Of a DNA stretch of 64,000 nucleotides, positions 1 to 64,000 are shown piece after piece (position 1 is the stretch's first letter; each line of letters opens with the position of its first letter). The notes under the pieces were generated by a model. That model had not been told where the DNA came from and ran no database searches. It saw only the letters and a program-made list of their open reading frames with translations. Location of the stretch: positions 62,001-126,000 of the forward strand of contig JALMLS010000156.1 of the NCBI GenBank assembly GCA_038496445.1. The letters run 5' to 3'. A program made the position numbers and the translations under genes. This DNA comes from Trichosphaerium sp. ATCC 40318 (taxonomy: Eukaryota; Protista; Tubulinea).

Positions 1-470
1 TACCAACAAAATAAAATTGCTCTAGAAGCCATTTTATGCGTACTTCGTAGCGTGTCGATTGTTGCGAGCGATTTCATGTCTTTTTCGGCTCTACCTTGTT
101 GAATGTACAGAGAGATGTCTGTGATGTTTGGATAACAAGCGGTGACTACTATTAAACCAATTTTAGCTCGATTCCAAGCGTAAGAGAACAGTTTGAGACA
201 TATTTTGTTTATACTGTATCAAAAGCTATTTTTCACGTTTCATACGCACGTACATGATATATCCGGTGCATTTGGGTTTATGTTGATGTGTTTGGTGTTA
301 TTCGAGACGGATGATTTAAATCTCTTCGAAATTTGCCTCAACGACGGTTTGTAACAGTATTGCAGGCAAAGCGCTAGTAATTCGTCTGTAATTTTATCAA
401 ACACCGCGAAAGAGCCTCTTGACGATTCATCGCCACTTGGATCATCGGTTTTTTGGCGTTTCGAGTTCAT
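1..470 (-). CDS. F-box-like protein, 3' part runs off window start
   Basis: ATG at 470; FDKITDELLALCLQYCYKPSLRQISKRFKSSV fits the F-box pattern; GTACGT donor near 256. Confidence 0.5.
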
Positions 471-1246
471 TCTCCAGCAAATGTCAGAACGCACCCTTTT
501 TTGACAGTCAAAAAAGCAAGATTTTGACTTTTTTTAAAAATGGTCAGTTTTCTGTTTGAACTTCTCGCTAAAGTCTACCTCTTTTCACCCAAATCACAAA
601 CACTTAGTGTTGTACAGAATAATTGTTTAGGATTTATTAGCACTTGGTAGCATTACATGATGTTGTTCCCATTTTTCCGGTATCCAATGACACGGTATCT
701 TTTTATGAATGACCCAACTGGATAATATATCATACTGATCTTTTTCTTGCAGCGTATGTTGTTGGCCACTAAGGCTACAGTCCCAATTCAATCAACAAGA
801 TTCAGATTCAAACTGGTGTAGTTATATACCTCGTCACAGAGGCTAGATTCAAACGAAGCTTCGTTTGTTGCTATCAACTCCATTCTTACATACTTTTAAA
901 ATGTGTCGGATTGACGCATTCGAATTTCTTGAACGAGCCGGACATTCAGCTCCTGTCCAAATTCTTCTGTGCTTGATCTAAAATCTATTGCTACTGATTC
1001 TATTTGCGACTGAGTTTCACTGAATAGGATCTGCCACATTTAAATTCAGGGACTTCTGAAAAGTTGTGGAGGCTTCTTTTGAGTAGACTTTCTCTATCCT
1101 GCGAGTACTCATACCACACGTGATGATGTGAGCTACCTAGTGTTTCTCCTTACATCACGGTCATTCTTATACTTTAGATGGTAATTTTCAATAAAAAACA
1201 GACAAAAAGCATTGAAACAAAATATTTAGTGAACGAACACCGCTCC

Positions 1247-3111
1247 ATGGAGGACTTTAGTTTATCCGCAAATACTAAAGATGCTAAAAGGTAAGTACTC
1301 AGCAGCTTGTTTTGCTGTTTTTATAACCTTGAGAATAAATTCTTCTCTTGGACGCTCAAATACGCTTTAATATGAGTGATTAGTAACTAATCGAGGTGTA
1401 GGATGGTTTACCACATTAAATTAACAACAACCCTTCACGAAGCCCTTTTAGGATCTCCTACAGAAACACCTACGTTGTGTTTCACCACCAAGGATGAAGC
1501 TGTGCGTTTTCTTTTTGATTTACCAGCGTACCAACAATGCCTTGTTTAGCAATTTACTATGCAAAATGGACATAAATACATCATAGATATCAAGGAAGAG
1601 CAAAAACCACACCATATATTCCTTAATAATGAATCAGGCTTCGTTCGAGCTGGTAAGTTTTTAGCTATGTGTATACAAGCGCTTTCGAAACGTCGATTTA
1701 ATGTCAAAAGCTTATTGTTATTCGAAGGCATTGTGAAATCTAAGCTGTCAGTGCGACCACGTCTTACAGAGAGTATGTGCAAGCGCATTGGCCAAAAGAC
1801 GCGTGAAGCAGAGCGTGCTCGTGAAGGAAAGCATAGAACATCTGTAATAGACGACACAAGCAGTAGAAAACGCGGATCATCCTCAACACGAGTTTCTGGA
1901 CAAGGTATTAAACAAAAGCAAAGCATTTTACATTTTTTCTGACACTTTGTGGTTTTATGCTGACAACCCGCTTAGCTTCACGAAAAGCGCTAAAAGCGCG
2001 TGTTTCAAGGACACATATACCTCAATTCATGGGTGGAATGCGGGCATCGAAAACAGTAAAGCCTAAACCGCGAGTTGTTGAGAAAAAGAGAAACCCAATG
2101 TCAGTCAACTCGCTCTTGTCTCATACGAGCAGTAAAAAAGCTACTATAGCACCTAGCACCAAGAAGACTCGATTAAAAGGAATTCTCGCTCAAGCTAAGA
2201 CTGCTCGTAATAAAACAGCACCTATACGACGGTACGTAGTTTATCAGATGTACTTTTTGGCTAATGCGAAATTAGACCAAGATCAAAGTCAGAAACCAAA
2301 GTTAGTTCATCAACGTCCTCAGGACCACCAAAAGCTTCTAGAAAGAGTATCAGCAACCCACCCACTGCACCCAAGCCTTCTCGTCCAGTAAAAAGGAAAG
2401 CACCGGCTGCCGCTAAAGCGCTACCTCCTGCTAAAAAGTACGTTAAATGAAAGAACACACGCTAAGGAACGATGAATTAACGTTTGTAGAATGAAAGTTA
2501 AATCAGAAAATACAAAGTACTACGACAATGTTACATTGAAAGTAAGCGTCGTCCCATTCAAGAAAGTAGAATTTACAGACAGCGAAGCACCAGGTACATT
2601 TAACCATCGAGTGGTTTGATGGCTGTACTTTTATTGACTTTTTTTTTTTTAGAGCCTGTGAAGCCAATAAAGGATATGAAGGATTTTCACGCAAGAAAAG
2701 CAACTTACACGCAAAAATATTTATTGGCTAAAAAGATACATTCAAGCCTACGTAATAATAGCTACCAGTTTTCAAGTACATGGGAGACATACTATGAAAA
2801 AGAAAATGATGTAGCAGTAAGAGCTGCAATTGGTGGGTTGTTGAGGGATATGTATGATGGCCGTATTGTTGTACGTATCACCTTGCCCTTAAAAAACATG
2901 CTTTACATCTTGGCGTGTAGCGTGCAAAATTCTTTGTTTTCGAAAGTTCTACCCCTTAGCAAGCTGCAAACATGTTATCTTATGCTTTCCCTAGAATGTA
3001 AGACGTCTTACTAAAAAGTATGATATACTTCTTATAGAGCTTAATAATCTTAAAAGTAATATGAATAAGTTTATAGAAGACTCGTTTTCAGGAAAAGCTG
3101 TTCCAGTGTAA
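1247..3111 (+). CDS. RNA polymerase II elongation factor ELL-like protein (spliced)
   Basis: Joined exons give N-terminal ELL-like segments (VYHIKLTTTLHEAL; GIVKSKLSVRPRLTES...REAERAR...RTSVID), a basic low-complexity linker, and an Occludin/ELL-like C-terminus (PIKDMKDFHARKATYTQKY...RRLTKKYDILLIELNNLKSNMNKF); TAA at 3109-3111. Confidence 0.65.
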
Positions 3112-3725
3112 AATAAAAAAAAATGTACAAAAAAAAACTTGCTTTTGTTTTCACTACTCAACATCTTTGGAAATCAAGCTTGCCTTAATATAGATACCTG
3201 CCATATATATAGTAATTTATTACGTGCTCTCAATTAAGCTTTGCTTAAAACCATTTTGGATTTAAGCAATGTTCAAGTTCTATATTGGAATTCCAGCTTA
3301 CTTATTGTTTTTGACAAGTCCAATTGCAATGGAAACTCAAAGAGTAGTTTTCCAATAATAATACCTGCTGTGGCAGGACCTATTCTACTAGTTACTGTCG
3401 TTATCATACTTGCGCTTGTCTACCGACCGCTATGGTTGTTCCCATTCAAAAAACAACCCAAGAACGTTTTTACAGTTGGAACTATTGTTGCTGCACCTTT
3501 AGACTATGGAACTTACTAATGCTTAACAATCACGTGAAACGATTCTAAGACAAGCATTGCAATAAAATTGTATTTACCAGAAGCCCTTCTAAGCCCTATA
3601 AAATATAATAGAGAACTGACATGCAACATTTTACTTGTACAACCTTTACCAATCATTTCTTGGGAGTATACAGGACATTTACAACAATTTTGCGTACCCG
3701 GCTTTTATCACGTGGTTTGTACAAG

Positions 3726-5035
3726 TCAAATTTTTACGATTATAAAAGATCCATTGTCAGTTGTCTCTAATCCTGCTAATGTATCTAATTCTTCTTTTAT
3801 CATTTCTGCAGATTCTGTAATATCTTCACCATCTCTTAATATACCAGTAATATCAACTTTGTCCGAATAATCCCACAGTCCATCAGAGGCAATCAATAAA
3901 AAAATGTCATTATCTGAACACCAATGACTCCTAAATTCTATACCACTCAAAATATTAGTATCAAGGTATAGTAATTATAAACATGAGTCACAATATTAGT
4001 ACCAGGTTCAGGGACAACACCATATTGTGCTAGTATTTTGTGGCCTTCAATAGTAATTAGCGAAAAAAATCCCATATTTCTTTTTTACCTATTGCACGTG
4101 TTGTTTGAACTTGCATGCCTTTATGCTTCTTTGGTGATGGTGCAAGGCTATCATTTATAAGCTTTGTACAAAAAGTGGTAAGAAACTTACTATCCATCAC
4201 GTGTGAAAGTTGCTGAAAACTCTTTTGTAATTCTTGAAACTTCTCTTGGATTTTTAGCGTTATGATCCGCCGTTATTTTTTCAAGTACTAATTGATCATC
4301 ATCACCACGTTGAACAACAGAAATAGTGGAATCTCCAACATAACCAATAGTAGCGGTTCTATTTGATTTATCCATTATAACACAGGTACACGTGCATCCA
4401 AACTCAGCTGGCCTAAATATTTATGAACATTTTAGAAACAACAGTCAACAAACCTTATGAATGATTTTCGTTTGTATACATGCACATCCATCACTTTTAA
4501 ATATTCTAATGATAACGTTTCCATTTTACCAGATACTGGATACTTTGTTCGTGTTGGTAACTTGTCGTACTCAGCAAGCACGTTAGAATGAGAAACCTAT
4601 CAAAAAGTCAGTTGGAAAGTTTTTAGTAAAGTTGCAAAAGCTGCTGTTTTACACGTGATCTGGAAACGTGTACCTTAAAAGCATGTGTCATCCACTTCTT
4701 ATCAAAGCGTTGCTTTGTTTGTAACGCCTTATTAAAAAGAGATTTAATCGTGTCACAAGTGATTTGAGATGCTTTTTTTGACAAAACGTCAGCTTGCACG
4801 TTTTTTATAACTTTTACATAAAATGCAGTTTAGAGTTGGTTTTACAAACGTACCACGTTCTCCTAATATACCATGACCGTCTGCTACGATATACAACGAT
4901 TTTGGAGAATTTTCGGGTGCTACTATCGCTATACAGTCTTGTTGTATGTCACCATACCTATTACGCTATTATAACGCCGTATGAAGTTTATTGATGCAAA
5001 TACCTGCTCCCTAAGCACAAGCCGCTGGCGAACAT
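3726..5035 (-). CDS. Protein phosphatase 2C (PPM family)
   Basis: Motifs IVADGHG, GCTCT, YVGDS, TADH, TRAIG, LIASDGLWD and DNGSFIIV across GT-AG introns. Confidence 0.92.
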
Positions 5036-5173
5036 GCTAGTGTTATATTAGACAAACGAAGTGATTGCCGTCAGTGCTTTTATAACGATACTAAACAAAC
5101 TACAACGCTAGTAAGAATTTGGTACTCAAAACCAAGAAAGTGACCATCCCACACGCACTTAACTGACCAAGCA
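5036..5173. promoter_or_regulatory. Compact bidirectional promoter region (PP2C / ankyrin protein)
   Basis: 138 bp between divergent inferred start codons. Confidence 0.5.
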
Positions 5174-6569
5174 ATGTCAAGAATGGCGGAGTACGTAACG
5201 GATTCATCAGAGGAAAGTCCAGACCTAAACGATGAAGGGACATCTTCTGAAGACGAGTCAACAGATGAAGAGTACTTCTACCAAAAATAACATTGAAAAA
5301 AACTCCCGTTTATCTGTATGTTGTTGGACACGTTTTAACGCGCTGTTAACAGATTTGAGTACGACGTGCCAGCAAGGATACAAAACTACGTTGAAAAGGA
5401 TATTCTTATAGATGAATCGAGTCCTCTACATATGGCAGCACAAAAAGGCACGTGAGAAAAATAGTTATTTATTTGTTTTGAAAATAAAAATCAAGAAAAA
5501 CAGTAAATTTACCTTGAAGCAGATCTTTTTTGTACGGTACTATGTTATCACGTGGGTATTTTTACTTTTATCGGTTTGAATTAATTTTTTATACTCTAGG
5601 GCCTAGGAAGTATTTGGAGGTAATGCTGGATAACGGTTGCTCGCCCAACTCAATAAATCAATGTGCGAATCGTTTTTATTAGTTTTTTTTTACAGCATCA
5701 CTAAATGTCGTTTAGACGGTAATTCTCTTCTACTTTTATCTTGTATGAGCGGTCAAATACGCGGTGTACGTATGCTTATAGAGCGTGGTGCAGATGTCAA
5801 TCACGTCAACAGGTAATAGATAAATACATGTAGAAACTGTTTTAACTGCTCTTTAGATACGGTAATACAGTACTTCACATGGCTGCGATGAATGGTTACA
5901 CACCTTATTATTGTTTAACTCGCCTTCTAAATACGTACTATAGGACACGTCAAGGTTATAGACTTGATGGTTAGTCAGCACAACATAAACATTAACAAGT
6001 AAGAAAAGTCTCCAAAAAAGAGATTTTAACTCTCACTCTCCAGGACGAATTTCTCTGGTAGTACACCACTACACTTTGCTTGTATGTATATTCTACTTTA
6101 TGTTTGATTGCTTAAGAATGACGTTAGGCGTTATGGGTCGGTACAATGCGATAAAAAGGTTAGTTGAATTGGGAGCAGATGTCAAAGTGAAGAATGTTAC
6201 TGGAAGCACTCCTCTTCACGCGGCTTCATTAAACGGTTATGGTCAGATGATGGAACAACTTGTTAATAAAGGTACGAAGATACTTAGTGGTACTGTTCCG
6301 TATAAGTGGGTCAGGACGCTAGCGAGAGATTGGCGCGTCAACAGCGTTTTTTGTTGTTTCAGTGGTACAACTTACTGTACAACGCTCTCGAAACACTGCA
6401 ATTTGTTGATACTCGCTTGCTGGCATCCTTTTGCTCATTTTCTCACGCATTTTCTTCAGGTGGCGATATAAACGCAAAGAACTTGTACAGAAAATCTGCA
6501 ATTGACTACGCAGACCTCGCGAGCAAGGGATTGTCGCCAATATTCAATAGCATCTCAACAATCAGGTAA
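5174..6569 (+). CDS. Ankyrin-repeat protein with acidic N-terminus
   Basis: SPLHMAAQKG, GNTVLHMAAMNG, GSTPLHFAC, GSTPLHAASLNG, GADVN; GC donor at about 5448. Confidence 0.88.
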
Positions 6570-7078
6570 TATTGCTCTTCATGCGTTTTGTTTTAATGCG
6601 TACTAGTGATGACGACTATTGAGTGTTACGTGGCTTTGGGAGATTTCTTTTTCACGAAATTGCACCTGACTGGCGTTTTCTGTTATAAATTGTACTGTAC
6701 GCGCTACGGCGTATGTTGCTTCGAGTGTTCGCCAATAAAAGTTTACTTATGGCTTAACGTTCAAACTTCTAAAAGTAGCGTCTTGATCACACCTACACCT
6801 CTGTACAGAGTACGTTATTATTTCAACTCGATCATTGTTTAAAACTTTGGGTTTATTTTGAATCACCAAAAACCTCCAACCACGATAAAAAGCGATCATT
6901 AAACCCGCTTTAACTTGATTCTGTTACCTTCCCTAAAAGAGCTCCTTTTCCGCAGCTTTACTTCCCAAAACTCGCTAGCTGTACTATACATTATACAGTG
7001 TATTTGTTTGGCTGCAAAAACGCCATGGGAATTTTAAATAAGAAAATTACACTCATCAATGCTCACAATTACCTAGCA

Positions 7079-8735
7079 ATGAGCGACCCTACGCAAAAGA
7101 AAATCCAAGCACAGTTGCAAAAGCTGTTGGCTCTTCCAGACAACAAACTTTGCGCAGATTGCCCTTTAAAGAGTACGATAATGCTTAGTAGTTCGCTATC
7201 ACCACATAGTCTTTTTTTTTTGTAAAAGGACTGCAATTCACGCAGAAAATTAGATCCAAGATGGGCATCTGTAAAGTTGGGCATATTCTTATGTATTCCA
7301 TGTGCTGGCGTGCACCGTAGTTTGGGTACTCATATTTCATACGTGAAAAGTTGTTCTCTTGATAACTGGAAACCTGAGTGGGTACCGGTACGTACAAGTG
7401 ACTGAAAGGAACTTCAATCTACGCTCTAAACCACATTTACGCGTTATTTGAAAAGCCGTCAGACCTAAAAAAAAAGCAACTCTACGCGCAACGTTACCGC
7501 TCTAACGCTTTAAACAAAGGTAATGCGTGATATGGGAAATAAAAAAGCAAAATCAATTTACGAAGCAAGAGCTCCACGGAACTACGTGCCACCTACAGAA
7601 AATAGCAGAGAACTATCTGATTGGATAAAAAGAAAATATGTAACAAAAGAATTTATGGGAGAACCTTTGGCAGAACCTGTCACTATAAAATCAAAAAAAT
7701 CAGTACGTTAGATCACTGCAAGCACTGCCAAACAAAATTTCAACTTTGATTGCTGTCAATCTACAAAAACAAAACCAGTTCATTACTTTCAAATAATTTA
7801 GTCATAAAAGCAATCTAAAACTATATTAGAAGCCAAAGTTTGCTCGTAACACAAAGCGTACAACGCGTACAAAAAAGCGAGTAGCGAAACCAAAACAAAC
7901 TGTAAAACCACCTGCACCTGCTCCTACACCAGCACCTGTACAGCCACAACCAAACTTATTGGACTTTGAGTTCAATCATGGCCCAACACAACCTGTTAGC
8001 AACCCAGCAGGAGTGTTCGCGCCTCCTCAAGGGCAACCAAATATCAACATACCTACGTTTAACCCACATACACCATCTCCTGTTCAAAACCCGCCAGCAG
8101 CGGTTCACCAAACACCTAATGGTCAACAACCTAATGGCGTAGTATTTAGCCCCTTTGTTACACCTACAACACATCAGAACAGTACACTTTATTTTAATCC
8201 AATGTTTTTTTCTTATGCATTGCCTATTAGATCCATCGAACCCTCAATTTGGTAGTTATCAAGTTAGTGGACAAGTATCTACTATTGGTACGCCAGATGG
8301 TATGCATTGTTTTAAGTTTTATTTCCGAAAGGTTGTTTGTTAACTCTTCTTTAGAGAAGTCTTTTTTCGATCAAGTGGTTGGGTCAGAGCAACAACGTGT
8401 TGTACAACAACAGCCACAAAGACGTGTAAGCGAACCTAGAGCCACAAAAGCCGAGATAATGTCTTTATTCCAGCCACCACCTCCAGTAAGTAGTTTTTGT
8501 GCTTGTCTGAGATCTAACTCGTTTTTATTAGACACCTATGTACTATAATGGTGTTCCTGCTGTTCACTACGGTTACCAGGGTCATCAAGTACAAGGTAAG
8601 GCTTAAATCATGTATTTGTTTGTAAAACTCAATCATGCCGTTTTGGCGCTAATCTGCCATCCCTGTGTCATTATTAATGTTGTATTAGGTGCTCCTAATG
8701 GCATGGTTATGAATATGAACGGATACCGAACGTAA
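7079..8735 (+). CDS. ArfGAP domain protein (SMAP/AGD5-like) with Pro/Gln-rich tail
   Basis: NKLCADC...PRWASVKLGIFLCIPCAGVHRSLGTHISYVKSCSLDNW, MGNKKAKSIYE, WIKRKYV; LLDF and AEIMSLF motifs. Confidence 0.92.
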
Positions 8736-10028
8736 TGTAATAGAAGATAATTCTTGGCATCTCAGATGTCAATTTTTTTGTTGTGGATCAAAAAAAAAAG
8801 AGCTAAAAAGCAAACAGTTGTAAAGTAGATTTGGAGTCGTAGATAGCAATATATATCATTTTTTATATAAACAGCAATTGTGTAATATAAAACTACAGTG
8901 GTTATGGCTAAAGAGTCAGATTAAGGCTAGCTTTACAACCAATTCTTTGACATAAAAGAACGTGAATTTACATTTTCAGGCTTGAAGGATAAGTGTCTTC
9001 TTCCATGATAGATCCCAAAAGGAGTAGTACAAGTTGCATGCAAGTATTCAAGTGATTGAAAGTCACCTGGTACTGGGTTAGTGAGGCAACGGTAAGAAAA
9101 ATAGAAGCATACGTAATGTTAAAACAATTCGCCAGTCATAGTGATTTGAAATGATTCTGTCAAGTATCTTAGTACTTCTAACTCGCAAAGGATTTTTTTC
9201 CTTCCGTCAAGCTGTAGTGTATTGCTACAAAGTGGAGGTAAGCATTGTATAAATGACTTTTGAGATGTTTTTTTTTTTTGAATCGAATTTTCTCAGCTTG
9301 CACGTGCTACAAATCGTAATACAGAGAAATTTCGCTTCATATTAGACACGCTTGGTATAGTTTATGCGAAATTTACTAGAAACTATACCAGGCATCGCTA
9401 AAGAAGATTGGAAACAATACTTTTTTAATGTCCGAAAAAAGTTGCTTCTGCATGGAATCGAACTGACGTGCAGATATTTTTTTTTCTGTATTTTGCCATT
9501 TTGCCATTGTGAGGCTCTGTTGAGGAAAAAAGTGGTTTCGCAGAAAGTCGTCAAAAAATGAGTGTTTTCGTACCTAGCTAGTGACTTGCAATTGGCTGTT
9601 CTATGGACCGATAGCTTTCTTAGATAAGTGCTTTACGACTTCGTTGCAGTTAATAACACGTTTTAGAAGAGACAAGGATGTCATGCTAGGGACAGCGTCA
9701 AATGACACTAAGTGCTAGTCACCTGTAGATATCACGCAAGTATGCAACTTCGAACACCTAGACGAAGAATTTTGTCACGTGATTTGATTGACAGCCTTTC
9801 GACTGTACCTTTGTGAAAAAACCGTTCCAATGTCTTTACATAAAGTCGCTCGTCCCGAACTTTGAGCATTTTTCTGCCTTCTCCAGTGTACGCATAAGGA
9901 GCACTTCCGACAATGATACTATCAACACAACAAAGTTCTGATACAACTCAAAGTTAAGGCATTGTTCAGTGAAGTAATCTGAGACTTGTGTATTCTTATT
10001 AAAGTTGTTTCGTTACTTTCAGACAAAC

Positions 10029-11728
10029 ATGAGCAAGACTGTTGACAAAGAGAAACAAGCTGCTGAACAGCTTAGAGAAGCACTGCGTGGACTTACTCCC
10101 GCCCTTGATGAGTTGTTTAGGGATGATATAACAGATAACGATTTAGAGGACGCCATGATTACTATCAACAAATTATTAGGAGAATGGTAACGTTTTGTAT
10201 CTATTTTATATTTTTATCCCCAATTAACAGTAAAAAAGGGAATGGAAGCATTCATGTACGATTTCTAGGTGATAGACAACATAGTTAACAACCTGTAGCT
10301 GAGACTCGGCGTTTTTGCTTAAAAAGGAATATTGTCCCTTTCTACAAGCGGTTACTCGATAATGAAGATTACACAATGTTTGCATTATCATGTATTTGGC
10401 ATTTTGTATCAGACGGTACGATTTCTTGACACAAAACCTTCTTGCTTTTAGTTGAAAGCTTATTATTTGTTACAGAGGAGTTTGTGAGGCCTTTCTATCT
10501 AGCAGGTTGTGTTCCTACTTTTGCAAAGTTGATGTCTTCTAAAGAACACTATAAATTCTCACGAGCTGCAGGAATTATGTCAAATTTTTTAGAATATGGC
10601 ACGTGATAGCTAAACAGCCATTATTTTACTAAAAACTCATCTTTGAGTACTGGTTTGCTCACGTTTTGTATTTGTATCTGTTTAACGCTGATTTTTAGAC
10701 GAAATACGCAGTGAAGCTCCAAGCAATGGTGTCTTAGATGCATGTTTAAAGAACTATACACTTGCCAGTTTTTTTAATTGCATTCCACTTCTTATCTTTA
10801 ATGGTGCGTTTCTGGTTGTGTTTTTAGTCCTCTGCTTCTTTATTTAATGTAAACATACGCAGCTGAATGTCGTAAACGTATTGCTACTTGGAAACATCTT
10901 AAAGATATACTTGTCATTGACAAAGCAGAAATGCGCTATAATGATGATACCGTTCAAATGCTGTGTACTATTCTAAATGATAGTGCGTTTTATAAGTACT
11001 CTTCTTCACATCTTTTAGACTCAACCTTGTATTCAGAATCACTAGTGAAGATAGTAGAAGATGTTGATTTGTCAAAAGAAATAGAAGAACACTGGAAATA
11101 CTTGGAAGAACACAAAGGACCGAAAGCGAAAGCGTAACAAAAACTAAACCACGTATTTTTTTTCTCAATTTTTTCTTAGCCAAGCTGAACTTACAAATGG
11201 AGTTCTGTATCATGTTATACAACCGTTTTATGAGTTTTCTAAATCTCATGTACCTCTTGTACATCGATACGGCGCACTGTGTATGGCTGCATGCTCTTAT
11301 AGACGTACGGTTTAATTTCTTCTTTTTTTATGTTGCAGTGAATTCTCTTGAGTCTTTCAAGATCACCGTTCCATGTGCTGTAAAACCTACATGATAGCAC
11401 CGTTTTTGTATATTATCTTCAGTGTGAATCATATTTAAAGTGATTTTTTTGCGTTTTCTAGAAAGTTTGGTGCTCTGCAAAGCGATCATAACAAAACAAG
11501 TAGCTGATTCTTACTTTTTTATTTTTAGAAGTGTACAGAGATCGTATTGTTGCCCATGAATGGAATGATTACTTGCTATGTTTTCAGTGGTCATCTGATG
11601 ATACCATTAAATCATACGGAAAGGAAATTGTAGACAACTTTAAACCGTATAATCCTCCTTCATTGTTCACTCTAACAAAATGGTTCATGAGGAAAAATAA
11701 CATTCCTGTACCAGCAAATTTTGCTTAA
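10029..11728 (+). CDS. Armadillo/HEAT-like helical repeat protein with C-terminal BC-box-like motif
   Basis: Repeats such as GIVPFYKRLL..FALSCIWHFV and GCVPTFAKLM..AAGIMSNF; terminal PPSLFTLTKWFMR. An upstream exon may start at 9913. Confidence 0.55.
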
Positions 11729-11963
11729 ATATATTAGAGAAGCGTTACTGGATAACAACCATTAACACGATTTAATTTGAAAGTCTGTAATCACATAAAG
11801 TAAGCGAACATCAAAAGAACCTTTTTTTTTTGGTGGAACGAGTACTTTGTAGCTTACCACCTTTTACTTTGATTTCTTTCACAGTGGCATCTTTACTACG
11901 TAGAATTTGATTTCATGCACGTGCAGAAGTGTTTGGGAAAAGTATCAAGCCTTTTCAAAGTCA

Positions 11964-13953
11964 TCAGATGATAACAGTTGAAGACGTTGTCTTTTTTTTT
12001 ATTTCTTCAAACAACATAAAAATATCTGCTTCAAATTGTGGCGAAGATACGTTTGTGACTCCACCGTGCACCTTAGACGTATGTATCACTGATCCCGTTA
12101 TAGGGTCGTACATCGTAAGATTATAAGACTTGTGTGGAAGGTTGAGTTTCATCGTAATTTGTTGGGTATTGTTTGCCTACATAAAAACTTAAAGACAAAG
12201 TTCTGTTCCCGAGAAGGTTTTCCTTACATAAATAGCGAACTGTTCGTTGTTTTTATGGGCCAGTATACCCACCCATGCTATCGTCGGTTTGTAATCTGAG
12301 TACGCAGTAAGCAAATATCACAAGTCGAAGAAGCTTGTACCGACTACAATGGATAAGTTGAACATCGGATAAATATTCACCAAATCTAGTTTCATAAACA
12401 AGTTCTTTGCAATATTCAATTGTTTCCTTAATTCTGGTCCACCTCTAATAGTAACCAAAAAATTAGTTCAACCACACATGATTAAAATCAGCAAGTCGAG
12501 AAAAAAAAACCCATACCCGCTTGGACCTACAACTGGACAACAAGCTGTTCCATCTGGATGTTCTGCAGTAAAAGAGTAATCTAAATTATCGAAAGTTGCT
12601 CCTCCGGATATAAACCATCTATACGCTTGTGTTCTATAAGCGACATTTTCGGAACCAGAGAATCCTATCAAAAGACATAAAATACATGAAGGCTGTGTAA
12701 AAAAACTAATTAGTGTTACCTGTTTCTCCATTGCTTAAAGCTATGTTTAGGTCGTAATTAGCTTTGTTATCTGATGGTTTACCATAATGAGTACTCGCTA
12801 TAGATGTTGCTTTGTTGTATGGTCCATAAACCTAAGACGTAGGAGTGTTCAGACTATGAAAAGAATGCGTACCTCAGAAATTAAGTGTTTTTTTGGAAGC
12901 GACTTTTCAGTGTCAACAATGGTTTGAATCATATAGTCACGCCAAGCAACAGTGTCGTGTTGGTTAGGTTCATTTATAACTACATAAATAATTAAACTAT
13001 AAACTCGTTGGAGAACAGTAAAAGTCTAAGTTGCTTTTTGCTTGTGTGCCTTCATAAAATATATTGTTGAACTCATTTAGTTCAGTCACAAGCTTTTGTA
13101 CTAATTTTGTTTGATAAGCTAGCATATTCTTATGCGTTAAAGTATGTACTGATGTCTAGTAGGTCAATTAGTATGACAAGAAATCCTCAGGAAGGATTCA
13201 ACAGACGTACATAGTTCATGTTTTCAACATCATTATCATTATTGTTAGCATTCACTGGAGAAATACCCCACAGGGCGTCTGTGTAGAATCTACAGAATAT
13301 CCCGAAGTTTACAATAATATCATAAGATGCAGCAACAGCAACAAAATCCTTCAAACGGGCAAAATATTCAGGTTCGAATTCATCAAGATCAAACTTGTTA
13401 CCACCTAAAAATAAAGGTGACGTTTACGATCACGTGCAAAATATTTTCGTAAAAACTTGCGAACCGTCAAAATAACAACACTCAATGGACCTCACCCATG
13501 GTACCGCATATCTTAACGGTTGTGGTGCAAGGGTATTGTTCAAAATGCCAAATGTCTGAAGCAGTGTTACACAAAAAAGCGTGAGGATTGAAAAGTTTTT
13601 TTCCTTTCTTACCATATTGAGCTCTCTATAATAACCTGACCATACTCTTGTCATTTGCATACCAGCTTCGGCTATAACTCGTAAATAAGTGTCATAGTCA
13701 AAATCCAGGTTGATTACTCCTCCGTAGTGCTCTGTGGACCTATGTAAAGCGTCAGCAAGCGAGTTTGTACGTAGACTTGTTTATACCCAACTAAAATCGT
13801 CGGTTTACCTACAAACTAGCTTTAGTACTTGTAGTCTACGATAAACGCACCCTGCCAGAGAAAATAATGAGGATTTTGAGGATGTAGGGAAATAGGCTGA
13901 GGAATAGCAAGCGCGATGGAGATTGACACGGCTAGAAAAAACAGAATACGCAT
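11964..13953 (-). CDS. Secreted GH-A clan (GH5-like / DUF4038-like) glycoside hydrolase of bacterial type
   Basis: Signal peptide MRILFFLAVSISIALA; LHPQNPHYFLWQGKPTIL, GNKFDLDEFEPEYFARLKDFV, catalytic-like NEP, W-FISGGATFDNLDYSF. Confidence 0.7.
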
Positions 13954-14182
13954 TGTGTTTTTGTCGGTTACCAAAACGTGTGGAATCACAAAAGAATAAG
14001 TTGGAACCTCATCAACATTATTTTCAGATTTTGTCGTTAACCACATAGTACACTAAGATCGCGGCCATTGCAGGCCATACATGTAGAGAATACTATCTAC
14101 AACAAAACAATGGATGAATTTATGGTTATCAGGTTTTGTGATAGCCACTTGTTTTTATAATTTAAAATACACTTTTTTTGTT

Positions 14183-15506
14183 TTATTCCTCGATGCTTTC
14201 TTCATCTTCTGCAAGACCAACAGCCTTTAGACTAAGATTATAGAAATCTTCAGCTATCTTGTCATTTCTAGCATAAGGACGTGGTGTCATCTCCTATCGA
14301 AGAAGAAGCTGTCAATATCCAGGTCTTCAACAAATTTTTTTGACTTACCCTGGAATCTGAGTAATACTTTCCACCAACACCATCAAGTTTTGGAGAGCAT
14401 GCTACATATAACGTTGTAGCTGCACCTTGTGCCGGACTTTTCTCTTCTGGAAGGATAGATTTCAAGCAACCCATACATCCGTTGTGCCTCCATAACTTTG
14501 TACGAACAATACCTGGATGAACTGCATTTATTGTTGCATCTGATTCATGCTCCAATAGTACTTTTTGCATGTGAACAGTGAACAGAATATTAGCCGTTTT
14601 AGACGCTCCGTATGCCTAAAAACACAATAAATCAATAACGACTATTACCAAAAAAATGCTAGAGCAACCGTCAAGAGGAGCCAACTTTTGAAAGAAAAAC
14701 TTCAATCAAAAAAGGGTTTTGTCGTGTCAGTGTACCTTCCACGTGTTAAAACTTCTATTTTCCCAATTAATGTCATCAAGGTTCACAGCAGACCACGTGT
14801 GTGCAAGTGATGATAAAGTGATTATTCTTGCAGCATCAGCAGCGACAATAGAAGGCAATAAAAGATGTGTAAGTAAAAAATGACCAAAGTGATTCACAGC
14901 CATATGTGTCTCAAATCCGTCCTCAGTCTTTCCCTTTGGACATGCCATTATCCCTTTATTACTTTAACGGTAATTAATAAACGTATAAGAGTACCTGCAT
15001 TGAGAATCAAGAAATCAATAGTTTTTTCCTTTTTTAGGATTTTCTTGGCGCATTTGCGTACTGACTTTAGTGACGATAGATCAAGCTACAATGACATTTT
15101 ATAAGCGATTATTAGAAGCATACGACTGTTGCGTTTGATGACGTACAACTACGTTTTTGATCTGTGCTTCAGGAACGCTCGCTTTTATCTTCGCAACAGC
15201 CTTATTTGCCTTGTCAACGTTACGACACGCGATAATAACTCTCGCATTGTGTTTTACTAATACTCTCGCTGTTTCGTATCCAATACCAGTGTTGGCGCCT
15301 AAAGAACAGTGGTCAGAAGAGATTGCCAGAAAGAGACAAATAATTCAACAATTGCAGTTCACTCGGTATTACTTTACGCCGGCGTTGAGCTCTATTACGT
15401 TACCTGTAACAATGGCTAGTTTATCTGTAAGGTCAATACCATAAAACGATGCAACATTGTCTGCGGTTGATCTAGGTCCAATGGTGGTGCTATTACTACC
15501 TCCCAT
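14183..15506 (-). CDS. Short-chain dehydrogenase/reductase (RDH11-14/WWOX-like)
   Basis: AIVTG-ANTGIGYETARVL, LILNAG, VNHFGHFLLT, AYGASKTAN (YxxxK), VHPGIVRT, QGAATTLY; N-terminal MGGSNS is myristoylation-like. Confidence 0.93.
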
Positions 15507-15603
15507 AACGTTCTGCGGGTACGATGGCTTCAAATACAAAAAACGGTCTGAATTGGTCGTAACGTAAATAAAAAGCCATAAAAAGCAATCTGATCCACAG
15601 TGT
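15507..15603. promoter_or_regulatory. Bidirectional promoter (SDR / class C GPCR)
   Basis: 97 bp between divergent ATGs. Confidence 0.55.
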
Positions 15604-18600
15604 ATGTCGACTTCTTGCATTGTCATTGTATTGGCGACGCTTCAGATTGTTTTGGCAGCTGCACCAATAGCTGGAGGACCAGGTCATGCGGCGACCTCAT
15701 ATGATATAGGAGATTACCTCACAGCTTCAAACGTCCAATTATTCGGCAGTCCTGATTTTACTGTTGAATATTGGATTAATACCAAGAGCCCAACACGCTT
15801 CCAGACTGTTTTCTCGTATGCTGTAGCTCGTGGAGCTGGAAGTAAGCGTGTCGGACAATTTGACGACCAAAGGTACCTAAAAAAACTTCCAACAACGTTT
15901 TCAAACGCCATAAAACACGAAAAAAAAACTTTTTATTGCCTTCAATCACAAAAAAAAGCCAAACATCAACTAACGAATATGTTTTTGATTTTTTGCGTTT
16001 CGTTTCGCTAGAAATGGAATAACAATAATATCAGTCGCATAGAAATACTGCGTTCTAACTACACCTATTCTCTCCGTTACTATTGTTGTGTTTAACGCAA
16101 TTAATGTTTGTTTTTAGGTTCACTGCAAATCATGGTCCAGGATTCTTTGTTATATTCACTCTGGACTCTACAATAGTGCTACCACCCAGGCTAGATGAGG
16201 GATGGCAACATTACGCTTACACTTATAATACTGCGTCTAATATATTTCGCATGTACCAGGTAATGTTATCCAATATGGTTTTCAATTTTGCAACGATGGA
16301 CGCAGCTAGTTTGCATGAAAAAATGAAAATATTTTTTGCAACTATTTCTATTGCCGAGAAAAAGATCCTAAAAATGGAATCATTTTTATGGTTTTCAATT
16401 TAATGGTTTGATTTAGAATGGTATAATGGACTATAATGGTACTTTATCATCAAGAGATACTGTACCAGGAGTAGAGAGTGGTGGTACTCTTGTTATTGGG
16501 CAAGAACAGGTATATACATGTTTACATAAAAAAAACATCCGAAAAGATGTAATCGACACAACACTGAAAATTAATCAATTAAGGATACTGCTGGAGGTGC
16601 TTTTGATGCTGGATCTTCTTGGTTTGGTTCAATAGACGAACTCCGAGTATGGAGCTCTACTAGAACTGGTATGACACGTTTTTTGGAATTATTTACTTAT
16701 TTCTTTAAATAGCCCAAGATATAGAGCAAAACTATCGTGTAGGACTCTCAGGATCAGCGTTAAGTGATCCAAACCTTCAAGCATTATATAACTTTGAAAA
16801 TTATGATGCTATAAATAAAAAGGTTCGTCTTGTTGTTTGTCACCTAATTTGATTCTGATTTTTTATTTTAGTTTCCAAATGTGGCTGGTAGTCGAGATGA
16901 CTTATATGTTGGTCATTGGGATACAGTTGCAGATACATACACAGTAGGAAATACTACAACACGTGGTCCTATTTCCGCAGCATCTTCAGCTCCTATAACA
17001 GATCCAACGCAATCTACCATAATCTACTCAACTGTAGGTGATGAACAGGTACGATCACATACTGTAATCCTTGAAATTGAACAGTATTTTAGGTCGTAAC
17101 ATTAAATGCTTACGATCCAGACGGAAATTCACTTACGTACACTATTGATACCTTGCCTACCCAAGGTTTCTTGCATACTACTAGTGGTACAACAAAATTA
17201 TCTCTCATCAGTACAACTGGGTCTTGTACGTAGTTTGCTTTTCATCTTTTGGCTCATTCGTAGCCTTCATCGATGAGCTTGACTTATTTGATTTCAATAG
17301 TTCTTGTTGGTAATAAGGTCATTTATGAACCAACTGGTGGTGGATCTGTTAGTGATAGCTTTGTTTATCGTGTATCTGATGGGTCCAGCTCTGTTACAGG
17401 TAAACTAAGCTTGTAAATCGTTGCCTTGATTAACTCGTCTAGGTACTGTTTCTGTCCTTCAGAGTACTCCACCTGTTGCTATACCTGCAACATACACCTC
17501 AGGTAACAAAGTGGTCTTAATAGAAGATTATCACGTGTTTACTTACTTCTGTGTAGATGAGGATTTAGACTTGACTGTTAGTTTGGGTTGTAAAGATGCT
17601 GATGGAGATCTCTTAATAGCTCATATCAAAACTTTACCAGCAACTGGAGTACTATTCCAGGCCAATACCTCAGGCGTCGTAGTGACCAAAGGTACGCCGA
17701 GCTTTTGGTTGTTGTTTTTGTTATCGCTTTTTAATTTTTCTTCTCAGGTGCCAGGCTTTTATCATCAAACATACAAGTCTCAAGCTCATCGAATACAATT
17801 ATATATGAGCCTCTTTTAAATGGAGCTGATATACAAACAACTTTTACGTATACATGTGCAGACCCCTCTGGTAGTGAATCAACAGAACAAGAAGTATCTA
17901 TTACTATAGAATCTTTTGACGATTTGGTATACTAAATTCGAGAACTGACTTTTTCTCACCGTACCCGTAGGCTTTAGTTGGTGGTAGTATGTATGCAATG
18001 AGTTTTACAGGTGTTGGATCCGAAACAGTTTTGTTCACAACAAGTAATACAGTACCTACTGTATATGGTATTGACTTGTGGATAAAACCAAAGGTACTAA
18101 ACCTTTCTGAATTTGTTTTTCTTCAAATTCTCGTTCTCAATTTCTTCCTTCTTTGTTTTTTTTTTATAAATCCACGTTTTCTGTATATCACAATAGTAAG
18201 GCGAAAAAATGATGTGCTTGAAATTATTTTTGGTTGTTGCTAGTATTCGTAAAATTGCTATTTTTATCTTTTTTTTTTCAAGTGAGTTTTTAACGTTATT
18301 TAAGGCCGGTTCGCCTATGGCTATTCTTGCAACACCTAGATTCGAGATTGCACTTGCTGTAGGTTCTGACTCGAATACTTTTGGTGTATTTTCTAGATAC
18401 ACTAATAATGCTAACGCTGTCGTTACAACGTCAGTATTTGGCACTCTTGTTGCTGAAGAGTGGACTCATATCGCTGTTGATATTTCACAAATGAATGGAT
18501 TCACTTTTTACATAAACAAAGAACAAGTCGGTATGACGGGCGTACGTAATGTCAATAGGATAGATTTTGGTACTGGACTATCTATTGGTGGTTCTGCAAC

Positions 18601-21600
18601 GAATGGTTACTACGCGGGACAAGTTGATGAGGTAAGAGACCTTTAAGCATATCCACAAAGTTGGTGCTAACTTTTTGCGAAAGGTTCGTCTCTGGCGTCA
18701 ACCATTTGACCAAGAAACCGTAGCATGGTCTTACAAGCATCTCCTTACTGGGATGGAACAAGATCTTATTGCTGGTTGGGGTTTTAATGAAGGCATTGGT
18801 ACAACCACAGCAGATATCGGAACTCTTAATATTAAGTATGTCATTTCTCATACTTCTTGAGAAAAAACCCAATAACATTTTCATAGTGGCGTACTCAGTG
18901 GTACTACTGTATTACCTGCATGGATAACATCAACTCTCCCTGGACATAATTCTGTTGTTCTACAAGAAGACAGTGAAGGTGTTTTCTTTAGAGTACCGTA
19001 TGTTGACGTTGAAGGTGATAGAGTTGCAGCTGTTGTTCTTAAATTACCAACCAAAGGAACTCTATTCCAAGTGCGTTATATAATAGCTAGATAATGTGTT
19101 AGTATGAAAAGCGCTAAAGGCGCCTCGTAGGTAAACGCTGATGGGTCTGTTGGCGCTGAGTTTAAGAGAACAGATTTCTATCAATCTTGGCTTTCTGATC
19201 AACCTCCAATAGCTCAATGGGTATCCAATGCTACCAATTGGTCTTCTCAATGGGGATCTGGCCCAGCATATTGGGCTTCACAATTGATTGGGGAACCAGA
19301 GACTTTCGATCCTACAAGAACAAGGCAACAAAGCGGGTACAGACTGTTTGAGCTGCAAACTCGAGATCTCGTAAATACGGCATAAAAAAGCTTACGACTT
19401 TTTTTAGTGATAGTGCCTTAGCATGGTCTCCTTTGACACAATGCGCGAGAGAGTGGTCACGTGAGTATTTATATAATAGCTTTATATATTACCTCCAGGT
19501 TTTTTCTAATGCAATGTATAGTGAATGCTACCTCTGTTGAGTTTGTTGAATTTGAATTTGAAGAAGAAGTTTTTGTTACTGGATTTGAGTTTTATGAAAG
19601 TTACAATCCTGGAGCCGTAGCGGAGATATACCTACTAGATGGTGATGGTAACTGGGTTGAACTTTACAATGAAGGATTCAGGACGCTTCCTAACGAATAC
19701 AATGTATTCAGACCAGACATTCAGTGTCAGCGTGAGTTGTTTTGGTTTTTAATTCTATTTCTAACTTTTTGGATATTTTTAGGCTTGTTCCAAACAAGAA
19801 AGGTTAGAATTGTTCATGATACATGTAATGCTAATGGTTGGAATGAAATTGATGCTATTTTAATGACAGGCGTCAAGTATAAGAAAGCAGTACGTAAAAA
19901 AGGAGAATGCAGCTGGGTTTTTTCTTGGTTATCCATTAATAATTTAACAATTATACTAGGGCGTCATTGAGAACTCTAACGGTATCCTATTCTATAAACC
20001 AGATCAAGATGCAAATGGTGAAGATGAAATTGAGTACCGTGCTATTGATTGCCCTTATCAAGTAGAACGAGAAAGTCTTTCGGGATTCATTACTTGTACA
20101 TGTTTTCTTTTTAGTTAGTTTGATTGTTCCTCAACCACTCATGTATTTTTTAGTCGAGATTACTCCTGTAAATGATTTTCCTACTGTACCAAAGAACCTT
20201 ACAGTTTCAGCTACATCTCATGTAGATCAAATGATTTATTTGGACGCAACGGATATTGATAGTCCAAATGTAACACTTACAATCACAAGATTTCCAACAA
20301 AAGGTGAATTATATGCCGTACGCTGTCCTCTTTTATTTTTTTTATGGCTATTATATCTTAGCAATTACCCACTATTTTCCTTCTCCGGTCTCTTTTGACT
20401 GATGACATGATAGTGCGACTATAGACCCAAAACATTCTTTTTTTTTTCTCCCTTTTTTATTCGATTACCCTTTTGCTTTGAAAAACCTCGGTAAACTCAC
20501 TCTGTTTCTAGATGGATGCTTCGAATAATACCATTGGTAATCTAAAACAGATACCGTAAGTTTCTAACATGGGTTTGTTGTATTGAAACCTATAAGTAAC
20601 AGCCGTATTATTCACTTATCTTTCTTTTTTTTTTAGTGCTTCAGCTATTCTCGAAAATATGGTAATCACTTACCAACACGTTGAAGGCAGTTGCGGTATT
20701 GCTTTTGATACATTTAGTTTCCAAATTTGCGATGGTTCATTATGTTCAAACACCTCTGAGGTACGTCATGTTTTCATTTGTTAGACACCCAAGCAAACAA
20801 TTTTTCTGCTCCTTTGTTACTTTTGTTTTGTTTGTGGCCTAGCATGGCCTTTTGTTAAAACAATCCTTGTGCATTTGTAGCCCTTTTGTTGTTGATTGTT
20901 CTTTGGTTAGATGACAATTGATATGTTCTGTCAACCTGGTGAGGATGTAATTCCACAATACATCAATTATATATTCGGAGCTGTTGCTGGTTTATTAATA
21001 CTACTTGCACTTGGACTACTCATAGTCACATTCTACGCAGGTGTTATTGCTGGTGTACCTCAGTTCAAGGTATGCATCCAATACTTTATCACATGATACT
21101 TCGATAAACGACCAAACGTTTGCTTATTTTCTATTTATAGATTGCTACCCCTAAATTTTTGATGATAATCATTGTTGGTGGTATTATCGCTTATAGTACA
21201 GTGTTTGTATGGATGCTTGATGTAACAAATATAACATGTGTTGCACGTGTATGGACGCTAGCTCTTGGTACTACCCTCATGTTTACGTAAGTATAAAACA
21301 ACTGCAAAAAAAATTTTCAACTTCAAAATTTGGCTTGACACTGTTCCTAGTGGTATGTTTGTAAAGACATGGCGTATTTTTAAAATCTTCCGTAATAAGT
21401 CTATGAAGACTTTTAAAGTACCTGAGTGGAAATTATGGGCTATAACAGGTGTTGTGATGGTACGCTCATTGAACCTTTGACGTCTATGTTACTGGTTATT
21501 GATTTTTTTTGTAGCTTGTTGCTGTTATTATTCTACTCATTTTCACGTTTGTTGATGCACCTAAAGTGCAATCTAATACTGACCCTGGAAATCGGGCAAA

Positions 21601-22376
21601 AACATTCTTGACATGTACTACTAATTACTGGACTATGGGAGCTTTAATAGCTGCAATGGTATGATGACAAAGTTACCAATTCTTCACAAAAAACCTAAAA
21701 AATTAACACATTTTTTTAAAAGGCTATCCTTGTTATCTGGGGTGTATTCTTAGGTATAGGAGTTAGAAAAGTTAGCTCTGTTTACAATGAGAGCCGTTTT
21801 ATTGGTATCAGTATATACGGCTTTGCGTTCATTGCAACAATTGCTGTACGTTGTTTTTTTTGTTGCTAAATGGTTTTTTTTCTACTTCCCTTGTTTACTT
21901 TTTTAAAGGTTCCAACACTTATCTTGGTAAACGCAAACCCTCTACAAGTGTTTGTTATAATATCTATTTGCGTAATGCTTGCAGTTACAACTAGTATTTG
22001 GGTTCTCTTTACACCTAAGCTTATATCTTGGGCAAAAAGAGAAGACCTAAAAGCAAAGCATTCAAGAAACATGAAGAAAGGTCAGTCCAGCATTAAACAT
22101 ACGAGTACTGCTGCAAGTATGTTGGACTCAAAGGCTAGTGTTGACACTCTAAGACAAAAGCTTATTGATAAGAACGTTGAGTTGCAAGAGTACATAGACT
22201 TAAGTGAAAAACAAGCAAGAAAACTTAAAATGTTAAAATCAAAATTGAAAGGAAAGTCAGATGCAGGAGATGGAATGGTTGTTAATGTAGAAATGTCAGA
22301 TTCAGAGTATGATACTGAGGAGTCTTCAGAAGATAGTGATGTTGATGATAGATCTGAATCTGTTATTGATGCTTAA
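15604..22376 (+). CDS. Class C (GABA-B/Grl-like, 7tm_3) GPCR with very large pentraxin/LamG + Ig/cadherin-like ectodomain
   Basis: Signal peptide; pentraxin motif GGTLVIGQEQD..DELRVW; repeats like LNAYDPDGNSLTYTIDTLPTQG; 7TM motifs PKFLMIIIVGG, CVARVW, MFVKTWRIFKIF, YNESRFIGISIY, LFTPK; C-terminal coiled coil. Confidence 0.88.
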
Positions 22377-22975
22377 GAATGATAAGTTTCTTTGTTGTAA
22401 GTAATAAATTAGTAAACAAAAATTGTCACAAACATCGCTTTTTAGTCTGTTTGGACCAAACCTAGGTACTTGTCATCTTTCAACAAATGAGTGAAACTTG
22501 ATTCCGAATTATGTTCTTACCGACTGCATAGTCTATATGACTGAACATTTGAACTATACGGACCAGATCTGACGACAGAAGCATTACAACAACCCTTCAT
22601 TTTGCAAGCACAAACTTGGAATAGTTGGTGCAAGGATTAGTGAATCTAGAGGCTTCTAATGTCTTTTGAAATTAGCACTATTGATGAATCCAATCAAACG
22701 CTTGAAATTCATGCTGTGTATATTGCAGAAGTTATTGAAAGTTTGTCTTGTATGGATCCTTGAAGTATCCATACAGTATCACTCAGCGTTGATCCAGAGA
22801 CTCAAGTTGCTTAATCTTAAACACCTGTAACTTTCGGGTGGTTAATGGTTAAACAAAAGTCAGCAAAGGACATAAGAACAAAACAAGAAAATACAGAATG
22901 AGAATTTATTCAGACCTTTTTTATTACTATCAACACCTGAAGGGTACAAGTATACCAAAAATAATGACGCCTTAA

Positions 22976-24365
22976 TTAAGTTGATTTTATGTTGTATCTC
23001 CATTTCTTCGAACCATCCCATCCAATATGTTCACATACTGCTCCAGAAGTAATCGACTGTACAATGATACCGTGCTTTCCTCGTATTTGAAGCTTCGAGA
23101 AATGTGTGCTCATTCCGACACCTAAGCTATCTATACATGTTTCCCATATGGTGTTACCTGCTATGTCAACTAGCTTCACACCCACATCGCTCTCATCCAT
23201 CATTGGATGCATCACCAATAAAATACAACCATTGGAAAAATGATAATCAAATGCAACAAATCCTGTCATTATTTTAGTCTTCCACACTAGAGTAAATATA
23301 TTGTTGTCTTCTTTATACTTGTGCATAAATTCATTACTTGTTATAAACAAATAATCACCTTGAGCGGCGACATGGCGCACATTGTGATACAACTTACTAA
23401 CTTCTTTTCCAGTTTGAATATCAAGGACTACAGTATTTTCTGCTGTTCTATCCGAACCATAAACAAACTTATCCTTTACAGAAATCATACTTGGTGATTC
23501 CCCTGGAGGATACAAGTGTATCATATCCTTGGTCCACAACATAGAACCTAAGAGAACAATCTATCAATGAAACAAAAGGCAACAATGAAAAAAGAAAGAA
23601 AAAACTTTCACAGTTTAACTGAATAAGGATCTGTCGTACCATCCTTAATATTCACAGCATGCATACACCTCGTTTTTAAATCCATAGCTCTACTCCTATC
23701 TATCAAAATCATGATAGCGTTTTGATCGCAATTTTGAAGGTAAACGTCAATTGAACTTGTAAAGCCTTTTAACTCAATACTCCACACTTTTTGTTTGGTT
23801 TTTTTACAAAACCCAGCGTATGAATGTATTCCTCTATCCAGGAGAATATCACCGCAATAATCTAGCCTACCTTGATTTGTAATTTCTCTCCACATATCAC
23901 GATCAATGTCAGGTTGGGTATGATAGTGATAATCCATCGAAAGAGGTGGCGATTTGATCGCTTCTCCTGTTTTGATATTTAAGATCTTTTCAAACTTAAC
24001 TCCCCTCATATACCATACTACTCTGCATTGACTCTAAAATCACGTGCTTAGCAACTAAAGCACGTGGGTCATAATTAAAGGAGACTTACCCGATATTGTT
24101 CCTCCAAATGACGCGCAAAACAGAGGTATTGTAATCCATCAAAGTTGGATATATCAACTCCAAGTTTTGGTGGCCATTCGCACATTGGACCGTAAAACAA
24201 AGGATTGTCCCATTTCGCTTTAAATAACTGTTTCGCTCCCTTTGGAGAACATATTATATTACGTGCTCTCTTGTGACTGCTTGAGAATGCTATGATCGCT
24301 GTAAAACTACTTGTTTGCTCCATAACCGCCAAAAGGGTTTCTGGAAGGTTGAATACTGTCTCCAT
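22976..24365 (-). CDS. F-box-like N-terminus + PQQ/WD-like beta-propeller protein (3 exons)
   Basis: FNLPETLLAVMEQTSSFTAIIAFSSSHKRARNII; repeated motifs LNIKTGE, KVWS, LDIQTGKE, GNTIWE, DGSKKWRY. Confidence 0.55.
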
Positions 24366-24846
24366 GGTCTGTGAGATGGTGCCAACGACTTGCTAACGTA
24401 TAAGATTGGTGAAAAAATGTATTAAGGGAGCCTCGTAGTCACATGTCATTCATCAAGAAATTCCGCTTTGTGTTAGTTAAGCCATGCTTCTCCTTACATC
24501 ACACTTGTGCGTACTACGCTAAAACTACTCGTCAGAAAACCGCTACCAAAACAAAAAATAATCTGTCATTCATCATGAAAGTCTATTGTTCAATACTTAC
24601 TTTACTATTTAGCTATTTATCGCTTCACATATGTTGAGTAATAAAAAATGTATAACTATTTGTGTATGTTCGGTATAACCAGACAAATATCACGTGTTAC
24701 TATTTGCGCGACTTTGTGACATACTCTAAGCTCTGCTAGTACCGTATTAACTTGTCTGCTAATGTTATCCTTTATTTATCGTGTTATTATTAGAGTTTGG
24801 TTTACAGCCTAACTTTCTCTTTTTGTTTCTGCTGTCATCTCATTCT

Positions 24847-26610
24847 TCATAAAATAGTATTCACTTTTTTATCAGCCTTGAAATAGCGATGATAAAATAA
24901 GTTACCGCTTATATTCCACTGTTTGAATTCACCTTCTTGTAAACCTTGCTTGAAATTGCCTTGTAGGCTTATCTGACCGTTGTTGTGCCACTGCTTGAGT
25001 TCACCTTCTCGTTTGTCATCTTTAAAATGACATTGCAGGCTTAATTGACCGTTGTCATGCCACTCCTTGAATTCACCTTCTTTTTTATCATCTTTGTAAT
25101 GACCTTGACCGCTTAATTGACCATTGTCATACCACCGTTTGAGTTCACCTTCTTTTTTACCATCTTTGAAATGACTTTGAACGCTTAATTGACCGTTGTC
25201 ATGCCACTCTTTGAGCTCGCCTTCTTTTTTACCTTCTTTGAAATAACATTGGCTTAATTGACCATTGTCATACCACTGTTTGCATTCACCCTCAAGCATG
25301 TTGTTTTTGTAGCTATGGAAATGCTGTTGGCTTCCATCTTCATTCCATAACTTACTAACACCTTCTTTCATACCATCTTTGTAAAATAAGTGGATCTGTA
25401 AATTACCGTTTTGATACCACACTGCATTTTCACCTTCATACATGTCTTGTTTAAAATGTCCTTGACACTTTAATTGACCATTATCATACCACTCCTTGTA
25501 TTCGCCCTCTTTTTTGCCGTCTTTGAAATGATAATGCAGAAACAATTGACCATTGCCATACCACTGTTTGACCTCACCTTCTCTTTTACCATCTTTGAAA
25601 TGACCGTGAATGCTTAATTGACCATTGTCGTGCCACTCTTTGAGTTCACCTTCTTTTTTACCTTCTTTGAAATAACTTTGAATGCTTAATTGGCCGTTGT
25701 CATACCACTCTTTGTTTTCACCCTCTTTTTTGTCCTCTTTGTAATGGCATTGTACTCTTAATTGACCATTGTCATACCACTCTTTGTGTTCACCGTCACA
25801 CATGTCTTCTTTTAAAAGGCATTGTATGAATATTTGGCCATTGTCGCGCCACTCTTTGTATTCGCCCACTTTTTTGTCATCCTTGTAATGACATTGTATG
25901 AATAATTGACCATTGTCACGCCACTCTTTGTATTCACCGTCACACATGTCTTCTTTGTAATGACATTGTATGAATAATTGTCCGTTGTCATGCCATTTTT
26001 TGTATCCACCCTCTCGTTTATCGTCCTTACAATGCCATCTTACACTAAGAATACCATTTTTATGCCAATACTTGCCTTCCCCTTGTATTCGTTTATGATC
26101 ATCTAAGTAATATTGCCCTGACAACTGAACATTCTCATAAAACTCTTCGAACAATCCTTTCTTGTCTCCTCTTAAGTATAGCCGCATTTTAACCTTTTTG
26201 CTGTTTTCATAAAACTCCTAAAAAAACCGTTTTGGTAAAAAAAACACGTGACCAGTTTAAATTATACCAAAAAACGTAATTTTATCTCCGAGATGCAAAG
26301 TGGGTTACGTACCTCCTGTATATCTTGTGTAGGTATAAAATTACCAGCGTCAGTTGAGTAGAATCGCAAAGGAGAACGCAATACCATCGCGCTTGCAGTA
26401 TTTACTATGTGACGGCAATGTAATGAACCACACAATTGTAATATTTTAGACTCGCATATTCTAGGCTTGTACTGTGATTGTCGTATCGCAACGTTAGGTA
26501 TTTTATAGCTGCTAATTATCTTAGGACACCTACTAACCGTAACACATCCTAAAAACGGTGAGATACAGGCAAGCTCATTTTCTTTGTCTATTGTACGTAC
26601 GTAGCAACAT
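24847..26610 (-). CDS. MORN-variant (YwqK-like) repeat protein with predicted mitochondrial presequence
   Basis: Two upstream exons (ATG 26610; GTACGT donors; AG acceptors near 26549 and 26218) join in frame to the 446-aa ORF. The N-terminus MLLRCVTVSRCPK...LRSPLRFYSTD is followed by about 17 repeats of EGExKEWxDNGQLxxQxxFKDGKK. Confidence 0.85.
24860..26085 (-). repeat. Coding 72-bp tandem repeat array (about 17 units)
   Basis: 24-aa periodicity; near-identical DNA blocks, e.g. about 25186-25248 vs about 25615-25677. Confidence 0.92.
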
Positions 26611-27197
26611 ACTTGTAGCCCTCAGTGTTGCGGCTTAACCCATTTGGGAGATTCCTTTGTAGCTGGTAATATTTTTAAGAGTCTATAATAACGCCCTTCC
26701 GGTAAAATGAATAATTTGAATATTCAAATACACAAATATTCATTAGTCACTAAAAAAATTCATTTGATTCCCAACGTGATAAAGACTTTACTAGTCCAAT
26801 CGAATGGGATCAAAGTATTGTGCATGTTGACAACAATACAATCCAAATAAGACACATAACATTAATACGAAGGAAAAAGTAAAACAAAGATGTAGGAAAG
26901 AGTCAATAACAAGATCTAATACAAACGCAAGTTGCTGAGAATATCCATAACAGAGCGCTTAATCCGGGTGCTTGTCCACACAAATGAACAAGTGGCTGTT
27001 TTGCGCGACACAGTCAAAAGCCGTCACCGAAAAAGTAACTTAACCGATATTAGCTTTGACACATAATTTCTACATAAATCATTCTACATAACCAGAGATA
27101 TAACACGCTGAATATTTCTTGTTATTGCAAATAAAAAGTATTGTCACCTAATAGAAAAGCGTTCGTTATTCTCACTTTTATAGCAAGTACTCGTTTA

Positions 27198-27719
27198 TTA
27201 CAGTACATTGTTAATTTCATTGGTTTGCGTTATGACAAGTAAAAATAGTATCAAGAAAACAAGGATTGTTGTTAGACAGTAACTCCAACATCTACCACTT
27301 CTTCGTTCAAGTCTGATTCTGTCTATTTTCTGGTCTAAATCATACAACATGCACTTAATTAGAACGTTGTTCCTCTCCTCGGGTTCTACCTTTCTCTGCT
27401 TAAGAACCAAAGGGTTAAAAATACCTGGAACAAAGATACAAAGTAAATCAGATGGCTGATGCATCGTAACAGTTGGTTTTTCCCTCTGAAGAAGCCTCTC
27501 CACAAGTTTAATGCTCCAAGCGTCTGTTTCTGTTGCAACAGAAAAAACGCTGCCATTTCTAATAGCTTCAACAATGAGAGTATTCTATGCGAACAGCAAA
27601 TCAGTAAAGTGTATGGCAAATAAGATACATACACCCGTGAAAATTAAGGTTATAATGTAGCCATCTCTCAAGTATTTAGTAATAATCAGTTCATTAGAGT
27701 AGTCTTCTTCTTCTGACAT
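27198..27719 (-). CDS. Uncharacterised tail-anchored membrane protein (2 exons)
   Basis: MSEEEDYS..IFTG spliced to NTLIVEAI..; short coiled coil, then C-terminal TM LTTILVFLILFLLVI. Confidence 0.55.
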
Positions 27720-28045
27720 TTGTACGCAATTGTTAATTGTTCAGTCAGAACTAGTAAAGTCTCTTAGAGGATTGAACACTTCGAACAAAAAAAAGTAACT
27801 TGGCCAACATTCAATCCTACTTTGAAATATTGTTTTTATAAGTGAATAAAACGCAAGGCGTTTTTGTGGGTGGAGGGAAAAAACGTAGAGAATATATGAA
27901 CGATTTGGAAATAGGCTGTTTTTTTCTACAACACATATGATTTTTTTTCATGAAAAAAAGGGAATGGATTGATTTGAGTTCATTGTCACTTGCTACTGGT
28001 TGTTTTATTAGGTTGTACAATTGTATATATTTATAGTAACGCTAA

Positions 28046-30120
28046 TCAACACATTTTTTCTGCTATCATTTTGGCAGCATTTCTACCAGCTATAGTAGAT
28101 GCTTCTAAAGAAAAAATAAAACAATCAGATTGAAGCAAAACTAATATTAAACATGTGAGTACCCATGGCTGTAGCAATATTCTCAATTGCATTCAGATAC
28201 AATAAACCATCATCTATGATAATATCCTGATAAATTTCAGTCGGAGACATGTCTGGAAAAGTATACCTAGACATGAACAAGTCAGAATTAATACTGTTAA
28301 AAAAAAAAAAAGTTGTTCTCAAAAAATTACTTTACGTTCCACTCTTTTAGTTATAAAAAATATATCATGAAACAAACACTTACGGCCAATGTTGAATGTA
28401 ACTGAACGATCTATCAAGATATATCTGATCAAGAACGTCATCTATGAAAGAAAAAAATAAGATAAAAACAGCAAATACCACGAAACATTTTTTGCAATTT
28501 TTTTCCTCTAGCGTTCTTGGCTTACCGCTGATAGGTTCATTTGAGAACGTCTTGTATATATTAAGACCACTCTTTGTTGTAGCAAGACCTGTGAGTACAT
28601 GGAATGGTGCCTTGGAATTCCTCAAAGTCAAAATCTAAAGCACGTTAGTATCGTTTTTTTCTCTAGCAACAGCACGTACATCATCTGGCACCTCTTGTAC
28701 GCCAAAATACTTTGGATTCAATCCTGAAGCGCCAATAACCGTTACATACCTGGTGGTACACGTAAGTACAAAACAGTAAACAGTGTGTAGTAGTACCAGT
28801 GTTTATAAGATCGAGGTGTAATTTTAGGTACTTTAAACCCTTCGAAAGTAAGGTTTGCAAACTCGATTGGTACAGCAAGTATGACAGCATCAAAGTCTTT
28901 TTGATAGTCTCCTGAAGCAAGTTCTATGTCGTATAGATTTCCAACACGTGAAATAGCTTCAACTGTCGCATTCAAAGTAGGTTTAACCTTGGAAAACTCA
29001 AGAATTTCATTAACAAACGCATCATTGCCACCATACGCAGTGTACGCATCAGAAAATGTCGGTAACACTGAGACAAGACCAGCAAAAGCTTTAGATATGG
29101 TTAGGACTATAACACCAAAACAGGTGTATTTTCACGTGATGAAAGAAGGTTTTCTTTTCGAAACGCTACAACATTTTCACCTACGAACGTACCTTGCACT
29201 GTATCTTCTTGATCGTATATTGTTCTTATAATTGGTTCCACTGTCTCAGCAATGAAAGATTCCTTAGCTCCTAGGTTTTTAAGGTAGTCATCAACACTGA
29301 CAGAAGAGAAATCCGTCAATGAAGCTACTTTTAAGAAAGATTCGATTGAAGTAAATGCCGCTTGATGTGTTCTATCGTCATAGTTTAAGTGAATGGCTCT
29401 ACGAAACATCTCCACAGCAGTGAGTAGTGCTATACTAGACAGGCTTATCTCCTCGGATACATTCTTGAGAGGAGTTCCAGGACCTCCCCATACACCAACA
29501 ATACCTGTGGGCAAGTACGTGAGATGAAGAAACCAACAGAGAAATTAAAAAAAATACGTGAGTTTTCGTGGTCCTAATCAAACTAACACATGTGTCACGT
29601 ACCGTTGCCGTTGAAAGTGCTGTTATCGTATTGGATATTAAGCTTTGCTGCTATTTCTCTTAAATAATAATTCTCCGTTGCCCAAGCGTCGCCACCAACC
29701 TATCACTAATTCAGTCATCGGGTTTTATGCGTTTGGAAGAATGATAAACTGATTTAATCATTTCTGCTTACCTCTACAACGATATCTTCTATTTCGATGT
29801 GTTTTAACCTTCCGCCTACTCTACCCGATTTTTCAAACACCTTTTGGAAGACGTTACTTCTTGTTTTAACGTTTTATTTTTAAAACGTATTGGAGGCATT
29901 TTGGAAACGTACGTGAATATCCAGAGGTGCCGCATTACAGAATTCACGTAAATAATACGCAGTTGTAGCGCCTCCCATTCCAGCGCCGACTATACCGATC
30001 TTTACGCTCTCGGACATACTCTAAACCTATTGTTAGCCAATTAATTAACTATTAGCTTTATCATCGTACAAACAAGCAACAAAGCCATAAAACAGTAACA
30101 ACACTCATAGAATATCCCAT
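28046..30120 (-). CDS. Prenylcysteine oxidase / farnesylcysteine lyase-like flavoprotein
   Basis: Signal peptide; KIGIVGAGMGGATTAYYL, FEKSGRVGGR, IIRTIYDQ, FDAVILAVP, YKTFS, LLYLNAIENIATAMEASTIAGRNAA. Confidence 0.88.
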
Positions 30121-30415
30121 TGACGCAAGCACAGTGTTATCAGACTTCCGCTATCAAGTAAATACAGCGCACTTAACTAATGAGCTAAGTCACACTGTGA
30201 CATGAATATGAATACAGGTCACACCAAGAGCTCTTGTTTCTACATTGTTCCGTATCTTATTCTCGTAAATACCATTAATAGCAATGCATCACTCTGAGAA
30301 CACTTCATATTTCACACCAAAACAATTATTGAGCAAACTCCTCTTTTTTGGTAAATATTTTATTCTTTTACCCCTTACTGTACACCATATTGTTAACATT
30401 TCTTTCTTTCTTTTT

Positions 30416-33400
30416 TTATAAAAACACGTGACTGTTCACTTTAAGCCAAGTTTTAAACCTCTTTGCTTTTCTACCTGTTAACATTTCATAGTCTGGAAAA
30501 AGTGAGCATTGAAATCCTTTTTTGCTGGCTTGTGTCAGCTTTGTAAAATACATTGCGGCATCGTTTGACATATGTGCCGTTTTAGAAAAGTAATCCTTTG
30601 TTGGTACATATTTATACTCAACCTTTTCACCCAACTCTTCTCTAAAGAAAACAAGTAAATGATCCAAGGTTTACCAAGTTAAAATCTTCCTAAAAAAGTT
30701 CATAAATCTTTGTTGGCCTTACCCGATAGCCTTTGCAATTTCACTTCCAGATAGAAGCTCGCCTGTAAACTCCCATACTCGTTTACACTTAAATCTATTG
30801 AAATCGTCAGATTTAAGTATAAGCATAGACACTGCTTGAGCCAGATCTTAAAACAAAAAGAATTAGTAAAAAATAGCACCAAAAAAATCCAAGAATTGAC
30901 ACCTACCTGAAGGATGAATATACGCTAGCTTTTTATCACTTGCGTAAGGACAGCTCATAGTCCTATTAAAACATTAGATTCTCAAATTATCGAAGAACAT
31001 ACCTGTCCCTACGAATAAGTCCAGCAGTACTATAAGCCATATTGCTGAACGGAGAACAATGACGCATTCGCACAAAACGTCTATTAAGAGACTTAAATAG
31101 CTTCTCAATGGTAGTAACCCATTTAGTAGCTCCCCATTTCTCTGGTGTATTACCATAGTGTAATGTCAAAATATACTTAACGTTTGACTTAGCAATACAC
31201 TCAGAGTATATTGTAGCTTCTCTAATAGCAACAGTTGGCGTTGACACGCTTGCGTATAGAATAGTATGAACTCCTAGAGAACATTAGCCAGTAATACAGT
31301 AGGCATACATGCACTACTTACCCTTCAACGCAACTGAAATAGTGTGGGGCTTATCAAGGTTCACTATAACTATTTTGGCACCAAAAGACTAAAACAAATT
31401 AAGTATATCCTTTGCATTATCTCTTGTTACCTCAAGTTGTTGTTGTAGTATTATTGTCACCATACTCTCTTCTATAGCAATACGAATATCACATCGTTGC
31501 ATAAGAGATAAATAATTGGCAATAACACGTGGCGTAGTCAAATGACCATTAAAAATAAGAATCTTGTGTGGATGTTTTTCAACCAAATGGTTAACATCTC
31601 GTTTATTCTCCACTGATGCCTTTGGTTTAGAGCTACTAGCACCTATAATGATAAAATAAGCATAAGAAAAACTAGCAATATCAAAGTAACTGATAGTTGA
31701 ACGTACATCGCCTCATCATCATTCCAAGTGAAGTTTGTTTTGCTCTAGCTGCCAAAATACCTTTTTTCAAAATCAGTTAAACACGAAGGACGTTTCATTC
31801 TCCCCACTTGTTTAAAGAGAAATGTAATTTTACTTACCTTTACTAATAATCTTATCGCCCTCAAATACAACTCCATTTTGAGAACCAAATGAAAGTGTTA
31901 TAATCTTTGGTGTTGATTTATATTTTTTCATTGGTTTGTCCTTGCACGTGTTTACAATATTTTGTGCTACAACTTCGCCTACACAAAGTAAGAAATAATA
32001 AATCTACAATCCTGAAAAGAAATATTATACAATATAGAGGTTCAGAGTCATACCCCAATTCACAATTTTCTTAAAAGAAAAACACACATAAAATTCAAAA
32101 AAAAAGGACTGAGTTACCTTGCTTTATAGCACTCTCCGCTAACTTCTCCTCACGTGTATTCGCAATATCTCCAGCCGCAAAAAAATTGGGTAAAACTTCA
32201 CCCTTGTACGATGTGAATTGCAAATACTCATTAACCTAAAAAAATAAATATGCAATAAAAAACGTTTGTATTTACTTGAATAGTTCGTGACGAAGGTATA
32301 AGAAAGTCTTCATAGTGCTTAGTCAGGAAACTACTCGAAGATAGTCCACCAGTAGATTCCCAAACGAACCAATCTTTATCAAAAGTCATACCTAATAAGC
32401 ACGTGAGCGCAAGCAGCGACTACATCTAAAGCAAAAAAAATATTACCTGAGAAAGCAGCAACATGCTCACAAGTATCTTGATTGTACAATACTTCCTCAT
32501 AGTGGAGTATTGTAACACCATGAGATTTAATGATATTGCGCATACATTTTTGTACTGATTTAGGGAATCTCGGAAGTATAGTACCTAAGGACGTCGTTAT
32601 TTGCTTCAAATGAAAATAAAAAAATAAAAGAAAATCGTCATGTACCTCCAGACGTTGCCAAAACAATGTTCTTTGTTGGGTACTTGTCTACTACTTCACC
32701 ACAAGTCTCAACACCAACTGGACCACCTATAAACCACATTAATTAATTTCATTCTCATAAACGTGAAGAAAAAAAGAGACAAACCTCCAATAATCAATAC
32801 ATTATCTGCATCCTTCAAGTCAAGGTTATCAATGTTGATATCCTTTGAAGTCAAAAGAGATCCTATAAATCTTGTGTCAAAATTACAATAAGATTATTTG
32901 TAAATCAAAGACATACCCTGACGTGTGGGGTATATAGTGCCTGTACACGTGACCAACACATCAAAAAAAATCGTATTGTCATTAAGGATTACTGTTTTAG
33001 GTGTAACCTGCCGTATAACGCTTTCTATACACTTGGTATTACTAAGAATCTTTGCATAAGGCATTGTATTCTTTGTAGCCCAACCAACAGCCTCCTGAAT
33101 ACCAGGCATTGTAAGAATTTTTAAAAGCGCTGGAACACTCTCAAAGTAACTTTTACAATCAATTAAAGTAACATCAAATCCTTTCTTATCCTCAAGTGCC
33201 TTAGCAACAGTAATACCAGCAAACCCACCACCCTATCAACCCACATAAACAAATCATCGTTACAATAGTAAAGAAACGTACAAGAATAACAACACTCAGT
33301 CGTCGCCTCGCTTTTCTCATTGTGCCATTTGTCAACTCAGATAGTTGAACTTCATGAGTTCTTGGAACAGTTCCGTTATTCCTAACATTAATTAGACCCT

Positions 33401-34737
33401 TCACACGACAATCATAATCTCATTCATACCACCTATTTGCTCTATCAAGTAGACGGAACGTAACACTGCGTGGAATGTTTGGTAGTGAGGCACTCAAGTT
33501 CGCACTAAATGACGATGTTATTGAATCTACTGGCGTGGATCTTTTTTTGCTCTTCACTTTTGGTGACGATTTACGTCTAGGAGTATGTCCAGCAGCGTAA
33601 GTTTCCTGTGTATAACATTAACATTGTATGCGAGCATCTATATACGCACTGTAGAATCTATAATACGATCTTTGAAAGCTTTCTCACCTTTAAGTCTTGG
33701 TGGCTTTAAAAAAAACCCGTTAATGAAATTAAAGTCACCAAAACCATTCTACTTACACTAATAGGTTCAGCATCTTCTTTTGACGCGTTGATTTTTATAT
33801 TTGAAGGTGTTGGAGTCCTAGAAAGCCTCACTCGTTTTTTTGTAGATTCCTTGTGTTGGACTTCATCTACCAACTCTATAGCCTGCATTCGAAGCCTCTT
33901 TTTGTGTTCTACAGCAAGTCTACTATCACTAAAAGACCGTAAGGACATTGTACGAGGAACAGCAATTGTGAGAAGAGAGCATTGAAAAATCAATTCATAA
34001 CTCATACCTAGTTGATAGCATTGGCGCTGGTCGAACACTTTGCCGTTTCTTTAGTGCTACCATATCTACTACAGGTACACTAGGACTAGCACGTGACTTA
34101 TTACGCACTACACGCTTTACTGCAGCTCGCTTTTTTAGCTTAAGTTCTTCGTGCTTCCAGTTAATCTAAGTAGAAGTTTTAGTTCAGTTTTACGATTTGA
34201 AGGCAAAAAAGAGCAAAACTTTTCCCAAATTCTCATAAAACACAAAAGAAATTAAAACAACTGAGTAAATCATACAAACGAGCCTCCATTTCCTTCTTCA
34301 AGAACAGATTCATTATCGTGAGCTAATTTGACCAAGTTGCTAAAAGTATTGCTATTTTCGTCGCTGTCTGGCTCGTTAATGTCTTGGTTATTATTCAACG
34401 ATAGAAGGTTAGGCGTCGATGCATTGTTCGTCATTGATAATCCTGATTATGGCGTCATACAAAGAAAATAGTGTCAACTCCCTTACCGCCTAAACTTTCA
34501 GTGCTTCTGCTCTTACGAAGTGGAACCTTAGTTAATATTAGCTCCTCTTTTGATATAAATCTCACAGGTGACGTTATAACTGAATTCGACCTACAACGCT
34601 TTAGTTGCATTCCTTTTAGTACGTTATACACACTTTTGGTGGCTTCGTTTCTGTTTGTCCCTTCCGTTGCGTTCACGGGCTTTTCCTTTTGAACGTTCTA
34701 CGCCCCTACGCGACGGGCTTGAGCGTTTAGAGCTCAT
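30416..34737 (-). CDS. Disordered N-terminus + AIFM2/FSP1-like FAD oxidoreductase + NmrA-like Rossmann domain fusion
   Basis: GGGFAG, VTCTG, IIGGGPVGVETCGE, FFAAGDI; in-frame splice to KILIFNGHL..., IHPSDLAQAV, WEFTGELLSGSEIAKAIG...GEKVEYKYV. Confidence 0.8.
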
Positions 34738-35215
34738 TTAGAGTATTAGTTTAGCGCCCCGTCTACACATCAATTTTTGTAAACCCAAACTGAAATAAGG
34801 CTTGTGGGTTGCGATAGGACTTCTTATTACTTTGTTTGTATAATAGGCAAGTCAAACACGGCCTTAACCGCTTGTAATTGACCAACACAAGCAATTGTTT
34901 TCGTAATTTCAGAACTTTTGTTGCAGGTTAAAACAACGAGAAAAACAAACTCCAGGCGTCGGCGTTACCTTCCCCGATAACAAATCAAACCAAAGTAAGT
35001 TGTTGAAACTGTATTTAAAAGGACGAGTATTACTTCACACGGCGTAGAGTGTGTTATTAATGAATTCTGATAACATTTGGTTTTGTCTCGATCATTTCTC
35101 CCAATTAAGAATTAGAATTACTGACTACGGGCTGCCAGGTTTTATATGGCAGTTTTGACAGCTTTTGCACTAGTTGTAATTTTTATTGGATTGCAAACAA
35201 AAAAGTTGTAGAATC

Positions 35216-35515
35216 TCAGTTTGCCTTTCGTACTGTAGGTCCATCAGGAGATGGTTTGGGCGCTTTAAACAGCTTTTAGTTGTAAATAAACGTCAGTTGA
35301 ACATAGTTGCGCTATACGCACGTACCTTCTTATTATACGCTAACAAAAGCTTACTCTTCCTTGGATTGAGTTGTTTTAGTACATTCTTGGATAATCTTTC
35401 TTTCAAAATCGCCTCAAATAGTGTTTTTTATAGTCTCTCAGTATGTTCTTGCTCTTCTTTCTTCCACGCTAACATTTGTGCTTTTTAAGCATCCCAATCC
35501 GCGTTCCACAACTAC
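35216..35515 (-). pseudogene. Degraded spliced coding fragment
   Basis: Frame LWNADWDA*KAQMLAWKKEEQEHTERL*KTLFEAILKERL... has two in-frame TAA and a GTACGT donor near 35332. Confidence 0.3.
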
Positions 35516-35853
35516 TATTGTGGTCTTGACTGCTTTTAGTACAACTGTAAACCTGCACACCCTTATATTGTCGCAAATGTACTTCATTAGTGGTACAGAC
35601 CATGCTATGATTGCAGGTCTAGAAAGGTTTATCAAACCAGCTGGCTCTGAAGTGTTAGTGTAGCTTCAGCCGGAGGTGCAGTAGAACTATCATTGTTAGG
35701 TTATAAACCAATAATAATTAAACAAGAACGTAGAGAGACGCTCGTGCCATGTAAGTTCATTGTCCAAATAAGGCTAGTAACGTCGACATAATTAAATACA
35801 GCAATTTTAAGCAACTGCTACAAAAAAATGCAGTTTTATTATTTTGTGACTTC

Positions 35854-37608
35854 TTATTGTCCTGATGCAAGTTCTACTCTAGTACTTCCACTACTCATCA
35901 TCTCGACATCTCTGCGATTATTACCATCGCTCATTGGAGATGCACGTGTCTCCCTGTATGGCATTGTCATATTGGAAAAGCACTTTACTTTGAACACAAA
36001 CATTATCAACACTACCAAGATTATACTGATTGCTATGCCTACAAAAACAGAGCTAATGACTGCTATGAGTATATCATCATCTTTTGAAGAACCACAAGAC
36101 TTTTCTCGTAACACATAAATGACAGATTGTCCTAAATAAGGATAAGAAAAAAGGTAAAAGAAAAAAAAGATTTCAGCAAAAACCAAGGAAAAAAATGTGT
36201 ACCGTCGTTTTCTAAACTCTGTTGGACACATTCATCCGAGTCTTTAATTACTACAAAATCATTCACTGGTATACATTTTTCATCTACCCATGATAGACGC
36301 GTGCTATAGAGAGTTAGGAAGGTACGCCATTTGTGATTTAAAAAAAAAAACTTACCCATTTTCGGCATTTAGAACATCAATAACAGTGCCGTTGTCTAAT
36401 AGTAAACAACCATGAACTTCCACAATTACTTGTCCATCAAAAACAAGAGTCTTATTTGTTGCATTAAGGTCTCCTAAGAAACAATAAAACGTCAGCGACT
36501 TCTTAAAGGAAGAACAAAAGTACCAAGTATAACAGTTGTGTTATGAAAAACAATAACGGGCTTAATCGGCGACCACTCTCCTGAATCACATGAGAAGCCT
36601 GATATATCAATTTCACACTTCTCGTCTATTTCTATTGAAAAGTTAGAAATATTCTGAACAAGTGCACGTGCCATAACCAAATATCTGAACGTTTAAGTCA
36701 ATACCACCTTGAATCTCAATACGTGATCGAAAGTCACCACTAGGAAGTTCAAAAGTAGTTACTTCTCTGTCCATGCTTTCTTGAACGACGTCCCCACTGA
36801 AATTTGCTATCGAACCATGTAAACTTAATTGTGCTCTAGGACTTGATGTCTGTGGTTCAGCATGTATAGCAAAGTAGTACTCCCCAGATTTTTGAGTGAA
36901 ATTAAGTGAGGATAAATCCCAATCAAGTTGCCAAAGTTTTTGTAGTCCAGTCAGAGTACTAAAATAAGAGACTGATGTGTTTGGGTACGTTACAGGTGTT
37001 GCTTTGATAGTATCGTTGAAATTAGACGACGTTAGGATAGGTATAACACTAGTAGCGTTGCCAAAGTATAAGGTTATTCTATGTAGGAACTTAGAGCGAA
37101 TTGTGTTTTTCGAATAAAAAAAGAGGAAAAAAAACTATGACGTGATAGGTCATGTTGTTAAAAAGCATTGTTGCTTTGTCTTGCGTTTTCTTATTTTTTG
37201 ACTCACTTTTCGAAGACGTTGGATAAGTCATCTGATTTTTCGCTATCGGTTGCCCACAATCTTATTGATTCTATACGCCATGATTTAGTCGTTTCAGGCA
37301 GAACTAAGTTGTCTCCAATCATCCCAATACTTGTCCCATTCTGAAGACTTAGTGGTAACGTTGCCCAATTACTACGCTTGGGACCTACAAGTCACAGTGT
37401 TATGGTTAAAATTGATGAGAGAAAAGCAGAATCTTGTTAGTGCTTCAGAATTCTTCACGTGCGCAGTATTTTGCTTAAAAGACGTACCATCATTTAGATT
37501 AGATACTGGTAGTGCCCTATTGAAGAGCATTTCGCTTGTAACTGGGAAAACAAACAAGAATACTAGGAGAATTGAAGAGACGGTATAGTTACAATGTGGT
37601 TGCGTCAT
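35854..37608 (-). CDS. Type I membrane protein with N-terminal domain resembling bacterial PEP-CTERM surface proteins
   Basis: Signal peptide; spliced LFNRALPVSNLNDGPKRSNWA..MIGDNLVL..WRIESIRLW..LWQLDW..EYYFAI; TM ILIAVISSVFVGIAISIILVVLIMFVF. Confidence 0.7.
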
Positions 37609-38311
37609 TTGTGGTAATAATGAGAAGTTTTTTTGTACTTTTTCTTTTTTTGTTAAGGAGCACGTTTCACTAAGCGTCAACTTTGATTGTTACGAAATAT
37701 CTATCGACAACTACATGTAGCAATCTATTACTTTTATTCTTAAACATGTTACCTACCTGGACTTAATTTTTATATAAACAGCCATTTAGAATAGAATGCA
37801 CAATTATAAAATGCTTCGCTTTATTTTGTCTACAGTGCACAGTCTTTAATTTGGACTAGAAGCGTAGATATTACTTGTGAAGTATTTTATTCTTAATTGA
37901 TGAAAGTGCAAAAGTGTTAGAGCGATACACAGAACTGACAAACTAAAAACAAGCTTGTAGGAATCACGCGTCAATGCACACAACAGCGTCACACAGCTTT
38001 TTTGGTGTTACGGGGTACAAAATTCGCGGCCTTTATTATTCGGGTAATTAATACAACAATAATCCTTGCTTGAGCCTTTACGAAACAAGAAGCTATAAAA
38101 AAACCGGTTTGTCAGGTTTGAAAGTTTTTAAATTTATCACGTGCTTTTTTTCTGGTTTCGAAAAAAAAATCTGTTGGAGTTAAACTTAGAAACGCTACGA
38201 CTCAGTCACACAGAACTAGAAGCGTTGAAAAACATAACGTACATAGCTCTCTTACTCAAGGGATTAGATAGTTGCCTTGCTAAGAAAGCTATAAAGAAAA
38301 ATAACCAAGAA

Positions 38312-38863
38312 ATGAGCGTATCTCCTAGAGAAAGGTGTACTCAAACATGTCCTTTCCTTTCTCTGCCTTTAGAACTTCATTATGCAATATTTACAATGAC
38401 AAAAGAGACATACGCACGTTGGCCTACGCTATGCGTTCAAACAGCTATTACAAGTAGATATAACGACAATTTGGAAAAACACGGCCGTTTCGTCAGGTAC
38501 GTACCATTCATACACGGATTCAGTCAAAGACGCTATCATAATGACAAGGAAGACGGTCCACATAAGATTTGGTTTAAAAACGGGCAACTACGCGAACTGA
38601 GATACTTCAAAAACGGCGTTCTAGAGGGTGAGAGAACACTATGGCATTATAATGGAGTTATTAGAGAGAAGAGTAATACAAAGAATGGTGTATTGGATGG
38701 AGAGTACCAAAGATGGTATAGGAACGGGACACTAAAGGAACAAGGATATATGAAACGTGGTTTAAAGAATGGAGTGTTTAAACTGTGGGATAGCTATGGT
38801 AACTTGAAATATGAAAGAGTCTTTAAGGATGGGAAGAAACAGAGTCAATCACTTAGTTTGTAA
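38312..38863 (+). CDS. F-box-like + MORN-variant repeat protein, intronless
   Basis: FLSLPLELHYAIF F-box start; 4-5 repeats such as EDGPHKIWFKNGQLRELRYFKNG. Confidence 0.8.
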   Translation: MSVSPRERCTQTCPFLSLPLELHYAIFTMTKETYARWPTLCVQTAITSRYNDNLEKHGRFVRYVPFIHGFSQRRYHNDKEDGPHKIWFKNGQLRELRYFKNGVLEGERTLWHYNGVIREKSNTKNGVLDGEYQRWYRNGTLKEQGYMKRGLKNGVFKLWDSYGNLKYERVFKDGKKQSQSLSL

Positions 38864-39221
38864 AGGCAAGAAAAGCGAAAAATAAATATTGTATTCTTCT
38901 CTATGCAATGTAAAATGACATAACGTTTCTTTGTTAAGCAAAGTGGAATTCGCCATTTTTTTTTTTATCCGTTTGCAACGGTTTGAGGTAAAGTTTATGT
39001 TATAATGTACGCAGTATGGATCAGAGTGGTAGCTGGCGTGTAATATTTATTGCTTGCCTCACTAAGGGCTGATACAAGTTCAGTACAATTAAGCCCCCAT
39101 TGTGCATATCTTACAAGCAACAAGCCAAGCAAAAATTTGTAAGTAGAAATTAAGTACTTTTTTGACAACAGTACATTTTAGTTTGTGTCTGTTGAATTTT
39201 AAAAAATATGGTGTTACTTAA

Positions 39222-41198
39222 TTATTTGCGCCACAATAAACCTCTAATTTTAAGGTGTGGTGGGTTTCTTCTCTCTGGTGCTTCTGGATCCCTTGGTACT
39301 TTTTCTAAATTACAATGTGATAAGACACGTTTTACAAAGTAAGCTTCTTGTTCTTTTGTTATCTCTTCTTTGTACTGACGGCGAAAGAATTGAGATATGG
39401 CACTAAATGAAGATATTAATCAACACAGCAACGCACAGAACACAAAACAAAGACAAAACAAAAAAGAAGAAAAAAAGAGGAAAAAAAAACCCTGTAAAGT
39501 TGCAACTACTGTAGCCGGTTAGGGGTAACAAAAAATTTTAACAATCAAGATAAATCAAATAACTGTGTACCTTTCTAAGTTTGGTAATAGAGTCTGATTC
39601 CAAGAAGGGTATCTAAAAGAACAATTACTTTGATAAACTAACTGCACAAAAAAACCAGTACGTTTTGTTTTGTTCAATTACATTGAGTAACCAGTAGACC
39701 AGGGATTCACATCGTGTATCAAGTAAGTGTTTTACAAAATTACCTTTACCGCTAGAACCAAAAAACATATTTACAGATATAGCAGTAGTGTCCTAAAAAC
39801 AATAAGAAGAATAATAATAGCGAACAAGTTATGGCTTGTTTCAATGTATATTATCACTATGCAAAAGAAATATGTAGTGCTTTTGAAATTCATACGGAGC
39901 ATTTACATATTGCACAAGTTGACAGGACATGTCATGACAAAAAGAAGAAAAAAAAAACAAAAAAAAAGTTCTTAGCTTACCGAAGTTACTTGATGCCAAT
40001 AGAAAGCTGGAATGAATAATGCATCACCTAAGGTTATTTAGTTTTTTTTCAATCAAAAGCTTGTAATAGTATGTTCGTCTCCTTCTTACCAGGCTCAAGA
40101 TGATGAACTTCAGGTGCCATATCTTTAAACAAAGGGAATTTTTTTATGTCTGGGTTATCACAATCTACTTGTGATTGTATTGTTCTTCCTTTACTTCCCA
40201 TCTTATTTGGATACATTGCCTAAATAATAACTTAATGGTGGAATGAAAGGTAGTGGACAGACAAGTAACGTACATGAAACTTTTCATACGAATACAGTTT
40301 TATAGTTTTCGAACCGTGTAGCTGAACTAAGAGTCCATCATCTGGGTCTACATGACAATATTCATAATGGCCTTCATGTGCTATCCATAGAAATGGCCCT
40401 AGTTAAAATACATGAGTAATTAAGCAAAAAACGTGGGCGATGATGAGAGGTCAAAAACAAAAATAGCGTTCTGCTTCTAGATTTTTTTGCACGTGACATG
40501 TTGACGGAAATTGTTAGTTGTACCTCCATGTAAATTACCAATAAATGAAGGAATCTCGAGGTCTAGTTATGTTTAATAAATAAAGGGTAAGGATGAGATG
40601 TGACATCAAAAACCTTCAAGTAATTCAGGATATAATCTCTTCAAATTTTGAACAGCAAGGTAGTATTTGGAAGCTGTTTTAGAGCCAGACAATAAGCGTT
40701 TGATATAGTCTGAGAACTTCATTTTTACAATCTAGGTATAAATGAGCTCCAGGTAGAGCTTAAAGAACACAATCAACTCCCGAAGTCAAGGGCAATAAAA
40801 AAAAACTTCGCAAGCAGTTTTAGCCTTTGTACGGTACCTTATACTCCGTTCCAACCTTATAGGATGCCTCTGTTTCCTTCTTGCGCACCCAAAACTGACA
40901 GATAACGGTAAATACTTTAAACGTACGCTAAATTATTCAAAGTTACCTCTGTATCTCCAACACGCGAAGAAAGTCCTTCTGGCGTCCTTCAAACTTTAAT
41001 TCCGTGTTGTAAAATATTTTATTGCTTTAGTACCATTTTGTAGCAGGCCAATTGCTGGCTAAACCCCTTAGAACAGCAGGTATACCTAAATTATTACAAT
41101 ACGCCTCAAAATGAACGTCACGCACCTTTGTTGACGAATTCTGTTCTAAACTCTTCCTGATCAATATCGCCAGGGACTTCACGGCCTGTGGCCTCCAT
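39222..41198 (-). CDS. JmjC (cupin-like 8; JMJD5/7/TYW5 group) 2-oxoglutarate oxygenase
   Basis: PAVLRGLASNWPATKW, FLWIAHEG..CHVDPDD (HxD), LEPGDALFIPAFYWHQV, ends LKIRGLLWRK. Confidence 0.9.
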
Positions 41199-41258
41199 CG
41201 TGTCACTGATACCGAGGTGACTTAATTCATCCATGTTTTATTTTAAAATTACTCAACG
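41199..41258. promoter_or_regulatory. Ultra-compact bidirectional promoter (JmjC / DeSI)
   Basis: 60 bp between divergent ATGs. Confidence 0.6.
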
Positions 41259-42595
41259 ATGGCAGGCATTCAGGTATCAATAAACGTCTATGATCTGTCG
41301 CCTCACAATAAATACATGAACCCAATAGGGTTTGGAATTTACCACAGGTAAAAACGAAGCGCGTGTCTAACCTATTCACAACTAATAACGTGTAGTGGTG
41401 TACAAATAAACGGCAAAGGTACAATTTATTTATAACTAATCAAAAAACCAATGCGATTACAGAAATAAGCTTTGGGTACCACGAGTACAACTTCCCTGGT
41501 ATATTCGATATAGCACCAAAAACTGCTCCAGGTATGCTTGTATTTACTTTAAATAGCGTCGAAACTACCTCATACTAACATTAATAATAGGGGCTATATT
41601 CAGGTTGGGTTTTAAACTGTATAGCGTTAGCTAATATGATTATAGAGAGAATATACACTTGGGAACAACTTCCAAAACACAAGAGGAGATTAAAGCTATT
41701 CTTGTTGATATGGGTAAATCTTTTATTGGTTGCCGTTATAACATGCTTCATAAGTACGTAATCAGCAGTCTTTTACCATTTTAGGACGCCAATCAAATTT
41801 ATTTTTTTCTTCGCCTGTGTTACCAACAGCGCTCTCTTCGTGTTTGTTGAGCTAACGACAATATTCTATTGATTGTATACCACTTGTTTAAAGAAAAACT
41901 GCAACGACAACAGCCCCATGGGCGTAGTTTTCGAAATAGAATTTTACTGCAGCTTAAAAAAAAATAGTGCTAACCACCTCTTGTCTTGTAGGAATTGTAA
42001 TCACTTTTGTGATGCGTTTTTGAAACGTTTAATAAATAGAGGTTTACCAAGGTGGGTTAATAGACTTGCATGGTATGGTGGTACGTTGTTTTAACACCAA
42101 ATTTTCGAACCGGAACAAATATTGTTTTTTGACACATTGCATTTTTCTTTTGACACGTCATATTCAACTCTTTGAAAAAATGACTTTACTCAAATCCCAC
42201 TGCTGTAAATTTGAATTATTAACATACTCTTCTATTAGGTGCATTTGAGTGCTGGCTACCAGATAGCTTAACGGGCAAAGATCGCCCTGATACGCCAACA
42301 GGCGCTAATGTTCAACAAGAAGAACGATACGTTGCATACAGCGGTCAAGGATATCGCTTATCATCCAGTGATCAAGCCCAAATTGATCTAGACGATTATG
42401 AGGATATTACACTATCCAGAGAAGAAAAACGCCGTATAATGGCAGAGGTACAAACCCTAAAGATATTAATTACTTTTTCTGTTGCAGCAAAAGTTATGAC
42501 AATTTAAATCCCACTATTTGTTCGTACTGTGTCTTTTGTTTTCCTCACAATATTATTAGGCTACAACAAAGAGATTGATACGACATCCTGCCTAA
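41259..42595 (+). CDS. PPPDE/DeSI peptidase (DESI2-like) with C-terminal p97-binding-like motifs
   Basis: INVYDL, GIYHSGV, EISFG, YNMLHKNCNHF, LPRWVNRLA; tail AYSGQGYRL and EEKRRIMAEATTKRL. Confidence 0.92.
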
Positions 42596-42784
42596 TATTG
42601 TTGTGCAGTTTAAAACAATCGCAAGTGACGCTGATGATCAAAAAAAAAGTGCCTTATGTAAAATAGTTTAAGTCAAAGTCTCGTGTTGGTTTTTGTAGTT
42701 TTGTCATTTAAACACCACAACTAACGGATCGTTGTTGCGTTGACAGCATCAATAGCATTTATACGTCCATAAAAAGCAACAATA

Positions 42785-45770
42785 ATGGGAAATACCAACA
42801 GTAGCCCTTCATCAGTTGAAACAGTTCACTTCACAACGGTTTTACCATCAGTAGAGACAATCATTGTCGGTTAGTTGTTTTTGTAACAAAAGCATTAAAA
42901 TTACATCTAGAGTATAAAATCCCATAACCCTACGCTCTTGGAGCGTTTTAGGGTATTTGTTCAAACTTAAAACAAAATTCATGCGTTTTGTCTTCAAACA
43001 CCCGAAACTGTATTTTCAGGTTTAAAAAACCCTACGTTTAGTATTTAACACTTCTTTAATAATAGTTTAGGACAGTACTTACAACCATACTTCGATGAAA
43101 CAGTTGAGAAAGCGCGAAGTCGCCTTACACAAGAGCAAATCGCCAAGGTACGTTGTCTTTACCTCACTGAGTTCAACCATTGTGCACTTTCCTTCTTTTC
43201 GATTGTTTTTGGAAAGTGCCACGTGACCAAGTATCTATTTTTTCAAGGAGCAGTAACCTTCTCGTTTTTAACATGCTGTAGCTAAAAGAAGTACTGGGGG
43301 ATTCTCCTTCTAGAGAAGTTGCGGATGTTCGTCATAAAATAAGCAAGCCATTACCTGAGAGTGCATCGGATACAGCCAAAGCAGTTCTTAATTTTACAAT
43401 GTGCAATGTTCCTAAAGTGATAGAGGTAGCTTCATAGTAACCAAAGTTAGCACTAATTACCGTCTTAGTATCTAGAGAAAGGCGGGGATCCTAATCTTAT
43501 GATAGATGATAAGTCTTTTGGATGTAAGTGGATGGGCAAGTTTTACGCAGGTATGAATGAGAATTTGTTTCAAAAACCTAATCTATCGAATAAGGTTCAT
43601 GGACTTGTATGAATGGTCGTCTTAATGGTGTCAATTATTCTCGCCGTATTTGTTCCGCTGATGCTATTAATTGTATGCATCATGCATTGTTGCATGGTGG
43701 AAAGATTGGATCGGAAGTCGTTGAAGATTACAACAATGGTAAATGTTGTAAAGAAACAAAGGAGTTCTTAGACAAGGTTTTCTCTGTTATCGATAAAGAC
43801 GAGCTTCCAAGTCTTCGTCAAGTCAATACACAACACTATGAGGTTTGAATTAAACAATTATATATAATGCTAAGTCGTTACTTTAGTTTAAAGTTTCAAA
43901 GGTGATCAAAGGCGACAAGGAACTTGAAGGACAAGTTCTTCATGTCAAAACAAAATCACAAAAAAAAGGAGGAAAATTTCGTATGTTCTCTTTTTAATCT
44001 CAGATGTTTTACGCCTGACCCTTAACTTTAGCTATACCTCAATTCATCAACACTATGCTCTTTGTTAACGAAAAAAAAGAGCTTGAGTTTTATGGTGCAC
44101 CTTGTATGTTTGATAAACCAACAGAAATACCTGACATACAAATTGACGATTTTGAGAAATTCCCAATACGTTTACAACATTTACACTCAAGTAAAGCTTT
44201 CTTCCCTAGCATTGTATTTTCTTCTCAAGTACGTGGTAGTATTTCTTTTATTGGCGTAACCGTGTTGGTTGCCATCATTTCACCTTCACGAGGTATGAGG
44301 CTAATGAGGTTCTTTGTTTAGGTTAAACAACTGGTTGAATCAGGATCACTTGTTCTTGATTTTAAAGGAGGCCTTAAACACTTGACAGGTGTAAAAGATA
44401 ATCCAATAGTTGTATCTGAAGATGAATTATGCCTAAGCTTCAAGTTCAACTGTACAACAAATGAAATAACTGAAGTGAATGGAACACTTTGGGATGCGTT
44501 TTCTCCTGATTTGAAGAAAAAATCACCAAAGCTCAAACAACAGACACTGTCGACGTTCTCGTTATCATTTATTGGAACAACGTTCCAAAAGCCTCCATTG
44601 ATACTACGCACACGAAAACTTATTCTACAAGGTGATATAGTCGGTGTGAACAAAGGTACAAAGTCAACTCAGTGAGCACAGCCATTGACTCGTCTTTAGA
44701 CTTTGGATTTTCTCTTTGCTTCTCTGTACGACAACCAACACTTCTTACCAAATGGGAGTTTAGAAAGTTCTGTGGTGATCCTAAATGTGTCAATGTTTAT
44801 CGCAGTATCGATATTGAGTTAGATATTGATAACGATGAACCCTCAGAAGTCATAGAAGGCATACAAGACAAACTATCGGTAAGTAAATTAATAATAAAAA
44901 ATTGCTACAACTTAGCAGTTTCTACTCTAATGCGTCTTAGATTACTATTGGAAAACACCCCGTAGTATCACCAAAAGATAGCGCTGATGACATATCGAGT
45001 GTACCTATCATAGGTGAACTTGTTGGAGCTTTTGCAGCGTTTGGTGGTGGTAACTCAAAGAAACAGCGTATGATTGCAGCTGACAGCGAAGTCATTCTAA
45101 AATATGAGCCTCCACAAAAGTTAGAACTTATAGAAACTATTAAGATGTCTGATAGAGGTATGTCCATAGCAATGGTGAATTCAACACCGTGTATTCGTTT
45201 ATCTAGATCTAATGTATATTTGTAGAACGATTTGTACAAGAGTTGTACTTGAAGAAAAAATCTCTGTATCTGGCTATTCTGAAATCACGTGATTGTGCCT
45301 TCCCTGTTCGTTCTGTACGAATTGGAAATGTTATTTATGAGAATTGGGATGGAGCTATGAGTATGCACTCTATTAGTATGATGCGCCCGTCAGAGAATCT
45401 ACGACACATGTTGCTCCAATTGAACCAACAACCGAGCCAAAAAAAGCAAAACCTCCAAAGTACGAAAAACAACCGTAAATGAATTTTGTTAAAGTTTGGT
45501 TGTAGGCCAGTTGAACAGAAAGCTACCACTTCACCGGGATTATCTAATGATATCACCAGCCTCACTCTTTCCCTTGAGTTACTTTCTATGGATGTAAGAG
45601 CATCACGTGATGAGGTAAAGGCATTAAGAGTACAACAAGAAAAACAAAAAAAAGAATATGATGAACAAGTTAAATCGATTGCAATACGAGAAACAAATAC
45701 AACACAATTACTTAAAAGTGTAGAGACAATGCTTAAATCTCATAACACTGGGCTTTGTACTATACTATAA
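42785..45770 (+). CDS. Uncharacterised multi-exon protein with N-myristoylation-like start and CaaX end
   Basis: Begins MGNTNSS; exons join through PVRS|YDAPV..PPK|PVEQK to a coiled coil ending GLCTIL-stop. Confidence 0.65.
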
Positions 45771-46192
45771 AACCATGCTTCAAAATAAAATGTTTCTTTC
45801 GTTTTGACTAATAAAAAAACTCCTTCAAAATTCCTAGCAAGCTTCATTGGCAAAACAGTAGTTTTTGTAATACTCTGTACTTAATATATCCGGCCTTGGT
45901 ACCCTTACAGTTTTCGTTACTACTTTAATACAACTTTACTCTTACGCCCATTCTCCATGCCTTGTTTACAAGTTTTTGATCATTCAATTGTGCACGTGTT
46001 TTCATGTGAATCCCATGCGTTTTCTGCTTCAGATCTCTGAAATGCAGTGAAAAACATGAAGACGCTGTTGGAATATGCTTGCTAAAAAAAGTTCCTTACA
46101 GTAATCTGAGTCTACTTAGTGACGCCCTGGTTTCGGTGCACACCTGCCCTGGCATTTTGCGGAGACGACAACAAATATCTTTGCTCCCAGAT

Positions 46193-48477
46193 ATGGCGTC
46201 ACCTTATCTTACTATTGTTCTAGCAATACTCGTGTTGATACAGTTATCAACATGCCAGGAGTCTCCCATTGAATTCAGACCAGGAGCATTCGCTGGCATA
46301 GCAAACAGAAACGATGGCACTGTTAGCATCATTGACGATGTTTCGGAGGAAATAGTCACCATAGAGATCAATGGGACTGATTCTGAACCAATGTTAGTAA
46401 TTTTTTCAACAAAAAAGATATTTTCACTTTCGTCTAAAATTACCCACGTGATTGTTTTGTTTTTTTACTTGTTCTGCGTTTTAATTTTAATGTAAAAATA
46501 GGTACTTTTCTTTCGATAATTTAAATGACCAAGCTTGGGTTGGAGATAGACGACATAGCATAATATACGCTTTCAAAACTGCCGATCTAGCTCCTGGTGT
46601 ACAACCAATAGCCGAGGTATTTTATCACATCATAACAAAAGGTAATAATCTAGTGCTAATACATCGCTGTAGATACAAATAGACGAAGGTATTTTTCACA
46701 TGTTTTCGAATGGGAAACAACTTTGGTATGTTCATCCACGTAAATCCACGATATGTTTTTTAACGTTGTGTCTATAGGGTGTGTAGTGACGTTGCAAATA
46801 CTATGAGTGTTATAAAACTGGATAGCTATGAGGTGTTAAAAGTGATAGATATGAATATTCTTCCAAATAACATTGCTGATGACTTCAAATGTCATGATCT
46901 CGTATCGACAGTACAAGGGATAGCGTTCGTAAGGTGAGTGGAGTATTTTTATGTTACATGTTTACTAAGCCGCTTAATACTAGCATGCTCGCAAAGGATG
47001 ATATTAACAGAGAAACTGGGTATATAGCTAGTTTTGATACAGTCACTTTTGAGCTCTTGGTAGGTGATTTCTTCTTTTTACAAAAAGTTCATTTAAAAAA
47101 ACTGCCTTTCGAGTTTTGGGCCTCTCCAGTAGGCTCCTACGCTAAACCATTAGTGAGAGAATACTCTGCTTTAACTACAAATTAATTAAAAGTTTACTAT
47201 GCACAAACTAACACGTGGATAATAGAGAGTTGTCGAGACTTGCGGTGATCCTCACGTATTTCATAATCAACAAGGTAACACTCTATCACAAGATCTATGG
47301 TCCCCTTGTCAAGTACCTGGAAGAATAACTCGTTTTGATCTTGATTTGAACGAAATCGGCTCGTGGGAATACCCTGGAGTACATGGTAAGTGCGATGAAG
47401 TGTAATAGAAAGAAACTTAACTTCCTTAAAGGAATTTTCGGAGACCCTAAAAACGAGTTCCTTGCTGTCGGTTCAATTACTAATGACGGCGTGGATGCTG
47501 CTAGAACATTACCTGTAGATGATCCAGGGAATTTTATGAGCATCAACACACAAGTTCCAAGGCCACACAACTTTGCGTACAGCCAAGACGGGTCAAAGAT
47601 ATTCATCACATACAGCGGTGCTAGAACTCAAGTAAGCTCTCACTCAGCTTGATCTTGTTGGCTTTTATTTATCTGTTTGTTGTAGGTTGAGATTGTAGAT
47701 ATTGATGTAGCTACTGGAGGACCAGCAGGAACTTCAAGAGTTGTAGAAACTGGGGAGAATCCATTCGGAATCATGTTGATTCCAAAAGTTGTGGCTCCTA
47801 CAAATCCTAGCTTCGATGTCACTGGGTTGACTCTAATAGATAGTACTGATGGTTCAGTTGTAGCCGTATTAGATCTTAGCCAGCCTTATACCGAGATTGA
47901 ATTCGCACCAAACTTGGCGTACAGGTTGGAAGCAACAACTCAAAATAACGATGTGGAGATTTTTATGTTGGTACTCACAGAACGCTCAGCGTACGGCCAT
48001 AAGCGACTTTCAGAAATAAACGCATTGACTTTACTCTAGAGGATTTAATGTAGATGACTCTGCACCTTATGAGTCTTTCGTTTTTGAACCTCTTGAAGGA
48101 GAAGTAAGTGTTGAACTTAAGTCTTAAGCCTTACAACTTTTTTAGGTTTACATTGAAATCATCCCGAGATCACGTGCTAGTGGAGATCTAGGAGAAAAAA
48201 TACTTCATAAACTTCTAGTACAACAACCAGAAGATGATTTCCTATGTTTATCACCACATATTGAAGAAGATGGTTCTTGCAAGTATGTGACGAACAATTT
48301 CGTAACAAACTTTGTAACTCATTTCTTTTTTGTAGCTGTGTGACCTTTTCGTGTGAGTATACAAGCCATGGTGTTATCAACTGTGATACATCGGCATGGT
48401 ACTGTGCTTTCTTTCATAGTAGACCAGAAAGCGTTCATGTTAGTTATCGTGGAAGTATGTGCACTTGTATGCTTTAA
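46193..48477 (+). CDS. Secreted YVTN/YncE-like beta-propeller protein with Cys-rich tail
   Basis: Signal peptide; IANRNDGTVSIID, EPM, GIFHM, PHNFAYSQDGSKIFITYSG, ETGENPFGI. Confidence 0.75.
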
Positions 48478-49698
48478 ACCAATAAACAACCTTTTTTTTT
48501 GCAATTCTGTCAGTCCCACAAACATGAGACTCTGTTTACAAACTAATATTAAGTGTCCAAAATTGGTCTCTTAAACAACTTGCCAGACCAAAAAGGCCGC
48601 TTCAATTACTTGGATAACACTTGTGGTGTTGTTGTAGGTAAGTTCATAGGCCAAATCATAGATACTAAATACCAACTGTTGACTTTTTGTTCGAGATGTA
48701 CAAAATAACGCTTGCACTTAGGTTACTTGTTGTTAGGTGAAAACAAGTATCATTGACAGTGATGGAGAAATTTTGTTGAGTTTTAGCCTGCACTCTCATT
48801 AGGATACCATGATGTCTCTCAAGCAATAATTCTCGGGAAACATCGAGATTCACAACAGTTGTGTGGCGCAATTTTTGACCTAGTTCGACTAGGTTTTCGT
48901 CGTACTATTCTTTCGGAAAAGCGAAAAGCTCTGATGTTGGCAGACTCTACAAAAACATGAAAATACTGAGATAAGAACGAAGGCATGCTTCACGTATTAC
49001 TTTAAACAAATAATAAGCCATAATCACATTTCGACAAAAAACAAACTGTGCAACACGAAGATGCAGTTTTAAATCTCTAAATATGACAAAAAGTGCTCTA
49101 CTGATTTCAATGTATTCTGTTAATACTCGAAACGTAGACTAAAAGATCGAGTAGCTGTCTTTGTGCTTATATTTGTACGAAAATTCATGAAATTCCGCAA
49201 AGTTCGGGTTTTTCGCGCGTGGCACTTTTTGTAGAAGATAAAAATGCCAACAACTGTACAAGTAATTCCGTTACACCCTATTGGACCTAATAAAGATATA
49301 ATAAGGCAACATGAACATATTCCAATCAAAAAACAGCCACGGAAAGCAAACAGAGTATCTAACACGAATAGCAATCATAGAGTGCGAGTAGTTGCCACAA
49401 CCCTATTTCGGAAGGTATGAAGTTAAAAGAGGTAGTCCCAACACATCAAACATTCAATCATTACGGAGGGCTAACTACTACAACTTCTAAAAAAAATATG
49501 GAAAATAAATGGATAACACAACCATTTCTTCTTCCGCGCTTTTTACAGTTGTTTTTTTTTTTTTCAACTTCTTTATTTCACAATTTCTTTCAGTTGGTTT
49601 TTGTTAAACCAATTCATAAAGTATTTACATATTTTCTTGTTATAGAAGGTTGTACAACTAATCGACGAAAGTTTTTCAAAAAAACTTATTTTCAAAAT

Positions 49699-51555
49699 CT
49701 AAGCAAACGTTGTATCAATGCTCACAGCAACGTCCACTGATGCATCCCCTGTATCTAGTGTCTCTGGTTTAAACGAATCTTCATCACTTGTTTCAACGCT
49801 AGATTCTTCATCTTCCTCTTCAATGGAGGCAACTACTTCTTCACCTTCTTCTGAAGAACCGTACATAAATTTTTTTGTTGTAGTTTCAAGCACTGTTGAG
49901 TCATGTACTTTTGTGCCGTCAATACCACTTATAATAACTGTTGATCTCATTGAATGCTTGCCATAGGCGTGTTTCCACTCTCTTAATACGCTTTCATTAA
50001 GCCCGTATACTGTACAAAGAATTAGATATACAAACAATACTAGGCGAATAACACCAAAAAATGTTTCTTACTTATTGCGTTTAAGGTGCCCATGCCGGCT
50101 AGAGTAAAGTGATGAAACATTACCAAGAGGAAGAGTCGTGTTCTCGCAGGTTTAGGCTCTATTATGGTCCACACACGAAATAGTGAAGGACCAATAAAGA
50201 CAACAACAAACATTACTGGATAGTAAACAAATTTTTGCAACTACAATGAAAAAGGTTAGAACGACTGCTTTTCCTATGCTTTGTCAAATACGTACAGCAC
50301 GTTTTTTAATAGTATATTCTTTTCCTCCTTTCTCAATAGATAGTGATTTATAATACCTTGAAGTCAAAATATACCTAAAACGAGAATCAGTGCTACGAAG
50401 TCTTTTTGGCTTGAAAATTGCTTATTTCAGAAAAATAATCAGTATTTTGTTGGGTTTGAGTTTCCTCTTCAAGGTACTTAAGAAGACCGTCGTTGTGTCA
50501 TCATAATAGTACACAATGTTGTTTTTTAAAAGTCAAACAGAAAAAACCGGAAAAACAGCCCGATACGGACTTTTTACGTACATTACAATACATACTATCC
50601 ACATAATCCAAACTTGGATATAATAAAATATCATCCTGTAGTTACCACCAAGGTCTTCATTAACCCAACACCTTTAAAAAGAGAAGGTCAGAAATCATGT
50701 GGACAACTTCATGTCAAAAAAAAAATTCAAACAATAAAAAATATTATACCATTGCCCAGCTGGTCCGTATAACGTAAAAAATATTGGAAACGCTGTGTCT
50801 ATTAGCACTATAGTATATCCGATAATAATCAATATCGTTACTGCTTGTCTTGTAGCTGATTTGCCTCTAAAATCCAAAACTTGTCAGAACCAAATATTTT
50901 CTCCGCTAATGTGAAAAAAATAATCAAAACGAAATTTACCTTGTAACGAGAATGTACAGTGCGATAGCGATGAAAGCGGGCCAAATTCCTCCTTGTATAC
51001 CACCACCTTGCACAAAAACGCCCTACGACGTAATTTAACAACTCGTATAACTCCGTAAAAATGTAATCAAAGCGTTTTTGAAAAGATTACGCAAAAAAAA
51101 AACAATTACGTTCACACTATTTGAGTATGTTTAAACAATTTCGTACTTGTACTACGCATCTAGTGGTACTCTCTTGTGTTCCGTTTTCAAATATTGGCAA
51201 ACCAACGAGCTACAGGAGTAAAGTTAGATAGAACGGCTTGTCATTGTTTTGACGGCTTATTCGCGTTTAGACAGAAAGAGTTTTGTCTATTTCTTTCTGA
51301 ACAACAGTTAAAACAACGTACCAACGCTAACGAGAATACTAGATTGCCTACGGCCATAACAGCAACTAACTTGCTTATTGCTGAGCGAAGTCTAGGGAAG
51401 AAAGTATAATTGCTTAGAATAAACAACTGGGACACTATCGACGCCAACGCCAATACGATAACCAATGAATCTACAATCGTGCTTTGAGTAGCTGATAAAC
51501 CCTCTCCATTATCTACAGGGTCAGTTGTGTTACTTGTCCCATTGTTTGACAACAT
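49699..51555 (-). CDS. cAMP-receptor-like / GCR1-like 7TM receptor
   Basis: TM1 with FPRLRSAISKLV, YGPAGQWCWV, KFVYYPVMFVVVFIGPSLFR, GTLNAI-VYGLN; acidic tail. Confidence 0.85.
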
Positions 51556-52963
51556 AATGAACGCCTTTAAAGGTTCGCTTGCTACTCTACAAAAGCTTGT
51601 CCGCGAATTTTGTCTTAATCGGGAAGTATCGCATCATACTTCATATTGGTTGCAGCATCGGAGTAATTGGATTATTGTTACGCCTGTACAGCATCGTTTG
51701 CTACCCTCCAATATAAATAGCGAGGTTTCGCTGTTTTGTTGTATGATATCGAGTTTCCTTTTGCAGTACTAAAGCTCTGTAGTACTGCCTATTACAGTAG
51801 GCTGTACGAAAATGGTAGAAACGAGAGGTACGTTCTTGGTGGTTGAGCCAACTTCTCCCAACTCAAACCGGATTTTCTGACGACTGGGTCTGATCTAGTA
51901 CTGCCGAAGAAGATAGTACTTTGAGCAGGGAAAACTGTATTTTCCCAGCTTGTGTTTACGTGTTTCAAGAAAATCCTGGAAGCGAGTAGACGCATAAAAA
52001 CAATGATTAGAATACTCGGTCAAATAGTTGGTAGGTTTCTTTGCAACGGACTTTCAAACGGAGTTCGCTTTCCTTTTCAAGACGGTGCTCACTTACAAGG
52101 AAAACAGCTGCTTCAAGCCGAATGACTGTGCCTTCATAACCCTCGACCACCAATATTCGTAAATAAAACAAGGCAGCATCGAAGACTGAGTAAACAACAA
52201 TAAGGTAGATAAATAAGTTTTATTTCAGTTTTGTTTTAGAGTCACAATATTATTGCTGTCTTCGTCTACTCGGTAGTTATTTGGTGTAGTCCATGTGTCT
52301 CGAGCGATATCTATAAACGGTATAAGCGTCTATCATAAGAAATTTTCTAAAGTATTAAAAACTAATTTAATTACTGTCCTCAGTGCGGAACTCATACATC
52401 AGTAAATCAAAGCTTAGAGAATTTAACTCATCACAGGACGGGTTTTTTTGAAATAATTTTTTGGTGAAATCAAGCGAAGAGATAACACGTACCGAAGTGT
52501 TAAATGTGTGGCAAGTGCGTCTACGCGCGCGATTTGTACTTGATTCTCAGGTATTCAGTATTATCACTGATGAACCTTAACGCGATGTGAGTAAAGGGAA
52601 CAGACTGTCAAAATTTTGTTGATTTTTGTTTGAAAATGTAGCGCAAGTAAGTAATAGATCAAGCCCCTCTAATAGAGCAAGAACGTCGCACAAGTGCCGT
52701 TGATTTAGCCTCGTTTAAGTTTGTATTTAAAAAAACGGAAGAGATGATAGAGTCAACTAATACCGCACGATGCAAAGGCATTGAAAGCAAAATGAAGGAA
52801 AAAGTCGAGATAAAAACAAAAAAAATCGTACCATAAGTTCGCTTTTGAGCGTAGAGTGTGAAGGAGTGCTTCTTCGTGCAGTTTGTATCAGTTTAACTAT
52901 GTTCGATGAGTTTTTGTAGAGAGAAAAAAGCAAGATGCGAAAGTTTTTGCTCTTTTTTGAGCC

Positions 52964-53062
52964 TCAGAGTGTAACGGTTATATCTTCCCGCGGTAGCCAC
53001 CCTATGTGGGTGGGTTCAATCATCCAGGGTGCTACCACTCGTATCGCAATTTGACATCATCG
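52964..53062 (-). ncRNA. Candidate structured ncRNA (box C/D snoRNA-like)
   Basis: GC-rich hairpin 52992-53036 between a C-box-like GATGATG (about 53061) and a D-box CTGA (52967-52964) on the minus strand. Confidence 0.25.
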
Positions 53063-53337
53063 ATAGGAAGCGTAGATGGTTTTATTGAAGGAAAAGAGTC
53101 GCACCTCATCGTTTAGATGGTTTAAAGTAGTAGTAAGCTAGCTTCCTGGTTTTTTAACAAGTATCATTTGTGCTGTGTTGTATAGCTGTAATGCTTGGCA
53201 ATTATGATTTTCAAAGCGAGTCTTTCAGGCGAGAAAAAAAAGTACCGAAAACTTGGGTATTTTATTTACGTGTCAAAAGAATGTCAGCTATTTACATACT
53301 ACACCAAGTGTAGCTCTACTAAATGCGCGAGCGATTT

Positions 53338-54501
53338 TTAAACGATTTCTGTAGGTTGTGTTTCTTTAAAGGCTTGTTCTGCCGTGGCAGCAGCACCTCG
53401 ACTTAGAATAGATCCAAAAGCGCTTCCTACAATGGAACCTAATACAATGTCAGAAGACGGCAGTCAAAGTGAGGATTTAGGCGAGAAAACTAAATGGCCC
53501 AATGAGTTTATTTCCTATTATTTTACCTGCGTCGCCTGGAGCCTACAGGTGGATTAGAAAACAGTTTGAAAGCGCTTTGAGTTAGACACTTTTTGGTGAA
53601 AATTTTATTGAATAAGAAATAAAAGCGAGATACGTACCGCGTCTAGTGTGTCAGGGAACCACATAGCAAGTAAAACATGCAATATACCTGCACACATAGC
53701 TAAGATGCCACAAATCTTGCCTACGAGGCCAATACCAATCGCCAAAGCACCGAAACTATTTTCATATCAACTTTTTCAAACAAGCACATGTCAAAATCTT
53801 TTCTCAATAATAGAGGCATTCATAGCGTGCCAGAGTATTTTTCATGGCTTTATCTCTGATAAGAATGTACGTACAATACCAAGTATAAACCTCTACCGTG
53901 ATACGTGTGTAAGAAAGGGAACCATTCAAGTGCCATACGGTGCCATACAGGGATTGGTACTATCGCTACGAAGAGCCCGACACCAGAACCGCTTTAAAAT
54001 CTGAGTGAGATTTAAATTAGCGTATTGGTATGCGTACGCGACGTATAAGCACACTATAAAATAAACAATATCAAGCGTCAGTTTAAACAAGCCGAAAAAT
54101 CCAACGAATACCAAGCCTAGTATGAAGTTAGCGTGGTTTGCGTGGCGCCGGTGATAGAAAATGCGTTGTTTGCCGGTTGGTGATAAAATCGTTCTTCATG
54201 CGTCTATAAGCGCCTCACGTACCTAAACTACACAAAGAGGACAGAATGAGTAATAAGCCTGTTCTGTTTTTATTTGCAACGTATTTTCTTACTGTTCCCT
54301 TCACGAAACCATCTAATTGTAATATCAGAGCGTGGAAAGTTGGATTGGCACATTACAAGATTGTAAAAGAAAATGTACTTTGTTTTATTTGTTAGGCGTA
54401 CCATTAACAGTTGGTGCGTGCGTAACAGGCTCCATTGGCTGTATTTCTTCATTTTCATCAAAGTAATCAACTCTGGTAACAAGAGGTTTGGCGTCCGTCA
54501 T
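53338..54501 (-). CDS. COPI-associated / TVP15-like Golgi membrane protein
   Basis: Spliced exons give 3-4 TMs with FPFLHTYHGRGLYLVF-FGALAIG; includes a 16-nt micro-exon near 53528-53543. Confidence 0.75.
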
Positions 54502-54609
54502 CGAAGGCTGTATGATTGATTGCGAGTGGGGTATTGGAAACGCTTAAGCGTTGAAAAGACAGGAACGATGCTTCTGTGAAAGACAAGCTTAGTTAAACCT
54601 TCTGCGTTG
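54502..54609. promoter_or_regulatory. Bidirectional promoter (TVP15-like / Arb2-like)
   Basis: 108 bp between divergent ATGs. Confidence 0.5.
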
Positions 54610-55869
54610 ATGACATCCAGCGAAGCTGAGTTACTATCGCTGGGATACGCTTTTAATGACGCTGGAGAGCTACGGCATCGACGTACTAATGAGGAATTTA
54701 CCAAAGGGACTAAACAACAGTACAATCAAATAATATGTTAGTAGAGGTGTATTAGAACCCTTCTAAAATAAAACTAGCTCTAATATCGGCTCACATACAA
54801 GAAGTAATGATACAATCGTATAACCTGCATCCAATACCTACAGTGAAAACACCAGGTACATCAGAAGCATCTAGCAATGAAAATAACGGTTTTTACCAAT
54901 TCAGAAGTATCCTTTCGTAAAGGCTACTCTACTACTTCTCTTGAGCCTTATTATATCAGCAAAAGCCTGTCAACGAGTGTAGAAGACATTGACACAACAT
55001 CTATGACTTTATTGGTTATTTTTAGAGGAGCTGGTCATGGGTTGCGAAGTAACTAGTTTGAATTTGTCTCATTGACTCCTAGAGCTGGTATTTTCTCTGT
55101 GTATGACGCGGTCAATGGTGGTTTGAATAAAGGTTCGATGCTACCACATATACAGAGAGCACACGCAGAGAAATACGAGATGCTTGTGTTGAATCCTAAT
55201 TTAGACCATTATAAGAATGATGCTAGGAACACGTGATTAAATAACTACAATGTTTTTAATTGTAACCAAAATTAGAGTTTATTTAACGCACGCACGTGAC
55301 CTTTGGGAGAAGCACGTTGCACAATTTAAAGGCAAGGTTATAATCTTGGCGTTCAGGTATAATGGCATTGTAACGTTGTTTGTGTTATTTATTTTTATCT
55401 AGTTATGGAGGAGTAATAGTATTGAATTTACTTAGAGACATTGGTAAGTAAATAGCGTATACCCATGCTAAGCGTTGTTTCGAGGTACCTCATTTATGGA
55501 GAACGTTACTCATATAGCATGCGTTGACACTGTACAAGATATTAATAAGCATCTTGGTGTAAGTAGGTTTGTTGCCTCACTGTTATTTTACTTTCTTCAG
55601 GACAATCAAGTGCACAGACAATTATTTGCAGCAAATGCAGTTTTATATAAATCAGGGGATCAACCATTAGGAAGTCTGATAGCAACAGAACATGACGTAT
55701 ATGGGTGCAGGGTATATTCAGTACGTCTGACATAAGTACATATGTATTTTTTACAATTGTTCAGGCCGGGACTACACAACATTCTCTAACTCCTGTCACT
55801 ACGAAAGAACTTGTTTTTGACTACTTCAAATCGAATCGTACATTGATTTCAATGTGTGTACTCTTATAG
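54610..55869 (+). CDS. Arb2 domain / FAM172A-like alpha/beta-hydrolase-fold protein
   Basis: LGYAFNDAGELRH, LLVIFRGAG, GLNKGSMLPHIQRA, LVLNPN, AFSYGG, AGTTQHSLT. Confidence 0.82.
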
Positions 55870-55942
55870 AGTAATGGCAAAACGAATAAACTGTAACAGT
55901 TTTTGTATTGATGTCAAGAAAAAGAAATTTTGCTGTTGTATT

Positions 55943-57029
55943 TTACTTTGTAAGTAGCTCAATTACAGCTTTAACATCAGACAGATCTTCCATTATGGCA
56001 TCTGGATTCTGTTTTTTAAGCTCTTCCATCTTTCCGGAACCAGTACCTACTGCTAATACCTACAACATAATATTAGTCTATTAAAAAAATTGAATGAACG
56101 GTAATCAATCACCTTAATTCCATTCTTCTTTGCACATTCGATGTCCCTATAGTAGCATTGATAAACAGGAACATATGTACATATTCGCTGGTATAACAAG
56201 TACCTTAGAGTATCTCCAATGATCCAAACATTACTTCTATCAAAAGTACATGAAAAACTTTTTTCAGTACGTTCTATAGCTATTCTTGGAAGATCATTTC
56301 TATCACCACTGTCACTACCGTAACCTCAATTAATGTCAATACAGAGATTTCGGAATAAGACCTTGCTGTTTGAGTTCAACCCACCTCCTGTTTTAAACAA
56401 TGACAAATCAAATCCTCCTGCTTCAAGCTTCAACTTTCCAGTTGATTCCAAGTTCCCAGTTACAAGACCCTGTAATGTATAAGAGACGTCTACATTGCTT
56501 GATCTTTAGTATGGCATGCCTGGATTACATCTGGACGCTTGTCCATCTCTGCTAGGATCTCTTTTGTTCCTGAACACAAAAACAATCAACTTCTTATTTT
56601 TTTGATATGAAAAAAGTTGTTTGATTTTTTACTTCGTTTGAACTTGGTACCTGGCATTATCGTTATGCGGGATGTCTTTAACTCTTCCCGGGTGTACTCT
56701 GGAAATACTTTCCAAACCTGTGGAAGCAGTTTTGCAATGACATTTTCTTCAAAACCGTATTTTTTAACAATCTCTCTTGAAATAATCGGATCTACGCTTG
56801 TTTTAACGAATTGGAGTGATTTCAACGACGTCACCTGTTTTTCCGCCCATTTTTACTCCGTCGCTTGTCATTGTAACCTTAAATACCTTAGCAAGCGATT
56901 TCGCAAGCGCTCTACCGCCTACAATCATCAAACAAAGTTCAATCAACGGAAAAACAAACCAGCTCCACCAGAGAGCATCAAAGTTCCGTCAATATCCCAA
57001 AGCAATAGTTTTCTTGCCATTTGTGTCAT
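55943..57029 (-). CDS. HAD-superfamily phosphatase (phosphoglycolate phosphatase-like)
   Basis: LWDIDGTL, GLVTGN, GYGSD, IIGDT-RDIECAK; one GC-AG intron (donor GCATGC near 56520). Confidence 0.9.
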
Positions 57030-57224
57030 TGTTACAAATCCTCGCTTGGAGAAATAAATGTCATAAACTTAAGTTGGACTTGCCACTAAACCACTAAAAC
57101 GATCGTTCTTCGCCTAATACAGCTCATAGAAAGGTACAAGCTTACTTTAAAGAAATTCAAAAATAAACAATGTTATGCATGAGTTGTTTATTCTAAGTTA
57201 AAGCAGACGTTTTGTGAACTTATT

Positions 57225-58786
57225 TTACAAATGAGCTATAAACGCAACAATACTTATTAGCAAGAACGAGAGAGTCACTTGAATTCCCGCAGAGTTCGGA
57301 CTGTCTGATGGCGGATTATCAGGTGTTGGGGGTAAGGTAGTTGAATCAGTGGGTGCATCAGTGGCAGGTGCTATAGTGGATGGTTCTGAGAATGTAACTT
57401 TCTCAATTTCATACAGTTCTTGTGTTACAGAGAACAAATAAGCATTCAAGACATAAATGTCGTTCATTCGTGTTGCACATGTTGTAAGCCCACCCTCTAA
57501 AACGTATGTTAGCAATGTAGTTAACCTTAGCGTGACGTACGGACAGTAGAGTTGAATACGCCTGTAACTGAGATTGTTTGAAAATCGTCACTTGTTTCCA
57601 ACCGGTAAACAAAGTTGCTAGTTCCTACAGCAGCAATACCGCCTAGTAAATATTTTAGAATAGTTGCAATTATATTAAAAATGGTCTTGAGTATGCTTCT
57701 ATTTATTACCTGAAGCAGGATCATCACACAAGCCGTCGAAACCGGCAGGAGCATCCCCAATAAATTGAACGTTTGTGATATCAGATGTGTTAGTTAAGGA
57801 AACTCTATATAGTTCACCGGCAGGACGGAATAATGCGACCAACAAAACATCCCCAATAATGTGTATTCCATTAGGACCGATGTTTAATAAATTTGGACTA
57901 CCTAAATGAATGTCACGTGTTTGAAAAAACAAAGGATTTCTTTGCTTTACCTGCCCACTCAGGCCTGAAAATCGTAGTTACTTCTTTCGTTCCAGCTTCA
58001 ATTTTCCATATCTTAGAACCAAGGGAATCTGTTGCATAAATATCACCAGTAGATTCATGCACAACTGTATATCCGTTTAGAAAATGAGGTGCGAGTTTGT
58101 TGTTAAACACAAAAAAACGTGCCCAAATCGTTGCAAAATGGATGCTCATCGCTGCCTGTTAAATTGACTAGTGCCACAAAATCTCCTGTATCTAATTCCC
58201 ATTCGGCTATCTTTACCATACATTAGTGCGAACCAATAATTTAAAGTGAATACACGTACATACGAAGAGCCTGCTACATTTGGAAAACCTTGAAGTACGT
58301 CAAGGTACGAAACACAACCATATACTTTCTTTTCAAAATATTTAGCACAGTAGGTAGTGTTAGCACTTGGTGTACGTTGTTGCTTTCGCTTATGTCAAGA
58401 CCAAGAATTGCAATCCCAGGAAAACCAGGAATAGGCCCATACTCTGTAGTTGTTCTATAAACACCAATTTTTGTTAATTTTCTACAATGTTCTGACGAAT
58501 TCACTATTTCGTACCCATCATCTTGTACCATGTATAAAGTGGAGTTGGTGAGCGACGATATCAAGAAGTTTGAAGAGCTCGACTATACGTGATTAGATAA
58601 AAAAAAACGAAGACATGACGTTTTTTTAGTACCCAATCAATACCTTCAGGTGAAATGACTGTTCCCATTGCTGTAATCCTGGAAAAGTTTTAGTCTACGT
58701 CTAGTGTAGTTTTATTCGTACACTTGTGTATGAGCTAAATATACCAAAGCAATAAAACAAGCCAGGAAGAGATGTTGAGTTGCCAT
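57225..58786 (-). CDS. GPI-anchored SMP-30/gluconolactonase-like six-bladed beta-propeller protein
   Basis: Signal peptide, PEGIDW, GDIYATDS, GPNGI, GFDGL; Pro/Thr/Ser stalk and hydrophobic C-terminus after NSAG. Confidence 0.8.
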
Positions 58787-59015
58787 CTTTGTTGGATAAT
58801 GCATGTCAAACTAATTCAAAAAAAAAAAGATGAAGAGGAATACTTTCCGAGGAAGGTTTTAAGAGTTTATAACGGTGAATGCTATTGTCAAAGAACCTTA
58901 TTGTCTTGATGATGAAAACCAACGTCAGCAAAACCTTACAGCGGATGAAATGGCGGACCGGGCAAACCTGTAGCATGCACTATTTGTAACGCTAAGAATT
59001 GTCCGAATCATTCAA

Positions 59016-60989
59016 TTCAGTTCAATTTCTATCATTACTTAGCTTTGTAGCTGACTTAACCAAATATCTAACTACGGAAATCTCAAGCTGAATTTGATCA
59101 GCCTGACATTATCTGAAACAAGGCTTAAGGCATTTTAATTTGCATTGTATCTATTGTGAGCGAACCAAAGTCTATTGAGGTCGTTAATCTATGCGAATGG
59201 TTGCCAAAAGGTAAACTAGGTAACGGAAAGTGCTTGTATATTCTATGGGTCACAACGAGTTGATGAGCCATGCTTACGAGTTTTCAACTGTGATCGCTGT
59301 TGTGGTGTGGAACCAGCTTGAAAGAGCTATGTAAGTATTGTGAATCTAAGAGGTACACGTTATGGCTCTTGCTAATGCATTAGAGTCCGCCAAAGAAAGG
59401 CAAACGCTATTTTGAACTGAAAGCGCGCCAAAAAGGTTACAATGGCATTGCAGTTATATGACTATGTCTTATATTACATACAAGCCTGTTTGAGAGCTAA
59501 AGTCAACAGAAAATCGCTAACGGTACGATCACGTTTTTTTGAAACCGAAAAGGCAGGTAACAGGTTCAAACCGTCACCAACGCTATGATTCATTTACATT
59601 ATAAAATTGAGGCACGTTTTGAGTGACAAGAGCTTGAGGGAAGCTACAACAGAGAGATCAACCTTTTTTCGGATCAGAACAACACAAAAACACCTTACTT
59701 TACATTAATAACATACCGCCAGTAAATAAAGCTTGATTACGCAAATTCTCGGTTCTTCGGATTCTTATTATTTTGTATTGACTTTCTATCCATTATAAAT
59801 ATAGACTAGTATCAAAATACGCGTAGAAGACACCACATGGGAACGCAGAAACCACTGTAAGTTGCATTAAACTATTTTTTCGAATTTCACATTTGTTTCT
59901 AACAAGCCACTCCCGATTTACTTCATAACTCCACATCTTAAAACCAAGCATCAAAATCCGGATATCTGGCTACCGATTGGACTTGATATGCTTATATTAC
60001 CGTGTACAGCACACTTCAGTTCAATTTCTATCATTACTTAGCTTTGTAGCTGACTTAACCAAATATCTAACTACGGAAATCTACTTGGTTAAAAGCAAAA
60101 TGTATTTTTTGACAAGTGCTTAAGGCATTTTAATTTGCAACTATTGTGAGCGAACCAAAGTCTTTGAGGTGTTAATCTATGCGAATGGTGCCAAAAGGTA
60201 AACTAGGTAACGGAAAGTGCTTGTATATTCTATGGGTCACAACGAGTTGATGAGCCATGCTTACGAGTTTTCAACTGTGATCGCTGTTGTGGTGTGGAAC
60301 CAGCTTGAAAGAGCTATGTAAGATTGTGAATCTAAGAGGTCTCTTGCTAATGCATTAGAGTCCGCCAAAGAAAGGCAAACGCTATTTTGAACTGAAAGCG
60401 CGCCAAAAAGGTTACAATGGCATTGCAGTTATATGACTATGTCTTATATTACATACAAGCCTGTTTGAGAGCTAAAGTCAACAGAAAATCGCTAACGGTA
60501 CGATCACGTTTTTTTGAAACCGAAAAGGCAGGTAACAGGTTCAAACCGTCACCAACGCTATGATTCATTTACATTATAAAATTGAGGCACGTTTTGAGTG
60601 ACAAGAGCTTGAGGGAAGCTACAACAGAGAGATCAACCTTTTTTCGGATCAGAACAACACAAAAACACCTTACTTTACATTAATAACATACCGCCAGTAA
60701 ATAAAGCTTGATTACGCAAATTCTCGGTTCTTCGGATTCTTATTATTTTGTATTGACTTTCTATCCATTATAAATATAGACTAGTATCAAAATACGCGTA
60801 GAAGACACCACATGGGAACGCAGAAACCACTGTAAGTTGCATTAAACTATTTTTTCGAATTTCACATTTGTTTCTCAACAAGCCACTCCCGATTTACTTC
60901 ATAACTCCACATCTTAAAACCCAGCATCAAAATCCGTTTATCTACTACCGATTGGACTTGATATGCTTATATTACCGTGTACAGCACAC
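59016..60989. repeat. Direct tandem duplication of about 1 kb non-coding DNA (59016-60014 and 60015-60989)
   Basis: Both units start TTCAGTTCAATTTCTATC and end GTACAGCACAC; the central ~600 bp is essentially identical. Confidence 0.95.
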
Positions 60990-61127
60990 TGGACCGGTTT
61001 TCTCAAAAACCGTAGCAAACCACAATTTTTTTGCAACAAGAAATTACTTGGTTAAAAGCAAAATGTATTTTTTTACTAGTGGAAGCATAAGAATACTACA
61101 ACTATAATATCTATACTTCTGCTTGAC

Positions 61128-61397
61128 ATGTCAAGACTACTCCGAGCAGTGCGAAAGTACGCTCGTAAAAAATATGATTCTCTCCTGGGCAGACCATTAG
61201 TGATTAAAGTCACGGTCACAGTCCCTAAAAGCATCCTGGTTCACACCAGACCAAACTACACCTACGCTCTGACTTGGGACCCACAGGTAGAAGACCTCTA
61301 CTACCCACCTACAGGCGTATCAAATATCATAATGATATCCAGCTATGACACAGATCTAGCAAAAATGGCATTCGAAGGCGGAAGCCCAAGAATGTGA
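61128..61397 (+). CDS. Intronless orphan ORF (89 aa) directly followed by an A-rich tail
   Basis: ATG..TGA; A/C-rich composition unlike the flanks; no family recognised. Confidence 0.35.
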   Translation: MSRLLRAVRKYARKKYDSLLGRPLVIKVTVTVPKSILVHTRPNYTYALTWDPQVEDLYYPPTGVSNIIMISSYDTDLAKMAFEGGSPRM

Positions 61398-61499
61398 AAA
61401 AAAAAAACAAACCAAAAAAAAAAAAAAAAAAAACCAAAAAAAAACCAAAAAAAAAACCAAAAAAAAAACAAAAAAAAAACCAAAAAAAACCCAAAAAAA
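61397..61499 (+). repeat. A-rich simple repeat, approximately (A7-9CC)n
   Basis: About 100 bp composed only of A and C. Confidence 0.95.
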
Positions 61500-63446
61500 T
61501 TTTGCTAGAAAATCCTTTACAACACCGAGCGTTTGTAGTACTAACCTTTAAATGATAGGTTCAACTGCTATCTATCTATATCTCCATTATGCCTCCATAT
61601 CAGAAGTGACAAGTGGTTTTTTTGGAGCGAAGCTGCGTGTGGAAGCTACTGATATCCTGTCAGCAACAAATGTAAACTTGAATAAAGTGTCCAAGTTCAA
61701 TATCGGTTTTCTTTATTTTCCTTTCTTTTGAACTTCTTACAAAGACCCAAACAACACTTTAACTGCCGCAGCTGCACTCAACACGACATACAAATTTGAT
61801 TATAATTACACTTGTGATGATAATATTCACTATTTTTTATATCAGTGGTTGCACCGTTATTTCTCGATTGCGTTCATTGAATGTTTCGAGAGTACAGTGT
61901 GCTTCGAGTTGTCCTGTGTCTCAATATATCTTTCGTACTATATGCACTATGATGTATCTTACTTTTATACAGGTATCTAACAATTAGATTCACGCGTTCT
62001 TGTTGATCTACAATACCAGATTGGAGGAGAGAATACGTCTCACTCAGCTTCAATCCCCTGGATCACGTAGCCAGAGACCCTTCTCATGTATTAAATTGGA
62101 GTTATTTCTTGTACATATACAACAAATTACATAAATCAATTGAAACATTCAATCAATCAACACAAAAACTTTTTGAATCGTAATCTGCCATTGTATAGAA
62201 CTGCTACTTGCTGATGTTGTTTTACGATACTACCGTACTTAAACAACTACCTCTCACTTATCAAACGCCAGTAAAATACTTATTTATACTGTCATTTTTT
62301 TGAAAAGAGACCAGTTTCTTAAAATGGAAATAGTCTTCAAATCCAGTTGTCACTTTCTCCGCTTTTGATTGGCAATGAAACAAACGTCTGAACAGCTTTA
62401 CATAGTCTCAACACATTAAAATACATCTACATACCTCACATGGAATAATTATGAGCGTAGTAGTTGCGGTATGGGTTTTTTCGCCTGAAAGCGTTTATTT
62501 CACTATAAAACGCTGTAAAACACGGGATAAAGCCTTGTTGGCTTCGCAATTGTGATTCTAATACTATCATCGATCTATTTCGCTGGTATTTGTCCCACTA
62601 ATGATAAATCAATTGTGAGTGCGTGCAAAAAGGTCAGAATGGACAAATACTCATTTGGGTACTAAGTAATTCAAAATCTTATTTCAAAATCAAGAAAAAA
62701 ATGTGTTTGCTTACCTTTACCTAGTACGACTCTGTCTGGTTGTATACTGGGAATAGGATCATCCATACATGGCTGCTTACCTTTCAACCGACATCATACT
62801 AAATTCACTTTTCCAAAGGTACACCAGAAAAAAGCGAGATTGCTTATTCTTTGCTGTTGAGAGGTTCTTTATTATGTTCAGTTGCAAACTGGGCTAACTT
62901 GATTAGTTCATCTTTGGCGTTGTTGCATCTAATTACCTTGTTACCTCTGGTATAGGTACTATTCAATATAAGGTTTGGTCTATCCATGAAAAGGGAGGTA
63001 CATTACCATCAGGCACTCTTGTTCGTATTTACTACGTACGCACCCAAAATTCTCACTATGTACTTATTTTGTCACTATCCTCACCTTTTTCCTAGATGTT
63101 GATCGCTTTCAATGCCTTAGCAAGTTCATTAATGAGCGGTTTACAAGCAAGCCTTCATTTATTTGAAGCATCAGGAGAACTAGATGACAACTCGCCGCCT
63201 TATATTGCCATGATGGCTGCAAAAAAAACCGTTTAAAAATGTACCAATAAATCCTGCTGTAATTTTCCCAACAACTCAAACACCCTTGCAAACAGATCTG
63301 TTTCTTGTATAGCTTTTTATTATTCATTACATTGAGGCTTTGTACTTTTATAAACCATTCACTAGCGATGGAAAAAACACTTTGCTTGAATTAAATTGAC
63401 TTGTTAAAAGTTAAGGGGTTCTACTGAGTCTCAAGTCACTATATTC

Positions 63447-64000
63447 ATATAGTAATAATAGTACCATCAGGAGCCCATTCCTGTACTTCTCCTTTGAAGA
63501 ATCCATCATTCACAACACCTGATGTACATAGCTGGCATTCTCATACCACTCTTTTACCATGCCATGCGGTCTAACGTCGAAGAATGTATGCTCGCTCTTC
63601 TTTTTACCATTTGTATGGTATTTTGTCTCGATGGCGCGACGCTTACCTTGCCACATGAACCTTTTAACAGAGCTAGTTGACCATCGAATACCAAGCTTTA
63701 CAAATACCTTCCCGTAAACCGCCTTTGAACAGACATTCTTCTCCAAGTTGTCCGTTCTCACACCACTGTTTATACTCTCCTTCTATTTCCCATTTTTATG
63801 ACATGTACGAGTATTCAACTGACCGCTCTCGTAAAACTGTTTGTGTTCGCGTTCCTCTTTATCATTTTCAAAAAAGATTGAACCTTTAATTGCCATTGTT
63901 GTGATATGTTTTGAACACACTGTTGCGCTTATTATTTTTACACGAGCATGCAGTACTTATTCTACCATTATCGTGCCATTTGTACCATACAGATTTGTTT
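63447..64000 (-). pseudogene. Frameshifted MORN-variant repeat gene (5' end beyond window)
   Basis: Repeats KWHDNGR, KQFYESGQL, EGEYKQWCENGQL, PHGMVKEWYEN and GEVQEWAPDG lie in different frames with stops. Confidence 0.75.

Follow-up and report, generated by a model that had tools for sequence, protein, structure and literature searches.

MORN_2 arrays constitute a large and functionally unexplained repeat family common to amoebae, their giant viruses, and bacteria. To our knowledge, the label YwqK antitoxin is given to any MORN_2 protein. The bacterial members, which comprise YwqK-annotated proteins and the Leptospira LIC20035 adhesin model, occur in secreted, adhesin, or immunity contexts, none of which was found at the amoeba locus described here. 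MORN2-domain proteins of Fusobacterium are also among these bacterial MORN_2 proteins (PMC4222103). The MORN proteins of Orpheovirus, Marseillevirus, Pithovirus, and Klosneuvirinae are grouped with the giant-virus-type relatives, which consist of a head and MORN_2. We analyzed a MORN_2 gene on the minus strand of a 64-kb stretch of DNA, which was analyzed as a whole and is referred to as the window. This copy appears to be cellular and intron-bearing, with a head unlike the usual F-box or DUF5758.

Locus and candidate gene structure

The open reading frame list contains an ATG-initiated ORF of 446 codons on the minus strand (24847-26187). The frame of this ORF is open 5′ of ATG 26187 as far as 26217. 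The TAG at 26220-26218 is the stop that closes the exon-3 frame upstream and, at the same time, provides the AG of the proposed T-rich acceptor (...TTTTTTTTAG). The first-pass annotation of this DNA had proposed two upstream exons missed by the ORF list, with junctions at about 26600/26549 and 26312/26218, and splice signals were located within 1-2 bases of these figures. The features are as follows.

26601..26610 (-), candidate exon 1: ATG plus 7 bases, encoding M L L, with the last base opening an Arg codon
26549..26600 (-), candidate intron 1: 52 nt, GTACGT...CTCAC...TTTTTAG
26313..26548 (-), candidate exon 2: 78 in-frame codons, orphan basic Cys/Ser/Ile-rich leader
26218..26312 (-), candidate intron 2: 95 nt, GTACGTAA...CACGTG...T-run...TAG
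24847..26217 (-), exon 3: 456 codons plus stop, entire MORN_2 array, 19 beta-hairpins
24868..26088 (-), 17 clear 72-nt units (one of 69 nt)

Both candidate introns begin with the identical donor hexamer GTACGT. The donor following exon 1 starts at 26600 in phase 1, matching the exon-2 frame; the acceptor AG of intron 1 is at 26550-26549, and CTCAC is placed 12 nt ahead of the TTTTTAG acceptor. The donor of intron 2 starts at 26312, in phase 0 with the acceptor AG at 26219-26218. GTACGT is present 32-33 times per strand in the 64-kb window against approximately 13 expected from base composition, an enrichment of approximately 2.5-fold, and this genome may favor GTACG(T) as a splice donor. The count of GTAAGT in the window equaled expectation. 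In length and donor, as well as in having a T-rich acceptor and a CACGTG inside, intron 2 resembles the two introns implied between ORF fragments of the neighbor gene (22976-24365). CACGTG itself was counted 48 times on each strand of the 64 kb (approximately 7 expected from base composition), often within short introns; its sites include 26253-26248 in intron 2, 24706-24701 located 3′ of the gene, and a pair near 24060-24030 within an intron of the neighbor gene.

The predicted product of the full model is approximately 538 residues, with a leader of approximately 82 residues. An internal ATG within exon 2 (26387-26385, MVLRSPLRFYSTD...) is an alternative start. GC content is uniform throughout the window and, judging from this uniformity, the spliced neighbors, and the introns predicted in the gene itself, the locus is cellular and resident. 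The whole array is located on a single 1.37-kb exon and the head on separate small exons, an arrangement compatible with the acquisition of a 5′ exon by a foreign-type or retroposed array. Upstream, the ORF 27198-27503 (-) terminates right after a hydrophobic stretch and resembles a tail-anchored C-terminal exon belonging to an upstream gene. The position of this ORF leaves approximately 590 nt for the promoter of the MORN gene.

Repeat array and predicted fold

Exon 3 matched Pfam MORN_2 (PF07661) with 176.8 bits (cut-off 29.6; E 8e-55), and Tandem Repeats Finder reported periods of 72, 144, and 216 nt. Approximately 17 tandem 24-aa repeats had been claimed previously. We found 17 clear 24-residue units (one of 23 aa), W-anchored at exon-3 residues 51 to 434, and two degenerate units N-terminal to them. 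The units fit the scaffold G-x4-W-x2-N-G-Q-L-x5-[YF]-K-x-G-K, which recurs approximately every 23-24 residues.

The structure of exon 3 was predicted by AlphaFold2 using a 35-sequence alignment. The model was all-beta with a pLDDT of 94.2 and contained 38 strands, corresponding to 19 hairpins. In each unit, the DSSP string assigned strand B to columns 14-21, a turn to columns 22-23, strand A to columns 24-8, and a loop to columns 9-13. Thus, the earlier identification of the array as a MORN variant was supported by both the Pfam match and the all-beta model. No solved MORN_2 structure was matched by sequence, the sole match being a weak one to the SET7/9 N-domain. The top Foldseek matches in the PDB, Rhs/teneurin shells, were rejected because their TM of approximately 0.1 reflects generic hairpin likeness and not homology.

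Nucleotide identity among the units ranged from 40 to 90% with a mean of 66%. The closest pairs were units 7/13 (90%) and 6/12 (87%), indicating an old block duplication. Judging from the mean identity, the best pair, and silent sites near saturation, the repeat units are old.

Variation among the repeat units

The residue variants listed in the first-pass annotation were all present in the array. After GE, Y/H/N/L/V/F/C were found together with G and S; after W, H/R/Y were found together with N; after GQL, FIQC, RVQC, SIQS, SIHG, FLHY, KCQG, SVQS, SGQG, and SLQC were found. These positions had been interpreted as a hypervariable recognition code.

In the 17 units, G3, W8, G12, and K21 were invariant, and the columns of highest entropy were 5, 18, 16, 1, and 7. 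An HMM of the array units was used to collect two comparison sets: 493 units from other database matches, mostly bacterial, and 36 giant-virus-like units. The per-column entropy of the array correlated with that of both sets (rho 0.76 and 0.80, respectively). The entropy profile is therefore the family-wide profile, and the variable columns belong to the MORN_2 scaffold and are not specific to this gene.

We estimated dN/dS from five independent close unit pairs; over all pairs, silent sites were near saturation. The five most variable columns showed a dN/dS of approximately 0.8, indistinguishable from the silent rate (Fisher p 0.69), whereas all other columns, which form the scaffold, showed 0.13. 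These values indicate relaxed constraint, not diversifying selection, and divergence at the variable columns is neutral-like. The purifying selection on the scaffold (0.13) indicates that the gene is maintained.

The faces of the sheet were assigned by strand alternation along the DSSP string, without model coordinates. Inferred face 1 consists of columns 2, 4, 6, 8, 13, 15, 17, 19, 21, and 24 with a mean entropy of 0.95, and inferred face 2 consists of columns 1, 3, 5, 7, 14, 16, 18, and 20 with a mean entropy of 1.85 (Mann-Whitney p 0.02). Variable residues thus probably line one sheet face. A conserved face opposite a free face is expected of any single-layer sheet with a structural ladder.

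The hypervariable code was not supported, as entropy follows the family profile and the variable columns diverge at the silent rate. The analogy with PPR and TALE proteins was also not supported, since the fold is all-beta and the variable columns lack diversifying selection. Retaining a recognition code for this array would call for evidence of selection or binding.

Leader encoded by candidate exon 2

The leader was translated as in the first-pass annotation, including the segment LRSPLRFYSTD. We searched for homologues of the leader in several ways. Pfam was empty even at E ≤ 10, and the NCBIfam, PADLOC, and Atlas searches gave no match. A phmmer search of 1.84 billion proteins yielded no accepted homologue. 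Its sole match, P0121, is a 282-residue database entry with five copies of a 56-residue unit and is probably a translated satellite repeat. This match was rejected as chance: four copies of approximately 27 bits each inflate the score, and the E-value of 1e-7 against the leader is misleading. The exact 30-mer of exon 2 was absent from the metagenome contigs searched, and the 44 related loci searched by tblastn with the leader yielded matches at E ≥ 1 only. A weak match immediately 5′ of the MORN array in locus L005 was dismissed on inspection. The leader showed no similarity to the head of the MORN_2 paralogue in the window. A degenerate F-box, suggested by hydrophobic spacing by eye, was rejected as it had neither profile nor pairwise support. 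The single-sequence AlphaFold2 model of the leader had a pLDDT of 33 and no helix. The codon usage of exon 2 gave the same score as random stop-free null segments, and its coding status was not marked by this measure.

We evaluated the possibility that the leader is a cleavable mitochondrial presequence with an MPP/Icp55 site in R-F-Y-S (cleavage between Y and S), and that the array is a modular reader in mitochondria whose variable positions spell a code. The first 35 residues of exon 2 contain 7 basic residues and 1 acidic residue. R-F-Y-S at exon-2 residues 61-64 fits the MPP/Icp55-type motif R-x-[FYL]-[SA]. Both candidate N-termini, MLLR... and MVLRSPLRFYS..., are presequence-like by sequence, and the leader is predicted to be unstructured; the location of most variable columns on one inferred face also agrees with a reader. 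However, against a null of 86 spurious ATG ORFs taken from this window, the net charge of the first 35 residues and the motif were each found in approximately 8% of the ORFs, and the maximal hydrophobic moment was ordinary, being equaled by 22-28%. The leader is also rich in Cys (6.4% vs. a null mean of 2.6%) and poor in Ala, with prolines scattered along its length. We therefore consider it doubtful that the leader is a mitochondrial presequence. The combination of a presequence with a code-reading array is unlikely, since the variable columns are those of the whole family and show no positive selection. In an extended form of this idea, gain of a 5′ exon would have given a giant-virus- or bacterial-type MORN_2 array a true mitochondrial presequence, with the variable face recognizing mitochondrial targets; this is quite improbable. 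If the head were a mitochondrial presequence, the gene would clearly exemplify how a repeat protein of foreign type is redirected to an organelle by the gain of an exon.

Alternatively, the upstream exons may be non-coding, with translation starting at ATG 26187 to give a headless cytosolic MORN_2 protein of 446 residues. This is the sole model that does not need splicing, and it agrees with the codon usage of exon 2 and with the orphan nature of the leader. The sequence around the proposed exon 2/3 junction argues against it. EFYEN, located at the start of exon 3 and 5′ of ATG 26187, recurs exactly 24 residues on, and EFYEN and five more in-frame residues 5′ of this ATG belong to a repeat unit. 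The C-terminal D-I-Q-E of exon 2 provides the first strand that repeat unit -1 lacks in exon 3 (its counterpart in the following unit is G-L-F-E) and completes this unit at the exact 24-residue period. Thus, the repeat period spans the proposed junction. In addition, the exon-2 frame is free of stops from 26621 to 26265 (119 codons) and is in phase with the GTACGT donor; open stretches of at least 120 codons hold just 3.7% of codon positions in the whole window. The repeat period over the junction, the 119-codon frame, and the neighbor-like splice signals support a coding function for the upstream exon 26548-26313, and a headless protein appears improbable. Of the two exons proposed to have been missed, exon 2 is plausibly coding; the 10-base exon 1 is in phase, and its assignment as the first exon of the gene is a guess. 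The gene probably has a three-exon structure.

Relatives of the array

A word-indexed protein search with the array gave 2,561 matches. Most were of Bacteroidota type, labeled YwqK antitoxin, with 25-45% identity. The top identities (54-57%) were found in short proteins in which MORN_2 is preceded by a head of DUF5758 or F-box-like type. The array units were 50-54% identical to the units of the DUF5758/F-box + MORN_2 proteins, which were 52% identical among themselves, and this identity was higher than that to the remaining matches (p 1e-4). The contigs encoding two of the relatives, P0106 and P0114, are AT-rich, gene-dense, and intronless, and also carry DUF5757, DUF5850, HMG-box, and topoisomerase IB genes together with tandem paralogues, a genomic context that appears giant-virus-like. 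In a Foldseek search against viral models, Marseillevirus LCMAC102 gave the best match (2e-36), and the leading matches also included Orpheovirus, Pithovirus, and Klosneuvirinae MORN proteins. The kinship with YwqK-annotated bacterial proteins and giant-virus proteins noticed earlier is thus borne out by sequence matches and by viral models. A viral contig scan with exon 3 gave no pattern match.

Related arrays were found behind other short heads at 40 metagenomic loci, and the leader was present in none of them. Tandem sets of two or three MORN_2 genes are present on giant-virus-like metagenomic contigs (L005, 164-3469; L003, 4057-6008). These tandem genes share short conserved heads, such as M-x-S-L-L-E-E-L...K-I-L-P-L-K-I-L, or DUF5758. 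An unnamed head of approximately 50 residues (...Y-N-S-P-E-Y...I-A-N-I-V-E-E-Y-I-Y...) precedes MORN_2 in L006-L008, L015, L016, L018, and L021, which are AT-rich metagenomic contigs.

Two further MORN_2 loci are located within the 64 kb, at 38360-38851 (+) and 63516-63981 (-), from which the MORN_2 family is judged to be expanded in this genome. The paralogue at 38141-38863 (+) matched Pfam MORN_2 with 4.8e-13, and its array (38360-38851) appears intact. Its N-terminus contains an F-box-looking stretch, L-S-L-P-L-E-L-H-Y-A-I-F; no Pfam F-box model matched this paralogue at E ≤ 10. The array at 63516-63981 (-), at the edge of the window, is MORN_2-like and has in-frame stops and frame changes so that several frames are needed to read it. 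It is probably a decaying paralogue.

An antitoxin, immunity, or defense function, as suggested by the YwqK-family antitoxin label of many bacterial matches and the label "Antitoxin" of a Pithovirus relative, is very improbable, because PADLOC gave no match, the sole NCBIfam match was an adhesin model far under its cut-off (116 vs. 250 bits), and the flanking ORFs contained no Pfam domain, either of a toxin (YwqJ/LXG-type) or of any other kind, the neighbors being spliced eukaryotic ORFs.

Proposed function and comparison with known systems

On balance, we favor the explanation that this locus is a spliced gene of a "head + MORN_2 array" family, in which the array is a protein-binding scaffold and the head has been swapped, with splicing, start codon, partner, and location all predicted. 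The gene would be a resident nuclear gene of an amoeba-like protist, encoding a protein of the length given above with an unstructured, basic, orphan leader followed by 19 MORN_2 hairpins. According to the prediction, these hairpins join into a single long antiparallel meander sheet, which would be a rod of approximately 18 nm if 38 strands are spaced at 4.8 Å. The gene would belong to a multigene family of the type "variable head + MORN_2 array", which has expanded both in this genome and in giant viruses that infect protists. The most likely mechanism is that the array serves as a rigid protein-binding scaffold. One face would present the conserved ladder E2, E4, K6, W8 / Q13, Q17, K21, K24, and the opposite face would be under relaxed constraint. 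The head may set the destination or the coupling partner of the scaffold; in this gene it would have been swapped and placed on its own exon or exons. Against this explanation, the leader has no homologue, no predicted structure, and no codon usage above random.

The unusual head supports the idea that the MORN_2 array is a general-purpose scaffold re-aimed through head swaps. On present evidence, this is an ordinary gene within an expanded family.

The closest known systems are the giant-virus-type DUF5758/F-box + MORN_2 proteins (P0095, P0099, P0106, and P0114; metagenomic), which share E4, K6, Q17, and C18 with the amoeba array at 50-57% identity. Both have a 24-residue period, a head-plus-array layout, and a multigene family. 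The amoeba gene differs from them in its orphan basic leader in place of an F-box or DUF5758 head, in its predicted spliceosomal introns and cellular neighbors, and in array length, with 19 hairpins compared with 4-8 in the closest matches. The bacterial MORN_2 proteins share PF07661 and the common scaffold with the amoeba array. Their units, at 25-45% identity, favor R17, G18, and N19, with columns 4 and 6 being variable. Canonical MORN1 proteins of Plasmodium, Toxoplasma, and Trypanosoma (6t4d, 6t69, and 6t4r) share the extended beta-hairpin sheet, with a target-normalized TM of 0.45-0.60. However, canonical MORN is another Pfam family, and exon 3 had no PF02493 match at E ≤ 0.01. The array resembles TALE and PPR proteins only in its general plan, in which tandem units keep a constant scaffold and vary at a few positions. 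TALE and PPR proteins are built from helical repeats, and their nucleotide codes and specificity residues have been proven, whereas the amoeba array consists of beta-hairpins with neutral variable positions.
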